Positions 1 to 64,000 of a stretch of DNA of 64,000 nucleotides are shown in pieces. The stretch spans positions 26,908,001-26,972,000 of the forward strand of contig NC_087256.1 of the NCBI RefSeq assembly GCF_037042905.1. Direction: 5' to 3'. The notes beneath the pieces were generated by a model. It saw only the letters and a list, made by a program, of their open reading frames with translations. It made no database searches and had not been told where the DNA came from. Origin of the DNA: Lytechinus pictus (taxonomy: Eukaryota). A program made the translations under genes and the position numbers. Position 1 is the stretch's first letter; every line of letters starts with the position of its first letter.

Positions 1-651
1 GAACTTCTGATTGTGCCGTAAAACATGGCGTAAAATACGGATGTAGAACAGAAATGTGAGAAGGAGAGCAATTGCTATCAGAGAGCCTTGAAGTACGATG
101 TAATAGAATTCTAGTTCGTTTGTGTCTCTCAAGGAGCATGTAGCGTAATATTCGGAGTAGCCGAGTGTTCCGATGCCAAGAACAGGTGGTATGACCATTG
201 CTGATGTAGAAAATACCCAGATAATCAAAGCCAATGTGAAAATTTTCTTTGGGGTATGGAGACCTTGATGTCCACGGATAGACTTGGTGATGACGTACCA
301 CCGTACGAATGCTATAGCAACTAGATTACACACGCTGCCGAAAACTGAGGTGGTTACGACTCCAGCGACCACATCGCAGACGATCTCAGGAAGAGGATAC
401 GCTCTAGTACGGCTGAGGAGACCGACCACCTGGAAAGGTAGACAGGCGCACGTAAACACATCAGCGAAGGCGAGATTGACCACCAGGATGTTGGTGATCG
501 TACGAAGCTTCTTTGTGACGATGACGGAGATGATGACGAGGGAGTTGCCAAACAGACCAATAACTGAAGCCATGACCAAGACGAATGCAACTGCTATTCG
601 ATGATTAAATGGAACTATCGACGGTCCTACTGTTGCTTCTACGCTTTCCAT
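1..651 (-). CDS. Class A (rhodopsin-like) GPCR, divergent paralog of the array; 3' part runs off the window start
   Basis: Hand translation from ATG at 651: MESVEATVGPSIVPFNHRIAVAFVLVMASVIGLFGNSLVIISVIVTKKLRTITNILVVNLAFAD...AIAFVRWYVITKSIRGHQGLHTPKK...GTLGYSEYYATCSL... The frame is open to base 1 and clearly homologous to the plus-strand copies. It is missing from the ORF track because no stop lies in the window. Confidence 0.92.
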   Translation of the reverse strand, partial: MESVEATVGPSIVPFNHRIAVAFVLVMASVIGLFGNSLVIISVIVTKKLRTITNILVVNLAFADVFTCACLPFQVVGLLSRTRAYPLPEIVCDVVAGVVTTSVFGSVCNLVAIAFVRWYVITKSIRGHQGLHTPKKIFTLALIIWVFSTSAMVIPPVLGIGTLGYSEYYATCSLRDTNELEFYYIVLQGSLIAIALLLTFLFYIRILRHVLRHNQKF

Positions 652-1204
652 GGCTAGATTATCAGGGTTCTCTGATACGGTCACTCTTGGGAACTTCACT
701 TTTTCGTCTTGAAGGGTACAGTTTTCAGCGCTAGGTTGTTTCACAAGCCTTTTTATATCTCCCTCTCATTGGCAAGAAAATCAGCAAATGTCGATCGGCA
801 AACAAACATTGGATGAGTTGGTCACTCCTCCATGTAGATGTACATGTGATATTTTGCAGAATTGGTAAAAAACTGAAATTTACACATTTCAGAAAGCGTA
901 TATATAACAAATAATGTTCGATCTGATATTGTTCCACGCGCTCATACAGACTTACAGAGCCACAAGGAAGCAGAATGAGCTGTGCTAAACTGTAACCTTT
1001 CTTTTGAATTCCCTGCATTTGGTTTCATTCCTTAGGAATATATGCAAATAACCAATCGACAAGAAAGGCACAGAGATTATGAAATGTATGCACGTTGCCA
1101 AAGGCAACAAATACATCCGTATCAAAAGTAGTAGATAAAGCAGGTAATGAACTCGATGACGACATTCATTGCGTCATTGAAAATATTTCCTTAATGTGAT
1201 ATTA

Positions 1205-1363
1205 CAGGGGCCGCGGAAGCGGGGGGGGGGGGGGGCTGGAGGGGCTTCAGCCCCCCCCCCCCACTTTTTTCCAAAACCGTGTACAAAAACGTAAAAATTA
1301 CCATAAGATTGTGATTTTTTGCAAGGTCAGCCCCCCACTTTGAAAACCGTTCCGCGGCCCCTG
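1205..1363. mobile_element. Short MITE (CAGGGGCCGCGGAA..TTCCGCGGCCCCTG)
   Basis: Perfect 14-bp terminal inverted repeat; ATATTA on both flanks. Confidence 0.75.
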
Positions 1364-1780
1364 ATATTATTGATGTGAAACTTTGCGTCTCGAATTTGTA
1401 TTCATTCGTATTAATGAAGGAGACTAAACGCGAAATTGAATGCATGGCTATAAAGCAATTCTAATTGGCTGTCGAACATGACTTGTAGAACACTCCCGAG
1501 ATACCATAATTTTGGTTACAGCTAACGGAAACGAGTTGGACGGGGTGGTTGTCATGGGTGACAGGTATTATATATAGTAGCAAATATAAATCGACCATTG
1601 GACCTTTTAAATGTATTTATAAAAAAGAATTCAAGTACAAGAATTTAGATGGAGATTAGCCGGTTCAATATCCTACTAAGACAAAGTGAAATGAAGCGTA
1701 AATCAATCGTATAGTTTGGAGAAGTAGTTTTAAAGGTATCCGTTCTTCTGCTGTGGATTCTAATGACTAATTATGACTGA

Positions 1781-4700
1781 TAGTCCAGGATAGAAGAGGC
1801 ATAACCTTGTTTGTTTTATATATACAATATTTTTTGTGGGTTCTTGTCAATTCGAGGGTGCTGATTACGAATCTGAATGATGCCACTCGCGTAACCTTGA
1901 GCATTTTCTGCAAATTGGTTAAATCCAATATGGCCGCCAAAATATGCATATTACCCATGAAAATCATAAAATTGCCAGCAAATTGGCTATAAAATGTATG
2001 TAATTGTATTGCAGGAGTGAAATACTCTCTGAAATTTTTTTTTGACAAAATATTTATTTTTTGATATTCAAATTGGCCGCCACAGACCTCTGTATACCCT
2101 ATCATGTACAATATGAATAGGGAAAATTTATTTTTCACAAAAATGATCGCTAAACTGCAAGTAATTGTGATCTATGGACGAAGTAATATATGAAAATCAT
2201 CAATGCTAACATGATATATAATTTGTTATGTCATGCATGGGAAAATCGTTGTATTTAATATTCAAAGTAGCTGCCACTGGCCCAAATAGTATTATTTTCT
2301 ATGGCAAAGGGGCCAACAAAAATCGCACGAGTGAGCACTAAAATGCATATTATTAAGAGAAGCAAGTGGAATACTGACTAAAAATACAATTGCTAGCGAA
2401 ATATATTATTCATTATGCCATATATGTGATAATTGCTGTATTTTGATATTCAAAATGGCCGCCAAAGGCCCTAACAGTATTATGTACAATGAGAAAGAGG
2501 ACCAAAGAAATCATAAGAGTGAGCACTGAAATGCATTTATTTGTGATGAATAAATGGGATACTGTCTAAAAAAACATTATTTTTAACGAAATTTATCATT
2601 CGGGTTTAAATTTTGTGTTTAATACTGTATTTTGACTTTCAAAATGGCCGCCATAGACATTAATTGTATATTATGTACAATGCGAACTAGAAAATACATT
2701 TTCACACGAGTGAGCACCATAAATACACGTAATTGTGATCTATGAGTAAAATATTGTCTGAAAGCATAATTTCTAACAAGATTTATCAGTTCTTCTGCCA
2801 GGTAGGTGATAAATATTGTATTTTGAAAGTCAAAATGGCCGCTACAGGCCCAAACAGTATTATGCACAATGTGAATGGGGACAAATGATTTTAACAGATT
2901 TTGGCTTTGCTTGACTAAATGGTGTTGTATGAGTGAAATATTGTCTGAAAACATGATTACTAACGAAATATATCATATCATCTAAAATTTAGGTGATAAA
3001 TGTAATATTTCAAAATTCAAAATGGCCGCCATATGCCCTTTTGTGAAAATTATCTGTACTCATTCAAATTGTACATGATACAATAAGGGCCCATGGCGGC
3101 CATTTTCCATTTCAGAATGCAGCATTTATCACCTTAAATGCACCAGATATGATATACCTCGTTAGGAACCATGGTTTTAGGCAATATTTCACTCTTACAT
3201 CACAATTATGTGAAATACTTATAGTCAAGCGAAGCCAAATTCTGTCAAAATTATATGTCCCAAATTACAATGTACATAATACTTTAAGGACCTATGGCAG
3301 CCATTTTGAATTTCAAAGTACAGTATTTATTACCTCCATGACCAATAACATAGGCCGTAGGAGAAACAACATTTCCTTATTTTGCTCTTCATGAAAGCAT
3401 GTATGCTTAATATACAATGGGAGAGAAAGTATAGTACTATGACTGTATGAGCTTTTTTTAAAGATAGTAGAAGAAAAATTTTCATCTAGATCTTTTTTAT
3501 AAACCCCTCTGAATTAAGATTCAAAACTTCAACTGAGTAAAATTTGGACATGCTTAGTGCCGGTTGAAACTTGGAATTGTTTTTTCACCCTCGTGGTTTT
3601 AATTTTTCAAAATAATACTCTATAGGCATAATGGGTTCACAATCCAATAAACGGATGGTCATGTGCATTATAGACTTGCCTTCGATTTTGAATCTTGATT
3701 CATTTATATCATCATGTGCATAGAAATGTTTGACCTTTTTTATTACAATTGCTTACAGTTTTATTGACGTAGTCATTCACATGATTAACACAAGCTCTTT
3801 TGATAAAAATATAAATTATAATCATGTTAATCATGGTACATTTATTTTAGACCAATGGAGGAAAGAACCTGGTCATTTCAGATGATTTTTTTTCTTTGCA
3901 TTTTTAACTTTTCTGTTTACAAATACGAAGGATGTTAAAGTAATAACCATTCTTTTTGTTGCTAACAATATTGGACAGAAGATGTAATAGCTAGTTCAAT
4001 GATGAATTGAGTTAGATTTATTTACTAATTCTACAGTATGAAAATGACCTGCAGCCAGTAGAGCATTCTTTTTGTCTAAATAATTTATCCGGTAATTGAA
4101 ACATGATAAACGATGTGTTTTATAGGTGTCGGTCAAATTTTGAAATTGGTTCCTAACTTCGTGGTATATATATTTTTTTTTAATCTTTGAGGAGTTTTAA
4201 TTGATCCAGTGATCTGTTGGTGCTTGATTACTCTAGACTTATTTTTGATTACTTAAGTGTGAACATGACCTGGATCTCAGTAAAATATTCCTTTTATTCA
4301 TTTCTCCGGAAATGTATATACATAAGCAAGATTAATATTTTGCCGGTGGATTTTTTTATTTTTTATTTTATTTTTAAATCTCGCGGTTCATTTCGGAGTA
4401 AAAAAGGAATATATTATAGTAACTCCATTGATTAAAAAGAACAAACAAACCTGTGACATGTGACCGTGATGAATTCTAAATTATCTAGTAAACTGCCCAA
4501 TCTGGATTTATTTTGGAATTTTGGATTCAATTACAATCTTGTTTTAACCTTTGTGTACATTTTAATGCCATGCTTGTGCATTATTCATAAAGACTTATTC
4601 TTAACTGCAAAATTTTCTTTCTGTTTTGAAGAAAAAAAATCTTTACTGATCATAATCATAAGTGTACATTGCTGTTTTAAGGTCAAAAGAGGAAATAACT

Positions 4701-7700
4701 TTGTAATTATCATGTAGGTTTACTCTGTTCACTGAGGACGTATATAGGACATAATTATTTGTAAAAGCTGTAACCATTCTACATAAGAAAAAGATAGCTT
4801 TAGTTAATTTATGTTTTTGACAAATCAACTATGATTAATGTACAGTGTAACATGATCTGGATCTCAGACGATCATTCTTTTTATTCATCAATTCACCGGT
4901 ATTTCGATCAAGCCAAACAAATTGTATACCAGGTGTAAGAGTACAAGTTTTATTTAAATGTACGAACACCATAACTACATTCGAATGCCTTTCCACCTTC
5001 TTTCAGTTTTCTGGGAAGCATGCCCTGAATAATTTGAATTTGTGTCATTCCTTATCATATTCTATATAGGGGAGGCTTCCCAGCTTATTTTATTCACGGG
5101 AGCTCACCCAACTCTGTTATGCTTATTTAGTACAAAATATTTACAATGCAATTGACATCGTATATAATTGTCAATGTTTACCTGATGACTTTTCATGTGT
5201 TTGTGCTCCTTTTCTTCATAGGAATGTGTATAACCAGTTTTTCTTTATCCAATTATTATTCTCTCCAGGTCCTTGCCTCGCTGGAAGCGACTCTTTTGCA
5301 TTTCGTGTTTTTCTCTTTCAATTCCCAGTGATTGAAAATTTCCCCTTTTCAGTGTTGAATGATGATGAGTTTTACGATTTGTTTAGGCCGAACAACGAAA
5401 CCCAAAATACTAACTACAATTCTTCTTTTGAAAATCTCGTATCAATGGAGATAAATTTAGCTGCAGATTTAAATGAAAATAACGACAATAATTATCCAAG
5501 TTCGAATTACTTTACAATAAATCAATCTAATTCTCTTGATAAATCTACAAATTCACTTTCAATAATGCACATGAATATAAGGAGCTTGAGCTCTAATTTC
5601 GACAATTTACGCCTTTTATCCGATTCATCTTCACAAACCAAAATGTCCATAATCGCGCTAACTGAGACATGGTTTATACTCACTTCCTGGTTACTCATTT
5701 GTAGAAAACCATAGGGGTAATAGACGGGGAGGAGGGGTAGGTTTCTATATCAATGAACAACTAGAATATTTTACTCACAATGATCTTAATTGTATGAATG
5801 AAATTGCTGAATCTCTTATCATTGAAATTCGGGTACCAAACTCTAAAAACATAATGATCGCAGTTTTTTATAGACCTCCTAACTCCAACACAAATAATTT
5901 TTTTGAATACTTGCAAGACTTTCTACAAAATCCGGTTTTTTATAATAGAATTGTTATGTGGTAGGTGACTTTAATATAGACATATCTAAATCTAATCATA
6001 ACAGGCCACATGAATTTTTGGATATCATGCTTTCATCATCCTTTTTACCATTGATAACAAAACCCACTAGGGTTACTAACCAATCTGCAACCCTTATTGA
6101 TAATATTTTTTGTAATGTTTCTCCTTTACCCGAGTCTGGAATAATTTTATCTGATATTTCTGACCATTTCCCGATATTTTCAAGAACTCCGTTTAGGTTA
6201 GCAAAAAAAGATACACCGCAACATAAATTCCGACGACTAACACCAAATAATTTACAGAGCTTAAAAGATGGTCTTGAAGACGCGGATTGGTCTGAGGCAT
6301 TCAGTTCTCAAAATACAAATACAGCATATAATATATTTATGAACATTTTTACTTCACATTTAGATAGACATGTACCATTGGTCAGTTAATGTAATAATTA
6401 TAAAAAGAGTCCAAGACTTCCTTGGATATCGAAATCAATATTACGATCAATAAATCGCAAAAATAACTTATACTATGCCGATAAAATTAATCGCTCAGAA
6501 AAGTCACATTGTAAATATACTACATATAAAAATACCCTCACTAAATTATTGTGGAGTGAAAAACGAAAATATTTCACAAATCAATTAATTCGTTTCAAAC
6601 ACGACATCAATGAAACATGGAAAACAATAAACACTGCCATAAATAAACAAAGCACAAAAGCACGCATAAAAACAATAAAGCACAATAATGTTGAAATTCA
6701 TGATTCTTTTCGTATAGCTGATATATTTAATCAATACTTTACACAAATTGGAAAGAGTCTTGCAGACAATATACCATTAACACACAAAATATTTACGGAT
6801 TTCATTCACCAACCAAACCCTAATTCTTTATTTTTAGTACCAGTACATAGAAATGAAATAATAGATATAGTGAACAACTTAAAAAACAAAAAAAAGCTGT
6901 GGTCACGATGGTATTGACAATATTTTATTAAAGAATGTTATAGAATATATTGTTGATCCATTAGTATACATATTCAACCTTTCTTTAAGTAATGGCGTCG
7001 TGCCTGACAATATGAAAATATCAAAGATAGTACCAGTGCACAAAAAAGGAGAAAAGATTAATGTATGTAACTATAGACCGATAGCTTTATTACCTACTTT
7101 GTCTAAAGTTATGGAAAGGGTGATCTACACAAGATTATTAAATTTTTTGAATAAATATAATATAATCTCTGATTTTCAATTTGGATTTCGCCAAAAACAT
7201 AGTACATCTCAGGCCACTCTCTCATTTATTGACAAAATCACATAAGCTATTGACAACATTGAACATACAATAGGTGTTTTTCTGGACCTCTCCAAGGCCT
7301 TTGACACTATAAATCATGAAATACTGCTCTACAAACTTGAAAATTACGGAGTTCGTGGGAAGGCCTTGGAGTGGTTCAGAAACTACCTCGTAAATCGTAA
7401 ACAATTCGTAAGCATAAATAAACAAAATTCTTCTCTACAAAATGTTAACTGGGGTGTTCCCCAAGGCAGCCTCCTGGGCCCTCTTTTATTTATAATCTAT
7501 ATAAATGACATCCAGAACTCCTCTGAAATATTATCTTATGTCCTTTTTGCAGATGATTCAAATGTACTCTACTCTCATCATAACCCCGATATTTTAATAA
7601 ATGTACTGAACACTGAACTGGATAAATTGGTACAATGGATTAGGGCTATCAAAGTGTCAATTAATGTACAAAAAACGAAATGCATGCTTTTTAGCAATTC

Positions 7701-10318
7701 TTTAGAACAATTGCCATTTAATATCAAATTGGACAATAAAAACATTGAAGTTGTTACTACAACAAAAATTTTAGGTCTCATAATAGACAACAAATTATCT
7801 TGGAAAACACAAATTGACTTTGTATGTCGTACAATTTCACGCAATATTGGTGTTATCAACAAAGTTAAGTTTTTTTCTTCCAACTTCCTCCCTTAAAATG
7901 CTTTATTCAACATTAATTTTACTATATTTAAATTACGGAGCAATTGTTTGGGGAAATACACACTCAACCTACCTTGATAGAATATTACTTTTACAAAAGA
8001 AGGCATTGCGTGTTATTTTCAACTTGTCCTGGAGGTCTCACACAGATGAGTTGTTTTTTAACAATAACATTCTAAAAATAAAAAGACTGTACCAATATAA
8101 CTTAGGTCAATTCATGTATCAGTTAAACAATAATATGTTACCATTCATATTTAATTCTTCATTTAACAAAAACAAAACTCTTCACAAATATCCCACACGT
8201 CAATCAGATGTATTCCATTTACCACTACCCCGGACCATCCTTGCAAAATCAATTTTTACTTTTGAAGGCCCTAGACTCTGGGGAACTATTAATAAAAACA
8301 TCAAAGAATCACCAAGCCTTAATTCTTTCAAATATATATTCAAATTTCGAATTTCTCTAAGATAACCACTGAATTTAACTCTTCATCACTCAAACTCTTG
8401 TATTTTTTTTAAAGTCAAACATGATTATCATGTCACGTACGCTTTTCCATCTCTTTCGTTTTCCTGTTGATCAACGAGGTCTGTCTGTGAGTGCTGGGGC
8501 TGGATTCTGGAGACTTTAATCTGTCTTTTTCTTATTTCCTTTTCTATTTGAATTTCCCCTATTTCCTTTTAATTTAACTGGTTCATGCTCAAGTTCTTAT
8601 TTTGATTTTTATATGCTAAGCAACTACAAAAATATTTATTAGGAGGCTGCACTCTACAAGCTCCGCTTTTTAGAAGCCTCCTCCATTTTCAACCTGATAT
8701 GTAATAATCTTGAATATAATTTTTTTACAGGAATACTTGAAATATGTTTTGTTATTTATATGTTAAAATGTACAAAATAAACTGTATTTGTTGAAAATGG
8801 AAATAAACGAAACGAAATGAAACATGCATTTTATTGTTTGTTTTGTTTGTTTATTTTATTTTTATTTCTGCGTTCACAATACATTATCACAAATATTTAC
8901 ATTGTTTGTAATATACAAAATAATTCATAATGCATACAATATAAACATAATACATAATTTGAAGGAAAAAAATGGTGTGGGCATATACTTCACATTTTGA
9001 TAATAAAAAAGGAACATTAACAAAATTTAATGAACGCATGATTCTCACTCTTGTCAAAAAATAGATTCCCTATACGCATGTAACATAATTTAGTTAGGGC
9101 TTGTATCAGTTATTTTGAATGTCAAAATACAGTATTTATCACTTACATGGCAGAAGAAATACTATATTTCATAAAAATCATGTTTTCAAATAATGTTTTA
9201 TCATACAACATGACTTTATGGATTTCATAGTCAAGTAAATCTAAATTCTTACAAAATTACATGTCCCCATTAACATTGTAGATAATACTGTTAGGGCCTA
9301 TAGGGGCAATTTTGAATTTCACAATACAGCATTTATCTCGTGCATGACAAAAGAAATTATATGTTTCGCTAGAAAACATGTTTTCAGACATTATTTTACT
9401 CGGTGATCACAATTACAAGCATTTTACAGTTCTTACTCTTGTGAAAATTAATTTCTCCATTTGCATTGTACATAATGTATAATGGGCATATGGTGGCCAT
9501 CTTGAATGTCAAAATACAGCATTTATCACATAAATTGCATTTATATTTTGATAAAATTATGTTTTTAGCCAAAAATTTTGAAAATTAATTTCTCCATTCG
9601 CATTGTACATAATGTATAATGGGCATATGGTGGCCATCTTGAATGTCAAAATACAGCATTTATCACATAAATTGCATTTATATTTTGATAAAATTATGTT
9701 TTTAGCCAGTTTTCTACTCGCTTATCTTAATACTAGTAATATGCATTTTAGTACTCACTCTTGTGATTTTCTTTTGTCCCCATTAATATTGTACATAATA
9801 CTGTCAGGGTATTTGGTGGCTTTTTGAATATTAAAATGCTTCATTTATTACATACATGACAGAACAAATGATACATTTCGCTAGCAATCATGTTTTCATC
9901 CATTATTTCACAACAAATCACAATTACTTGCATTTAGTGCTCACTTTTGTAAAATTTAGTTTTTCCCATTCATATTGTACATAATATAGAATTCAGGGGT
10001 CTATGGCGGCCATTTTGAATATCTAGAAAATATTTTTTTGTCAAAAATCGTTTTTTCAGAGAGTATTTCACTCCTGCAACACAAATACATACATTTTATA
10101 ACCAATGTGCGGGCAATTTTATGATTTTCATGGGTAATTGGCATATTTTGGCGGCCAAAGTGGATTTTGCCAATTTGCGGAAAATGCTCGAGGTTACACG
10201 GGTGGCATCATTCAGATTCGTAATCAGCACCCTCGAATTGACAAGAAACCATCAAAAAATATTGTATATATGAAAAAGCAAGGTTTGGTCGGTTTTCTAT
10301 GGGGCCTATCCTGGACTA
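1781..10318. mobile_element. Foldback-type non-autonomous DNA element with long inverted arms, interrupted by a ~5.6-kb insert containing a LINE
   Basis: TAGTCCAGGATAG at 1781 and CTATCCTGGACTA ending at 10318. About 1800-2130 aligns inverted to about 9960-10290. Internal ~185-bp repeats carry AAAATGGCCGCC, forward in 1930-3030 and reversed in 3090-3340 and 9100-10020. Confidence 0.8.
5330..8823 (+). mobile_element. CR1/L2-group (Crack/Daphne-like) non-LTR retrotransposon, ORF2 (APE + RT) disrupted
   Basis: Endonuclease motifs HMNIRSL, LTETW, VGDFNID, TLIDNIF, SDHFP; RT motifs NYRPIALL, QFGFR, DLSKAFD, GVPQGSLLGPLLF, FADD. Frameshifts and stops. 3' stem-loop 8641-8682, then AATAAA and a GAAAC-type tail near 8802-8823. 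Confidence 0.92.
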
Positions 10319-10558
10319 TAACGGATACAGATGACTTCACATGTAAAAGAAAGATAAAAACTGGGCAGTCTCGTCCTGGTTCTTTTCCTAATCTTCTGAG
10401 TGGATGTGCCCCACACACCCCATTCTTCATGGGATTCTGAATACCCGATGAACGAGATAAGAATGGTGTGAAACTACTATTTCACTTATACTTTACAATG
10501 TCACTTTACCTAATTCAGTTCAAATGACAATCCACCCGTTCAAACATAAGGTTATTAA

Positions 10559-11153
10559 AGGGGAATCCAACCCAAATAAAAACTTGTTTTTATAAGGAAA
10601 AGAAAAATCAGACAAGTTGATAGGTGAAAGTTTGAACAATATTGGACAAAAAACAAGAAAGTTATGAATTTTTAAAAGTTGTAAATATTGGTAATCACTA
10701 TACCCATGGAGACTTCAAATTGGCCGCATATGGGATGTCATAGTGATGTAAGGCAAGGACTACTCTTCCATGTACTCCATTACATATTATGGCTAATATG
10801 TCATTTTTCCCAAAAGTTTTATTTCAAATTATATTTTTCTTTCATGAGGACATAAAACAATATACTACCTGTGTTACATTTAGATTACTGCCCCAGGGGA
10901 ACGGGTACTTAGGAGAAAACCACAAATCCCTGATAATAAAGTACATGGCCTATGGGAAAGTTGTCCTTGCCCCTTGTCATTATTTACTTACCCAGTTGCC
11001 AATTTGAAATCTACATAGTATTAGTGATCTCAATTTTAAAGCAGCTATAACTTTCTTATTGCTTGTCCGATTTCTTTCAAACTTTCACCGTTCTGTTTAA
11101 TTTATTTTTCTCCTTCCCAACACAACATTTTATGGCCAAGGCTGGATTCCCCT
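10559..11153. mobile_element. Kolobok-like non-autonomous element
   Basis: TTAA-AGGGGAATCCA ... TGGATTCCCCT-TTCA (TIR plus TTAA-type TSD with one mismatch), and subterminal inverted AAAGTTTGA / AGAAAGTTAT motifs. Confidence 0.75.
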
Positions 11154-11200
11154 TTCAGGTGATACTAAGGTTCATATTTCTAAATATCTGTGTTACTATT

Positions 11201-11418
11201 GGGGTGTTGCAAGAAACTTGCGATCAATTGCAAGTCTATTTTTGGTCCATAAATCAATTATATATGTCTTGTTGTTAATTGCAAATTAGTGATTGATTGC
11301 TAATCTGCTCCTTGAAAAAAGAAGTTTAATCTGATTTGCTACAGCTAACATTGATCTATCAGTTGTAAAATTGCAACAGAATATTTGCAATTGATCTCAA
11401 ACATTTTCTTGCAACACT
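11201..11418. mobile_element. MITE (GTGTTGCAAGAAA..TTTCTTGCAACAC)
   Basis: 13-bp perfect inverted repeat plus internal TTGCAA/GATCAAT repeats. Confidence 0.6.
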
Positions 11419-12017
11419 ATTCGGATTATCGTTTTGATTACTGATAATGGGAAGGCGATCAATGACTGACAATATAAATGGAAAACTAAATCAGATATAT
11501 AGGCCTACTCTGATGTATTGCCGTTGAGGCTTTGACCAACTTTCGTTGTTTTCTGTTTGTTTTTCTATTTTCTTTGTTTTTTTCTGCCAAGAGGGTTGAT
11601 TTTATCGTGTGCATACATTAATTTGTGTAATAATGATATAGGAATTCAATTCATTCTGATTTTATATGAGCTAGTAATGTATAAAACACTTATAACTGTT
11701 TGAATTTTTAAATTCATAGGGAAAACGTGCAGAAACATAAAAACTATATTAAGCATAAATTAATGGAAATATGTTGATTTCTTTAAGAACTCGAGGGCTT
11801 TTACCGTGTTTAAATAAAATAAATCAAATCAAATCAAATCACGAACATGACATGACCAATACATACAAATTTTCAATGCAGAACTCAGAAATTGAACAGC
11901 ATTTCAATGATACCTTGTTCATTTATTCCACCCCCTTATGTAGATAAAATGAGAGAGGGAGTAGAGTGACAGGAGTAGAGGGGAGGGAGGGGTCGGGTTA
12001 GATAAAAAGAAATCCTG

Positions 12018-12289
12018 GGGCCCGTCTTACAAAGACTTGCGATTGATCCGATTAATCACAACTATGGAAAGCCAGCAAAGTCAACATATAAAATGCGTGT
12101 TTGCTCAAATTTTTTCTAAACATGAATGTATATATCCATAAATTCATTGATTTCTTGTCAGTTCGGTGTGATCTCCTTTGTTTACAAAGGACATTTTGCA
12201 CATTTCCTGGAGAAACAATTATGACACTGATGGATTTCCATAGAGGTACGACTGATTGGATCAATCGTAACTCTTTGTAAGACGGGGCC
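12018..12289. mobile_element. PIF/Harbinger-like MITE
   Basis: TIR GGGCCCGTCTTACAAAGA..TCTTTGTAAGACGGGGCC; CTG on both flanks (3-bp CWG TSD). Confidence 0.75.
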
Positions 12290-13440
12290 CTGGTTTTTGG
12301 ATATTACACAGTTTTGCACATACTCGAGGCTATATCATGGGGAGTGGTGAGAATGTTACTAATGGATACAAAAAACCAATAACATTACTTCTACTTTCCT
12401 TTTCACATTTAAGTGCTTCCTTCAATTAGAACTCATATTATCAGGACTGAAGTGAAATTTTCAAAGACTCTGTTCATCAAGACTACAGCAACCCAATTTC
12501 TCAATTACGTTGCTATTGATTGTGGCTGCTGTAATATCACTCAATTCGACGACCTCTTTCTATCAAAAGATATGACGTAAGGCCTTTGAAAGATGCATTA
12601 TGTGTCTAAAATCAAAACGAATATCTAGGCCTCCGCTCTATTTAAAAGCATTAAAAAAACGATTAACTTAACTGTCATACAAAGAATTCGCACGTGCCAT
12701 TCAAATACGTTACTTATGAAGGATATTTTCTTCAACTATTGGAAATGAAACCTTTCTCGTTATCGATAAAGTCAAGTTCTCGGTCAAAGCGCTTTTGTGC
12801 AAAGCACTTTGACACTGATAAAAAGCTAATCAGCATGGTACGTTTTGTTTTTAGCGCCTCTAAATACCCATTATTATTATCATTATTAAGCATATTTTAA
12901 GCTAAATGGGAAACTATATTGTACTAGGAAGGCGCGGATACATGGGCACATTGGGTACGTGACCTTTAAGGCCAAATAGATTTGCAAGCAATTTGCATCC
13001 GGTGATATGTAGTGCCCCCCCCTTGCGCAACCCTTCGAAAGTGGGTAAGGAAAATAATTGTTTCATGTTTGTAGAATTGAACGACATATGATATATATTT
13101 TTAAAGGAAAAAGTTCTCAGTGGATCGATGACCCCCATCCCCGCCTTCGGTTATCAAAATAAATCTGAACCCCTTATTCTGCAATCTTTGATCCGTCTCT
13201 GACACTGAATACGAGCTTTGCATTGGTAGGGCAGGCATACAGAGTTGACTGTCATATACCAGCTAGCGCTTCTCAGTCGGTGGGCCGCTAGAAGCTCCAG
13301 AGGGAGAAAAAAATTGGGAAAACTATAGTATATTTCACAGACCTGTCGATCTGAACATGTTTTGTCCGATCGGTCTACGTGGGTCAAAGAAAACTAAAGC
13401 ACGCTTAGGTATAATGCATGTTGCAGAACATGCACATACA

Positions 13441-14947
13441 CAGTGGCGTAACTACGGGGGGCAGGGGGGCACGTGCCCCCTCCCCCCCCCCCCATCGGCT
13501 GGCCAAAAAAAACGGGGAAAAGGAAAAAAAGAGGGAGAAAGGAAGAGAAACGTAGTGGGAAAGAAGAAATTATTGTTCATTATAATGTTATATTATAATT
13601 ATGTAATGTTATATTACATAAGAAACATCTTTTTCATAACTTTATGAAACATAATTTGCTCAGGGCCTTATGTCTTCATTGTTCCTGGTGCTCGCATAGT
13701 CTGTTTAACGAGATATATGATCCTGTTGTACTAAAACCTCCCGTTTTCAGTCAATTACACCAAATATATTTCCTCGCACTACGAGATATTATTGTTTTAT
13801 GTAGTGACATGGGCTTCTTTTTCATCACTACTTAAAGCGATTGCCCCATTTTAAGGTCTTAATATAAAAATTTCCTTTCTGTGCTTACGTTCGCATTAGT
13901 GGATTGGTGAGATATGTCTGCTCATCATGAATTCCTAGAATCAGTCCTTAAAATGTCCCCTTTCCTGATCTGAATATAAAAAAATTCAGCTCGCGCTTCG
14001 CGCTCGCATCATTTGGTTAGCGATATACGTATGGTCTTAGTGTATTCCTACAAACAAGCCTGCAGGTCTGAATTTCCCAAATTTTCAGCTTGCGCTTCGC
14101 GCTCGCAATATTTGATTAGTGAATATGATAATCATGATTACAATGACTACAAAAAGTGTGTTTAGATGCAATTCTAACAAAATCAGCAAGCGCTTGGCAC
14201 TCGTATTAGATGACTATGGTGAGATATATATACTCTTAATGGATTCCTTAAAAATAGTCCTTAAGACATCCATGTTTTGGGTCAATATATACAAAAATAT
14301 TAGCTCGCGCTTCGCGCTCGCATCATTTGGTTAGTGAAATACGTATGGTCTTCGTGAGTTCATACAAACAAGCCTTAAAATGGCCCTTTTCAGGTCTGAA
14401 TTTCCAAAATTTTCAGCTCGCGCTTTGCGCTCGCAAGTGATTAGTGAGATGCGTATATTAATCATGATTACAATGACTACAAAAAGTGTGTTAAGATGTA
14501 ATTCTAACACAATCAGCAAGCGCTTGGCACTCGCATTAGATGACCATGGCGAGATATGTATACTCTGAATGGATTCCTAAAATATAGTCCTTAAAATGTC
14601 CCTGTTTGGGGTCAATATATATAAGAATTTCAGCTCGCGCTTTGCGCTCGCATTGTTTGTTTAGCGAGACAGGTACGTATCATAATTATAACAAATTTGT
14701 TCATAATGTCCCTTTTAAGGTCTGAATATAGAAAAATTTTCAGCTCGCGCTTCGCGCTCGCATTATTTAATCTGTGAGATACATAGCCGTTTAATGGCAC
14801 TGTCCTTAAAATGTCTCTATTAGGTCAGCAGGCCTATACCAGGCAACTGAGCGCGTGAAAAGTGCGCTCACTAAGTCACTCTTACTAAGTGACACAAATT
14901 ATTTGCTGGTGCCCCCCCCCAAAGCCGTGACCCACGGTACGCCACTG
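13441..14947. mobile_element. hAT-like non-autonomous element with internal tandem repeats
   Basis: CAGTGGCGTA..TACGCCACTG termini; perfect 8-bp TSD CACATACA; repeated CAGCTCGCGCTTCGCGCTCGCA units. Confidence 0.85.
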
Positions 14948-15048
14948 CACATACACTATGATGGCTTCGATCTAACTTTGATGTGAACCTCCTATGTATG
15001 CATATTGTGTTGTCGCCCATTTACCGGACATTTGCGAGTGCAGATTAA

Positions 15049-15745
15049 GGCCCGATCCCACTGCACTTGCGGATGCAAAGAGGATGTAAAACGGAAAAAA
15101 AAAATCTTGCCATCCGTTCGTTTAAACGCTATGCATCCGTTGTGTACTCATTGCATAGTGTTTCATATCGCTCTATCCATTGAGCATCCGCCCACTGTGA
15201 TTTTCATCCGCGCAAAAAGTTTTGAGCTGCACAAAACTTTCAGACGGGATGAACTTTTCCGCTGTCTGCGATGTAAATCCGCGACATATACGAGCAACAA
15301 ACGTTTTGCCCGTTATCACTCGTTAAACGTCCGCTTTATCCTCTTTGCTTCCTCTGGGCATTACATCCTCGCAACTCACATCCACTGCAGCTGAAAATGA
15401 AAAGGGCCCAAAGATAATATGGTACATTTATACATCATTATAGTAGAACGGAAATAGAAAGGATGTAAGCGTACGCATCTCGTATGTAAAGTATTCAAAA
15501 CCTCCGGTAAAACGTACCCCACTTCCATCCGCTTTCATGCGCTAGGCTTCCGATAAACATTCATTTAACATCCCCACTACATACTTCCCAAGTCCGTTTT
15601 TATTCGCTCTGTTTTCGCAAATTTTCGCCACTTTTGTCTATTTCTAGAGCGGATAAAAACGGATGGAGCCACCCCCAAAATGTTGCTCGTCCGCTGTGTC
15701 CTTTTTGCAAACGCTTTGTATCCGTCGGCCAGTGGGACCAGGATC
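15049..15745. mobile_element. PIF/Harbinger-like element (intact copy; only its right part recurs near 34630, 44035 and 50588)
   Basis: GGCCCGATCCCACTG..CAGTGGGACCAGGATC imperfect TIR; TAA on both flanks. Confidence 0.65.
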
Positions 15746-16239
15746 TAATTCTCATACTGTTGGTTTCGAACGTGCTTCAGAGCTTTGTGTTCAAATTTCA
15801 CGAAATATTGTTTTCATCAAAATGGACGTTTTCTTAAAATTTTGGTAGGTGGGTCTCCAAAAAAAAACTAAAAGCCAAAGTGGTCCTCGAGTAAAAAAAG
15901 GTTTAGAAGCGCTGTCATACATAGGGAAATCATAGGGGTATTGCGTCGCATTCAATTTAGAGCCTACTGTTACACGTATGCACATGTAGGCTATTTTACG
16001 GGGGGGGGCTAAGTAATCAAGTTACGGTTACCTTGGCGACAACTGTAATTTTTGATATGATATTGTAAGATAATAATTTCAGCCCAGAAGTAGCATTGTA
16101 TAAATACAATGTTCAAATATTTCCTTCCATAAACATTTTGTATTGAATCAATAAACCTGATGAAATGGACAGTCTGACGCAAACCCCCCCCCCCCCATAT
16201 ATCCGTACAATAACCTTCTCGTTTAAAAGGGTTGATTTA

Positions 16240-16519
16240 CACTGTTAGAAAATTTATCCTTAAAATAAAAGAAGTTCCTGCAGCAGAGTCTCGAGAACAC
16301 CTGTAATATTACCAGATTGCGTAATCTTACAGGAAATTGGTATTTGGTGTATGGAACCTTACAAATTTCCTTTAATAAAACGCCCTTTTCCCCTTTTTAA
16401 ACAGAACTGTTCTGTTAAATTGCAGAAAAATTCCTGTTTTAGGAATTTACACAATGATTCTGTTACTGCTTTCTGCAAAATCTTTTTTTTTTCCTGCAAA
16501 ATCAGGGGTTTTTTCAGTG
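16240..16519. mobile_element. CACTG-terminus (EnSpm/CACTA-like) MITE; duplicated near 35469, 44860 and 51412
   Basis: TA-CACTGTTA..CAGTG-TA; the copy ending near 35748 has TAACAGTG. Confidence 0.65.
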
Positions 16520-16842
16520 TAGTTTGTAAAGTTATAAGTAGGCCTATCTATTGACCCTCTGTGGAGCTAATCTATGACGTTGTACATAAGCATTTATATA
16601 ATTATATTGGGGGCCCTACATATGTAATTTGTCCAACTCAAACTTAATTGGAGGACTTTTGATTAGCCCCGATCAAAGAGTTTCAATCCGATATCACGAC
16701 AATTATAAGTTAAACTAATTGCTCATGGGGCGATCCCTTATCAAAATTTTAAACGGGCGGCTGCGGGATGACTGTCAAAATACAAAATTGCCTTGATCTA
16801 TCAAATCCTGGGAGTGTTTCACAAAAAAAGAGTCGCACTTAA

Positions 16843-17210
16843 AGGACAAGTCCACTCCGACAAAAAGTTTGTTTGAATAAAAAGATAAAAATCCAACGAG
16901 TAAAACCCTGAAAATTTCATGAAAATCGCATGTAAAACAAGAAAGTTATGACATTTTAAAGTTTCGCTTAATTTCACAAAACAGTTATGCACATCCTGGT
17001 TGGCTTGCAAATGAGGAGACTGGTGACGTCATCCACTCACTATTTACTTTGTATTTTATTACATAAAATGTGAAATATTCTAATTTTCCCCTCACTGTCA
17101 AGTGAAACAAAGATTAATTCCTCCCTGAACACCTAGAATTATCATTATTCTAATACTATATGGTTAAGTGAAGTTGACCCTTATTGTCAAACCTGCAAAA
17201 ATGAAAACAG
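16843..17210. mobile_element. Truncated Kolobok-like element; duplicated near 36091, 45470 and 52022
   Basis: TTAA-AGGACAAGTCCAC start and the same subterminal motifs as the 10559 element. No matching right end seen. Confidence 0.55.
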
Positions 17211-17576
17211 TGAGTGAGGGACAGTTGTGCATACAACTGTTTTGTGGAAAATAGCTTTAGCCGACATGGTCATTTGACGAAATGGCACTGTCATAACACC
17301 CCCCCCCCTGGATCCACCTATGCAGTTGACGGCGAGAAGAGCGGAGAAGCCAAAACTATGCGATGCATGTTGAAGTGTCAGTCATTTTGACATCGCTCTT
17401 GGATAATGGCCGGTTTAGATTATGGTTCAAGGCGTTTTGAGCACTCATGGTTAAAAACCCTTTTTTTCAACCAAGGATGTTTGATATGCCATTCAGTGTT
17501 TGACAGCAGCTATGAGACAATTTGCTATTTTGCACGCATCCGTTTCTTCGGAGAGCCGAGGCACACACAAACATCC

Positions 17577-17583
17577 TATAAAT
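17577..17583 (+). promoter_or_regulatory. Candidate TATA box in an upstream block conserved across the five plus-strand GPCR copies
   Basis: CCTATAAATA here and at 39812, near 46365 and near 52920. A diverged homolog (CTTATAAAAT, 60488) lies within an alignable block (17355-17615 vs 60310-60520). Confidence 0.45.
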
Positions 17584-18004
17584 ATTTCATTATTTGAGCT
17601 AAATCGTTAATTCGCTAAGGAAACTAGGACGCAGCTTACAGTGACAATTTCAAAAGCACTCAAGACAGTCTAAACACGAATCCAATCGTGTCAATCTTTC
17701 AAATTTGAAATAAAAGTTAACTAATGGAGACGAAGTACTTTGTCATAATTGTAGGTCATCCTTGATGAGAAACTCGAGCGTAACGGTGAAATCAACTGCA
17801 GATATATGAATATAAATAGCTTGGAGATTTTATATATTATATACATATATATATATATAAATGCTACCATGTATATTGTTTTTGAAATAGTGCTTTAAGA
17901 GGTATTTTAACTTTGATTTGGAGGCTTGCATGCCATAGTATTTTTTGTTCTTTCTACTACTGTTCTCCAGAATATCACACTGCAGAAAACATTTTGAACC
18001 GATT

Positions 18005-19123
18005 ATGGAAAATACAACTCTGTTAGATTTTCTCGATGCATCTATTGCCAGTACACAAACCATATACCCTACCACAGATGTACAGGGCATCAACAGTGAT
18101 TCAAAATCAAAATTTTATTCCACGATGACTCCAAGTGCTATATCGGAAACAAATGTCGTTTCTTTCCTTCATCGCGTAATTGTTGCATCCGTCTTGCTCG
18201 TATTCGCATTGGTCGGTCTTTTGGGCAACTCCCTCGTCATCATTTCAGTTATTGTTAGCAAAAACCTACGGACGATCACCAATATTCTGGTCGTCAATCT
18301 CGCTTTCGCCGATATCTTGACAAGTTCCTTTATACCTTTCCAAAGTGTTGGTCTCCTAAGTCAGACAGGAACTTACCCAGTGAACGAGGGGGTCTGCGCA
18401 ACAGTGGCCGCAGTACTCTACACCAGCGTCTGCTGCAGTGCATACACTCTTGTAGCAATAGCATTTATAAGGTGGTATGTCATCACCAAGTCTATCCGAG
18501 GACACCAAGGTCTTCATACTCCCAAGAGAATCATTGCCATAGCTGTCATAATCTGGATATACTCAGGATCAGCTATGGTCCTACCTCCAGTGTTTGGTCT
18601 CGGGACACTCGGCTACTCCGAATATTACAGCATATGTTCTCTAAAAGATGGGCAAACATCCAAAACTTATTACGTCGTACTTCAGGGAACCTTGGCAGCA
18701 GTTGCTCTTCTGATCACTCTTACACTCTACACTTTGATTCTGAGTCATGTTCGTCGACACAATGACCAATTTCGAAACAAGTACGCAACGGATGATGAGA
18801 CCAAGTCCACGTCAGCAAGTACACGCGGAGGCCAAGCTTCTTCATCTGATTCTGGAGGTTCTCATCCACCCATGATCAAGGCAATCAACCAAAAGGAAAT
18901 CGAGATCACTAAGAATCTTTTCATGGTCGTTTGTGTTTTCATGTTCTGTTTCCTAGCCACTGTTGTTAATTTGTACGTCATCCCCGGTTCTAGTGCCGTT
19001 ACTCTGTACACTACTATGATACTGTTAGGGAACAGTGTAGCCAATCCGATCGTGTATGGTTTGAAGCATCCGAACTTTCAGGTGGTCTTCAAGAAAATCC
19101 TAAGCTGTCGATCTGTAGGATAG
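18005..19123 (+). CDS. Intronless class A GPCR, array copy 1 (372 aa from first ATG)
   Basis: Seven hydrophobic segments; GN (TM1), NLAFAD (TM2), Cys at the top of TM3 and in ECL2, IRWY at the DRY position, W in TM4, NPIVY (TM7); N-terminal sequon NTT. Confidence 0.95.
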   Translation: MENTTLLDFLDASIASTQTIYPTTDVQGINSDSKSKFYSTMTPSAISETNVVSFLHRVIVASVLLVFALVGLLGNSLVIISVIVSKNLRTITNILVVNLAFADILTSSFIPFQSVGLLSQTGTYPVNEGVCATVAAVLYTSVCCSAYTLVAIAFIRWYVITKSIRGHQGLHTPKRIIAIAVIIWIYSGSAMVLPPVFGLGTLGYSEYYSICSLKDGQTSKTYYVVLQGTLAAVALLITLTLYTLILSHVRRHNDQFRNKYATDDETKSTSASTRGGQASSSDSGGSHPPMIKAINQKEIEITKNLFMVVCVFMFCFLATVVNLYVIPGSSAVTLYTTMILLGNSVANPIVYGLKHPNFQVVFKKILSCRSVG

Positions 19124-19205
19124 ATTTGTCATAGAAATTAAATCATGGAAGGCTTTCTGTTACTGCTTGACTGACAAATTCTACATCTGACTGAAACGGG
19201 TAGAT

Positions 19206-20401
19206 CAGTCATTCTCAATTACTTTTGTTGAAGCTCCACATTTCTTGTTGAGAATCTGTACTGTTCCCCTAGCGCTAACGAGCAAAATATTGCTGAGGGG
19301 CCCCTGGTAGGCTCGAGGGGGCGGAGCCCCTTGAAGCTTTGGAATATGAGGCTTTTTAAATGGCCACGAGGGGGTCTAAAAAGAAACACAAATGCAAACA
19401 AACTACACAATTTATTAATTTTTAAATGATAAGTGACTTTTCACAACATACCAGTGATACCGCTAGTTCTCGAAGGCATGAACACATCACAGCACGCAAT
19501 ACCTTGCAGCATTTCTCTTTCACAACCTTGGATTTTAAAAAATCTGCTTCGGAAACAAAGTTTCTGATTTTCAATATGTCTAAAACTCCTTACTTCTGTG
19601 AAAATTATTTGTTGGTTAAAACTTACCCGACTTACTTTTTGTGATGCCACAATAATATGCAGATTAAGAACTTTATTTTATATCTGTATAATTTTATGTC
19701 ACCACATTTTCCGATATGATGTGCTTTGCCAGGAGTCCAAGTTGTTGATTAAAAGCCTGGCTTTATTGTCATCATCTCAAATGCTGCATCATTCTGAGCA
19801 GTTCCATAAATTTTCAATGTATAATCTGGAAATGCGAAATTACTAGCCGTAGAAATAGTTGAAAACGTGATAGATATCCGATGAACGGGGCTATCAGATC
19901 CCTTGTGATCATAGACAGATAGATATAATTTGTATACCTCTCTCGTGATGCACATGCATGACTATTGACAGTCGCACATGAATCCATACACCAAGCCTAT
20001 CAAAACCATAACGTTAGAATAAATAAAAATAAAATCAATAAAGACTTAAGTTTAAAATATATCTGACTTGTTTTTCCCTTTGTGTAAAATTATCATCAAA
20101 CATCAAACATCTCAATTTACATTTTCCCCATTTTGTTTATACCGGCTCCCACGCGCCACTCCGCAAGGCTCGGTGCGCCACAAGTGGCACGTAGTCTGCA
20201 GGCACAGACCCTGATTGAAACTTTGATCAATAAGTGTGCCTCCACGCAAAGACTAGCACATACAAAACTTGCTGTTCCAATACAGCGAGAGAGTCTTCAG
20301 TACACAAGGCATGAGTAGGCTGCACATTCAGACCCTTAACTCGAGTGAAGGGTTTGCCCAGCAGACTAAGTGGCACGCGGGCCGCTATTTGAGAATCCCA
20401 G
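19206..20401. mobile_element. hAT-like element ~80 bp after the GPCR stop (copy 1 version)
   Basis: Same element as 41431-42442 with a degenerate TSD. Absent after copy 4. Confidence 0.75.
20192..20368. mobile_element. 177-bp MITE with TAG termini and 9-bp TSD (Academ/AcademH-like)
   Basis: TAGTCTGC..GCAGACTA flanked by AGTGGCACG twice. The paralogous sites near 42410 and 48963 are empty with one AGTGGCACG. Confidence 0.85.
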
Positions 20402-20685
20402 GCGTAGGTCATACATGTATAAGATATCTTTTATCATAAGTGACAAGAGTAGGCCTAGTATTACGCGTTATTTAGACAAACTGACTACCTCAGGGTCAGC
20501 CCGAGGGTCAGCAAACGCAGTTGCTAAACAAGGGACACGGTACGCCTCGGTCCACTTGTGTTCCTAGCAATGATAAATAGCGCACTCCAAACATCAACAT
20601 ATCTGTTATACGATTGATGATATGAATTTTATTTTGAATTTGAATTTATTGATGAATTTTATTCACTTGACATACACATTTGTTT

Positions 20686-21035
20686 TATAATACATAATAA
20701 TCGGCTTTTATAAAGCGCGTAATACATCGGAACGACGTCTCTAAGCGCTTTACAGATATTATTACCCATGTCTTAAGATCCGGGCATGCCCGCACATAAT
20801 GCATGCACTCTCTCCACTTCAATGGGGAGCATTCCAACAAGAGTTCTAAGACTCGATTGCTAAGCATACTACGTAGGCTGTCGCATCTACCGGGTACCCA
20901 TTTAACACCTGGGTGAAGAGTGGCAAAGTGTGGATTTTTACGTCTTGCCAAAGGACGCTAGGCCACGGTGTGATTCGAACACACGATCCTCTGATTACAA
21001 GGCGAGAGTCAGAACCGCTACATCACGACGTTTCC
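20686..21035 (-). mobile_element. tRNA-derived SINE with a conserved central domain and an L2-like 3' tail
   Basis: Minus strand: A-box-like TGATGTAGCGG, B box GTTCGAATC, core CACCCAGGTGTTAAATGGGTACC, tail TGTAAAGCGCTTAGAG..GCGCTTTATAAAAG..ATTATT. Confidence 0.85.
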
Positions 21036-21039
21036 ATAT

Positions 21040-21320
21040 ACAATATGACATTTGGAGATGCTTGCAGTATGGGTGGATAAAGTGTGATTCCGGATGCTTT
21101 AGACTCGCTATTGGTGCCAATAGCCGTTATATACACGATTTAGTCCCACTAAATGCAAGGCCATGCAGATTACCTTCACCGAAGCTCGCCCTCATCCTCT
21201 ATTTCTTAATGACACCACTCTTCAAGAGATCAGGGAGATACAACTGATTGGTGTTACTATTCAGTGGAACTTGAATTGGGATTCCCACGTGAACGAAATG
21301 CAACATCATTTGTGTGATGA
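21040..21320 (+). pseudogene. Old degenerate L2/CR1-type LINE RT fragment (shorter copies at 43085-43253 and 49638-49806)
   Basis: KCKAMQITF..LNDTTLQEIREIQLIGVTIQWNLNWDSHVNEM resembles the post-YADD region of LINE RTs. Confidence 0.65.
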
Positions 21321-21329
21321 AGATATACC

Positions 21330-21623
21330 GGGCCCCAGTGGAGGACTTACAATATTCACATGCTATGTTTAACAACGGAGGAGGGCGCCCGTCACCGTCA
21401 TTTGATTTGGTTACGACTTTTCTCACTGCGGTGAAATTTCCTCATTTTGAACGCTTTGAATTCATCTGGATTAGAAATATTGCATCGGAGATCCCATTAA
21501 AACTTTCTATCTAGAAATTGACTTTGGGTGACTTTTTTGTGACCCTGCAAATACGGATTTCAATTCACGAGTCTCAGCCGAATTTGGAATTTTGAATATG
21601 GCGGCACGTACTGACGCGTCATA
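21330..21623 (+). mobile_element. 5' UTR and first codons of a Tx1/L1-type ORF1
   Basis: ATG at 21598 (MAARTDAS) continues in frame at 33738 once the foldback insert and one TSD copy are removed. The 5' boundary is approximate. Confidence 0.7.
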
Positions 21624-21824
21624 TATGAGGCGCCGAATGTACCAATATTATATAGAACAATTATTTGTTATATAATCATTATTTGTTAAATAATAACTAT
21701 TATTTATATATAATTTACATTTTATTTGTAAATAACTACTATTATATAAAATATCATTTCTAATTATTTATATATAATTCCAAGTAATACTTCATTATTT
21801 GTAAATAATAATAGTTCGACATTC

Positions 21825-22245
21825 CATTATTTATAAATAATGATTATTTGTTTTTCATTATTTATAAATAATGATTATTTGTTTTTCATTATTTATAAAT
21901 AATGATTATTTGTTTTTCATTATTTGTAAATAATGATTATTTGTTTTTCATTATTTATATATAATGATTATTTGTTTTTCATTATTTACAAATAATGATT
22001 ATTTGTTTTTCATTATTTATAAATAATGATTATTTGTTTTTCATTATTTATAAATAATGATTATTTGTTTTTCATTATTTATAAATAATGATTACTTGTT
22101 TTTCATTATTTATAAATAATGATTATTTGTTTTTCATTATTTATAAATAATGATTATTTGTTTTTCATTATTTACAAATAATGATTATTTGTTTTTCATT
22201 ATTTATAAATAATGATTATTTGTTTTTCATTATTTATAAATAATT
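21825..22245. repeat. 31-bp tandem minisatellite within the foldback arm (mirror at 24730-24920 and 33329-33530)
   Basis: Unit TTTTTCATTATTTATAAATAATGATTATTTG, about 13 copies, containing the 18-bp palindrome CATTATTTATAAATAATG. Confidence 0.95.
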
Positions 22246-24934
22246 TGTTGAGTTTTCCATTATTTATAAATAATGATTATTTGTTAAATAATGAAAACGT
22301 CTACTTCATTATTTATAAATAATTTTTTCGAGTGCACCATTATTCTCATTATTTATAAATAATCATTATTTAATGTTCGAGTTTTCCATTATTTATAAAT
22401 AAAGATTATTTGTTAAATAATGAAATATCTACTTCATTATTTATAAATAATAATTTTGTTTCAATATCCCATTATTTATAAATAATCATTATTTATAAAC
22501 AATTTTTACAGTTTGCCATTATATACAAATAATAATTATTTATATACAAATAACCATTATTTATTAAATAATGCCATTATTTATTAAATAATGCCATTAT
22601 TTATTAAATAATGGAAAACTCGCTATAACATGCAAATGTGGGACCGCCCATGATATGAATATTCATGATGCGATTTCCTTTTTCGTGATTTTTCTTCACA
22701 AATTTTTGTCCATTTCCTCTTCATAATGACATTTCTTGAAGCAATTTTCTAGGGATATGGTCTGATTGTAATATTCTTCATTTTCTATATAACTTCGTCT
22801 TCGTAGAAATATCAAAAAGTGTAATTTTATACGATTTTTTCTACAGTTCACAATCCCCATAGGCGCGCGTGTACGGTACGGACAACCGGTGAATCGACGG
22901 AGTGCTCTTCATCGAAATACTACGTTGGTTGGTCCCCGGAAGTGGCGGGCGGAATTTAGCCCGAATCCTCGATGGAAGTCGATCAAGTGCATATGAGCTG
23001 AGAGAGTGAAATATCAGTGTACTTGTACAGGCCCTTCTACTTTTTATAAATATTTCTTGTTGCTTTTTTTGTTAAGTTAATTTTTCCTGGTGTAGAGATA
23101 AGTTTCATTTCTAATAATGCACTTCAAATACATTTTGGAGTGTCTGTTTGAGGCGTTTGGGGCGAGTTCACCCTGGCCCCAAAATGCTCGCAACGACAAT
23201 ACGGGGGCATGATGACCCCTAAATTTTTAAAAACTTATTTTTCTATTGAAAATTATCACAAAATTCACCAAAAGTGTGCACGAAAGCCTTCGTATTTCAC
23301 TTTTAAAACTCCAAAAAGTGCCCAAATGACAAGCTTAATTGGTCGCTTCGCTGTGTCGCTTTCAACTTGAGAACATTTACGCGTCTGCTTCCCCCCCCCC
23401 CCCCGGAATGAGAAAGTTTACGCGCGTCCTGCTCCCCCTACCCCCCCCCCCCCCCGGAAAAAATTCTGCGTAAGGCCATGATGATAATGAGATAAAAATA
23501 ATGAAAATGAAGTATACATAAATCAATGTGCCAGGCTCTTTAGAGCATGGCCGTATACAGAATTTCTTTCGGAGGAGGGGGGGGGGGAAGCAGACGCGTA
23601 AATGTTCTCAAGTTGAAAGCGACACAGCGAAGCGACCAAGCTTGTCATTTGGGCACTTTTTGGAGTTTTAAAAGTGAAATACGAAGGCTTTCGTGCACAC
23701 TTTTGGTGAATTTTGTGATAATTTTCAATAGAAAAATAAGTTTTTAAAAAATTAGGGGTCATCATGCCCCCCGTATTGTCGTTGCGAGCATTTTGGGGCC
23801 AGGGTGAAATCGCCCCAAACGCCTCAAACAGACACTCCAAAATGTATTTGAAGTGCATTATTAGAAATGAAACTTATCTCTACACCAGGAAAAATTAACT
23901 TAACAAAAAAAGCAACAAGAAATATTTATAAAAAGTAGAAGGGCCTGTACAAGTACACTGATATTTCACTCTCTCAGCTCATATGCACTTGATCGACTTC
24001 CATCGAGGATTCGGGCTAAATTCCGCCCGCCACTTCCGGGGACCAACCAACGTAGTATTTCGATGAAGAGCACTCCGTCGATTCACCGGTTGTCCCTACC
24101 GTACACGCGCGCCTATGGGGATTGTGAACTGTAGAAAAAATCGTATAAAATTACACTTTTTGATATTTCTACGAAGACGAAGTTATATAGAAAATGAAGA
24201 ATATTACAATCAGACCATATCCCTAGAAAATTGCTTCAAGAAATGTCATTATGAAGAGGAAATGGACAAAAATTTGTGAAGAAAAATCACGAAAAAGGAA
24301 ATCGCATCATGAATATTCATATCATGGGCGGTCCCACATTTGCATGTTATAGCGAGTTTTCCATTATTTAATAAATAATGGCATTATTTAATAAATAATG
24401 GCATTATTTAATAAATAATGGTTATTTGTATATAAATAATTATTATTTGTATATAATGGCAAACTGTAAAAATTGTTTATAAATAATGATTATTTATAAA
24501 TAATGGGATATTGAAACAAAATTATTATTTATAAATAATGAAGTAGATATTTCATTATTTAACAAATAATCTTTATTTATAAATAATGGAAAACTCGAAC
24601 ATTAAATAATGATTATTTATAAATAATGAGAATAATGGTGCACTCGAAAAAATTATTTATAAATAATGAAGTAGACGTTTTCATTATTTAACAAATAATC
24701 ATTATTTATAAATAATGGAAAACTCAACAAATTATTTATAAATAATGAAAAACAAATAATCATTATTTATAAATAATGAAAAACAAATAATCATTATTTG
24801 TAAATAATGAAAAACAAATAATCATTATTTATAAATAATGAAAAACAAATAATCATTATTTATAAATAATGAAAAACAAATAATCATTATTTATAAATAA
24901 TGAAAAACAAATAATCATTTCCCAGGTAACAATA

Positions 24935-25500
24935 CAGCGTTGGACCAACGTTGGATCAACGTTGGGAAATTTTTTCCCAACGTTGCCTCAACGTTGGTAG
25001 GCAAACGTTGCATCATCGATAGAAGTGCACGCGCATACATCGTCAGACCAACAACATTTCCAACGTCAGTTCAACGTTGTCTAGCAACAATGTTTCAACG
25101 TTGTCTGGCAACGTTGATCCAATGTTGGCTAAATAGTCAAATACAACATTGCTACAACGTTGGTAAGCAACGTTGCATCATCGATAGAAGTGCACGTCAA
25201 TACATCGTCAGACCAACAACATTTTCAACGTCAGTTCAACGTTGTCCACCATCAATGCTCCAACGTTGGTATAATGTCGGCTGAGTCATCAATAACAGCG
25301 TTGCTGCAACGTTGATGGGCAACGTTGAAGCAGCGATGGACGTGCACGTGCATACATCGTCAGTCCAACTATGTTTACAACGTTGGTTCAACGCTGTCCA
25401 GCAACAATGCTCCAACGTTGTCTGGCAACATTGCTCCAACATTGTTACAACGTTGTAACAACGTTGCTCCAACATTGCTCCAACGTTATTCCAACGTATG
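24935..25500. repeat. Subterminal CAACGTTG palindrome array (second patch 25940-26070)
   Basis: Dense CAACGTTG variants at ~11-bp spacing. Confidence 0.85.
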
Positions 25501-27465
25501 GCAGTAATTAACAAAACATTAATTGGTTTCAAGGTGAAGTCCACCATTACAACTCTACACTCTAATCTTTATCATCATGTCTTATCCTATCCTAAAATCC
25601 TACATCCTAATCCTATATCCTATTCCTATCATCCTACACCTATCCACTGTATCCTGTCATTGACTCCTATATATAGAGCAACTTTGCTATACTTGGCAGA
25701 ATACAGTTAATATCATTTTCCACACTTAACCTTGAAAATTTCACTTAGAATAATATGTTTTGATTATAAATGATATGGTAAAGGAGCCACATACTTTTCT
25801 GAAACTTTTCATGGTGGAAATATTGAATAAACATAAATACTCTCATTATTATAGCAATATTACCTAAAATTTTGGTCATTTACTGATGTAATGAATATTC
25901 ATGAGTGCATAATCATTTTGTCCAGATGAGGCAGGTATGGCAGCGTTGGTCCAATGTTGGTCCAACGTTGGGTGACGTTGATCCAACGTTGGTATAATGT
26001 TGGTCCAATGTTGATGGAAAGTTGATTCAACTTTAGTCCAATCTTAGTCCAACGTTGGCGTAAACGTTGATTTGATGTTTGTCTAATATCGGTTAAATGT
26101 TCTTGTAACATTGATTCTTTGTTGGTCTAATTTTAAACAAATCCAACGATGCGCCATCTCCATCAAACAGTTTTCAACACTGTGCCATCATCATCTGTAA
26201 CCTGTTCATGATTCTATAAAAAAAACATTACAACTATTATTACAGCTATTCATTTTTTTTCATTCTTTCTGTCACAAGTCTCTTCACATAATTAAGAGGA
26301 ATCAAGAGAATTACGTGTGATATTTATTGAGGCCTTTGTAGCATTCAAACTTTTTTGACATCCTCTTTTTCTCAAACAAGACTAATACCCAAAAAACATA
26401 TGCATATGTAATAAGAATTAAGATGTATTACATTTTCTTGCGAGTTGCAATCTCTGTTTCTGTCTACAATTGTTTAATGACTCGGTATGCAATGCCAATT
26501 GCAACGTCAGTAATCATCACAAAAACTCACATGTGTAATTGCAGTCTCTCAGTACTTACAAAATCTAAAAAGGAGGTCGCGTAGCTTGGCCTCACTCAGA
26601 GTAATGTAGCTACTGCCTACTGTAACTAAAGAGTGCCTCTTTTTTATTAAGATAGAAGTCAACTGATATCTCAATATGCATGGCCATGGCCTAGTCTCGC
26701 TCGTGCCATAACTATTAAATGATATTTCATCAGCGTCAAGTGTAGCATGCCTCACATAGCAACTACAGGTTTGACTGCAGTTGGAAAACACTCGGTCCAG
26801 GCTAGGCCAGGCAGGACCGACCAGGTCAATTCAAGGCAGCGTATAATAAATAAGGCAGGAATGCCAGGTAGCAAGTCATTGGGTGATTTCAAGTACGGTG
26901 TACGGTGTTGAGAGTGTGAAAGGGCTGCTGAACTGAGCTCCAACACCAAGCGTAATATTATTTTTCATTGAAATGTATTAAAACTCTAATGATTTGCTCT
27001 AATCTTAAATGTAAAAGATAATTTTACGGAAATGGTTCGTCGTGTTCACCCCCTGTTCGTGAGCTACAGTTCATCAACACCAACACTGAACTTTAAATCA
27101 CGATTCTCCCAATCCCTGGGGGTCGGTGTTGCTGAATGGGGAAATTGCATGTAGATCATCAACACCATGCAGCCACAGTGCAGTGTTGGGTTCAGCAGAT
27201 GACAATCAACACCAGCCTTCAACACAAACTGCCGGAAATACACCATATTTTCCGAGGTCAATCTCAACACCAGCCTGATTCAAGTATGGTGTTGTCACAA
27301 CAACAACACCAGATTTCAACACTGTACTTGAAATTATTGCAATCACCCAATGACTGTTGACTTGCCCTTGGTATCGCATACTCGTTCCCACTCACACGTA
27401 TTGCGAGGTTAGTATTAGTCACTCACACAAGCTAATTACGAGGTTAGTTAGTATAGTTACGTATT

Positions 27466-28277
27466 GTATTACCGGACACTATCATGATTCCGGACGCGCA
27501 TAGTACTGCGTACGAAAACAATTTCGTACCGAGCAATACATAGAACAAGATTGCTAAAACAAGGCGAAAAAATCAAACTTTTACCTTATTTATCTCTAAA
27601 ATGACAGAAAATGATTAAAATATCATATAAGGTAGTTTTGCATTAACAATTGATATATTTTCTGATGAAAAAATGGGCCTGATTTTGCCGAATTTCAGTC
27701 TCGTCCGCTCCTTTGATCGAATGATGAAGTGTGGTGTATTGTGGTTAATCGTCGACGGCTAGACTCGAGGTATACCGTGCGTGAGGTTTACCGTGACTAG
27801 AGCCGTCTATCGACAGCTCATCAAACCTGATGAGCGTTACGACTACAAACGAGCATAGTATTGGACAGTGCCATGGAACATGCAGCTGAGAAGTCAAAAT
27901 AAAATTTATCAAACACGAATTTATTACCAACATCTGCTCAGATTTGATGTGAAAAAAAAAAAACATAAGCTTAGAATTTATGTATGATATGATATATGAA
28001 GAAAAATTCACACAAATTCTTTCTTACATCATTATAATGGAGAATATCTTTACCCGTCCGGCGCGCGTCCGGAATCATGATGAAATTTGTCGCGCGCGAA
28101 AATAACTGTTTTTCGTGGAGGGGTATGCGACAATTGCGATGCAAAGAAAACGGTTGGTAAATATAAAATAATTTTATCATATTCATAATTTTTGGAATAG
28201 CAAGTGCAAATATTTCTTGATTGTATTTCCTCTAGTTGTCATTTTTAAAGCACTGAAATAAAGGTGTCCGGTAATAC
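27466..28277. mobile_element. Probable MITE with nested inverted repeats
   Basis: GTATTACCGGACAC (27466) / GTGTCCGGTAATAC (28264), and ATCATGATTCCGGACGCGC (27481) / GCGCGTCCGGAATCATGAT (28063). Confidence 0.55.
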
Positions 28278-29619
28278 TAATAGGATACACTGCCATATGT
28301 TATACTCACTCTAGGCACCAAGGCTATTAATTCCTGTGTTAAAAAAGTGAGTGCACGCGAATTAAATGTTGGACTTAAATTACTAGATCTTACCATGGAG
28401 CTCCATGACGAAATCTATTTTTAAATTAGACTCTAGATATTACTAAATGGAAAAAAATGTATAAATAGTACTCGCCTTGTCTTTTCTTGGGGGTATTGAA
28501 GCCTTTTTGTACAGAACTTGCTCAACTTAAAAATAAAATAAAAGAAAGAAAGAGGGCCAATGTAGGCATACATGGCGCGTGGGAATAAAGTTGCTTTATA
28601 TGTTCCAAGCGAGTGAAGCAAGCGAGAAAAAAACTTTTCGTGCAAATCTAAATTTGAGATAGATATCTTAACTTACACTTTTCCTTTTCTTTTCATTAAT
28701 TCCCTTCATTTCTTTTTTATCTTGGTTGTAGAACTTTCGGGGGCCCCTGGGCCTAACCCTTCCATCGTGTACCCCCAGTGCAATATCAGCAGGTGGGTCT
28801 CGATAACTCTGGATATTTAGCAATTAGACCTATTTATAGAAAAACATAACGTTAATGTTTTGACCCCTTCCCCCCAAAAAAAGGAAAAACAATTATAAAC
28901 TAAGTTATATACATCCCCCTTTTCTCATTTCGCTTTTTATTTTCTCTATTCCCTCCTTATTTTTTTTTGGGGGGAGGGACCTTTTCGGGGGGCACCGCCC
29001 CTAGTTACGCGCCTACCAGATGAAGAGGCGAGCGAGCAAAACCTTTGTCACTTTTATTACAAATATCAATTTTGCAATAGATTTTGACATAACATTCGGA
29101 ATTATTCTCGCATGCATTTTTCTTTCGTTTTGCTTTTTTATGGCCTTTTATTTCTCTTCCCTTTCTCTTTCTGTCTTTCTTTCTTTTCCTTCCTTCATTC
29201 CTTTTCTCTTATCCCGTTTTTTTTTGGTGAAATCCACTGGACCGGGGATCAAGGGCCAGCCTGCATGCCCCCGGCGGTATACGCCTCTGCCGTGGATGTA
29301 AGCTATATAAACGCATGATCTTAATCTTCATTATGATTCAAACTATATGGAGGCGCATCCAAGATTTTCCAAATTAAGTAGGGGGGGGGGGCGGGGTGAA
29401 TTTTCTCAAGTAAAATTTGACAACTCCCAAAAAAGGTTCTTACTAAAAAAAAAAACCGGTCATTATATTGTCTCGCGTAAAGTTTGACAAGTTAAAAAAA
29501 AAATGGTCACTCAAAATGAAAGTCATGTTGTCCGCGTAATATTCGGCAAGCCCCCCCCCCCCCACAAAAATAAGAAAAGGGAAAGCCATTTTGTCCACGT
29601 GATATTTGGCAACCCCCCC

Positions 29620-29650
<31 letters not shown>

Positions 29651-30535
29651 TTTTAACTATAGCAATGATCGAAGGTCATTTTGTCTCGCGTAAAATTTGA
29701 CAATTTTTTTATAAAGTTGTCACTAAAAAGGTCATTTTTTCCACCATTGATTATATTTGGCAAGCCCCCAACCCCCACCCCCATAAAAAAGTTTGTCCCT
29801 AAAAGTGATGTATAGAAAGTCATATTGTTAATTTGTTCCCAGTAAAATTTTGAATTTGGCAATAAAAAAAAAAGGCCAAAAAGAGAAAAGAATATGAACG
29901 AAATATCCCCATTACAAATAATGCTGTACGTGATTCTCATGAGGGGGGGGGGGCACATAACTAGTATTAACAACATATTTAATTCCAAAATGTTTACTAT
30001 AAATCTCAAAAGGGGGAACGGGCAGAAATGCTCACCCCAACCCCCCCGCCACTGATTCCAATCAATAATGACTTTTCTCTGCAATACTAATGCTTTGAAA
30101 TCAAGATACTGAAGATTGATACGCTTAACATAAATTATGAACGTCTGACAAAAAGATAACCAACCGATCACCTGAGCTAGCTGACCGATCAGCTGACCAG
30201 TACGCGTATCACTTCGGAGTTGATCACTCGTCGCAGGTGTGTGGAACGCTCACCGAAAATCAACAAAAAGGGCCTGAAATGTAAGTTTAACAATAATCCA
30301 TTTTAATTTCAACCCTATTTTTAGAACTTACTCAATTAAATGCGACCAAATAAAAGTTATATCTTAACACTGCACCTTGTATTAATGCGTACATTTACCA
30401 AAGTCTTGGGTTGGAAATCAGAACAGCATTGTCCAACCCATAATTTGGGTAATGTCGCCTATGAGGTCCATACATGTTAATGTTTGGACCTCATTGGTAC
30501 TAGGAGTGGTTATACTGTGCAGTGACTGGTGTTAA

Positions 30536-31125
30536 AGGAGAATGAAACCCTTGAAACCAGCTGAATCCATATCAAAGAGAAAAATCAAAGAAACATATTG
30601 TTGAAAGTTTGAGGAAGATTGAATGAATTATAAGAAAGTTATGAGCATTTGAATATTGAGATCACTAATGCCATGTAGTTCCTCCCATTGGCAATGCGAC
30701 CAAGATCTGTGATGTCACACACGTACAACTCCCTCATTACTTAAGTACTTATTTCACTTATATTCTCACTTTTATAGAGTCTATCACAATGTAAGGTGTT
30801 CTCTTTATGAGAGGACAAGTACAGAGGTTCCACAACATTATATCATTGATGAATCGTTTGTCATATGATTAGAATGAGCAAAAAGAGATGTTTTGGGGTA
30901 TATTTTCAGTGTCCAAAAGGGGAGAGTTGTTCATCTGTGACATCATAGATCTTGGTCGCATTGCCAATGGGAGGATCTCCTTAGGCTTAGCATTAGTGAT
31001 CTCGATATTCAAATGCTCATAACTCTTCTATTCATAGTCCTATTTTACTCAAAATTTTGTTGATCTTATTCTTTGATTTTTCTGCTTTCACAAAAGCTAA
31101 CTTGCTCCAAGAGTTTCCTTCTCCT
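30536..31125. mobile_element. Kolobok-like non-autonomous element
   Basis: TTAA-AGGAGAA..TTCTCCT-TTAA, plus a long internal inverted repeat (30640-30718 vs 30937-31022). Confidence 0.85.
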
Positions 31126-31929
31126 TTAAGTACTACTTTACTACTACTTACACGAACATAATAGCGTCGGACTGTACGCGCACAGAAGCTGACTCCGGAG
31201 TCCGGGATCTTTCGGAGGGGATCAATGGTTGCAGTTACCGATTATCTGCAAGTGCAAATAAAATTCCACTGTAGATTGTAGGTCCTAAATATGCAGCTTA
31301 TAAGTACTGTTCCAGATCACTAGATATTCTGGAATTTAATTGTAATATCCAGTCCAAATTCTGCCAGATTCTTCAAGTTCAAAATTGAAGGAAGCAGACT
31401 ACACAGACATGACAAAAGGAGTCCGACGTCGCGACTAATTTTGCGCATCAGAATAGTATGGTATTTTTAAATAGGCACATTTGATGCTTGTATTTCCTTC
31501 TTCAATTTCTTCTAGTTATTATGTGATGTTAGGCCTATGACATATCTCGTACTTACTGTGAAACACCTAGCCAGCTGCAAAGGACGAGGGCGTTTCTGGA
31601 AATTCTGGTCTTGAACTACATTTTTTTCTTGTTTTTCTCCTTTATTTTCTATATTAATCGACACATTTGCATCCCCCGGTGCATGCAGCCTCTCTATTCT
31701 ACCTCATCTTTATTTTTGTTTTCCCCTTAGACTTAGTTTTAGTTCCTCTTTCCCTTCCCATTATTTTCCTTCTCTCTCGATTTATTTTCCCCTTATTGCT
31801 GGGGGATACCAAGGGTGACATGGATAGACAAGCAAACTTACTTGATCGACCCCCCCCCCCCCTTGGCCCCAATGGAAATTATGCGAGTAGTCGTCTGTAT
31901 ATCATTATCAATTCTTCAATGAACCAGTT

Positions 31930-33315
31930 TCTAACGTTCTCAACACTGGGTATATTATGCCGGGATATTATGTTGACTGTCAAACAAATATCCAACAAAC
32001 TATAGTTTCCAACATTGTGTCAATGTTAACTGTCAACAACTCTCCAATAAACTATTCCGAACGCTCCACGTTGTGCCATTGTCCGTTGTTCAACAACTCT
32101 CCATCAAACTAGTTTCCAACTTTGCCAACGTTGTGCCATTGTCGACTGTCCAACAAATCTCCAAGAAAATAGTTTCCAACGTTGTTCCTTTGTCGGTTGT
32201 TCAGCAACTCTCCATCGAACTACTAGTAGTTTCCGACGTAGTCAACGCTGTGCCTTTGTTGGCTGTTCAACACCTATCCAATCAAACACGCGTTTCCAAC
32301 GTTGTGACGTTGTTGGCTGCATGTCCAACAAATCTCCAACACACTAGTTTCCAATGTTGTGCCATTGTCTGTTGTTCAACAGCTTTCCAACGTTGCCAAC
32401 GTTGTGTCATCGTCGACTATCCTACTGATCTCCAATCTACCAGTTTCCAACGTTGTGCCAGTGTCAGTTGTTCAACAACTTTCCATCTAACTAGTTTCCA
32501 GCTTTATCAACGTTGTGTCATTGTATACTATCTAACTAATCTCCAATCTACCAGTTTCCAACGTTGTGCCATCGTCGACTGTCCAACAAATCTCCATCGA
32601 ACTAGTTTCTATAGCTTTGACAACGTTGTGCCATAGTTGGTTGTTCAACAACTTTCCATCGAACTAGTTTCCAACGTTGCCAACCTTGTGTCATCGTCGA
32701 CTATCCAACTAATCTCCAACCTACTAGTTTCCATCGTTCTGCCATTGTCGACTGTCCAACAACTCTCCAACTAACAAGTTTCCAACGTTGCCAACGTCGT
32801 GTCATTGTTGATTGTTCAACAACTTTCCAGCAAACTAGTTTCCAACGTTGCCAACGTTGTGCCTTTGCTGGCTGTCAACAACTATCCAATCAAACGTGTC
32901 TCCAACGTTGTGACATTGTCGACTGTCCAACAACTCTCCAACTTACTAGTCTCCAACGTTGTGCCATTGTCGACTGTCCAACAAATCTCCAACAAACTAG
33001 TTTCCAACTTTGTCAACGTTGTGCCATTGTCGGTTGTTCAACAACTTTCCAGCGAACTAGTTTCCAACGTTGCCAACGTTGTGCCATTGCTAGCTGTTCA
33101 ACAACAATCAAATCAAACGTGTTTCCAACGTTGTGACATTGTCGACTGTCCAACAACTCTCCAACTAACAAGTTTCCAACGTTGCAACGTCGTGTCATTG
33201 TTGATTGTCCATCATCTTTCCATCAAACTAGTTTCCAACGTCGATTCAACGTTAATCCATCAAGTTTTTCCAACGTCCAACGACTTTCAAGTTTCCAACG
33301 TGGAGCCAACGTTGG
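31930..33315. repeat. Degenerate 41/50-bp tandem array (right subterminal region of the CCCAG element)
   Basis: Unit approximately CAACGTTGTGCCATTGTCGACTGTCCAACAAATCTCCAACAAACTAGTTTC. Confidence 0.9.
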
Positions 33316-33731
33316 CTTGTTACCTGGGTTATTTATAAATAATGAAAAACAAATAATCATTATTTGTAAATAATGAAAAACAAATAATCATTATTTGTAA
33401 ATAATGAAAAACAAATAATCATTATATATAAATAATGAAAAACAAATAATCATTATTTATAAATAATGAAAAACAAATAATCATTATTTATAAATAATGA
33501 AAAACAAATAATCATTATTTATAAATAATGGAATGTCGAACTATTATTATTTACAAATAATGAAGTATTACTTGGAATTATATATAAATAATTAGAAATG
33601 ATATTTTATATAATAGTAGTTATTTACAAATAAAATGTAAATTATATATAAATAATAGTTATTATTTAACAAATAATGATTATATAACAAATAATTGTTC
33701 TATATAATATTGGTACATTCGGCGCCTCATA

Positions 33732-34528
33732 GTCATACGCTAGGAAAGCGAGTAGTGATCTCCCGTCTTCACAACCAATCGGAGGTAAGCCTATCTTCAT
33801 TAAACACAAGGACATACCATCAGTAAATGAAAATACGCTAACAAACCAGGAAGTATACAAATGTCTACTGAGTAGCGTACAAGGACGTGAAATAAAGGGA
33901 GTGCAGAAAATTGGAGGCCTTTGGAGACTCTATATCAAGAGTCAAAACTCTAGAATAAAACTCATTACAAATGGAATAAATATGAGAAACGCAAACGTAA
34001 CAGTGTACGACAAAAACCCTTTTCTTTCCGCTGGGAAAGAAAATAGCCTACGCCTAGTGATTAGAGATATCCCCCTATCTGCACATGATACTTTGATAGC
34101 TGATGAACTTGATAATTGAACTGTAAGATACTTGGTCCTATAATCTACCAGAGGCTAAGGGTGGATGGTCAATTGACGGACTGCTTCACTGGTGACAGAG
34201 TTGTGTACATACAGTCGCCCCCAAACCCTTGCCCAGATTCATGAACTTTGGCCCCTTCAAAGGGAAGATATTTCACTTTGGCCAGATCCCATCTACCCCT
34301 TGATCTACTGTGGTGGGTTCAAGATGTCTGAGCGAAGGTCATCACCGCTCACTGTGTAGCAAGGCCATCTTCAAATGCAGTGCTCTTTTGATGCCACGCC
34401 CACCTCGCAGAGCAATACCTTTGATAGCCACGCCGAAGATCTGACGGCAGCCACAGCCAGCCCAGCGGAACAAGCCATTGACCAGCTTGTAGCTTCGAAA
34501 CGCCAAGCGAGTTCGCTCAAGCATTAAC
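33732..34528 (+). pseudogene. Tx1/L1-type ORF1 (gag-like, CCHC knuckle) remnant, 3'-truncated
   Basis: IKGVQKIGGLWRLYIKS..VTVYDKNPF..LRLVIRDIPLS..LTDCFTGDRVVYI. Frameshifted, and the second knuckle is deleted near 34361 relative to later copies. Confidence 0.8.
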
Positions 34529-36616
34529 AAAACTTTATTTTTTAATGGCATTTGAAAGATAGGACTTCGTAGCACCTATTAACACCAACATTTTATAGAC
34601 TTTTCAAATCTGTCCCGTTTTTTTTTATACGCACTGTAGTAGCACGGAAATAGAAAGGATGTAAGCGTACGCATCTCGTATATAAAGTATTCAAAACCTC
34701 CGGTAAAACGTACCCCACTTCCATCCGCTTTCATGCGCTAGGCTTCCGATAAACATTCATTTAACATCCCCACTACATACTTCCCAAGTCCGTTTTTATT
34801 CGCTCTGTTTTCGCAAATTTTCGCCACTTTTATCTATTTCTAGAGCGGATAAAAACGGATAAGAGCCACCCCCGAAATGTTGCTCGTCCGCTGTGTCCTT
34901 TTTGCAAACGTTTTGTATCCGTCGGCCAGTGGGACCAGGTTCTAATTCTCATACTGTTGGTTTCGAACGTGCTTCAGAGCTTTGTGTTCAAATTTCACGA
35001 AATATTGTTTTCATCAAAATGGACGTTTTTTTAAGATTTGGGTAGGTGCACGGGTCTCCAAAAAAAATTTCAAAAGTCAAAGTGGTCCTCGAGTAAAAAA
35101 AGGTTGAGAGGCGCTGTCATACATATAGGGGAATCATAGGGGTATCACGTCGCATTCAATTTAGGGCCTACTGTTATACGTATGCACATGTAGGCTATTT
35201 TACGGGGGGGGGGCTAAGTAGTCAAGTTACGGTTACCTTGGCGACAACTGTAATTTTTGATATGATATTGTAAGATAATAATTTCAGCCCAGAAGTAGCA
35301 TAGGTGTAGGGTATTTGTAACATAATAAAGTTCATGTACGTCGTATAGTCGTATAAATAAACGTTTTGTATTGAATCAATAAACCTGATAAAACAGACAT
35401 TCTGACGCGAACCCTCCCCCCCCCCCTATATCCGTACGGTAACCTTCTCGTTTAAAAGGGTTGATTTACACTGTTAGAAAATTTATCCTTAAAATAAAAG
35501 AAGTTCCTGCAGCAGAGTCTCGAGAACACCTGTAATATTACCCGATTGCGTAATTTTACAGGAAATTGGTATTTGGTGTATGGAATCTTACAAATTTCCT
35601 TAAATAAAACACCCTTTGCCCCTTTTTAAACAGACCTGTTCTGTTAAATTGCAGAAAAATTCCTGTTTTAGGAATTTACAGAATGATTCTGTTACTGCTT
35701 TCTGCAAAATATTTTTTTTCCTGCAAAATCAGGGTGTTTTTAACAGTGTAGTTTGTAAAGTTATAAGTAGGCCTATCTTTTGACCCTCTGTGGAGCTAAT
35801 CTATGACGTTGTACATAAGCATTTATATAATTATATTGGGGGCCCTACATATGTAATTTGTCCAACTTAAACTTAATTGGAGGACTTGATTAGCCCCGAT
35901 CAAAGAGTTCCAATCCGATATCACGACAATTAAAATTTAAACTAATTGCTCATGGGGCGATCACTTATCAAAATTTTAAACGGGCGGCTGCGGGATGACC
36001 GTCAAAATACAAAATTGCCTTGATCTATCAAACCGTACTTCAAATCCTGGGAGTGTTTCACAAAAAAGTTTGACTTAGAGTCGCACTTAAAGGACAAGTC
36101 CACTCCAACACAAAGTTTATTTGAATAAAAAGAGAAAAATTCAACGAGCTAAACACTGAAAATTTCATCAAAATCGCATGTAAAATAAGAAAGTTATGAC
36201 ATTTTAAAGTTTCGCTTAATTTCACAAAACAGTTATGCACATCCTGGTTGGCTTGCAAATGAGGAGACTGGTGACGTCATCCACTCACTATTTACTTTGT
36301 ATTTTATTACATGAAATGTGAAATATTCTAATTTTCCCCTCCCTGTCAAGTGAAACAAAGATTAATTCCTCCCTGAACACCTGGAATTATCATTATTCTA
36401 ATACTATATGGTTTAGTCAAGTTGACCCTTATTGTCAAACCTGTAAAAATGAAATATTGTATAAGCAACAAAAAAAAAACAGTGAGTGAGGGACAGTTGT
36501 GCATACAACTGTTTTGTGGAAAATAGCATTAGCCGACATGGTCATTTGACGAAGTGGCACTATCATAACACCCCCCTGGATCCACCTATGCAGTTGATGG
36601 CGAGAAGAGCGGAGAA

Positions 36617-37086
36617 GGGCACACATGAGTATTACAGACCCCCATTCACTCACGTGTTATATCATAGCTCATCAAAAAATCATTAAAAATCAATCCCTCG
36701 ATAGATTTTGCTTTAATTCACTGACATTAGTCACAATTAACAGTACATTAAGACTTGATATGTTAATCAGGTACTTGCCCAGCTCAATCAAAAGTTAAAT
36801 GGCCTGAAATAAGACTAACCATAATTTCGGCCAGTTCATTGCCAGAAAAAACATAACTGCATTGTGGGTAATAATAATTAAAATGAAAGACAAAAATGCA
36901 GTCTAGCCTCCCCAAACGCCTTAATTATGAAAGAGTATGAACATAGCATTATCTCTATTGTTCTTCTTTTGATATACAAACATTTGATCTATTTATAATG
37001 AATTATTTTAATCAATAAAGTCATGTGATCTTTACTTACGCCTGTCCGGCATGCTTTGCGCGGAGATGAATTACTCTCGTGTGCCC
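36617..37086. mobile_element. 470-bp MITE, left copy (GGGCACAC..GTGTGCCC; Sola2-like termini)
   Basis: Imperfect ~20-bp TIR; near-identical direct copy at 39113-39578. Confidence 0.85.
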
Positions 37087-39112
37087 TATACTGAGGGTCA
37101 AACAAAGAAAAGTTGAATATTTTGGTCTCAAAAGAAAGAGTGGGTTCTCCTGAATAGATTGATACCTTGCATTCAATACCTAATCTGACTAAACGTCTTA
37201 AAAGAAAAGAAAACGTCTCATTAGACGCCCCTGATTTTAATGTAAAAATACAGTGTTCCATTCATATATTTTGTGCGCTTCCTATAGGCTATGGTATTGC
37301 AGCTACAAGTTCTACTTGTTTGATGTCAATCAATAGGCTAAAATATATATTGTGTGGAGTTACAACTTCTTGTTAGCATGTTTAATTTTGTTCGAAGTGA
37401 TTTATTACCTTTTTTATTCGCATACAAATAAACAAAGTAAATAAAAGAAAATTGATAACAAACAAAGAGTGTAAGCAATTCTTGTGCTCATATCGCCTCT
37501 CTTCCTCATTATAACTCACAAGTTGGTGGGGGGGGGGGGGTGCTATAGATATATACCATCAACCCCGCCCTGCGTACAAGCTAGAAGGATAGGGTATGTA
37601 CCCCGACTCAGCTCGCCCCCCCCCCCCCCACCCCGCGTAGCTTTCAATGAAGTGAATAGTATTCAAGTGCGCAATCTATGATGTATAACATCTGACTGAG
37701 ACAAGTTTATGTATTTTAGTGTTTTGTTCATCTTTCTTTCTCGGCGTGCTCTAAATATTGAAAATAGGAATCCTTGATGATAATTAGAAGTTATGTATCA
37801 TTTTGAAAACCCTACTTATTTCATTTCACACTCTCAAACCAACCAGATCTGATCTCCTATTGGCAGTAGAAACTCGCATTTATGCATGATAAATGATAAT
37901 AGGCATTGAATATACATTTGAAAGCGTCATTTCAGCATCGTGATTGATAAATGCACCAAATGCCGAGTTATATACTTATCAACTGCTGTTAAACATAACA
38001 TATCACTTTGTATAAAACTGTTTGAAGCATTCTCACCACTGATTTCTAGCAGACGACGCCCAGCCATAGCAACGACAGTGTAGAAGTGTAGTCGCGCTAT
38101 ACTGAGGGTCAAACAAAGAAAAGTTGAATATTTTGGTCTTAAAAGAAAGAGTGGGTTCTCCTGAATAGATTGATACCTTGCATTCAATACCTAATCTGAC
38201 TAAACGTCTTAAAAGAAAAGAAAACGTCTCATTAGACGCCCCTGATTTTAATGTAAAAATACAGTGTTCCATTCATATATTTTGTGCGCTTCCTATAGGC
38301 TATGGTATTGCAGCTACAAGTTCTACTTGTTTGATGTCAATCAATAGGCTAAAATATATATTGTGTGGAGTTACAACTTCTTGTTAGCATGTTTAATTTT
38401 GTTCGAAGTGATTTATTACCTTTTTTATTCGCATACAAATAAACAAAGTAAATAAAAGAAAATTGATAACAAACAAAGAGTGTAAGCAATTCTTGTGCTC
38501 ATATCGCCTCTCTTCCTCATTATAACTCACAAGTTGGGGGAGGGGGTGCTATAGATATATACCATCAACCCCGCCCTGCGTACAAGCTAGGAGGATAGGG
38601 TATGTACCCCGACTCAGCTCGCCCCCCCCCCCCCCACCCCGCGTAGCTTTCAATGAAGTGAATAGTATTCAAGTGCGCAATCTATGATGTATAACATCTG
38701 ACTGAGACAAGTTTATGTATTTTAGTGTTTTGTTCATCTTTCTTTCTCGGCGTGCTCTAAATATTGAAAATAGGAATCCTTGATGATAATTAGAAGTTAT
38801 GTATCATTTTGAAAACCCTACTTATTTCATTTCACACTCTCAAACCAACCAGATCTGATCTCCTATTGGCAGTAGAAACTCGCATTTCTGCATGATAAAT
38901 GATAATAGGCATTGAATATACATTTGAAAGCGTCATTTCAGCATCGTGATTGATAAATGCACCAAATGCCGAGTTATATACTTATCAACTGCTGTTAAAC
39001 ATAACCTATCACTTTGTATAAAACTGTTTGAAGCATTCTCACCACTGATTTCTAGCAGACGACGCCCAGCCATAGCAACGACAGTGTAGAAGTGTAGTCG
39101 CGCTTGCCTATA
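37087..39112. repeat. Tandem duplication of a ~1011-bp cargo unit
   Basis: 37087-38097 is repeated from 38098; identical small ORFs at 37167 and 38178 (offset 1011). Confidence 0.95.
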
Positions 39113-39578
39113 GGGCACACATGAGTATTACAGACCCCCATTCACTCACGTGTTATATCATAGCTCATCAAAAAATCATTAAAAATCAATCCCTCGATAG
39201 ATTTTGCTTTAATTCACTGACATTAGTCACAATTAACAGTACATTAAGACTTGATATGTTAATCAGGTACTTGCCCAGCTCAATCAAAAGTTAAATGGCC
39301 TGAAATAAGACTAACCATAATTTCGGCCAGTTCATTGCCAGAAAAAACATAACTGCATTGTGGGTAATAATAATTAAAATGAAAGACAAAAATGCAGTCT
39401 AGCCTCCCCAATGCCTTAATTATGAAAGAGTATGAACATAGCATTATCTCTATTGTTCTTTTGATATACAAACATTTGATCTATTTTTAATGAATTATTT
39501 TAATCAATAAAGTCATGTGATCTTTACTTACGCCTGTCCGGCATGCTTTGCGCGGAGATGAATTACTCTCGTGTGCCC
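39113..39578. mobile_element. MITE, right copy
   Basis: Direct repeat of 36617-37086. Confidence 0.85.
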
Positions 39579-40232
39579 AGAAGCTAAAACTATGCGATGC
39601 ATGTTGAAGTGTCAGTCATTTTGACATCGCTCTTGGATAATGGCCGGTTTAGATTATGGTTCAAGGCGTTTTGAGCACTCATGGTTAAAAAAAACTTTTT
39701 TTTTAACCAAGGATGTTTGATATGCCATTCAGTGTTTGACAGCAGCTATTAGGAGACAGTTGGCCATTTTGCACGCATCCGTTTCTTTGGAGAGCCGAGG
39801 CACAAATATCCTATAAATATTTCATTATTTGAGCTAGATCGTTAATTCGCTCAAGGAAACTAGGACGCAGCTTACAGTGACAATTTCAAAAGCACTCAAG
39901 ACAGTCTAAACACGAATCCACTCTTGTCAATCTTTCAAATTTGAAATAAAAGTTAACTTGAGGAGACGAAGTACTTTGTCATAATTGTAGGTTATCCTTG
40001 ATGAGAAACTCGAGCGTAACGGTGAAATCAACTGCAGATGAATATAAATAGCTTGGAGATTTTATATATTATATACATATATATATAAATGCTGCCATGT
40101 ACATTGTTTTTGAAATCGTGCTTTAAGGTGTATTTTAAAATTGATTTGGAGGCTTGCATGCCATAGTATTTTGTGTTCTTTCTACTACTGTTCTCCAGAA
40201 TATCACACTGCAGAAAACATATTGAACCGATT

Positions 40233-41348
40233 ATGGAAAATACAACTCTCTTAGATTTTCTCAATGCATCTATTGCCACTACACAAACCATGTACCCTAC
40301 CACAGATGTACAGGATATCACCAGCACTTCAGATTCAGGATTCGATTTCACGATGATTCCAAGTGCTTCATCGGAAAGAAGTGTCGTTCCCTTCCGCCAT
40401 CGCGTAATTGTTGCATCCGTCTTGTTCGTAATCGCATTGGTCGGTCTTTTGGGCAACTCCCTCGTCATCATTTCAGTTATTGTTAGCAAAAACCTACGGA
40501 CGATCACCAATATTCTGGTCGTCAATCTCGCTTTCGCCGATATCTTGACGTGTTCCTTTATACCTTTCCAAAGTGTTGGTCTCCTAAGTCAGACAGGAAC
40601 TTACCCAGTGAACGAGGGGGTCTGCGCAACAGTGGCCGCAGTACTCTACATTAGCGTCTGCTGCAGTGCATACACTCTTGTAGCAATAGCATTTATAAGG
40701 TGGTATGTCATCACCAAGTCTATCCGAGGACATCAAGGTCTTCATACTCCCAAGAGAATCATCGTCGTAGCTGTGATAATCTGGATGTTCTCGGTATCAG
40801 CCATGGTCCTACCTCCAGTGTTTGGTCTCGGGACACTCGGCTACTCCGAATATTACAGCACATGTTCTTTAAAAGGTGGGCAAACATCCACAACTTATTA
40901 CGTCGTACTTCAAGGAACCTTGGCAGCAGTTGCTCTTCTGCTCACTCTTACACTCTACACTTTGATTCTGAGTCATGTTTGTCGACACAATGACCAATTT
41001 CGAAACAAGTACGCAACAGATGATGAGACCAAGTCCACGTCAGCAAGTAAACGCGGAGGCCAAGCTTCTTCATCTGATTCTGGAGGTTCTCATCCACCCA
41101 TGATCAAGGCAATCAACCAAAAGGAAATCGAGATCACTAAGAATCTTTTCATGGTCGTTTGTGTTTTCATGTTCTGTTTCCTAGCCACTGTTGTTAATTT
41201 CGTCATCCCCGGTTCTAGTGCCGTTACTCTGTACACTACTATGATACTGTTAGGGAACAGTGTAGCCAATCCGATCGTGTATGGTTTGAAGCATCCGAAC
41301 TTTCAGGTGGTCTTCAAGAAAATCCTAAGCTGTCGATCTGTAGGATAG
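40233..41348 (+). CDS. Intronless class A GPCR, array copy 2 (371 aa)
   Basis: Same motifs as copy 1; intact ORF. Confidence 0.95.
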   Translation: MENTTLLDFLNASIATTQTMYPTTDVQDITSTSDSGFDFTMIPSASSERSVVPFRHRVIVASVLFVIALVGLLGNSLVIISVIVSKNLRTITNILVVNLAFADILTCSFIPFQSVGLLSQTGTYPVNEGVCATVAAVLYISVCCSAYTLVAIAFIRWYVITKSIRGHQGLHTPKRIIVVAVIIWMFSVSAMVLPPVFGLGTLGYSEYYSTCSLKGGQTSTTYYVVLQGTLAAVALLLTLTLYTLILSHVCRHNDQFRNKYATDDETKSTSASKRGGQASSSDSGGSHPPMIKAINQKEIEITKNLFMVVCVFMFCFLATVVNFVIPGSSAVTLYTTMILLGNSVANPIVYGLKHPNFQVVFKKILSCRSVG

Positions 41349-41430
41349 ATTTGTCATAGAAATTAAATCATGGAAGGATTTCTGTTACTGCTTGACTGAC
41401 AAATTCTACATCTGACTGAAACGCGTAGAT

Positions 41431-42442
41431 CAGTCATTCTCAATTAAGCTCCACATTTCTTGTTGAGAATCTGTACTGTTCCCCTAGCGCTAACGAGCCA
41501 AATATTGCTGAGGGGCCCCTGGTGGGCTCGAGGGGGCGGAGCCCCTTGAAGCTTTGGAATATGAGGCTTTTTAAATGGCCACGAGGGGGTCTAAAAAGAA
41601 ACACAAATGCAAACAAACTACACAATTTATTAATTTTTAAATGATAAGTGACTTTTCATAACATACCAGTGATACCGCTAGTTCTCGAAGGCATGAACAC
41701 ATCACAGCAGGCAATACCTTGCAGCATTTCTCTTTCACAACCTTGGATTTTAAATAATCGGCTTCGGAAACAAAGTTTCTGATTTTCAATATGTCTAAAA
41801 CTCCTTACTTCTGTGAAAATTATTTGTTGGTTAAAACTTACCCGACTTACTTTTTGTGATGCCACACTAATATGCAGATTAAGAACTTTATTTTATATCT
41901 GTATAATTTTATGTCACCACATTTTCCGATATGATGTGCTTTGCCAGGAGTCCAAGTTGTTGATTAAAAGCCTGGCTTTATTGTCATCATTTCAAATGCT
42001 GCATCATTCTGAGCAGTTCCATAAATTTTCAATGTATAATCTGGAAATGCGAAATTACTAGCCGTAGAAATAGTTGAAAACGTGATAGATATCCGATGAA
42101 CGGGGCTATCAGATCACTTGTGATCATAGACAGATAGAGATAATTTGTATACCTCTCTCGTGATGCACATGACTATTGACAGTTGCACATGAATCCATAC
42201 ACCAAGCATATAAAAACCATAACGTTAGAATAAAATAAAAATAAAATAAAAATAAAATCAATAAAGACTTAAGTTTAAATTATAACTGACTTGTTTTTCC
42301 CTTTGTGTAAAATTATCATCAAACATCAAACATCTCAATTTACATTTTTCCCATTTTGTTCATACCGGCTAGCTCCCACGCGCCACTCCGCAAGGCTCGG
42401 TGCGCCACAAGTGGCACGCGGGCCGCTATTTGAGAATCCCTG
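41431..42442. mobile_element. hAT-like element in the GPCR 3' flank
   Basis: CAGTCATTCTCAA..TTGAGAATCCCTG TIR; perfect 8-bp TSD GCGTAGAT. Confidence 0.85.
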
Positions 42443-42729
42443 GCGTAGATCATACATGTATAAGATATCTTTTTCATAAGTGACAAGAGTAGGCCTAGTA
42501 TTACGCGTTATTTAGACAAACTGACTACCTCAGGGTCAGCCCGAGGGTCAGCAAACGCAGTTGCTAAACAAAGGACACGGTACGCCTCGGTCCACTTATG
42601 TTCCTAGCAATGATAAATAGCGCACTCCAAACATCAACATATATGTTACGATTGATGATATGAATTTTATTTTTATTTTTAATTTGAATTTATTGATGAA
42701 TTTTATTCACTTGACATACACATTTGTTT

Positions 42730-43079
42730 TATAATACATAATAATCGGCTTTTATAAAGCGCGTAATACATCGGAACGACGTCTCTAAGCGCTTGACAGA
42801 TATTATTACCCATGTCTTAAGATCCTGGCATGCCCGCACATAATGCATGCACTCTCTCCACTCCAATGGGGAGCATTCCAACAAGAGTTCTAAGACCCGA
42901 CTGCTAAGCATACTACGTAGGCTGTCGCATCTACCGGGTACCCATTTAACACCTGGGTGAAGAGTGGCAAAGTGTGGATTTTGACGTCTTGCCAAAGGAC
43001 GCTAGGCCACGGTGTGATTCGAACACACGATCCTCTGATTACAAGGCGAGAGTCAGAACCGCTACATCACGACGTTTCC
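42730..43079 (-). mobile_element. tRNA-derived SINE (duplicate of 20686)
   Basis: Same sequence and context. Confidence 0.85.
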
Positions 43080-43253
43080 ATAATACAATATGACATTTGG
43101 AGATGCTTGCAGTATGGGTGGATAAAGTGTGGTTCCGGATGCTTTAGACTCGCTATTGGTGCCAATAGCCGTCATATACACGATTTAGTCCCACTAAATG
43201 CAAGGCCATGCAGATTACCTTCACCGAAGCTCGCCCTCATTCTCTAGTTCTTA

Positions 43254-43932
43254 AAGGACGTGAAATAAAGGGAGTGCAGAAAATTGGAGGCCTGTGAAGA
43301 CTCTATATCGAGAGTCAAAACTCTAGAATAAAACTCATTACAAATGGAATAAATATGAGAAACGCAAACGTAACAGTGTACGACAAAAACCCTTTTCTTT
43401 CCGCTGGGAAAGAAAATAGCCTACGCCTAGTGATTAGAGATATCCCCCTATCTGCACATGATACTTTGATAGCTGATGAACTTGATAAATTGAACTGTAA
43501 GATACTTGGTCCTATAATCTACCAGAGGCTAAGGGTGGATGGTCAATTGACGGACTGCTTCACTGGTGACAGAGTTGTGTACATACAGTCGCCCCCAAAC
43601 CCTTGCCCAGATTCATGAACTTTGGCCCCTTCAAAGGGAAGATATTTCACTTTGGCCAGATCCCATCTACCCCTTGATCTACTGTGGTGGGTTCAAGATG
43701 TCTGAGCGAAGGTCATCACCGCTCACTGTGTAGCAATCCTGTCGTTTGTCGTCGATGTAAACAGCCAGGCCATCTTCAAATGCAGTGCTCTTTTGATGCC
43801 ACGCCCACCTCGCAGAGCAATACCTTTGATAGCCACGCCGAAGATCTTACGGCAGCCACAACCAGCCCAGCGGAACAAGCCATTGACCAGCTTGTAGCTT
43901 CGAAACGCCAAGCGAGTTCGCTCAAGCATTAA
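43254..43932 (+). pseudogene. Tx1/L1-type ORF1 remnant with two CCHC knuckles
   Basis: (G)SRCLSEGHHRSLC-SNPVV-CRRCKQPGHLQMQC; 5'-deleted. Confidence 0.8.
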
Positions 43933-45955
43933 CAAAACTTTATTTTTTAATGGCATTTGAAAGATAGGACTTCGTAGCACCTATTAACACCAAAATTTTA
44001 TAGACTTTTCAAATCTGTCCCGTTTTTTTTTATACGCACTGTAGTAGCGCGGAAATAGAAAGGATGTAAGCGTACGCATCTCGTATATAAAGTATTCAAA
44101 ACCTCCGGTAAAACGTACCCCACTTCCATCCGCTTTCATGTGCTAGGCTTCCGATAAACATTCATTTAACATCCCCACTACATACTACCCACGTCCCTTT
44201 TTTCCGCTCTGTTTTCGCAAATTTTCGCCACCATTTATCTATTTCTAGAGCGGATAAAAACGGATGGAGCCACCCCCGAAATGTTGCTCGTCCGCTGTGT
44301 CCTTTGTGCAAACGTTTTGTGTCCGTCGGCCAGTGGGACCAGGATCTAATTCTCATATTGTTGGTTTCGAACGTGCTTCAGAGCTTTGTGTTCAAATTTC
44401 ACGAAATATTGTCTTCATCAAAATGGACGTTTTCTTAAGATTTTGGTAGGTGCACGGGTCTCCAAAAAAATTCCCAAAGTCAAAGTGGTCCTCGAGTAAA
44501 AAAAGGTTGAGAAGCGCTGCCATACATAGGGGAATCATTGGGGTATCGCGTCGCATTCAATTTAGGGCCTACTGTTATACGTATGCACATGTAGGCTATT
44601 TTACGGGGGGGGGGGGGCTAAGTAGTCAAGTTACGGTTACCTTGGCGACAACTATAATTTTTGATATGATATTGTAAGATAATAATTTCAGGGTATTTGT
44701 AACATAATAAAGTTCATGTACGTCGTATGAATATAGGATAGTCGTATAAATAAACGTTTTGTATTGAATCAATAAACCTGATAAAACAGACATTCTGACG
44801 CGAACCCCCCCCCCCCCTATATCCGTACGGTAACCTTCTCATTTAAAAGGGTTGATTTACACTGTTAGAAAATTTATCCTTAAAATAAAAGAAGTTCCTG
44901 CAGCAGAGTCTCCAGAACACCTGTAATATTACCAGATTGCGTAATCTTACAGGAAATTGGTATTTGGTGTATGTAACCTTACAAATTTTCTTTAATAAAA
45001 CGCCCTTTTCCCCTTTTTAAACAGAACTGTTCTGTTAAATTGCAGAAAAATTCCTGTTTTAGGAATTTACACAGTGATTCTGTTACTGCTTTCTGCAAAA
45101 TCTTTTTTTCTGCAAAATCAAGGTTTTTTTAAGTGTAGTTTGTAAAGTTATAAGTAGGCCTATCTATTGACCCTCTGTGGAGCTAATCTATGACGTTGTA
45201 CATAAGCATTTATATAATTATATTGGGGGCCCTACATATGTAATTTGTCCAACTCAAACTTAATTGGAGGACTTTTGATTAGCCCCGATCAAAGAGTTCC
45301 AATTCGATATCACGACAATTAAAAGTTAAACTAATTGCTCATGGGGCGATCACTTATCAAAGTTTTAAACGGGCGGCTGCGGGATGACTGTCATAATACA
45401 AAATTGCCTTGATCTATCAAACCGTACTTCAAATCCTGGGAGTGTTTCACAAAAAAAGAGTCGCACTTAAAGGACAAGTCCACTCCGACAAAAAGTTTAT
45501 TTGAATAAAAAGATAAAAATCCAACGAGATAAACACTGAAAATTTCATCAAAATCGCATGTAAAATAAGAAAGTTATGACATTTTAAAGTTTCGCTTAAT
45601 TTCACAAAACAGTTATGCACATCCTGGTTGGCTTGCAAATGAGGAGACTGGTGACGTCATCCACTCACTATTTACTTTGTATTTTATTACATGAAATGTG
45701 AAATATTCTAATTTCCCCTCACTGTCAAGCGAAACAAAGATTAATTCCTCCCTGAACACATGGAATTATCATTACTCTAATACTATATGGTTTAGTCAAG
45801 TTGACCCTTATTGTCAAACCTGTAAAAATTAAATATTGTATAAGCCAAAAAAAAAAAAAAAAAAACAGTGAGTGAGGGACAGTTGTGCATACAACTGTTT
45901 TGTGGAAAATGGCATTAGCCGACATGGTCATTTGACGAAGTGGCACTATCATAAC

Positions 45956-46189
45956 ATTTTATCCAAGAGCGATGTCTAAATGACTGACACTTCAACATGC
46001 ATCGCATAGTTTTAGCTTCTCCGCTCTTCTTGCCATCAACTGCATAGGTGGATCCAGGGGGGGGGGATCCACCTATGCTGGATCCCCCTGGATCCACCTA
46101 TGCAGTTGATGGCGAGAAGAGCGGAGAAGCTAAAACTATGCGATGCATGTTGAAGTGTCAGTCATTTAGACATCGCTCTTGGATAAAAT
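45956..46189. repeat. ~105-bp inverted duplication (hairpin)
   Basis: 45956-46060 is the reverse complement of about 46085-46189 (about one mismatch). Confidence 0.92.
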
Positions 46190-46785
46190 TAAAATGGCCG
46201 GTTTAGATTATGGTTCAAGGCGTTTTGAGCACTCATGGTTAAAAAAACCCTTTTTTCAACCAAGGATGTTTGATATGCCATTCAGTGTTTGACAGCAGCT
46301 ATTAGGAGACAATTGGCCATTTTGCACGCACCCGTTTCTTTGGAGAGCCGAGGCACAAATATCCTATAAATATTTCATTATTTGAGCTAGATCGTTAATT
46401 CGCTCAAGGAAACTAGGACGCAGCCTACAGTGACAATTTCAAAAGCACTCAAGACAGTCTAAACACGAATCCACTCTTGTCAATTTTTCAAATTTGAAAT
46501 AAAAGTTAACTTGAGGAGACGAAGTACTTTGTCATAATTGTAGGTTATCCTTGATGAGAAACTCGAGCGTAACGGTGAAATCAACTGCAGATGAATATAA
46601 ATAGCTTGGAGATTTTATATATTATATACATATATATATAAATGCTGCCATGTACATTGTTTTTGAAATCGTGCTTTAAGGTGTATTTTAAAATTGATTT
46701 GGAGGCTTGCATGCCATAGTATTTTGTGTTCTTTCTACTACTGTTCTCCAGAATATCACACTGCAGAAAACATATTGAACCGATT

Positions 46786-47901
46786 ATGGAAAATACAACT
46801 CTCTTAGATTTTCTCAATGCATCTATTGCCACTACACAAACCATGTACCCTACCACAGATGTACAGGATATCACCAGCACTTCAGATTCAGGATTCGATT
46901 TCACGATGATTCCAAGTGCTTCATCGGAAAGAAGTGTCGTTCCCTTCCGCCATCGCGTAATTGTTGCATCCGTCTTGTTCGTAATCGCATTGGTCGGTCT
47001 TTTGGGCAACTCCCTCGTCATCATTTCAGTTATTGTTAGCAAAAACCTACGGACGATCACCAATATTCTGGTCGTCAATCTCGCTTTCGCCGATATCTTG
47101 ACGTGTTCCTTTATACCTTTCCAAAGTGTTGGTCTCCTAAGTCAGACAGGAACTTACCCAGTGAACGAGGGGGTCTGCGCAACAGTGGCCGCAGTACTCT
47201 ACATTAGCGTCTGCTGCAGTGCATACACTCTTGTAGCAATAGCATTTATAAGGTGGTATGTCATCACCAAGTCTATCCGAGGACATCAAGGTCTTCATAC
47301 TCCCAAGAGAATCATCGTCGTAGCTGTGATAATCTGGATGTTCTCGGTATCAGCCATGGTCCTACCTCCAGTGTTTGGTCTCGGGACACTCGGCTACTCC
47401 GAATATTACAGCACATGTTCTTTAAAAGGTGGGCAAACATCCACAACTTATTACGTCGTACTTCAAGGAACCTTGGCAGCAGTTGCTCTTCTGCTCACTC
47501 TTACACTCTACACTTTGATTCTGAGTCATGTTTGTCGACACAATGACCAATTTCGAAACAAGTACGCAACAGATGATGAGACCAAGTCCACGTCAGCAAG
47601 TAAACGCGGAGGCCAAGCTTCTTCATCTGATTCTGGAGGTTCTCATCCACCCATGATCAAGGCAATCAACCAAAAGGAAATCGAGATCACTAAGAATCTT
47701 TTCATGGTCGTTTGTGTTTTCATGTTCTGTTTCCTAGCCACTGTTGTTAATTTCGTCATCCCCGGTTCTAGTGCCGTTACTCTGTACACTACTATGATAC
47801 TGTTAGGGAACAGTGTAGCCAATCCGATCGTGTATGGTTTGAAGCATCCGAACTTTCAGGTGGTCTTCAAGAAAATCCTAAGCTGTCGATCTGTAGGATA
47901 G
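46786..47901 (+). CDS. Intronless class A GPCR, array copy 3 (protein identical to copy 2)
   Basis: Identical translation in the ORF track. Confidence 0.93.
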   Translation: MENTTLLDFLNASIATTQTMYPTTDVQDITSTSDSGFDFTMIPSASSERSVVPFRHRVIVASVLFVIALVGLLGNSLVIISVIVSKNLRTITNILVVNLAFADILTCSFIPFQSVGLLSQTGTYPVNEGVCATVAAVLYISVCCSAYTLVAIAFIRWYVITKSIRGHQGLHTPKRIIVVAVIIWMFSVSAMVLPPVFGLGTLGYSEYYSTCSLKGGQTSTTYYVVLQGTLAAVALLLTLTLYTLILSHVCRHNDQFRNKYATDDETKSTSASKRGGQASSSDSGGSHPPMIKAINQKEIEITKNLFMVVCVFMFCFLATVVNFVIPGSSAVTLYTTMILLGNSVANPIVYGLKHPNFQVVFKKILSCRSVG

Positions 47902-47983
47902 ATTTGTCATAGAAATTAAATCATGGAAGGATTTCTGTTACTGCTTGACTGACAAATTCTACATCTGACTGAAACGCGTAGAT

Positions 47984-48995
47984 CAGTCATTCTCAATTAA
48001 GCTCCACATTTCTTGTTGAGAATCTGTACTGTTCCCCTAGCGCTAACGAGCCAAATATTGCTGAGGGGCCCCTGGTGGGCTCGAGGGGGCGGAGCCCCTT
48101 GAAGCTTTGGAATATGAGGCTTTTTAAATGGCCACGAGGGGGTCTAAAAAGAAACACAAATGCAAACAAACTACACAATTTATTAATTTTTAAATGATAA
48201 GTGACTTTTCATAACATACCAGTGATACCGCTAGTTCTCGAAGGCATGAACACATCACAGCAGGCAATACCTTGCAGCATTTCTCTTTCACAACCTTGGA
48301 TTTTAAATAATCGGCTTCGGAAACAAAGTTTCTGATTTTCAATATGTCTAAAACTCCTTACTTCTGTGAAAATTATTTGTTGGTTAAAACTTACCCGACT
48401 TACTTTTTGTGATGCCACACTAATATGCAGATTAAGAACTTTATTTTATATCTGTATAATTTTATGTCACCACATTTTCCGATATGATGTGCTTTGCCAG
48501 GAGTCCAAGTTGTTGATTAAAAGCCTGGCTTTATTGTCATCATTTCAAATGCTGCATCATTCTGAGCAGTTCCATAAATTTTCAATGTATAATCTGGAAA
48601 TGCGAAATTACTAGCCGTAGAAATAGTTGAAAACGTGATAGATATCCGATGAACGGGGCTATCAGATCACTTGTGATCATAGACAGATAGAGATAATTTG
48701 TATACCTCTCTCGTGATGCACATGACTATTGACAGTTGCACATGAATCCATACACCAAGCATATAAAAACCATAACGTTAGAATAAAATAAAAATAAAAT
48801 AAAAATAAAATCAATAAAGACTTAAGTTTAAATTATAACTGACTTGTTTTTCCCTTTGTGTAAAATTATCATCAAACATCAAACATCTCAATTTACATTT
48901 TTCCCATTTTGTTCATACCGGCTAGCTCCCACGCGCCACTCCGCAAGGCTCGGTGCGCCACAAGTGGCACGCGGGCCGCTATTTGAGAATCCCTG
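47984..48995. mobile_element. hAT-like element (duplicate of 41431)
   Basis: Same TIR and TSD. Confidence 0.85.
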
Positions 48996-49282
48996 GCGTA
49001 GATCATACATGTATAAGATATCTTTTTCATAAGTGACAAGAGTAGGCCTAGTATTACGCGTTATTTAGACAAACTGACTACCTCAGGGTCAGCCCGAGGG
49101 TCAGCAAACGCAGTTGCTAAACAAAGGACACGGTACGCCTCGGTCCACTTATGTTCCTAGCAATGATAAATAGCGCACTCCAAACATCAACATATATGTT
49201 ACGATTGATGATATGAATTTTATTTTTATTTTTAATTTGAATTTATTGATGAATTTTATTCACTTGACATACACATTTGTTT

Positions 49283-49632
49283 TATAATACATAATAATCG
49301 GCTTTTATAAAGCGCGTAATACATCGGAACGACGTCTCTAAGCGCTTGACAGATATTATTACCCATGTCTTAAGATCCTGGCATGCCCGCACATAATGCA
49401 TGCACTCTCTCCACTCCAATGGGGAGCATTCCAACAAGAGTTCTAAGACCCGACTGCTAAGCATACTACGTAGGCTGTCGCATCTACCGGGTACCCATTT
49501 AACACCTGGGTGAAGAGTGGCAAAGTGTGGATTTTGACGTCTTGCCAAAGGACGCTAGGCCACGGTGTGATTCGAACACACGATCCTCTGATTACAAGGC
49601 GAGAGTCAGAACCGCTACATCACGACGTTTCC
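49283..49632 (-). mobile_element. tRNA-derived SINE (duplicate)
   Basis: Same sequence and context. Confidence 0.85.
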
Positions 49633-49806
49633 ATAATACAATATGACATTTGGAGATGCTTGCAGTATGGGTGGATAAAGTGTGGTTCCGGATGCTTTAG
49701 ACTCGCTATTGGTGCCAATAGCCGTCATATACACGATTTAGTCCCACTAAATGCAAGGCCATGCAGATTACCTTCACCGAAGCTCGCCCTCATTCTCTAG
49801 TTCTTA

Positions 49807-50485
49807 AAGGACGTGAAATAAAGGGAGTGCAGAAAATTGGAGGCCTGTGAAGACTCTATATCGAGAGTCAAAACTCTAGAATAAAACTCATTACAAATGG
49901 AATAAATATGAGAAACGCAAACGTAACAGTGTACGACAAAAACCCTTTTCTTTCCGCTGGGAAAGAAAATAGCCTACGCCTAGTGATTAGAGATATCCCC
50001 CTATCTGCACATGATACTTTGATAGCTGATGAACTTGATAAATTGAACTGTAAGATACTTGGTCCTATAATCTACCAGAGGCTAAGGGTGGATGGTCAAT
50101 TGACGGACTGCTTCACTGGTGACAGAGTTGTGTACATACAGTCGCCCCCAAACCCTTGCCCAGATTCATGAACTTTGGCCCCTTCAAAGGGAAGATATTT
50201 CACTTTGGCCAGATCCCATCTACCCCTTGATCTACTGTGGTGGGTTCAAGATGTCTGAGCGAAGGTCATCACCGCTCACTGTGTAGCAATCCTGTCGTTT
50301 GTCGTCGATGTAAACAGCCAGGCCATCTTCAAATGCAGTGCTCTTTTGATGCCACGCCCACCTCGCAGAGCAATACCTTTGATAGCCACGCCGAAGATCT
50401 TACGGCAGCCACAACCAGCCCAGCGGAACAAGCCATTGACCAGCTTGTAGCTTCGAAACGCCAAGCGAGTTCGCTCAAGCATTAA
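49807..50485 (+). pseudogene. Tx1/L1-type ORF1 remnant (duplicate)
   Basis: Identical to 43254-43932. Confidence 0.8.
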
Positions 50486-52507
50486 CAAAACTTTATTTTT
50501 TAATGGCATTTGAAAGATAGGACTTCGTAGCACCTATTAACACCAAAATTTTATAGACTTTTCAAATCTGTCCCGTTTTTTTTTATACGCACTGTAGTAG
50601 CGCGGAAATAGAAAGGATGTAAGCGTACGCATCTCGTATATAAAGTATTCAAAACCTCCGGTAAAACGTACCCCACTTCCATCCGCTTTCATGTGCTAGG
50701 CTTCCGATAAACATTCATTTAACATCCCCACTACATACTACCCACGTCCCTTTTTTCCGCTCTGTTTTCGCAAATTTTCGCCACCATTTATCTATTTCTA
50801 GAGCGGATAAAAACGGATGGAGCCACCCCCGAAATGTTGCTCGTCCGCTGTGTCCTTTGTGCAAACGTTTTGTGTCCGTCGGCCAGTGGGACCAGGATCT
50901 AATTCTCATATTGTTGGTTTCGAACGTGCTTCAGAGCTTTGTGTTCAAATTTCACGAAATATTGTCTTCATCAAAATGGACGTTTTCTTAAGATTTTGGT
51001 AGGTGCACGGGTCTCCAAAAAAATTCCCAAAGTCAAAGTGGTCCTCGAGTAAAAAAAGGTTGAGAAGCGCTGCCATACATAGGGGAATCATTGGGGTATC
51101 GCGTCGCATTCAATTTAGGGCCTACTGTTATACGTATGCACATGTAGGCTATTTTACGGGGGGGGGGGGCTAAGTAGTCAAGTTACGGTTACCTTGGCGA
51201 CAACTATAATTTTTGATATGATATTGTAAGATAATAATTTCAGGGTATTTGTAACATAATAAAGTTCATGTACGTCGTATGAATATAGGATAGTCGTATA
51301 AATAAACGTTTTGTATTGAATCAATAAACCTGATAAAACAGACATTCTGACGCGAACCCCCCCCCCCCCTATATCCGTACGGTAACCTTCTCATTTAAAA
51401 GGGTTGATTTACACTGTTAGAAAATTTATCCTTAAAATAAAAGAAGTTCCTGCAGCAGAGTCTCCAGAACACCTGTAATATTACCAGATTGCGTAATCTT
51501 ACAGGAAATTGGTATTTGGTGTATGTAACCTTACAAATTTTCTTTAATAAAACGCCCTTTTCCCCTTTTTAAACAGAACTGTTCTGTTAAATTGCAGAAA
51601 AATTCCTGTTTTAGGAATTTACACAGTGATTCTGTTACTGCTTTCTGCAAAATCTTTTTTTCTGCAAAATCAAGGTTTTTTTAAGTGTAGTTTGTAAAGT
51701 TATAAGTAGGCCTATCTATTGACCCTCTGTGGAGCTAATCTATGACGTTGTACATAAGCATTTATATAATTATATTGGGGGCCCTACATATGTAATTTGT
51801 CCAACTCAAACTTAATTGGAGGACTTTTGATTAGCCCCGATCAAAGAGTTCCAATTCGATATCACGACAATTAAAAGTTAAACTAATTGCTCATGGGGCG
51901 ATCACTTATCAAAGTTTTAAACGGGCGGCTGCGGGATGACTGTCATAATACAAAATTGCCTTGATCTATCAAACCGTACTTCAAATCCTGGGAGTGTTTC
52001 ACAAAAAAAGAGTCGCACTTAAAGGACAAGTCCACTCCGACAAAAAGTTTATTTGAATAAAAAGATAAAAATCCAACGAGATAAACACTGAAAATTTCAT
52101 CAAAATCGCATGTAAAATAAGAAAGTTATGACATTTTAAAGTTTCGCTTAATTTCACAAAACAGTTATGCACATCCTGGTTGGCTTGCAAATGAGGAGAC
52201 TGGTGACGTCATCCACTCACTATTTACTTTGTATTTTATTACATGAAATGTGAAATATTCTAATTTCCCCTCACTGTCAAGCGAAACAAAGATTAATTCC
52301 TCCCTGAACACATGGAATTATCATTACTCTAATACTATATGGTTTAGTCAAGTTGACCCTTATTGTCAAACCTGTAAAAATTAAATATTGTATAAGCCAA
52401 AAAAAAAAAAAAAAAAACAGTGAGTGAGGGACAGTTGTGCATACAACTGTTTTGTGGAAAATGGCATTAGCCGACATGGTCATTTGACGAAGTGGCACTA
52501 TCATAAC

Positions 52508-52744
52508 ATTTTATCCAAGAGCGATGTCTAAATGACTGACACTTCAACATGCATCGCATAGTTTTAGCTTCTCCGCTCTTCTTGCCATCAACTGCATAGG
52601 TGGATCCAGGGGGGGGGGGGGATCCACCTATGCTGGATCCCCCTGGATCCACCTATGCAGTTGATGGCGAGAAGAGCGGAGAAGCTAAAACTATGCGATG
52701 CATGTTGAAGTGTCAGTCATTTAGACATCGCTCTTGGATAAAAT
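52508..52744. repeat. ~105-bp inverted duplication (second copy)
   Basis: Duplicate of 45956-46189. Confidence 0.9.
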
Positions 52745-53340
52745 TAAAATGGCCGGTTTAGATTATGGTTCAAGGCGTTTTGAGCACTCATGGTTAAAAA
52801 AACCCTTTTTTCAACCAAGGATGTTTGATATGCCATTCAGTGTTTGACAGCAGCTATTAGGAGACAATTGGCCATTTTGCACGCACCCGTTTCTTTGGAG
52901 AGCCGAGGCACAAATATCCTATAAATATTTCATTATTTGAGCTAGATCGTTAATTCGCTCAAGGAAACTAGGACGCAGCCTACAGTGACAATTTCAAAAG
53001 CACTCAAGACAGTCTAAACACGAATCCACTCTTGTCAATTTTTCAAATTTGAAATAAAAGTTAACTTGAGGAGACGAAGTACTTTGTCATAATTGTAGGT
53101 TATCCTCGATGAGACACTCGAGCGTAACGGTGAAATCAACTGCAGATGAATATAAATAGCTTGGAGATTTTATATATTATATACATATATATATAAATGC
53201 TGCCATGTATATTGTTTTTTAAATGGTGCTTTAAGAGGTATTTTAACTTTGATTTGGAGGCTTGCATGCCATAGTATTTTGTGTTCTTTCTACTACTGTT
53301 CTCCAGAATATCACACTGCAGAAAACATATTGAACCGATT

Positions 53341-54456
53341 ATGGCAAATACAACTCTCTCTGATTTCCTAAATGTATCAATTGCCGTCACGCAAACCATA
53401 TACCCTACCACAGAAGCACAGGATATCACCAGCACTTCAGATTCAGGATTCGATTTCACGATGATTCCAAGTGCTTCATCGGAAAGAAGTGTCGTTCCCT
53501 TCCGCCATCGCGTAATTGTTGCATCCGTCTTGCTCGTATTCGCATTGGTCGGTCTTTTGGGCAACTCCCTCGTCATCATTTCAGTTATTGTTAGCAAAAA
53601 CCTACGGACGATCACCAATATTCTGGTCGTCAATCTCGCTTTCGCCGATATCTTGACGTGTTCCTTTATACCTTTCCAAAGTGTTGGTCTCCTAAGTCAG
53701 ACAGGAACTTACCCAGTGAACGAGGGGGTCTGCGCAACAGTGGCCGCAGTACTCTACATCAGCGTCTGCTGCAGTGCATACACTCTTGTAGCAATAGCAT
53801 TTATAAGGTGGTATGTCATCACCAAGTCTATCCGAGGACATCAAGGTCTTCATACTCCCAAGAGAATCATCGTCGTAGCTGTGATAATCTGGATGTTCTC
53901 GGTATCAGCCATGGTCCTACCTCCAGTGTTTGGTCTCGGGACACTCGGCTACTCCGAATATTACAGCACATGTTCTTTAAAAGGTGGGCAAACATCCACA
54001 ACTTATTACGTCTTACTTCAAGGAACCTTGGTAGCAGTTGCTCTACTGCTCACTCTTACACTTTACACCTTGCTTCTGAGTCACGTTCGTCGACACAATG
54101 ACCAATTTCGAAACAAGTACGCAACAGATGATGAGACCAAGTCCACGTCAGCAAGTACACGCGGAGGCCAAGCTTCTTCATCTGATTCTGGAGGTTCTCA
54201 TCCACCCATGATCAAGGCAATCAACCAAAAGGAAATCGAGATCACTAAGAATCTTTTCATGGTCGTTTGTGTTTTCATGTTCTGTTTCCTAGCCACTGTT
54301 GTTAATTTCGTTATCCCTGGTACTAGTGCAGTTACTCTGTACACTACTATGATACTGTTAGGGAACAGTGTGGCCAATCCGATCATCTATGGTTTGAAGC
54401 ATCCGAACTTTCAGGTGGTCTTCAAGAAAATCCTAAGCTGTCGATCTGTAGGATAG
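53341..54456 (+). CDS. Intronless class A GPCR, array copy 4 (371 aa, mosaic)
   Basis: Same motifs; NPIIY; intact ORF. Confidence 0.95.
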   Translation: MANTTLSDFLNVSIAVTQTIYPTTEAQDITSTSDSGFDFTMIPSASSERSVVPFRHRVIVASVLLVFALVGLLGNSLVIISVIVSKNLRTITNILVVNLAFADILTCSFIPFQSVGLLSQTGTYPVNEGVCATVAAVLYISVCCSAYTLVAIAFIRWYVITKSIRGHQGLHTPKRIIVVAVIIWMFSVSAMVLPPVFGLGTLGYSEYYSTCSLKGGQTSTTYYVLLQGTLVAVALLLTLTLYTLLLSHVRRHNDQFRNKYATDDETKSTSASTRGGQASSSDSGGSHPPMIKAINQKEIEITKNLFMVVCVFMFCFLATVVNFVIPGTSAVTLYTTMILLGNSVANPIIYGLKHPNFQVVFKKILSCRSVG

Positions 54457-54794
54457 ATTTGTCATAGAAACTAAATCATGGAAGGCTTTCTGTGACTGCT
54501 TGACATCTGTGACATCTGACTGAAACGCGTATAAAATATTTTTCATCATAAGTGACAAGAGCCGCAGGCCTAGTGTACGTTGCGCGTTATCTAGACAAAC
54601 TGACTACCTCGGTGTCAGCAAACGCAGTTTTAAACAAGGAACACGCCTCGATCGGTCCACTTGTATTCCTAGCAATGATAAATAGCGTACTCCAAACATC
54701 AACAAATCTGGTACGATTGATGATATCATATGAATTTTATTTTGAATTTGAATTTATTGATAAACTTTATTCACTTGACATGAACATTTTGTTT

Positions 54795-55469
54795 TATAAT
54801 ACATAATAATCGGCTTTTATCATAGCGCTTAATACATCGGAACGACGTCTCTAAGCGCTTTACAGATATTATTACCCCTGTCTTAAAATCCTGGCATGCC
54901 CGCACACAATGTATACACTCTCTCCACTCCCTGGGAAGCATTCCAACAAGAGTTCTAAGACTCGATTGCTAGGCATACTACATAGGCTGTCGCACAGTGG
55001 CGTACCTAGGATTTTCCAAGGGGGGGGGCGCAAATTTGTTGGAGGATATTTCGTCCTCGAAAAAATTTGACAAGCAAAAAAAAAAAAAGGTCTTCAACCA
55101 AAAATAAAGGATTTCTTACCCGAAAAAAAATTGACAAGCAAAAAGAAAAAAAAGGGTCTTCAGGTTCAAAAGAGGGGGCACACGTCTGTTTTTATTGCAT
55201 TTTTTACATTACAAATGGATCAGTTGTGACTCGTCAGGGGGGCAGGGGTACGTCCCCTGCATGAGTTATGACTCGTCAGGGGGGCAGTCTGCCACCCCCC
55301 CCCTTAGGTACGCTAGTGCTGTCGCATCTTACCGGGAACCCATTTAACAACCTGGGTGAAGAGTGGCAAAGTGTCGATTTTGACGTCTTGCCAAAGGACA
55401 CTAGGCCACGATGTGATTCGAACACACGACCCTCTGATTGCAAGGCGAGAGTCAGAACCGCTACACCAC
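54795..55469 (-). mobile_element. tRNA-derived SINE (diverged duplicate), interrupted by a MITE and clipped at its 5' end by the adjacent LINE
   Basis: Aligns with 20686-21025 apart from the 54995-55318 insert. Confidence 0.8.
54995..55318. mobile_element. hAT-like MITE
   Basis: CAGTGGCGTACCTAGG..CTTAGGTACGCTAGTG; perfect 8-bp TSD CTGTCGCA. The site is empty in the other three SINE copies. Confidence 0.88.
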
Positions 55470-55474
55470 AACAG

Positions 55475-57705
55475 AGTACGATATTATATGACCTGAATAT
55501 AATGCATCCATCATTAGAAAGTCTTTTTGTAGAAATAACCACATCTGAAAAAAAAATATTATTATTGGTACTGTTTATCGCCCTCCGGGATGTCCCCATT
55601 CTGACTTTAATACATCTTTACAAACCATATTGTCCTCTAACATTCTAAGAAATAAACACTGTTTTATTATGGGGGATTTTAACATAAACCTGCTCAATGC
55701 AGAAGAAAGCTCGCTCTGTCAGGATTTCTTAGACTGCATGTACTCACACTCCTACATCCCACTAATCAATAAACCAACCAGAATAACCAACACATCTGCT
55801 ACACTCATAGATAACATTTTCACTAATCTAGAAGGGCAATCAATGCACGTCAGGAATATTATTGTCAGACATAAGCGATCACTTCCCGGTTTTCTCACAT
55901 ATTTCTTTTCACGAACATGTTACCTCACAATACACAGCAGGATCTCGCAAAGCAACCCAAGAAAATATGAATAAATAAAAAAATAGTTTAGGACTTTTGG
56001 ACTGGTCTAATGTCTTGGAATGTCTAGATCCTCAAGAAGCTTTTGAGTTGTTCATGGATTATTTTATGGCCTTGTATAACAGAGATATACCTATCACACG
56101 CACCACTCACACTAAACAATATAAAAAGGCACCTCGTCAGCCTTGGATAACTAAATCTCTATTACGCTGTATTAACAGGAAAAACAGACTATTTTATAAA
56201 TATAAAGCAAATCCATCTATACACATTGAACATAAATACAAACGGTATAAAAACAGTCTTACTTGTACTTTACGACATGCTAAGGAAACGTATTTCTCCA
56301 ACCAATTTGAAAAAAATAAATTTGATATCAAAAGTACATGGAAAACAATCAATCGTGTGCTCAATAAAAACACTGATAAATCACACATTCATAAAATCAA
56401 TACACATGACACTATTATAACAGACGTAAATGAGATTGCTCAAAGCTTGAATGATTACTTTGTTAATATTGGTCCCAATCTTGCCAAAGATATCGAACCC
56501 TCAGAAAAAGTATTTTCCAGTTTTCTGGAAGATCCCAACCCCAAAACAATATTTTTTGCCCCAATACTAGAATTCGAGATCATAGACATTGTAAATAACT
56601 TAAACTCTCAAAAAAGCCCAGGTTTTGATGGAATCACGAATAAAATTCTAAAACACGTCATCTCAGAAATTGTGACACCAATAACACACATATTCAATCT
56701 ATCAATAACATGTGGCATCGTCCCCTCCCAAATGAAAAAATCCAAGGTCATACCTATATTTAAAAAAGGAGACACCCGAGAAATGGGCAACTATAGACCC
56801 ATATCATTATTGACTTCATTTTCAAAATTTTTAGAAAGAACTGTATATACTCGAACGATTAAATTCATTCATGAATGTAATATTCTCAACGGACACAGAC
56901 TTCACTCTTTACCAAAAACACTGACATCCATACATACCCTACAAGACAAGCTATTCAAAATCAATATCATCCCCCTCTGACTAGAACCACACTCGCACAA
57001 AAAACATCATTTACACAGGTCCCAAATACTGGAATGGTATTCACCAAAGCCTTAAACAAAATAGAAATATAAACACCTTCCAAAAAAAAAACACCTAAAA
57101 CTCTCATTCCTTAATGAGTACAACGTATAACACAACACATATGAACTGCTTTCTCTTTTCCACGATACTTGACTCTCGACCCTATTTCTCTTTCCCCTCC
57201 CCTTTTCCTTTTCTCTGCTGGACACATAACCGTTTTTTGTTTTTTGTTTTATTCCCCCCAGTTTTTATTCCCTTCTCCCCCTAATTTATGTAGTCACAGC
57301 CCCCCCCCCCTTTCCTTGTTATTCAAACCTATTTTGCCGTTCTTCATATAATATATCTTGACCATATTATGGTCAAGATTGTCCTACTTTACTTTTAATT
57401 ACATACGATTAAGATTACTACAAATTTATCCCAAGGGACTTACCATTACAAGCTTTGCTTTTTAATAAGTCCCTCATTTTTATTTTAACATGCTAACTGT
57501 AATCTATAATTTGTCTAATTATCAAAATGTGTTTGGAACAAAAAGAATTATATATACTTTGACTATTTCCTACGAATTTGTTAATTAATTATTGAAGTAT
57601 TCTTATGACACTTATTCTGTTATGTACATTCATACATATGTATATATGTTTGATATGTTTATTATCAGAAAATGGAAGTGAAATAAACTAAACTGAATCT
57701 GAACT
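55475..57705 (+). mobile_element. Second CR1/L2-group (Crack-like) LINE, 5'-truncated, RT core deleted
   Basis: ESLFVEI, IMGDFNINLL, KPTRITNTSATLIDNIF, PWITKS, KSPGFDGI, NYRPISLL. It then jumps near 56890 to the C-terminal HTYPTRQ region. 3' stem-loop 57434-57474 and an AATAAAC/TGAA tail. Confidence 0.9.
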
Positions 57706-57706
57706 A

Positions 57707-58010
57707 ATAGAGCGGATTCAAAAGAGAGCATTGCGTCTCATCTATCATGTCTATGGTGATCAGTATGTGACATACAAGAATGCTCTCCAACTATCCAAAC
57801 TTGACACTCTCTATCACCGACGGGATGTGCTCTGCCTGCATTTTGCCAAGTCTCTCCTTATCAAGTTTCATGACTTGCTACCTGAACTTTAGAGCACTCA
57901 CAGATCCCTGAGACACAGTGAAAAACTGAGAGAACCTAATTGCAGGTCTGTACAGTGTCGTAGTAGTGCCCTGCCATTTATCGTGAGACTCCTCAATAAG
58001 AATGGACTGT
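57707..58010 (+). pseudogene. C-terminal remnant of an old L2-like LINE ORF2
   Basis: Translates IERIQKRALRLIYHVYGDQYVTYKNALQLSKLDTLYHRRDVLCLHFAKSLL. Confidence 0.75.
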
Positions 58011-58854
58011 GTTCGGTCTGCTTAATACTAGACTTGAATGATCATAATGCATTATGATCTGAATATATACTGTACTTATATATTGTCATGTTTCAATCAC
58101 TCTTTTACTTCGTAATACTTCTTAATTAATTCTTGATTTTTTGTAATTTGTCTAGTCCTTAAACGAAATTGATATTTTCAGATAACATTTAATTCTGCTT
58201 TGCTTACTATAATTTACCACCAGTATATCTCCATGATTCAAATATATTATGTTTACACCAGTAAAAGTAACTATACTCTTCACTCTTTTCACCAGTACAA
58301 GGATTTGTTCATTATGTTATTACGTTTGTTTTAGATAACATGTTATGTAATCTGTATTGTTATAGGTCGATTCTTTGAAATTAATGATAAATGTAAATGT
58401 AAACAAAGGAACAGTATACCGGGTATATATAATACCACATGCGTTACCCGCGTTTTCATAAACTCATATCTTTTAACGTATACATCTTTTTATATTTTCA
58501 TCATTCAAAATACGTTTTGCCAAATTGTTTAATGTTTCTGTTGAACTGTTGAATATTTCAATTTTTTTATTAGACATAATATTGATTATACTTCAGTAGC
58601 CTACCCACGAGTCATTTTCCAGACATCCGATTTACATTCCAGTAAATATTTCATTTCAAAATTCCACAATGATATGTACTTTTAGTAGCATTTAATAATT
58701 GTTTTATTTGTTTTGTAATTATCTGTTATTGTTTTAACAATTTTGTGTCATTCGGGTAATTACCTTGTAAATACATCACTATTCGGCCTTAGAGCAATGA
58801 TGTCTTGATTTTCATTAACATAACATTTATCTGTCTTATCTATCTAAATCGGAT

Positions 58855-59095
58855 GGAGGCGCGATAGCTCAGTCGGTAGAGCGGGGGACTCGTATTCCGG
58901 TGACCCGGGTTCGACTCCCACTTGGTGCGCTAGTGCCCTTTGGTAAGGCATTAATCCTCAGTACCAGGTCCTCCGGAGAGGACCTTAAGCCGTCGGTCGT
59001 CTGGTTGCTTTCTTACAAGCATTCATGCTTTCTTAGCAATCAGGTAAAAAATCACCACCAATCACCACCAAATCTATTTATCTTTCTATCTATCT
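58855..59095 (+). mobile_element. tRNA-derived SINE (second family)
   Basis: A box TAGCTCAGTCGG and B box GGTTCGACTCC, followed by a non-tRNA body (GTGCCCTTTGGTAAGGCA..GGACCTTAAGCCG) and a (TATC)n tail. Confidence 0.8.
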
Positions 59096-59151
59096 ATATA
59101 CTCGAACATTATTATCATGTTATTATTTCTGAACGTCTGTTCGGGTACATG

Positions 59152-60214
59152 CAATGGCATAACTACGGGGGGGGCACTGGATGGGCACGTGCCCCCCCCC
59201 CCCCTCAATCGGCTGGCAAAAAAAAACGGGGCAAAAGGAGAAAAAGAAGGAGAAAGAAAGAGAAACGTAGTGAGAGAAGAAGAAATCATTATATATTCTA
59301 TTCTATTATATTATATTATATCATATTATGTTATAGGCATATTATGTTATATTATATCATATAAGAAATATTTATCATTACTTTATGAAAAAAAAATGAT
59401 TGAATGGTAGTTAAACATCTCGTTTTCAAGTCAATATACATCAAATATATTTCATCGCACTTCGAGTTTTAATTTTTTTCATGAAGTGACATATGCTTCT
59501 TTTTCATGAGTACTTAAAGTTATTGCCCCCTTTTAAGGTCTGAATATAATATGTTTCTAGTCCGTGCTTACGTTCGCATTAGTAGATTGGTGATACATAT
59601 CTGTTCTTCATGAGTTCCTAAAACAGTCCTTAAAATGCCCCCTTTTCTAGTCTGAATATCAAAAATTTTCAGCTCGCGCGCTTCGCGCTCGCATCATTTG
59701 GTTATTGAAATACGGACGTATGGTCTTAATGAATTCCCACAACCATGCCTCAAAATGCCCCTCTCCAGGTATGAATTTCAAAACTTTTCGGCTCGCGCTT
59801 CGCGCTCGCAATATTTCAATAAATAGTAAATACGTATCATGTACATGATTACAATGAATACAAAAAGTGTTTTATGGGTTTAGGTATAGTTCTAACCATG
59901 GACCTACGTCAGCAAGCGCTTGGCGCTCGCATTAGATGACTATGGTGAGATATGTATGCTCTTCATGAATTCCTAAGAAATAGTCCTTAAAATGTCACTG
60001 TTTTGGGTCAATATATACACAAATTCCTGCTCGTGCTTCGCGCTCGTATAGTTTGATCAATGAGATACATATTCTTTTAAGGGCACATTCCCTTAAAATT
60101 TTACTGTATCAAATAGGTCTGTTTACCTATTGAGCACGCTTCGCGCGCCCACTGAGTGACTAAATTTTCTGGTGGTGCCCCCCCCCCCATGCCGTGACCC
60201 ACGGTACGCCACTG
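59152..60214. mobile_element. hAT-like element, same family as 13441-14947 (shorter, more diverged)
   Basis: Colinear homology and the same right end CCCACGGTACGCCACTG. TSD not retained. Confidence 0.8.
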
Positions 60215-61664
60215 TGTGTGTGTATATTTCGTATACACATCAGATTTTCATCAGGAGTTAATACTGTTTGTATAAGGGCGAGTACAGCGTAGAATCTGCA
60301 ACTCCTGCAAGTATGCGATGTGCACATCGCTATCGGAGAAAATTATACATTTTAGATTATGTTTTACGGCGCATGAGACCTCACAGCAAACCGTTGAATG
60401 CCCATTTCGTGTTTGATAGCGGTTATCAACAGATAATTGGCTATTTTGGATGCATCGATCTGTTTCTATGGAGGGACGATAATACCTTATAAAATATTAC
60501 ACTGAGTTAATTCGTCGTTTCAATCGAGGCAAATAGCAAGGGCACATATTCAATTTTAAAGGGACTTGAATAAGGGCCATTTTACACGTGAATCTTGAAT
60601 CATCATAGTAATAATAATGATTGCAATTCGTCTTTAGAATCATCGGACCTTTCACACGCTCACTCAAAAACTGTGATTTGAATTAGAATTCCCGAGCGAA
60701 GGTGGTATATGTGTCCTTGGTGTACATTGCCGTTCATTTTTGCAATTTTGCACGGCGGGGACGATTCCCTTTCCATTCCATGAAATTCCGGGCATAATGT
60801 AAACAAAATGAAGGTTGATAACGCATATAAGGGCTACCCCTCTTCCAGAGATAAAAGTTACTTGTAGAATAATTTCAGCCAAAAACCCTCATCATAGTAA
60901 AACATTCGTCTGCGTTTTAACCAAGTCTACACAAAGCAAAGCACGGTTAATATTTTTCAGATTTTAAAGTATTTTTTAAATCAAATGATCATTTTGATGC
61001 CATAAAATTATTTTCAGGATCTCATACACACTTTGTAGGCATGTGAGAAGCATAAACCAACATTCACTCTGATCAATCTTAAAGTAACACATAACACAAA
61101 GTTTATATACTTCACATTGTTTAGCGTAATTTTTTTTTTCTGTTTTGTTTAGCGTAATTTTTATTTTCACAGATAGGTTTTAAGCAGCCAATCAAAATTT
61201 GGTATCAAAGTGACGTCATATGGGCTTTAAATTATGTTCAGTCGATTCTACGCCCAAAATCTACATGTTAAAGTAAAAATATAACACGGACAATAATTTT
61301 GGCGCACTTTCAACTCATTCTGGCCCACTGTGCGACGCCCGTAGGCCTATGCGCAGAACTCCGCTCTATCAACGCTCGAGTCACCGCTAAACCAACGCTC
61401 GCCACCGTTAAACCAATGCTAAAGCTACGCTGGCTTCAGCGGTGCACCGCTAAGGCAACGCCCATTTTTTCGATTTCCCCCCCCCCCCCCAATTTTGTGA
61501 GCGGTGACGAGCGTTGTCGAAATTCGACCCTCTCTCCCTACCGCTCCACGACCGCTCCAACAACTTTATATAATGCATTTGTTGTCGTGCTTTCTACTAG
61601 AGGAGTTCAGAAAATGTGCTGTGCGAGCCAATTAGCTTTGGAAGCTTGCCTGCTATAGCATTTC

Positions 61665-62849
61665 ATGGTGTACAACCTTTCTCCTGAATACGATTACACC
61701 CATAGTGCGGAATATTATATTGCTGATCCGATAATGGAAAAGACAACCTTCCTATATTTCCTAAATGTATCAATTGCCGTCACGCAAACCATATACCCTA
61801 CCACAGAAGCACAGGATATCACCAGCACTTCAGATTCAGGATTCGATTTCACGATGATTCCAAGTGCTTCATCAGAAAGAAGTGTCGTTCCCTTCCGCCA
61901 TCGCGTAATTGTTGCATCCGTCTTGTTCGTAATCGCATTGGTCGGTCTTTTGGGCAACACTCTCGTCATCATTTCGGTTGTCGTTAGCAAAACACTTCGG
62001 ACAATTACAAATGTTCTGGTGGTCAATCTCGCTTTCGCCGATATTTTGGCGTGTTCCATGATACCTTTTCAAAGTGTTGGTCTCCTGAGCCAAACAAGAA
62101 CATACCCTTTGAACGAGGTGGCTTGCGCAACCGTTGCCGCAGTACATTACATCAGCGTCTGCTGCAGTGTATACACTCTTGTAGCAATAGCATTTATAAG
62201 GTGGTATGTCATCACCAAGTCTATCCGAGGACATCAAGGTCTTCATACTCCCAAGAGAATCATCGTCGTAGCTGTGATAATCTGGATGTTCTCAGTATCA
62301 GCCATGGTCCTACCTCCAGTGTTTGGTCAAGGGACACTCGGCTACTCCGAATATTACAGCATATGTTCTTTAAAAGATGGGCAAACATCCAAAACTTCTT
62401 ACGTCATACTTCAAGGAACCTTGATAGCAGTTGCTCTACTGCTCACTCTTACACTTTACACCTTGCTTCTGAGTCACGTTCGTCGACACAATGACCAATT
62501 TCGAAACAAGTACGCAACTGATGAAGAGACCAAGTCAACGTCAGCAAGTACACACGGAGATCAAGCTTCTTCATCCGATTCTGGAGGTTCTCATCCACCC
62601 ATGATCAAGGCAATCAACCAAAAGGAAATCGAGATCACTAAGAATCTGTTCATGGTCGTTTGTGTTTTCATGCTTTGTTTCCTAGCTACTGCTGTTAATT
62701 TCGTTATCCCTGGTACTAGAATTATTACTCTCTATACCACGATGATACTGTTAGGGAACAGTGCGGCCAATCCGATCATCTATGGTCTCAAGCATCCGAA
62801 CTATCAGGTGGTCTTCAAGAAAATCCTATGCTGTCGATCTGTAGGATAG
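61665..62849 (+). CDS. Intronless class A GPCR, array copy 5 (394 aa; ATG homologous to the other copies at 61734)
   Basis: Same 7TM motifs; most diverged plus-strand copy. Confidence 0.94.
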   Translation: MVYNLSPEYDYTHSAEYYIADPIMEKTTFLYFLNVSIAVTQTIYPTTEAQDITSTSDSGFDFTMIPSASSERSVVPFRHRVIVASVLFVIALVGLLGNTLVIISVVVSKTLRTITNVLVVNLAFADILACSMIPFQSVGLLSQTRTYPLNEVACATVAAVHYISVCCSVYTLVAIAFIRWYVITKSIRGHQGLHTPKRIIVVAVIIWMFSVSAMVLPPVFGQGTLGYSEYYSICSLKDGQTSKTSYVILQGTLIAVALLLTLTLYTLLLSHVRRHNDQFRNKYATDEETKSTSASTHGDQASSSDSGGSHPPMIKAINQKEIEITKNLFMVVCVFMLCFLATAVNFVIPGTRIITLYTTMILLGNSAANPIIYGLKHPNYQVVFKKILCCRSVG

Positions 62850-64000
62850 GTTTGTCATAGCAATTAACTCATGGAAGGCTTTCTGCGAGTACTTGATTGA
62901 GTTCTACAGAAGTTCTACACAAGTATAAATCGTATGAAACATTTTATCGCAGAGACTAGAGAATTATTTCGCACATTATGATTTTTTTTTTCTTAATGTC
63001 TGTTTTCTAAGTATGTATATCGTATAAAGAACAAATTTCTGGGAAATTACTCAAAGTATGTTGCATAATAAGAATATTTTTTTGTTAAGTCGTCACTGTA
63101 ATTTATGTTCTATCAGATTCTACAAAAAATAATATTTCTTCACGTGCAAATGCTAAATTTATTTGTCCGGGTGTATGGCTTGCGCCAAAATGATTAAGAA
63201 AAATCTATAGCTATATCTTTGCTATAACGGTGAACGTAACATTACGTCTGAATCGTAAAAGCTTATACAAAAGCTGTAGCCTCCGCCTTGAAAATATGCT
63301 GGAAAGAAGAACACTCAAATTAAAGTTGCAGTCTTAATTAACCTTTCCCAATCAACGCTCTTGCATTAATTTTTTATTATGTTTGATTACCTAACGATTC
63401 GGGGGCAGTATTTAATGTCAATATCCATCAAATGCAACCATGGGTAGTTTCATGTGTTCGAGTTATTACAAATTTGCCCGTCACAAAAATTACTTCTTTT
63501 TGTTCTGATAAAGTGAAATGACATATTCTTTCACAAAACAACCTTCAATCGTGAACGTTTCGAGCCTTTCAACCGAGCGTAAAGTCTTATGCCATGTTAT
63601 ATTACTTTACGGAGTTTAGACACACTTCTCAATAATTTCGAACCGGAACCAAAAGAAAAGAGTCCGTTGCCTGTTTTAGTTGATATACTAAAATTAGTTG
63701 AGTTAGTATTCTATTAAAAAAGGAGTGAACAAAGTCACCAATCCCCCCATGTAGTCATTTTTGTAATCATTAATATTATGCAAAAATTGCCAATCTCCAC
63801 TCCTCCATGTCGATTTTTATAAAGGTATCATATTCGTGATATTCACTCATTGTATTTTCTGCATTTCACTTAACCTGTGCATTTTATATTTTAATTAGTA
63901 ACATTTATTGAGTTATTCAATACGTTATTTATATTTATGTGGCTACAAATGTATCAACATGAAAGATCCATCTGTGGCTGTTACTTATTTGTGCGATTTT

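Follow-up and report, generated by a model that had tools for sequence, protein, structure and literature searches.

The 2,962-bp unit at positions 36617-39578 of the window (the 64,000-nucleotide stretch of Lytechinus pictus DNA analysed here) is, at a rough probability of 0.88, one non-autonomous KolobokP-type transposon of the form LTDR-(INT)2-LTDR, in which a pair of long terminal direct repeats (LTDRs) of about 470 bp enclose two tandem, non-coding internal regions (INT) of 1 kb each. The unit is a single real insertion, and its limits fall exactly at these coordinates. KolobokP is a lineage of the Kolobok superfamily that has been described from seven animal phyla, including echinoderms (Kojima and Bao, 2022; PMC9587614). 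An earlier note, made from the letters of the window, had taken the unit for two small Sola2-type elements that moved as a composite with 2 kb of host DNA between them. Its account of the ends and of the target site holds, whereas its account of the middle and its choice of superfamily have to be given up.

The left end repeat (M1, 470 bp) occupies 36617..37086 and the right one (M2, 466 bp) 39113..39578, both on the + strand. They stand in the same orientation, as the earlier note had seen, and differ by 2 substitutions (0.43%) and 4 indel bases. Each M is bounded by GGGCACAC..GTGTGCCC, termini that are perfectly inverted over 8 bp and reach an inverted match of 16/20 (17/21 positions complementary); the imperfect terminal inverted repeats (TIRs) of M1 itself read GGGCACACATGAGTATTACA and TGAATTACTCTCGTGTGCCC. 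AGAA flanks the insertion on both outer sides, as the left (36613..36616) and right (39579..39582) target-site duplication (TSD; no strand assigned). Since the first base of the element equals the base that follows the TSD, the duplication can also be read as 5 bp (AGAAG). On the inner sides, M1 is followed by TATACTGAGG and M2 is preceded by GCGCTTGCCTATA.

The 2 kb between M1 and M2 are a tandem pair and not one segment. The first internal copy (U1, 1,011 bp, + strand, non-coding) spans 37087..38097, starts with TATACTGAGG and holds a G13/C14 hairpin at 37525-37632. The second (U2, 1,006 bp, + strand) spans 38098-39103, or 38098..39112 when the following TTGCC (39104-39108) and the terminal TATA before M2 (39109-39112) are included; TTGCC is a private 5-bp insertion, and the family's canonical U-M junction, as found in short-read contigs, is without it. 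U1 and U2 differ by 5 substitutions (0.50%) and one 5-bp indel. Their junction reads GTCGCGC-TATA-CTGAGG, with one TATA kept (38098-38101). All short-read contigs break in the repeat and none spans the M-U-U-M structure; the differences between M1 and M2 and between U1 and U2 argue against an assembly duplication artefact. No open reading frame of M or U matches Pfam (E<=1), in agreement with the non-autonomous nature proposed earlier. A scan of the element against Rfam (E<=10) gave no hammerhead, other ribozyme or credible match; the G/C hairpin gave weak, sub-threshold matches to miRNA models, and the flank a single weak match to a lncRNA model.

The target site is preserved in uninterrupted form at three paralogous positions of the window, all on the + strand: 17328..17369 (with its single AGAA at 17345-17348), 46108..46149, which belongs to the closest paralogue (the 1.8 kb of flank right of the site are 99.07% identical), and 52663..52704, again with a single AGAA. 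Two short inverted local copies of the joined-flank site are present as well (45996-46037 and 52548-52589), and the number of such empty-site matches expected by chance is 0. The three clean empty sites and the outer AGAA duplication, both reported before, are thus real. Together they show that a transposase, working from the outermost GGG...CCC ends, put the whole unit into the single AGAA of one G protein-coupled receptor (GPCR) paralogue, with duplication of 4 bp. The receptor gene is an intronless open reading frame of the rhodopsin family (40233..41348, + strand; PF00001, 7tm_1, E 7.6e-35), with the ATG 654 bp beyond the right end of the element, close to the ~650 bp first estimated. Because the closest GPCR paralogue (at 46.1 kb) is both empty and 99.07% identical, the insertion is newer than, or of about the same age as, the cluster's newest gene duplication.

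Copies of the two modules were sought in the genome of the window itself (812 Mb, 368 contigs). The start of M (first 15 bases, exact) is present about 133 times and the end of U (last 18 bases, <=1 mismatch) 99 times. In the 68 loci that were fetched, M and U always follow each other in the same direct order, with U in one orientation between copies of M, and M measures 466-472 bp in all copies. The independent insertions (n=27) comprise 13 solo M, 11 M-U-M, 2 M-U-M-U-M and 1 M-(U-M)3. Perfect 4-bp TSDs flank 20/27 of them; the duplicated sequence varies by site with a T-N-W-A bias, from which the AGAA target of the window copy deviates. The genome therefore does contain the further repeat-middle-repeat copies with different 4-bp TSDs that the earlier note had proposed to look for. 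The middle is in every case the family's own internal region, doubled in the window copy, and the reading of it as host cargo falls. U starts with TATACTGAGG and ends with ..GTCGC(G)(N)TATA in every copy, and the inner TATA flanks are, in view of this constancy, the ends of the internal region; they are present as reported, but they carry no clue to a donor site.

Larger arrangements of the same modules are also found. An array of ~48 kb on contig C1 has M at both ends and TAGA on both sides, and seven of its units are M-U-U; at these seven U-U junctions, as in the window copy, only one TATA is left. M-ended arrays of three, two and two units, with one TSD each, occur at L067 and L068 (TTAT in both) and at L011 (TGAA). 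Arrays that end in M and are bounded by one TSD must have grown from single insertions and not from an older satellite. Abutted M-TATA-M junctions are present at L061. Short-read contigs show the M/U family to be abundant in two organisms. Family copies are 97-99% alike, and the family is young. Other elements of 440-470 bp in the genome carry the same ends of ~20-30 bp in inverted orientation and are MITE-like relatives. A triplet of M at C5:38.82 Mb (L063), considered as a case of other cargo, turned out to be a solo M co-amplified with a satellite of ~125 bp.

These features match the plan of KolobokP point by point. Published KolobokP elements have the form LTDR-INT-LTDR, with LTDRs that measure about 450 (or about 660) bp, and those of echinoderms measure 461-483 bp (PMC9587614); the window copy and the 11 M-U-M monomers elsewhere follow this form, with M at 466-472 bp. 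KolobokP LTDRs carry their own TIRs of 11-18 bp with termini 5'-RR..YY-3' (PMC9587614), and the ends of M, GGGCACAC..GTGTGCCC, are likewise short inverted ends of its own of the type RR..YY. TSDs of the lineage are 3-5 bp long without strict TTAA specificity, and 4 bp in echinoderm families (PMC9587614), as are those of M/U, with AGAA in the window copy. Solo LTDRs and multimers of the form (LTDR-INT)n-LTDR, each with one TSD, are plentiful in KolobokP (PMC9587614); their counterparts here are the 13 solo M, the 3 multimers and the C1 array between its two TAGA. Finally, LTDR-(INT)n-LTDR forms, found for example in copies of KolobokP-1_MeMe, show a micro-deletion of 3-4 bp and one TATA at the INT-INT junction (PMC9587614), which is what U1|U2 and the C1 array display. 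KolobokP families and M/U also share a TATA at either end of the INT and a single TATA where two INT meet. The composite-like architecture that the earlier note had recognised is the very description given to KolobokP in the literature (PMC9587614).

Does M/U belong to one of the families already named? Some published KolobokP LTDRs start with GGGGGCACAC or GGGTGCAC and one ends with GTGTGTGCCC, similar to the termini of M. KolobokP-N2_LyPi, a non-autonomous family of Lytechinus pictus with a length of 1,904 bp, an LTDR of 465 bp and a TSD of 4 bp (PMC9587614), is similar in size to M (~465-470 bp) and to the M/U monomer (~1.94 kb). The M start GGGCACACATGAG, though, is absent from the 228 consensus sequences of PMC9587614, and the LTDR start of the KolobokP families given there for Lytechinus pictus, its one listed sea urchin, has no match in this genome. 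By its sequence, M/U appears to be a different family of the same known kind.

A candidate for the autonomous partner is found in the same genome. Coding relatives in KolobokP have a DDD/E transposase of Kolobok type (C/DxxH, CCHC zinc finger) and, on the opposite strand and near the 3' end of INT, a His-Me finger (His-Cys box) nuclease (PMC9587614). The corresponding Pfam model, PF05551 (His-Me endonuclease zinc loop), matches the genome at 107 places and the control genomes at none, and most of the matches are intact frames of 143-146 aa. The frames repeat at 4,348 bp (C5:35.94-35.97 Mb) and at 4,461 bp (C8:21.26-21.30 Mb and several unplaced contigs), periodic arrays that look like coding KolobokP multimers. 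Two loci probably tie M/U to this nuclease. At C8:10172861 and C5:35919336, CTCATGTGCCC-TATA-CTGTGGGTC differs by one mismatch from the sequence made up of the M end, TATA and the U start. Judged by coordinates and short pattern matches, a PF05551 match lies 3,472 / 3,477 bp downstream of it on the opposite strand, in open frames of 97-143 aa. This order of the nuclease is the KolobokP gene order of PMC9587614. The 18-mer of the U 3' end was not found at these nuclease-bearing loci, which have only the 5' edge of U in common, and the spacing of exact M ends, among the matches listed, gave no clear 4-5-kb pair in a search for long elements. The autonomous relative is likely represented at these two loci, and U may have arisen from it by internal deletion.

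Which other origins could account for a pair of direct repeats around such a core? A TRIM/LARD-like LTR retrotransposon, with M as the LTR, U as the internal region, solo M as solo LTRs, multimers from unequal crossing-over and LTRs regenerated by reverse transcription, was the leading idea at first on account of shared private variants. It would explain the direct 470-bp repeats, the 4-bp TSDs, the solo repeats and the LTR-I-LTR-I-LTR forms, as well as private variants common to both M of a copy and the lack of left- or right-specific sites; direct terminal repeats, short TSDs, solo repeats, repeat-sharing tandem multimers and concerted repeat similarity are indeed common to TRIM/LTR elements and M/U. 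Yet the ends are GGG..CCC with long inverted matches (8 perfect, 16/20) and not TG..CA, no TGG-type primer-binding site (PBS) follows M (TATACTGAGGGTC) and no polypurine tract (PPT) precedes it (GTAGTCGCGCTATA). The first 30 bases of U are among the less conserved parts of the unit (0.87, against about 0.96 for M), and there is no hammerhead or other credible Rfam match. The single-TATA U-U (INT-INT) and M-TATA-M (LTDR-TATA-LTDR) junctions are left unexplained by it. The termini of M recur as the inverted ends of the other 440-470-bp elements, the frame that, by coordinates, goes with the M end and U start appears to be a homing endonuclease of DNA-transposon type and not gag-pol, and solo repeats have TSDs of their own, the point on which, with the PBS and PPT, the earlier note had rested the choice between the two classes. 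The idea was dropped for its want of PBS, PPT and TG..CA, its poorly conserved core edge, the inverted-end relatives and the nuclease link, and we regard it as highly improbable. A retrozyme or Penelope-like pLTR was also rejected, the hammerhead motif not being found in the repeats (Rfam).

The composite first proposed, two independent Sola2-type MITEs around 2 kb of host DNA and mobilised once, has the slimmest chance. The clean empty sites and the outer AGAA duplications speak for it, and Sola2 does make AT-rich 4-bp TSDs and has short TIRs (PMC3627910). These two traits, the TIRs being short and imperfect, are common to Sola2 and KolobokP and do not discriminate between them, whereas long terminal direct repeats are not described for Sola2 and the architectural hallmarks of M/U are those of KolobokP: repeats of ~450 bp, RR..YY termini, multimers, a single-TATA core junction and a probable tie to a His-Me nuclease. 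U is moreover not unique host DNA, its end motif occurring 99 times and lying in one orientation beside M in the loci fetched; M-U-M stands at more than 11 sites with different TSDs; the inner TATA flanks are identical in all copies; and the frame apparently linked to M is a His-Me nuclease match, a KolobokP hallmark. The likeness to bacterial IS composite transposons (Tn9-like) is real in that both have direct small elements with inverted ends around a middle, use the outer ends and have a flanking element that can also move or be lost alone. M-U-M, by contrast, is a heritable family design and not an opportunistic capture: its end repeats code for nothing, the enzymes sit in the middle of coding relatives, and the middle is not host cargo. 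It is also very unlikely, if a little less so, that a MITE, M, once inserted at a TATA of an older 1-kb satellite, U, whose M-containing arrays then became the source of M, M-U-M and M-U-U-M macrotransposons. TATA on both sides of M and the single TATA at U-U do resemble a TSD and its empty site, and arrays mix M-U and U-U units. Every array examined is nevertheless M-ended with one 4-bp TSD, and an M-free U array was not seen among them. The order M end-TATA-U start at the nuclease-bearing loci suggests that U came from a coding internal region, and a TATA-bounded INT is known from an unrelated clam family (PMC9587614). Nothing was found in support of Sola2, LTR/TRIM or host-DNA capture.

On the preferred reading, a non-autonomous KolobokP-type element, how would the core have been doubled? 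The enzymes for the insertion would have been supplied in trans by coding relatives in the same genome. According to the proposal of Kojima and Bao, unequal exchange between direct repeats would give LTDR-INT-LTDR-INT-LTDR, from which the middle LTDR would next be excised together with one TATA. The doubling may have taken place in the donor, so that the unit arrived as LTDR-(INT)2-LTDR; alternatively, a monomer may have been remodelled just after its arrival. The divergence of M1 from M2 (0.43%) and of U1 from U2 (0.50%) makes both duplications equally old, and this equal divergence (about 0.4-0.5%) is compatible with either timing of the doubling.

The end repeats hold a further pattern. In 10/12 elements, each M of a copy has its partner in that copy as its nearest relative among all M; the paired M also have private variants in common. 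The left-right differences summed over elements amount to 39, whereas 10,000 permuted re-pairings averaged 165 and went no lower than 69 (0/10,000 as low); among 41 informative columns (12 elements), 0 separate left from right M. Shared private variants together with the lack of left- or right-specific sites are not what a plain cut-and-paste composite would give. Concerted evolution of a copy's two end repeats is, on these alignments, a modest new observation. It is conceivable, though we hold it tentatively and think it less probable than not, that they are actively homogenised or regenerated, either by nuclease-induced gene conversion between LTDRs or through a circular one-LTDR intermediate. 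Nuclease-induced repair and circular intermediates have for KolobokP only been speculated on (PMC9587614), and the concerted evolution of the paired repeats fits these published, so far untested, ideas.

An odd-looking structure thus finds its place in a transposon lineage that has a name, was described only recently and has been little studied, and the false lead of host-gene capture by a Sola2 composite is removed. The lineage also gains a family that the sole KolobokP paper does not include. At its site, the insertion tags one copy of a GPCR gene that was duplicated very recently and, being 654 bp upstream of the start codon, could affect the regulation of that receptor. The youth of the family, the intact nuclease frames and the very long multimer arrays make M/U usable for testing how KolobokP elements move and multimerise. 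Should the homogenisation or regeneration of paired repeats prove true, the M/U family would provide the first sequence evidence for a 'second replication mode' of KolobokP.

Each of the two core copies (U, about 1 kb and non-coding) in the window element, a KolobokP element of structure M-U-U-M, carries a G13...C14 hairpin (37525-37632 and 38528-38640), the G run of which is one of the sites that vary most between family members. In an Rfam scan, the hairpin matched several miRNA models, in each case below threshold: the highest score was 29 bits, where the cut-off is 83. Five base pairs, TTGCC (39104-39108), lie between the end of the second core copy and its TATA; they are private to the window copy, being found in no other copy nor in a public contig, and may represent a repair footprint. 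The element sits within clustered paralogous units of intronless rhodopsin-type GPCR genes, 89-99% identical (16390-19175, 35617-41400, 45010-47953, 51562-54504, and 61637-62900). In two of these units, at 46 kb and 52.6 kb, 62 bp of the promoter-proximal flank are also present as an inverted copy, and a tRNA-Thr (CGT) gene is located at 58859-58930.

Elsewhere in the genome, the long terminal direct repeat (M, about 470 bp) occurs in a variety of arrangements. On contig C5, a solo M lies inside a ~125-bp satellite (locus L063, C5:38820000-38829500), with which it has been co-amplified three-fold, the flanks being identical and the spacings 3.2 and 2.2 kb. At a second locus on the same contig (L061, C5:15243000-15252999), copies of M abut in M-TATA-M-TATA-M junctions that adjoin one older M, 84-87% identical. 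One M at this locus is interrupted by 4.6 kb of inserted sequence, probably another transposon, and its two parts overlap by 9 bases where it is split. The sole non-direct arrangement noticed is an inverted adjacent pair on contig C6, where two M 5' ends stand head-to-head with 8 bp between them (C6:2205033-2205070). Ends of the form GGGCACACATGAGTWATTCA are paired in inverted orientation at three places on contig C1, with separations of 440 bp (C1:25175692-25176131), 467 bp (C1:6419059-6419525), and 1,208 bp (C1:16510296-16511503); each pair probably marks either a solo LTDR or a small relative belonging to a sister KolobokP family.

Contig C1 also holds an array of M-U and M-U-U units about 48 kb long (C1:43490685-43538705, loci L065 and L066). 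It contains about 29 copies of M, neighboring copies being identical, has M at both outer ends, and is flanked as a whole by one 4-bp duplication, TAGA. A search of the genome with the Pfam model PF05551 (His-Me homing-endonuclease) found domains with intact frames of 143-146 aa, tandemly spaced at 4,461 bp or 4,348 bp. Such arrays, regular in period, lie at C8:21258305-21295988 and C5:35938641-35969261, and others are found on unplaced contigs (C109, C157, C174, C200, C214, C219, C273, and C361), with unplaced contigs occupied end to end by the repeats. In appearance, the regularly spaced arrays are coding KolobokP elements multimerized to great length.
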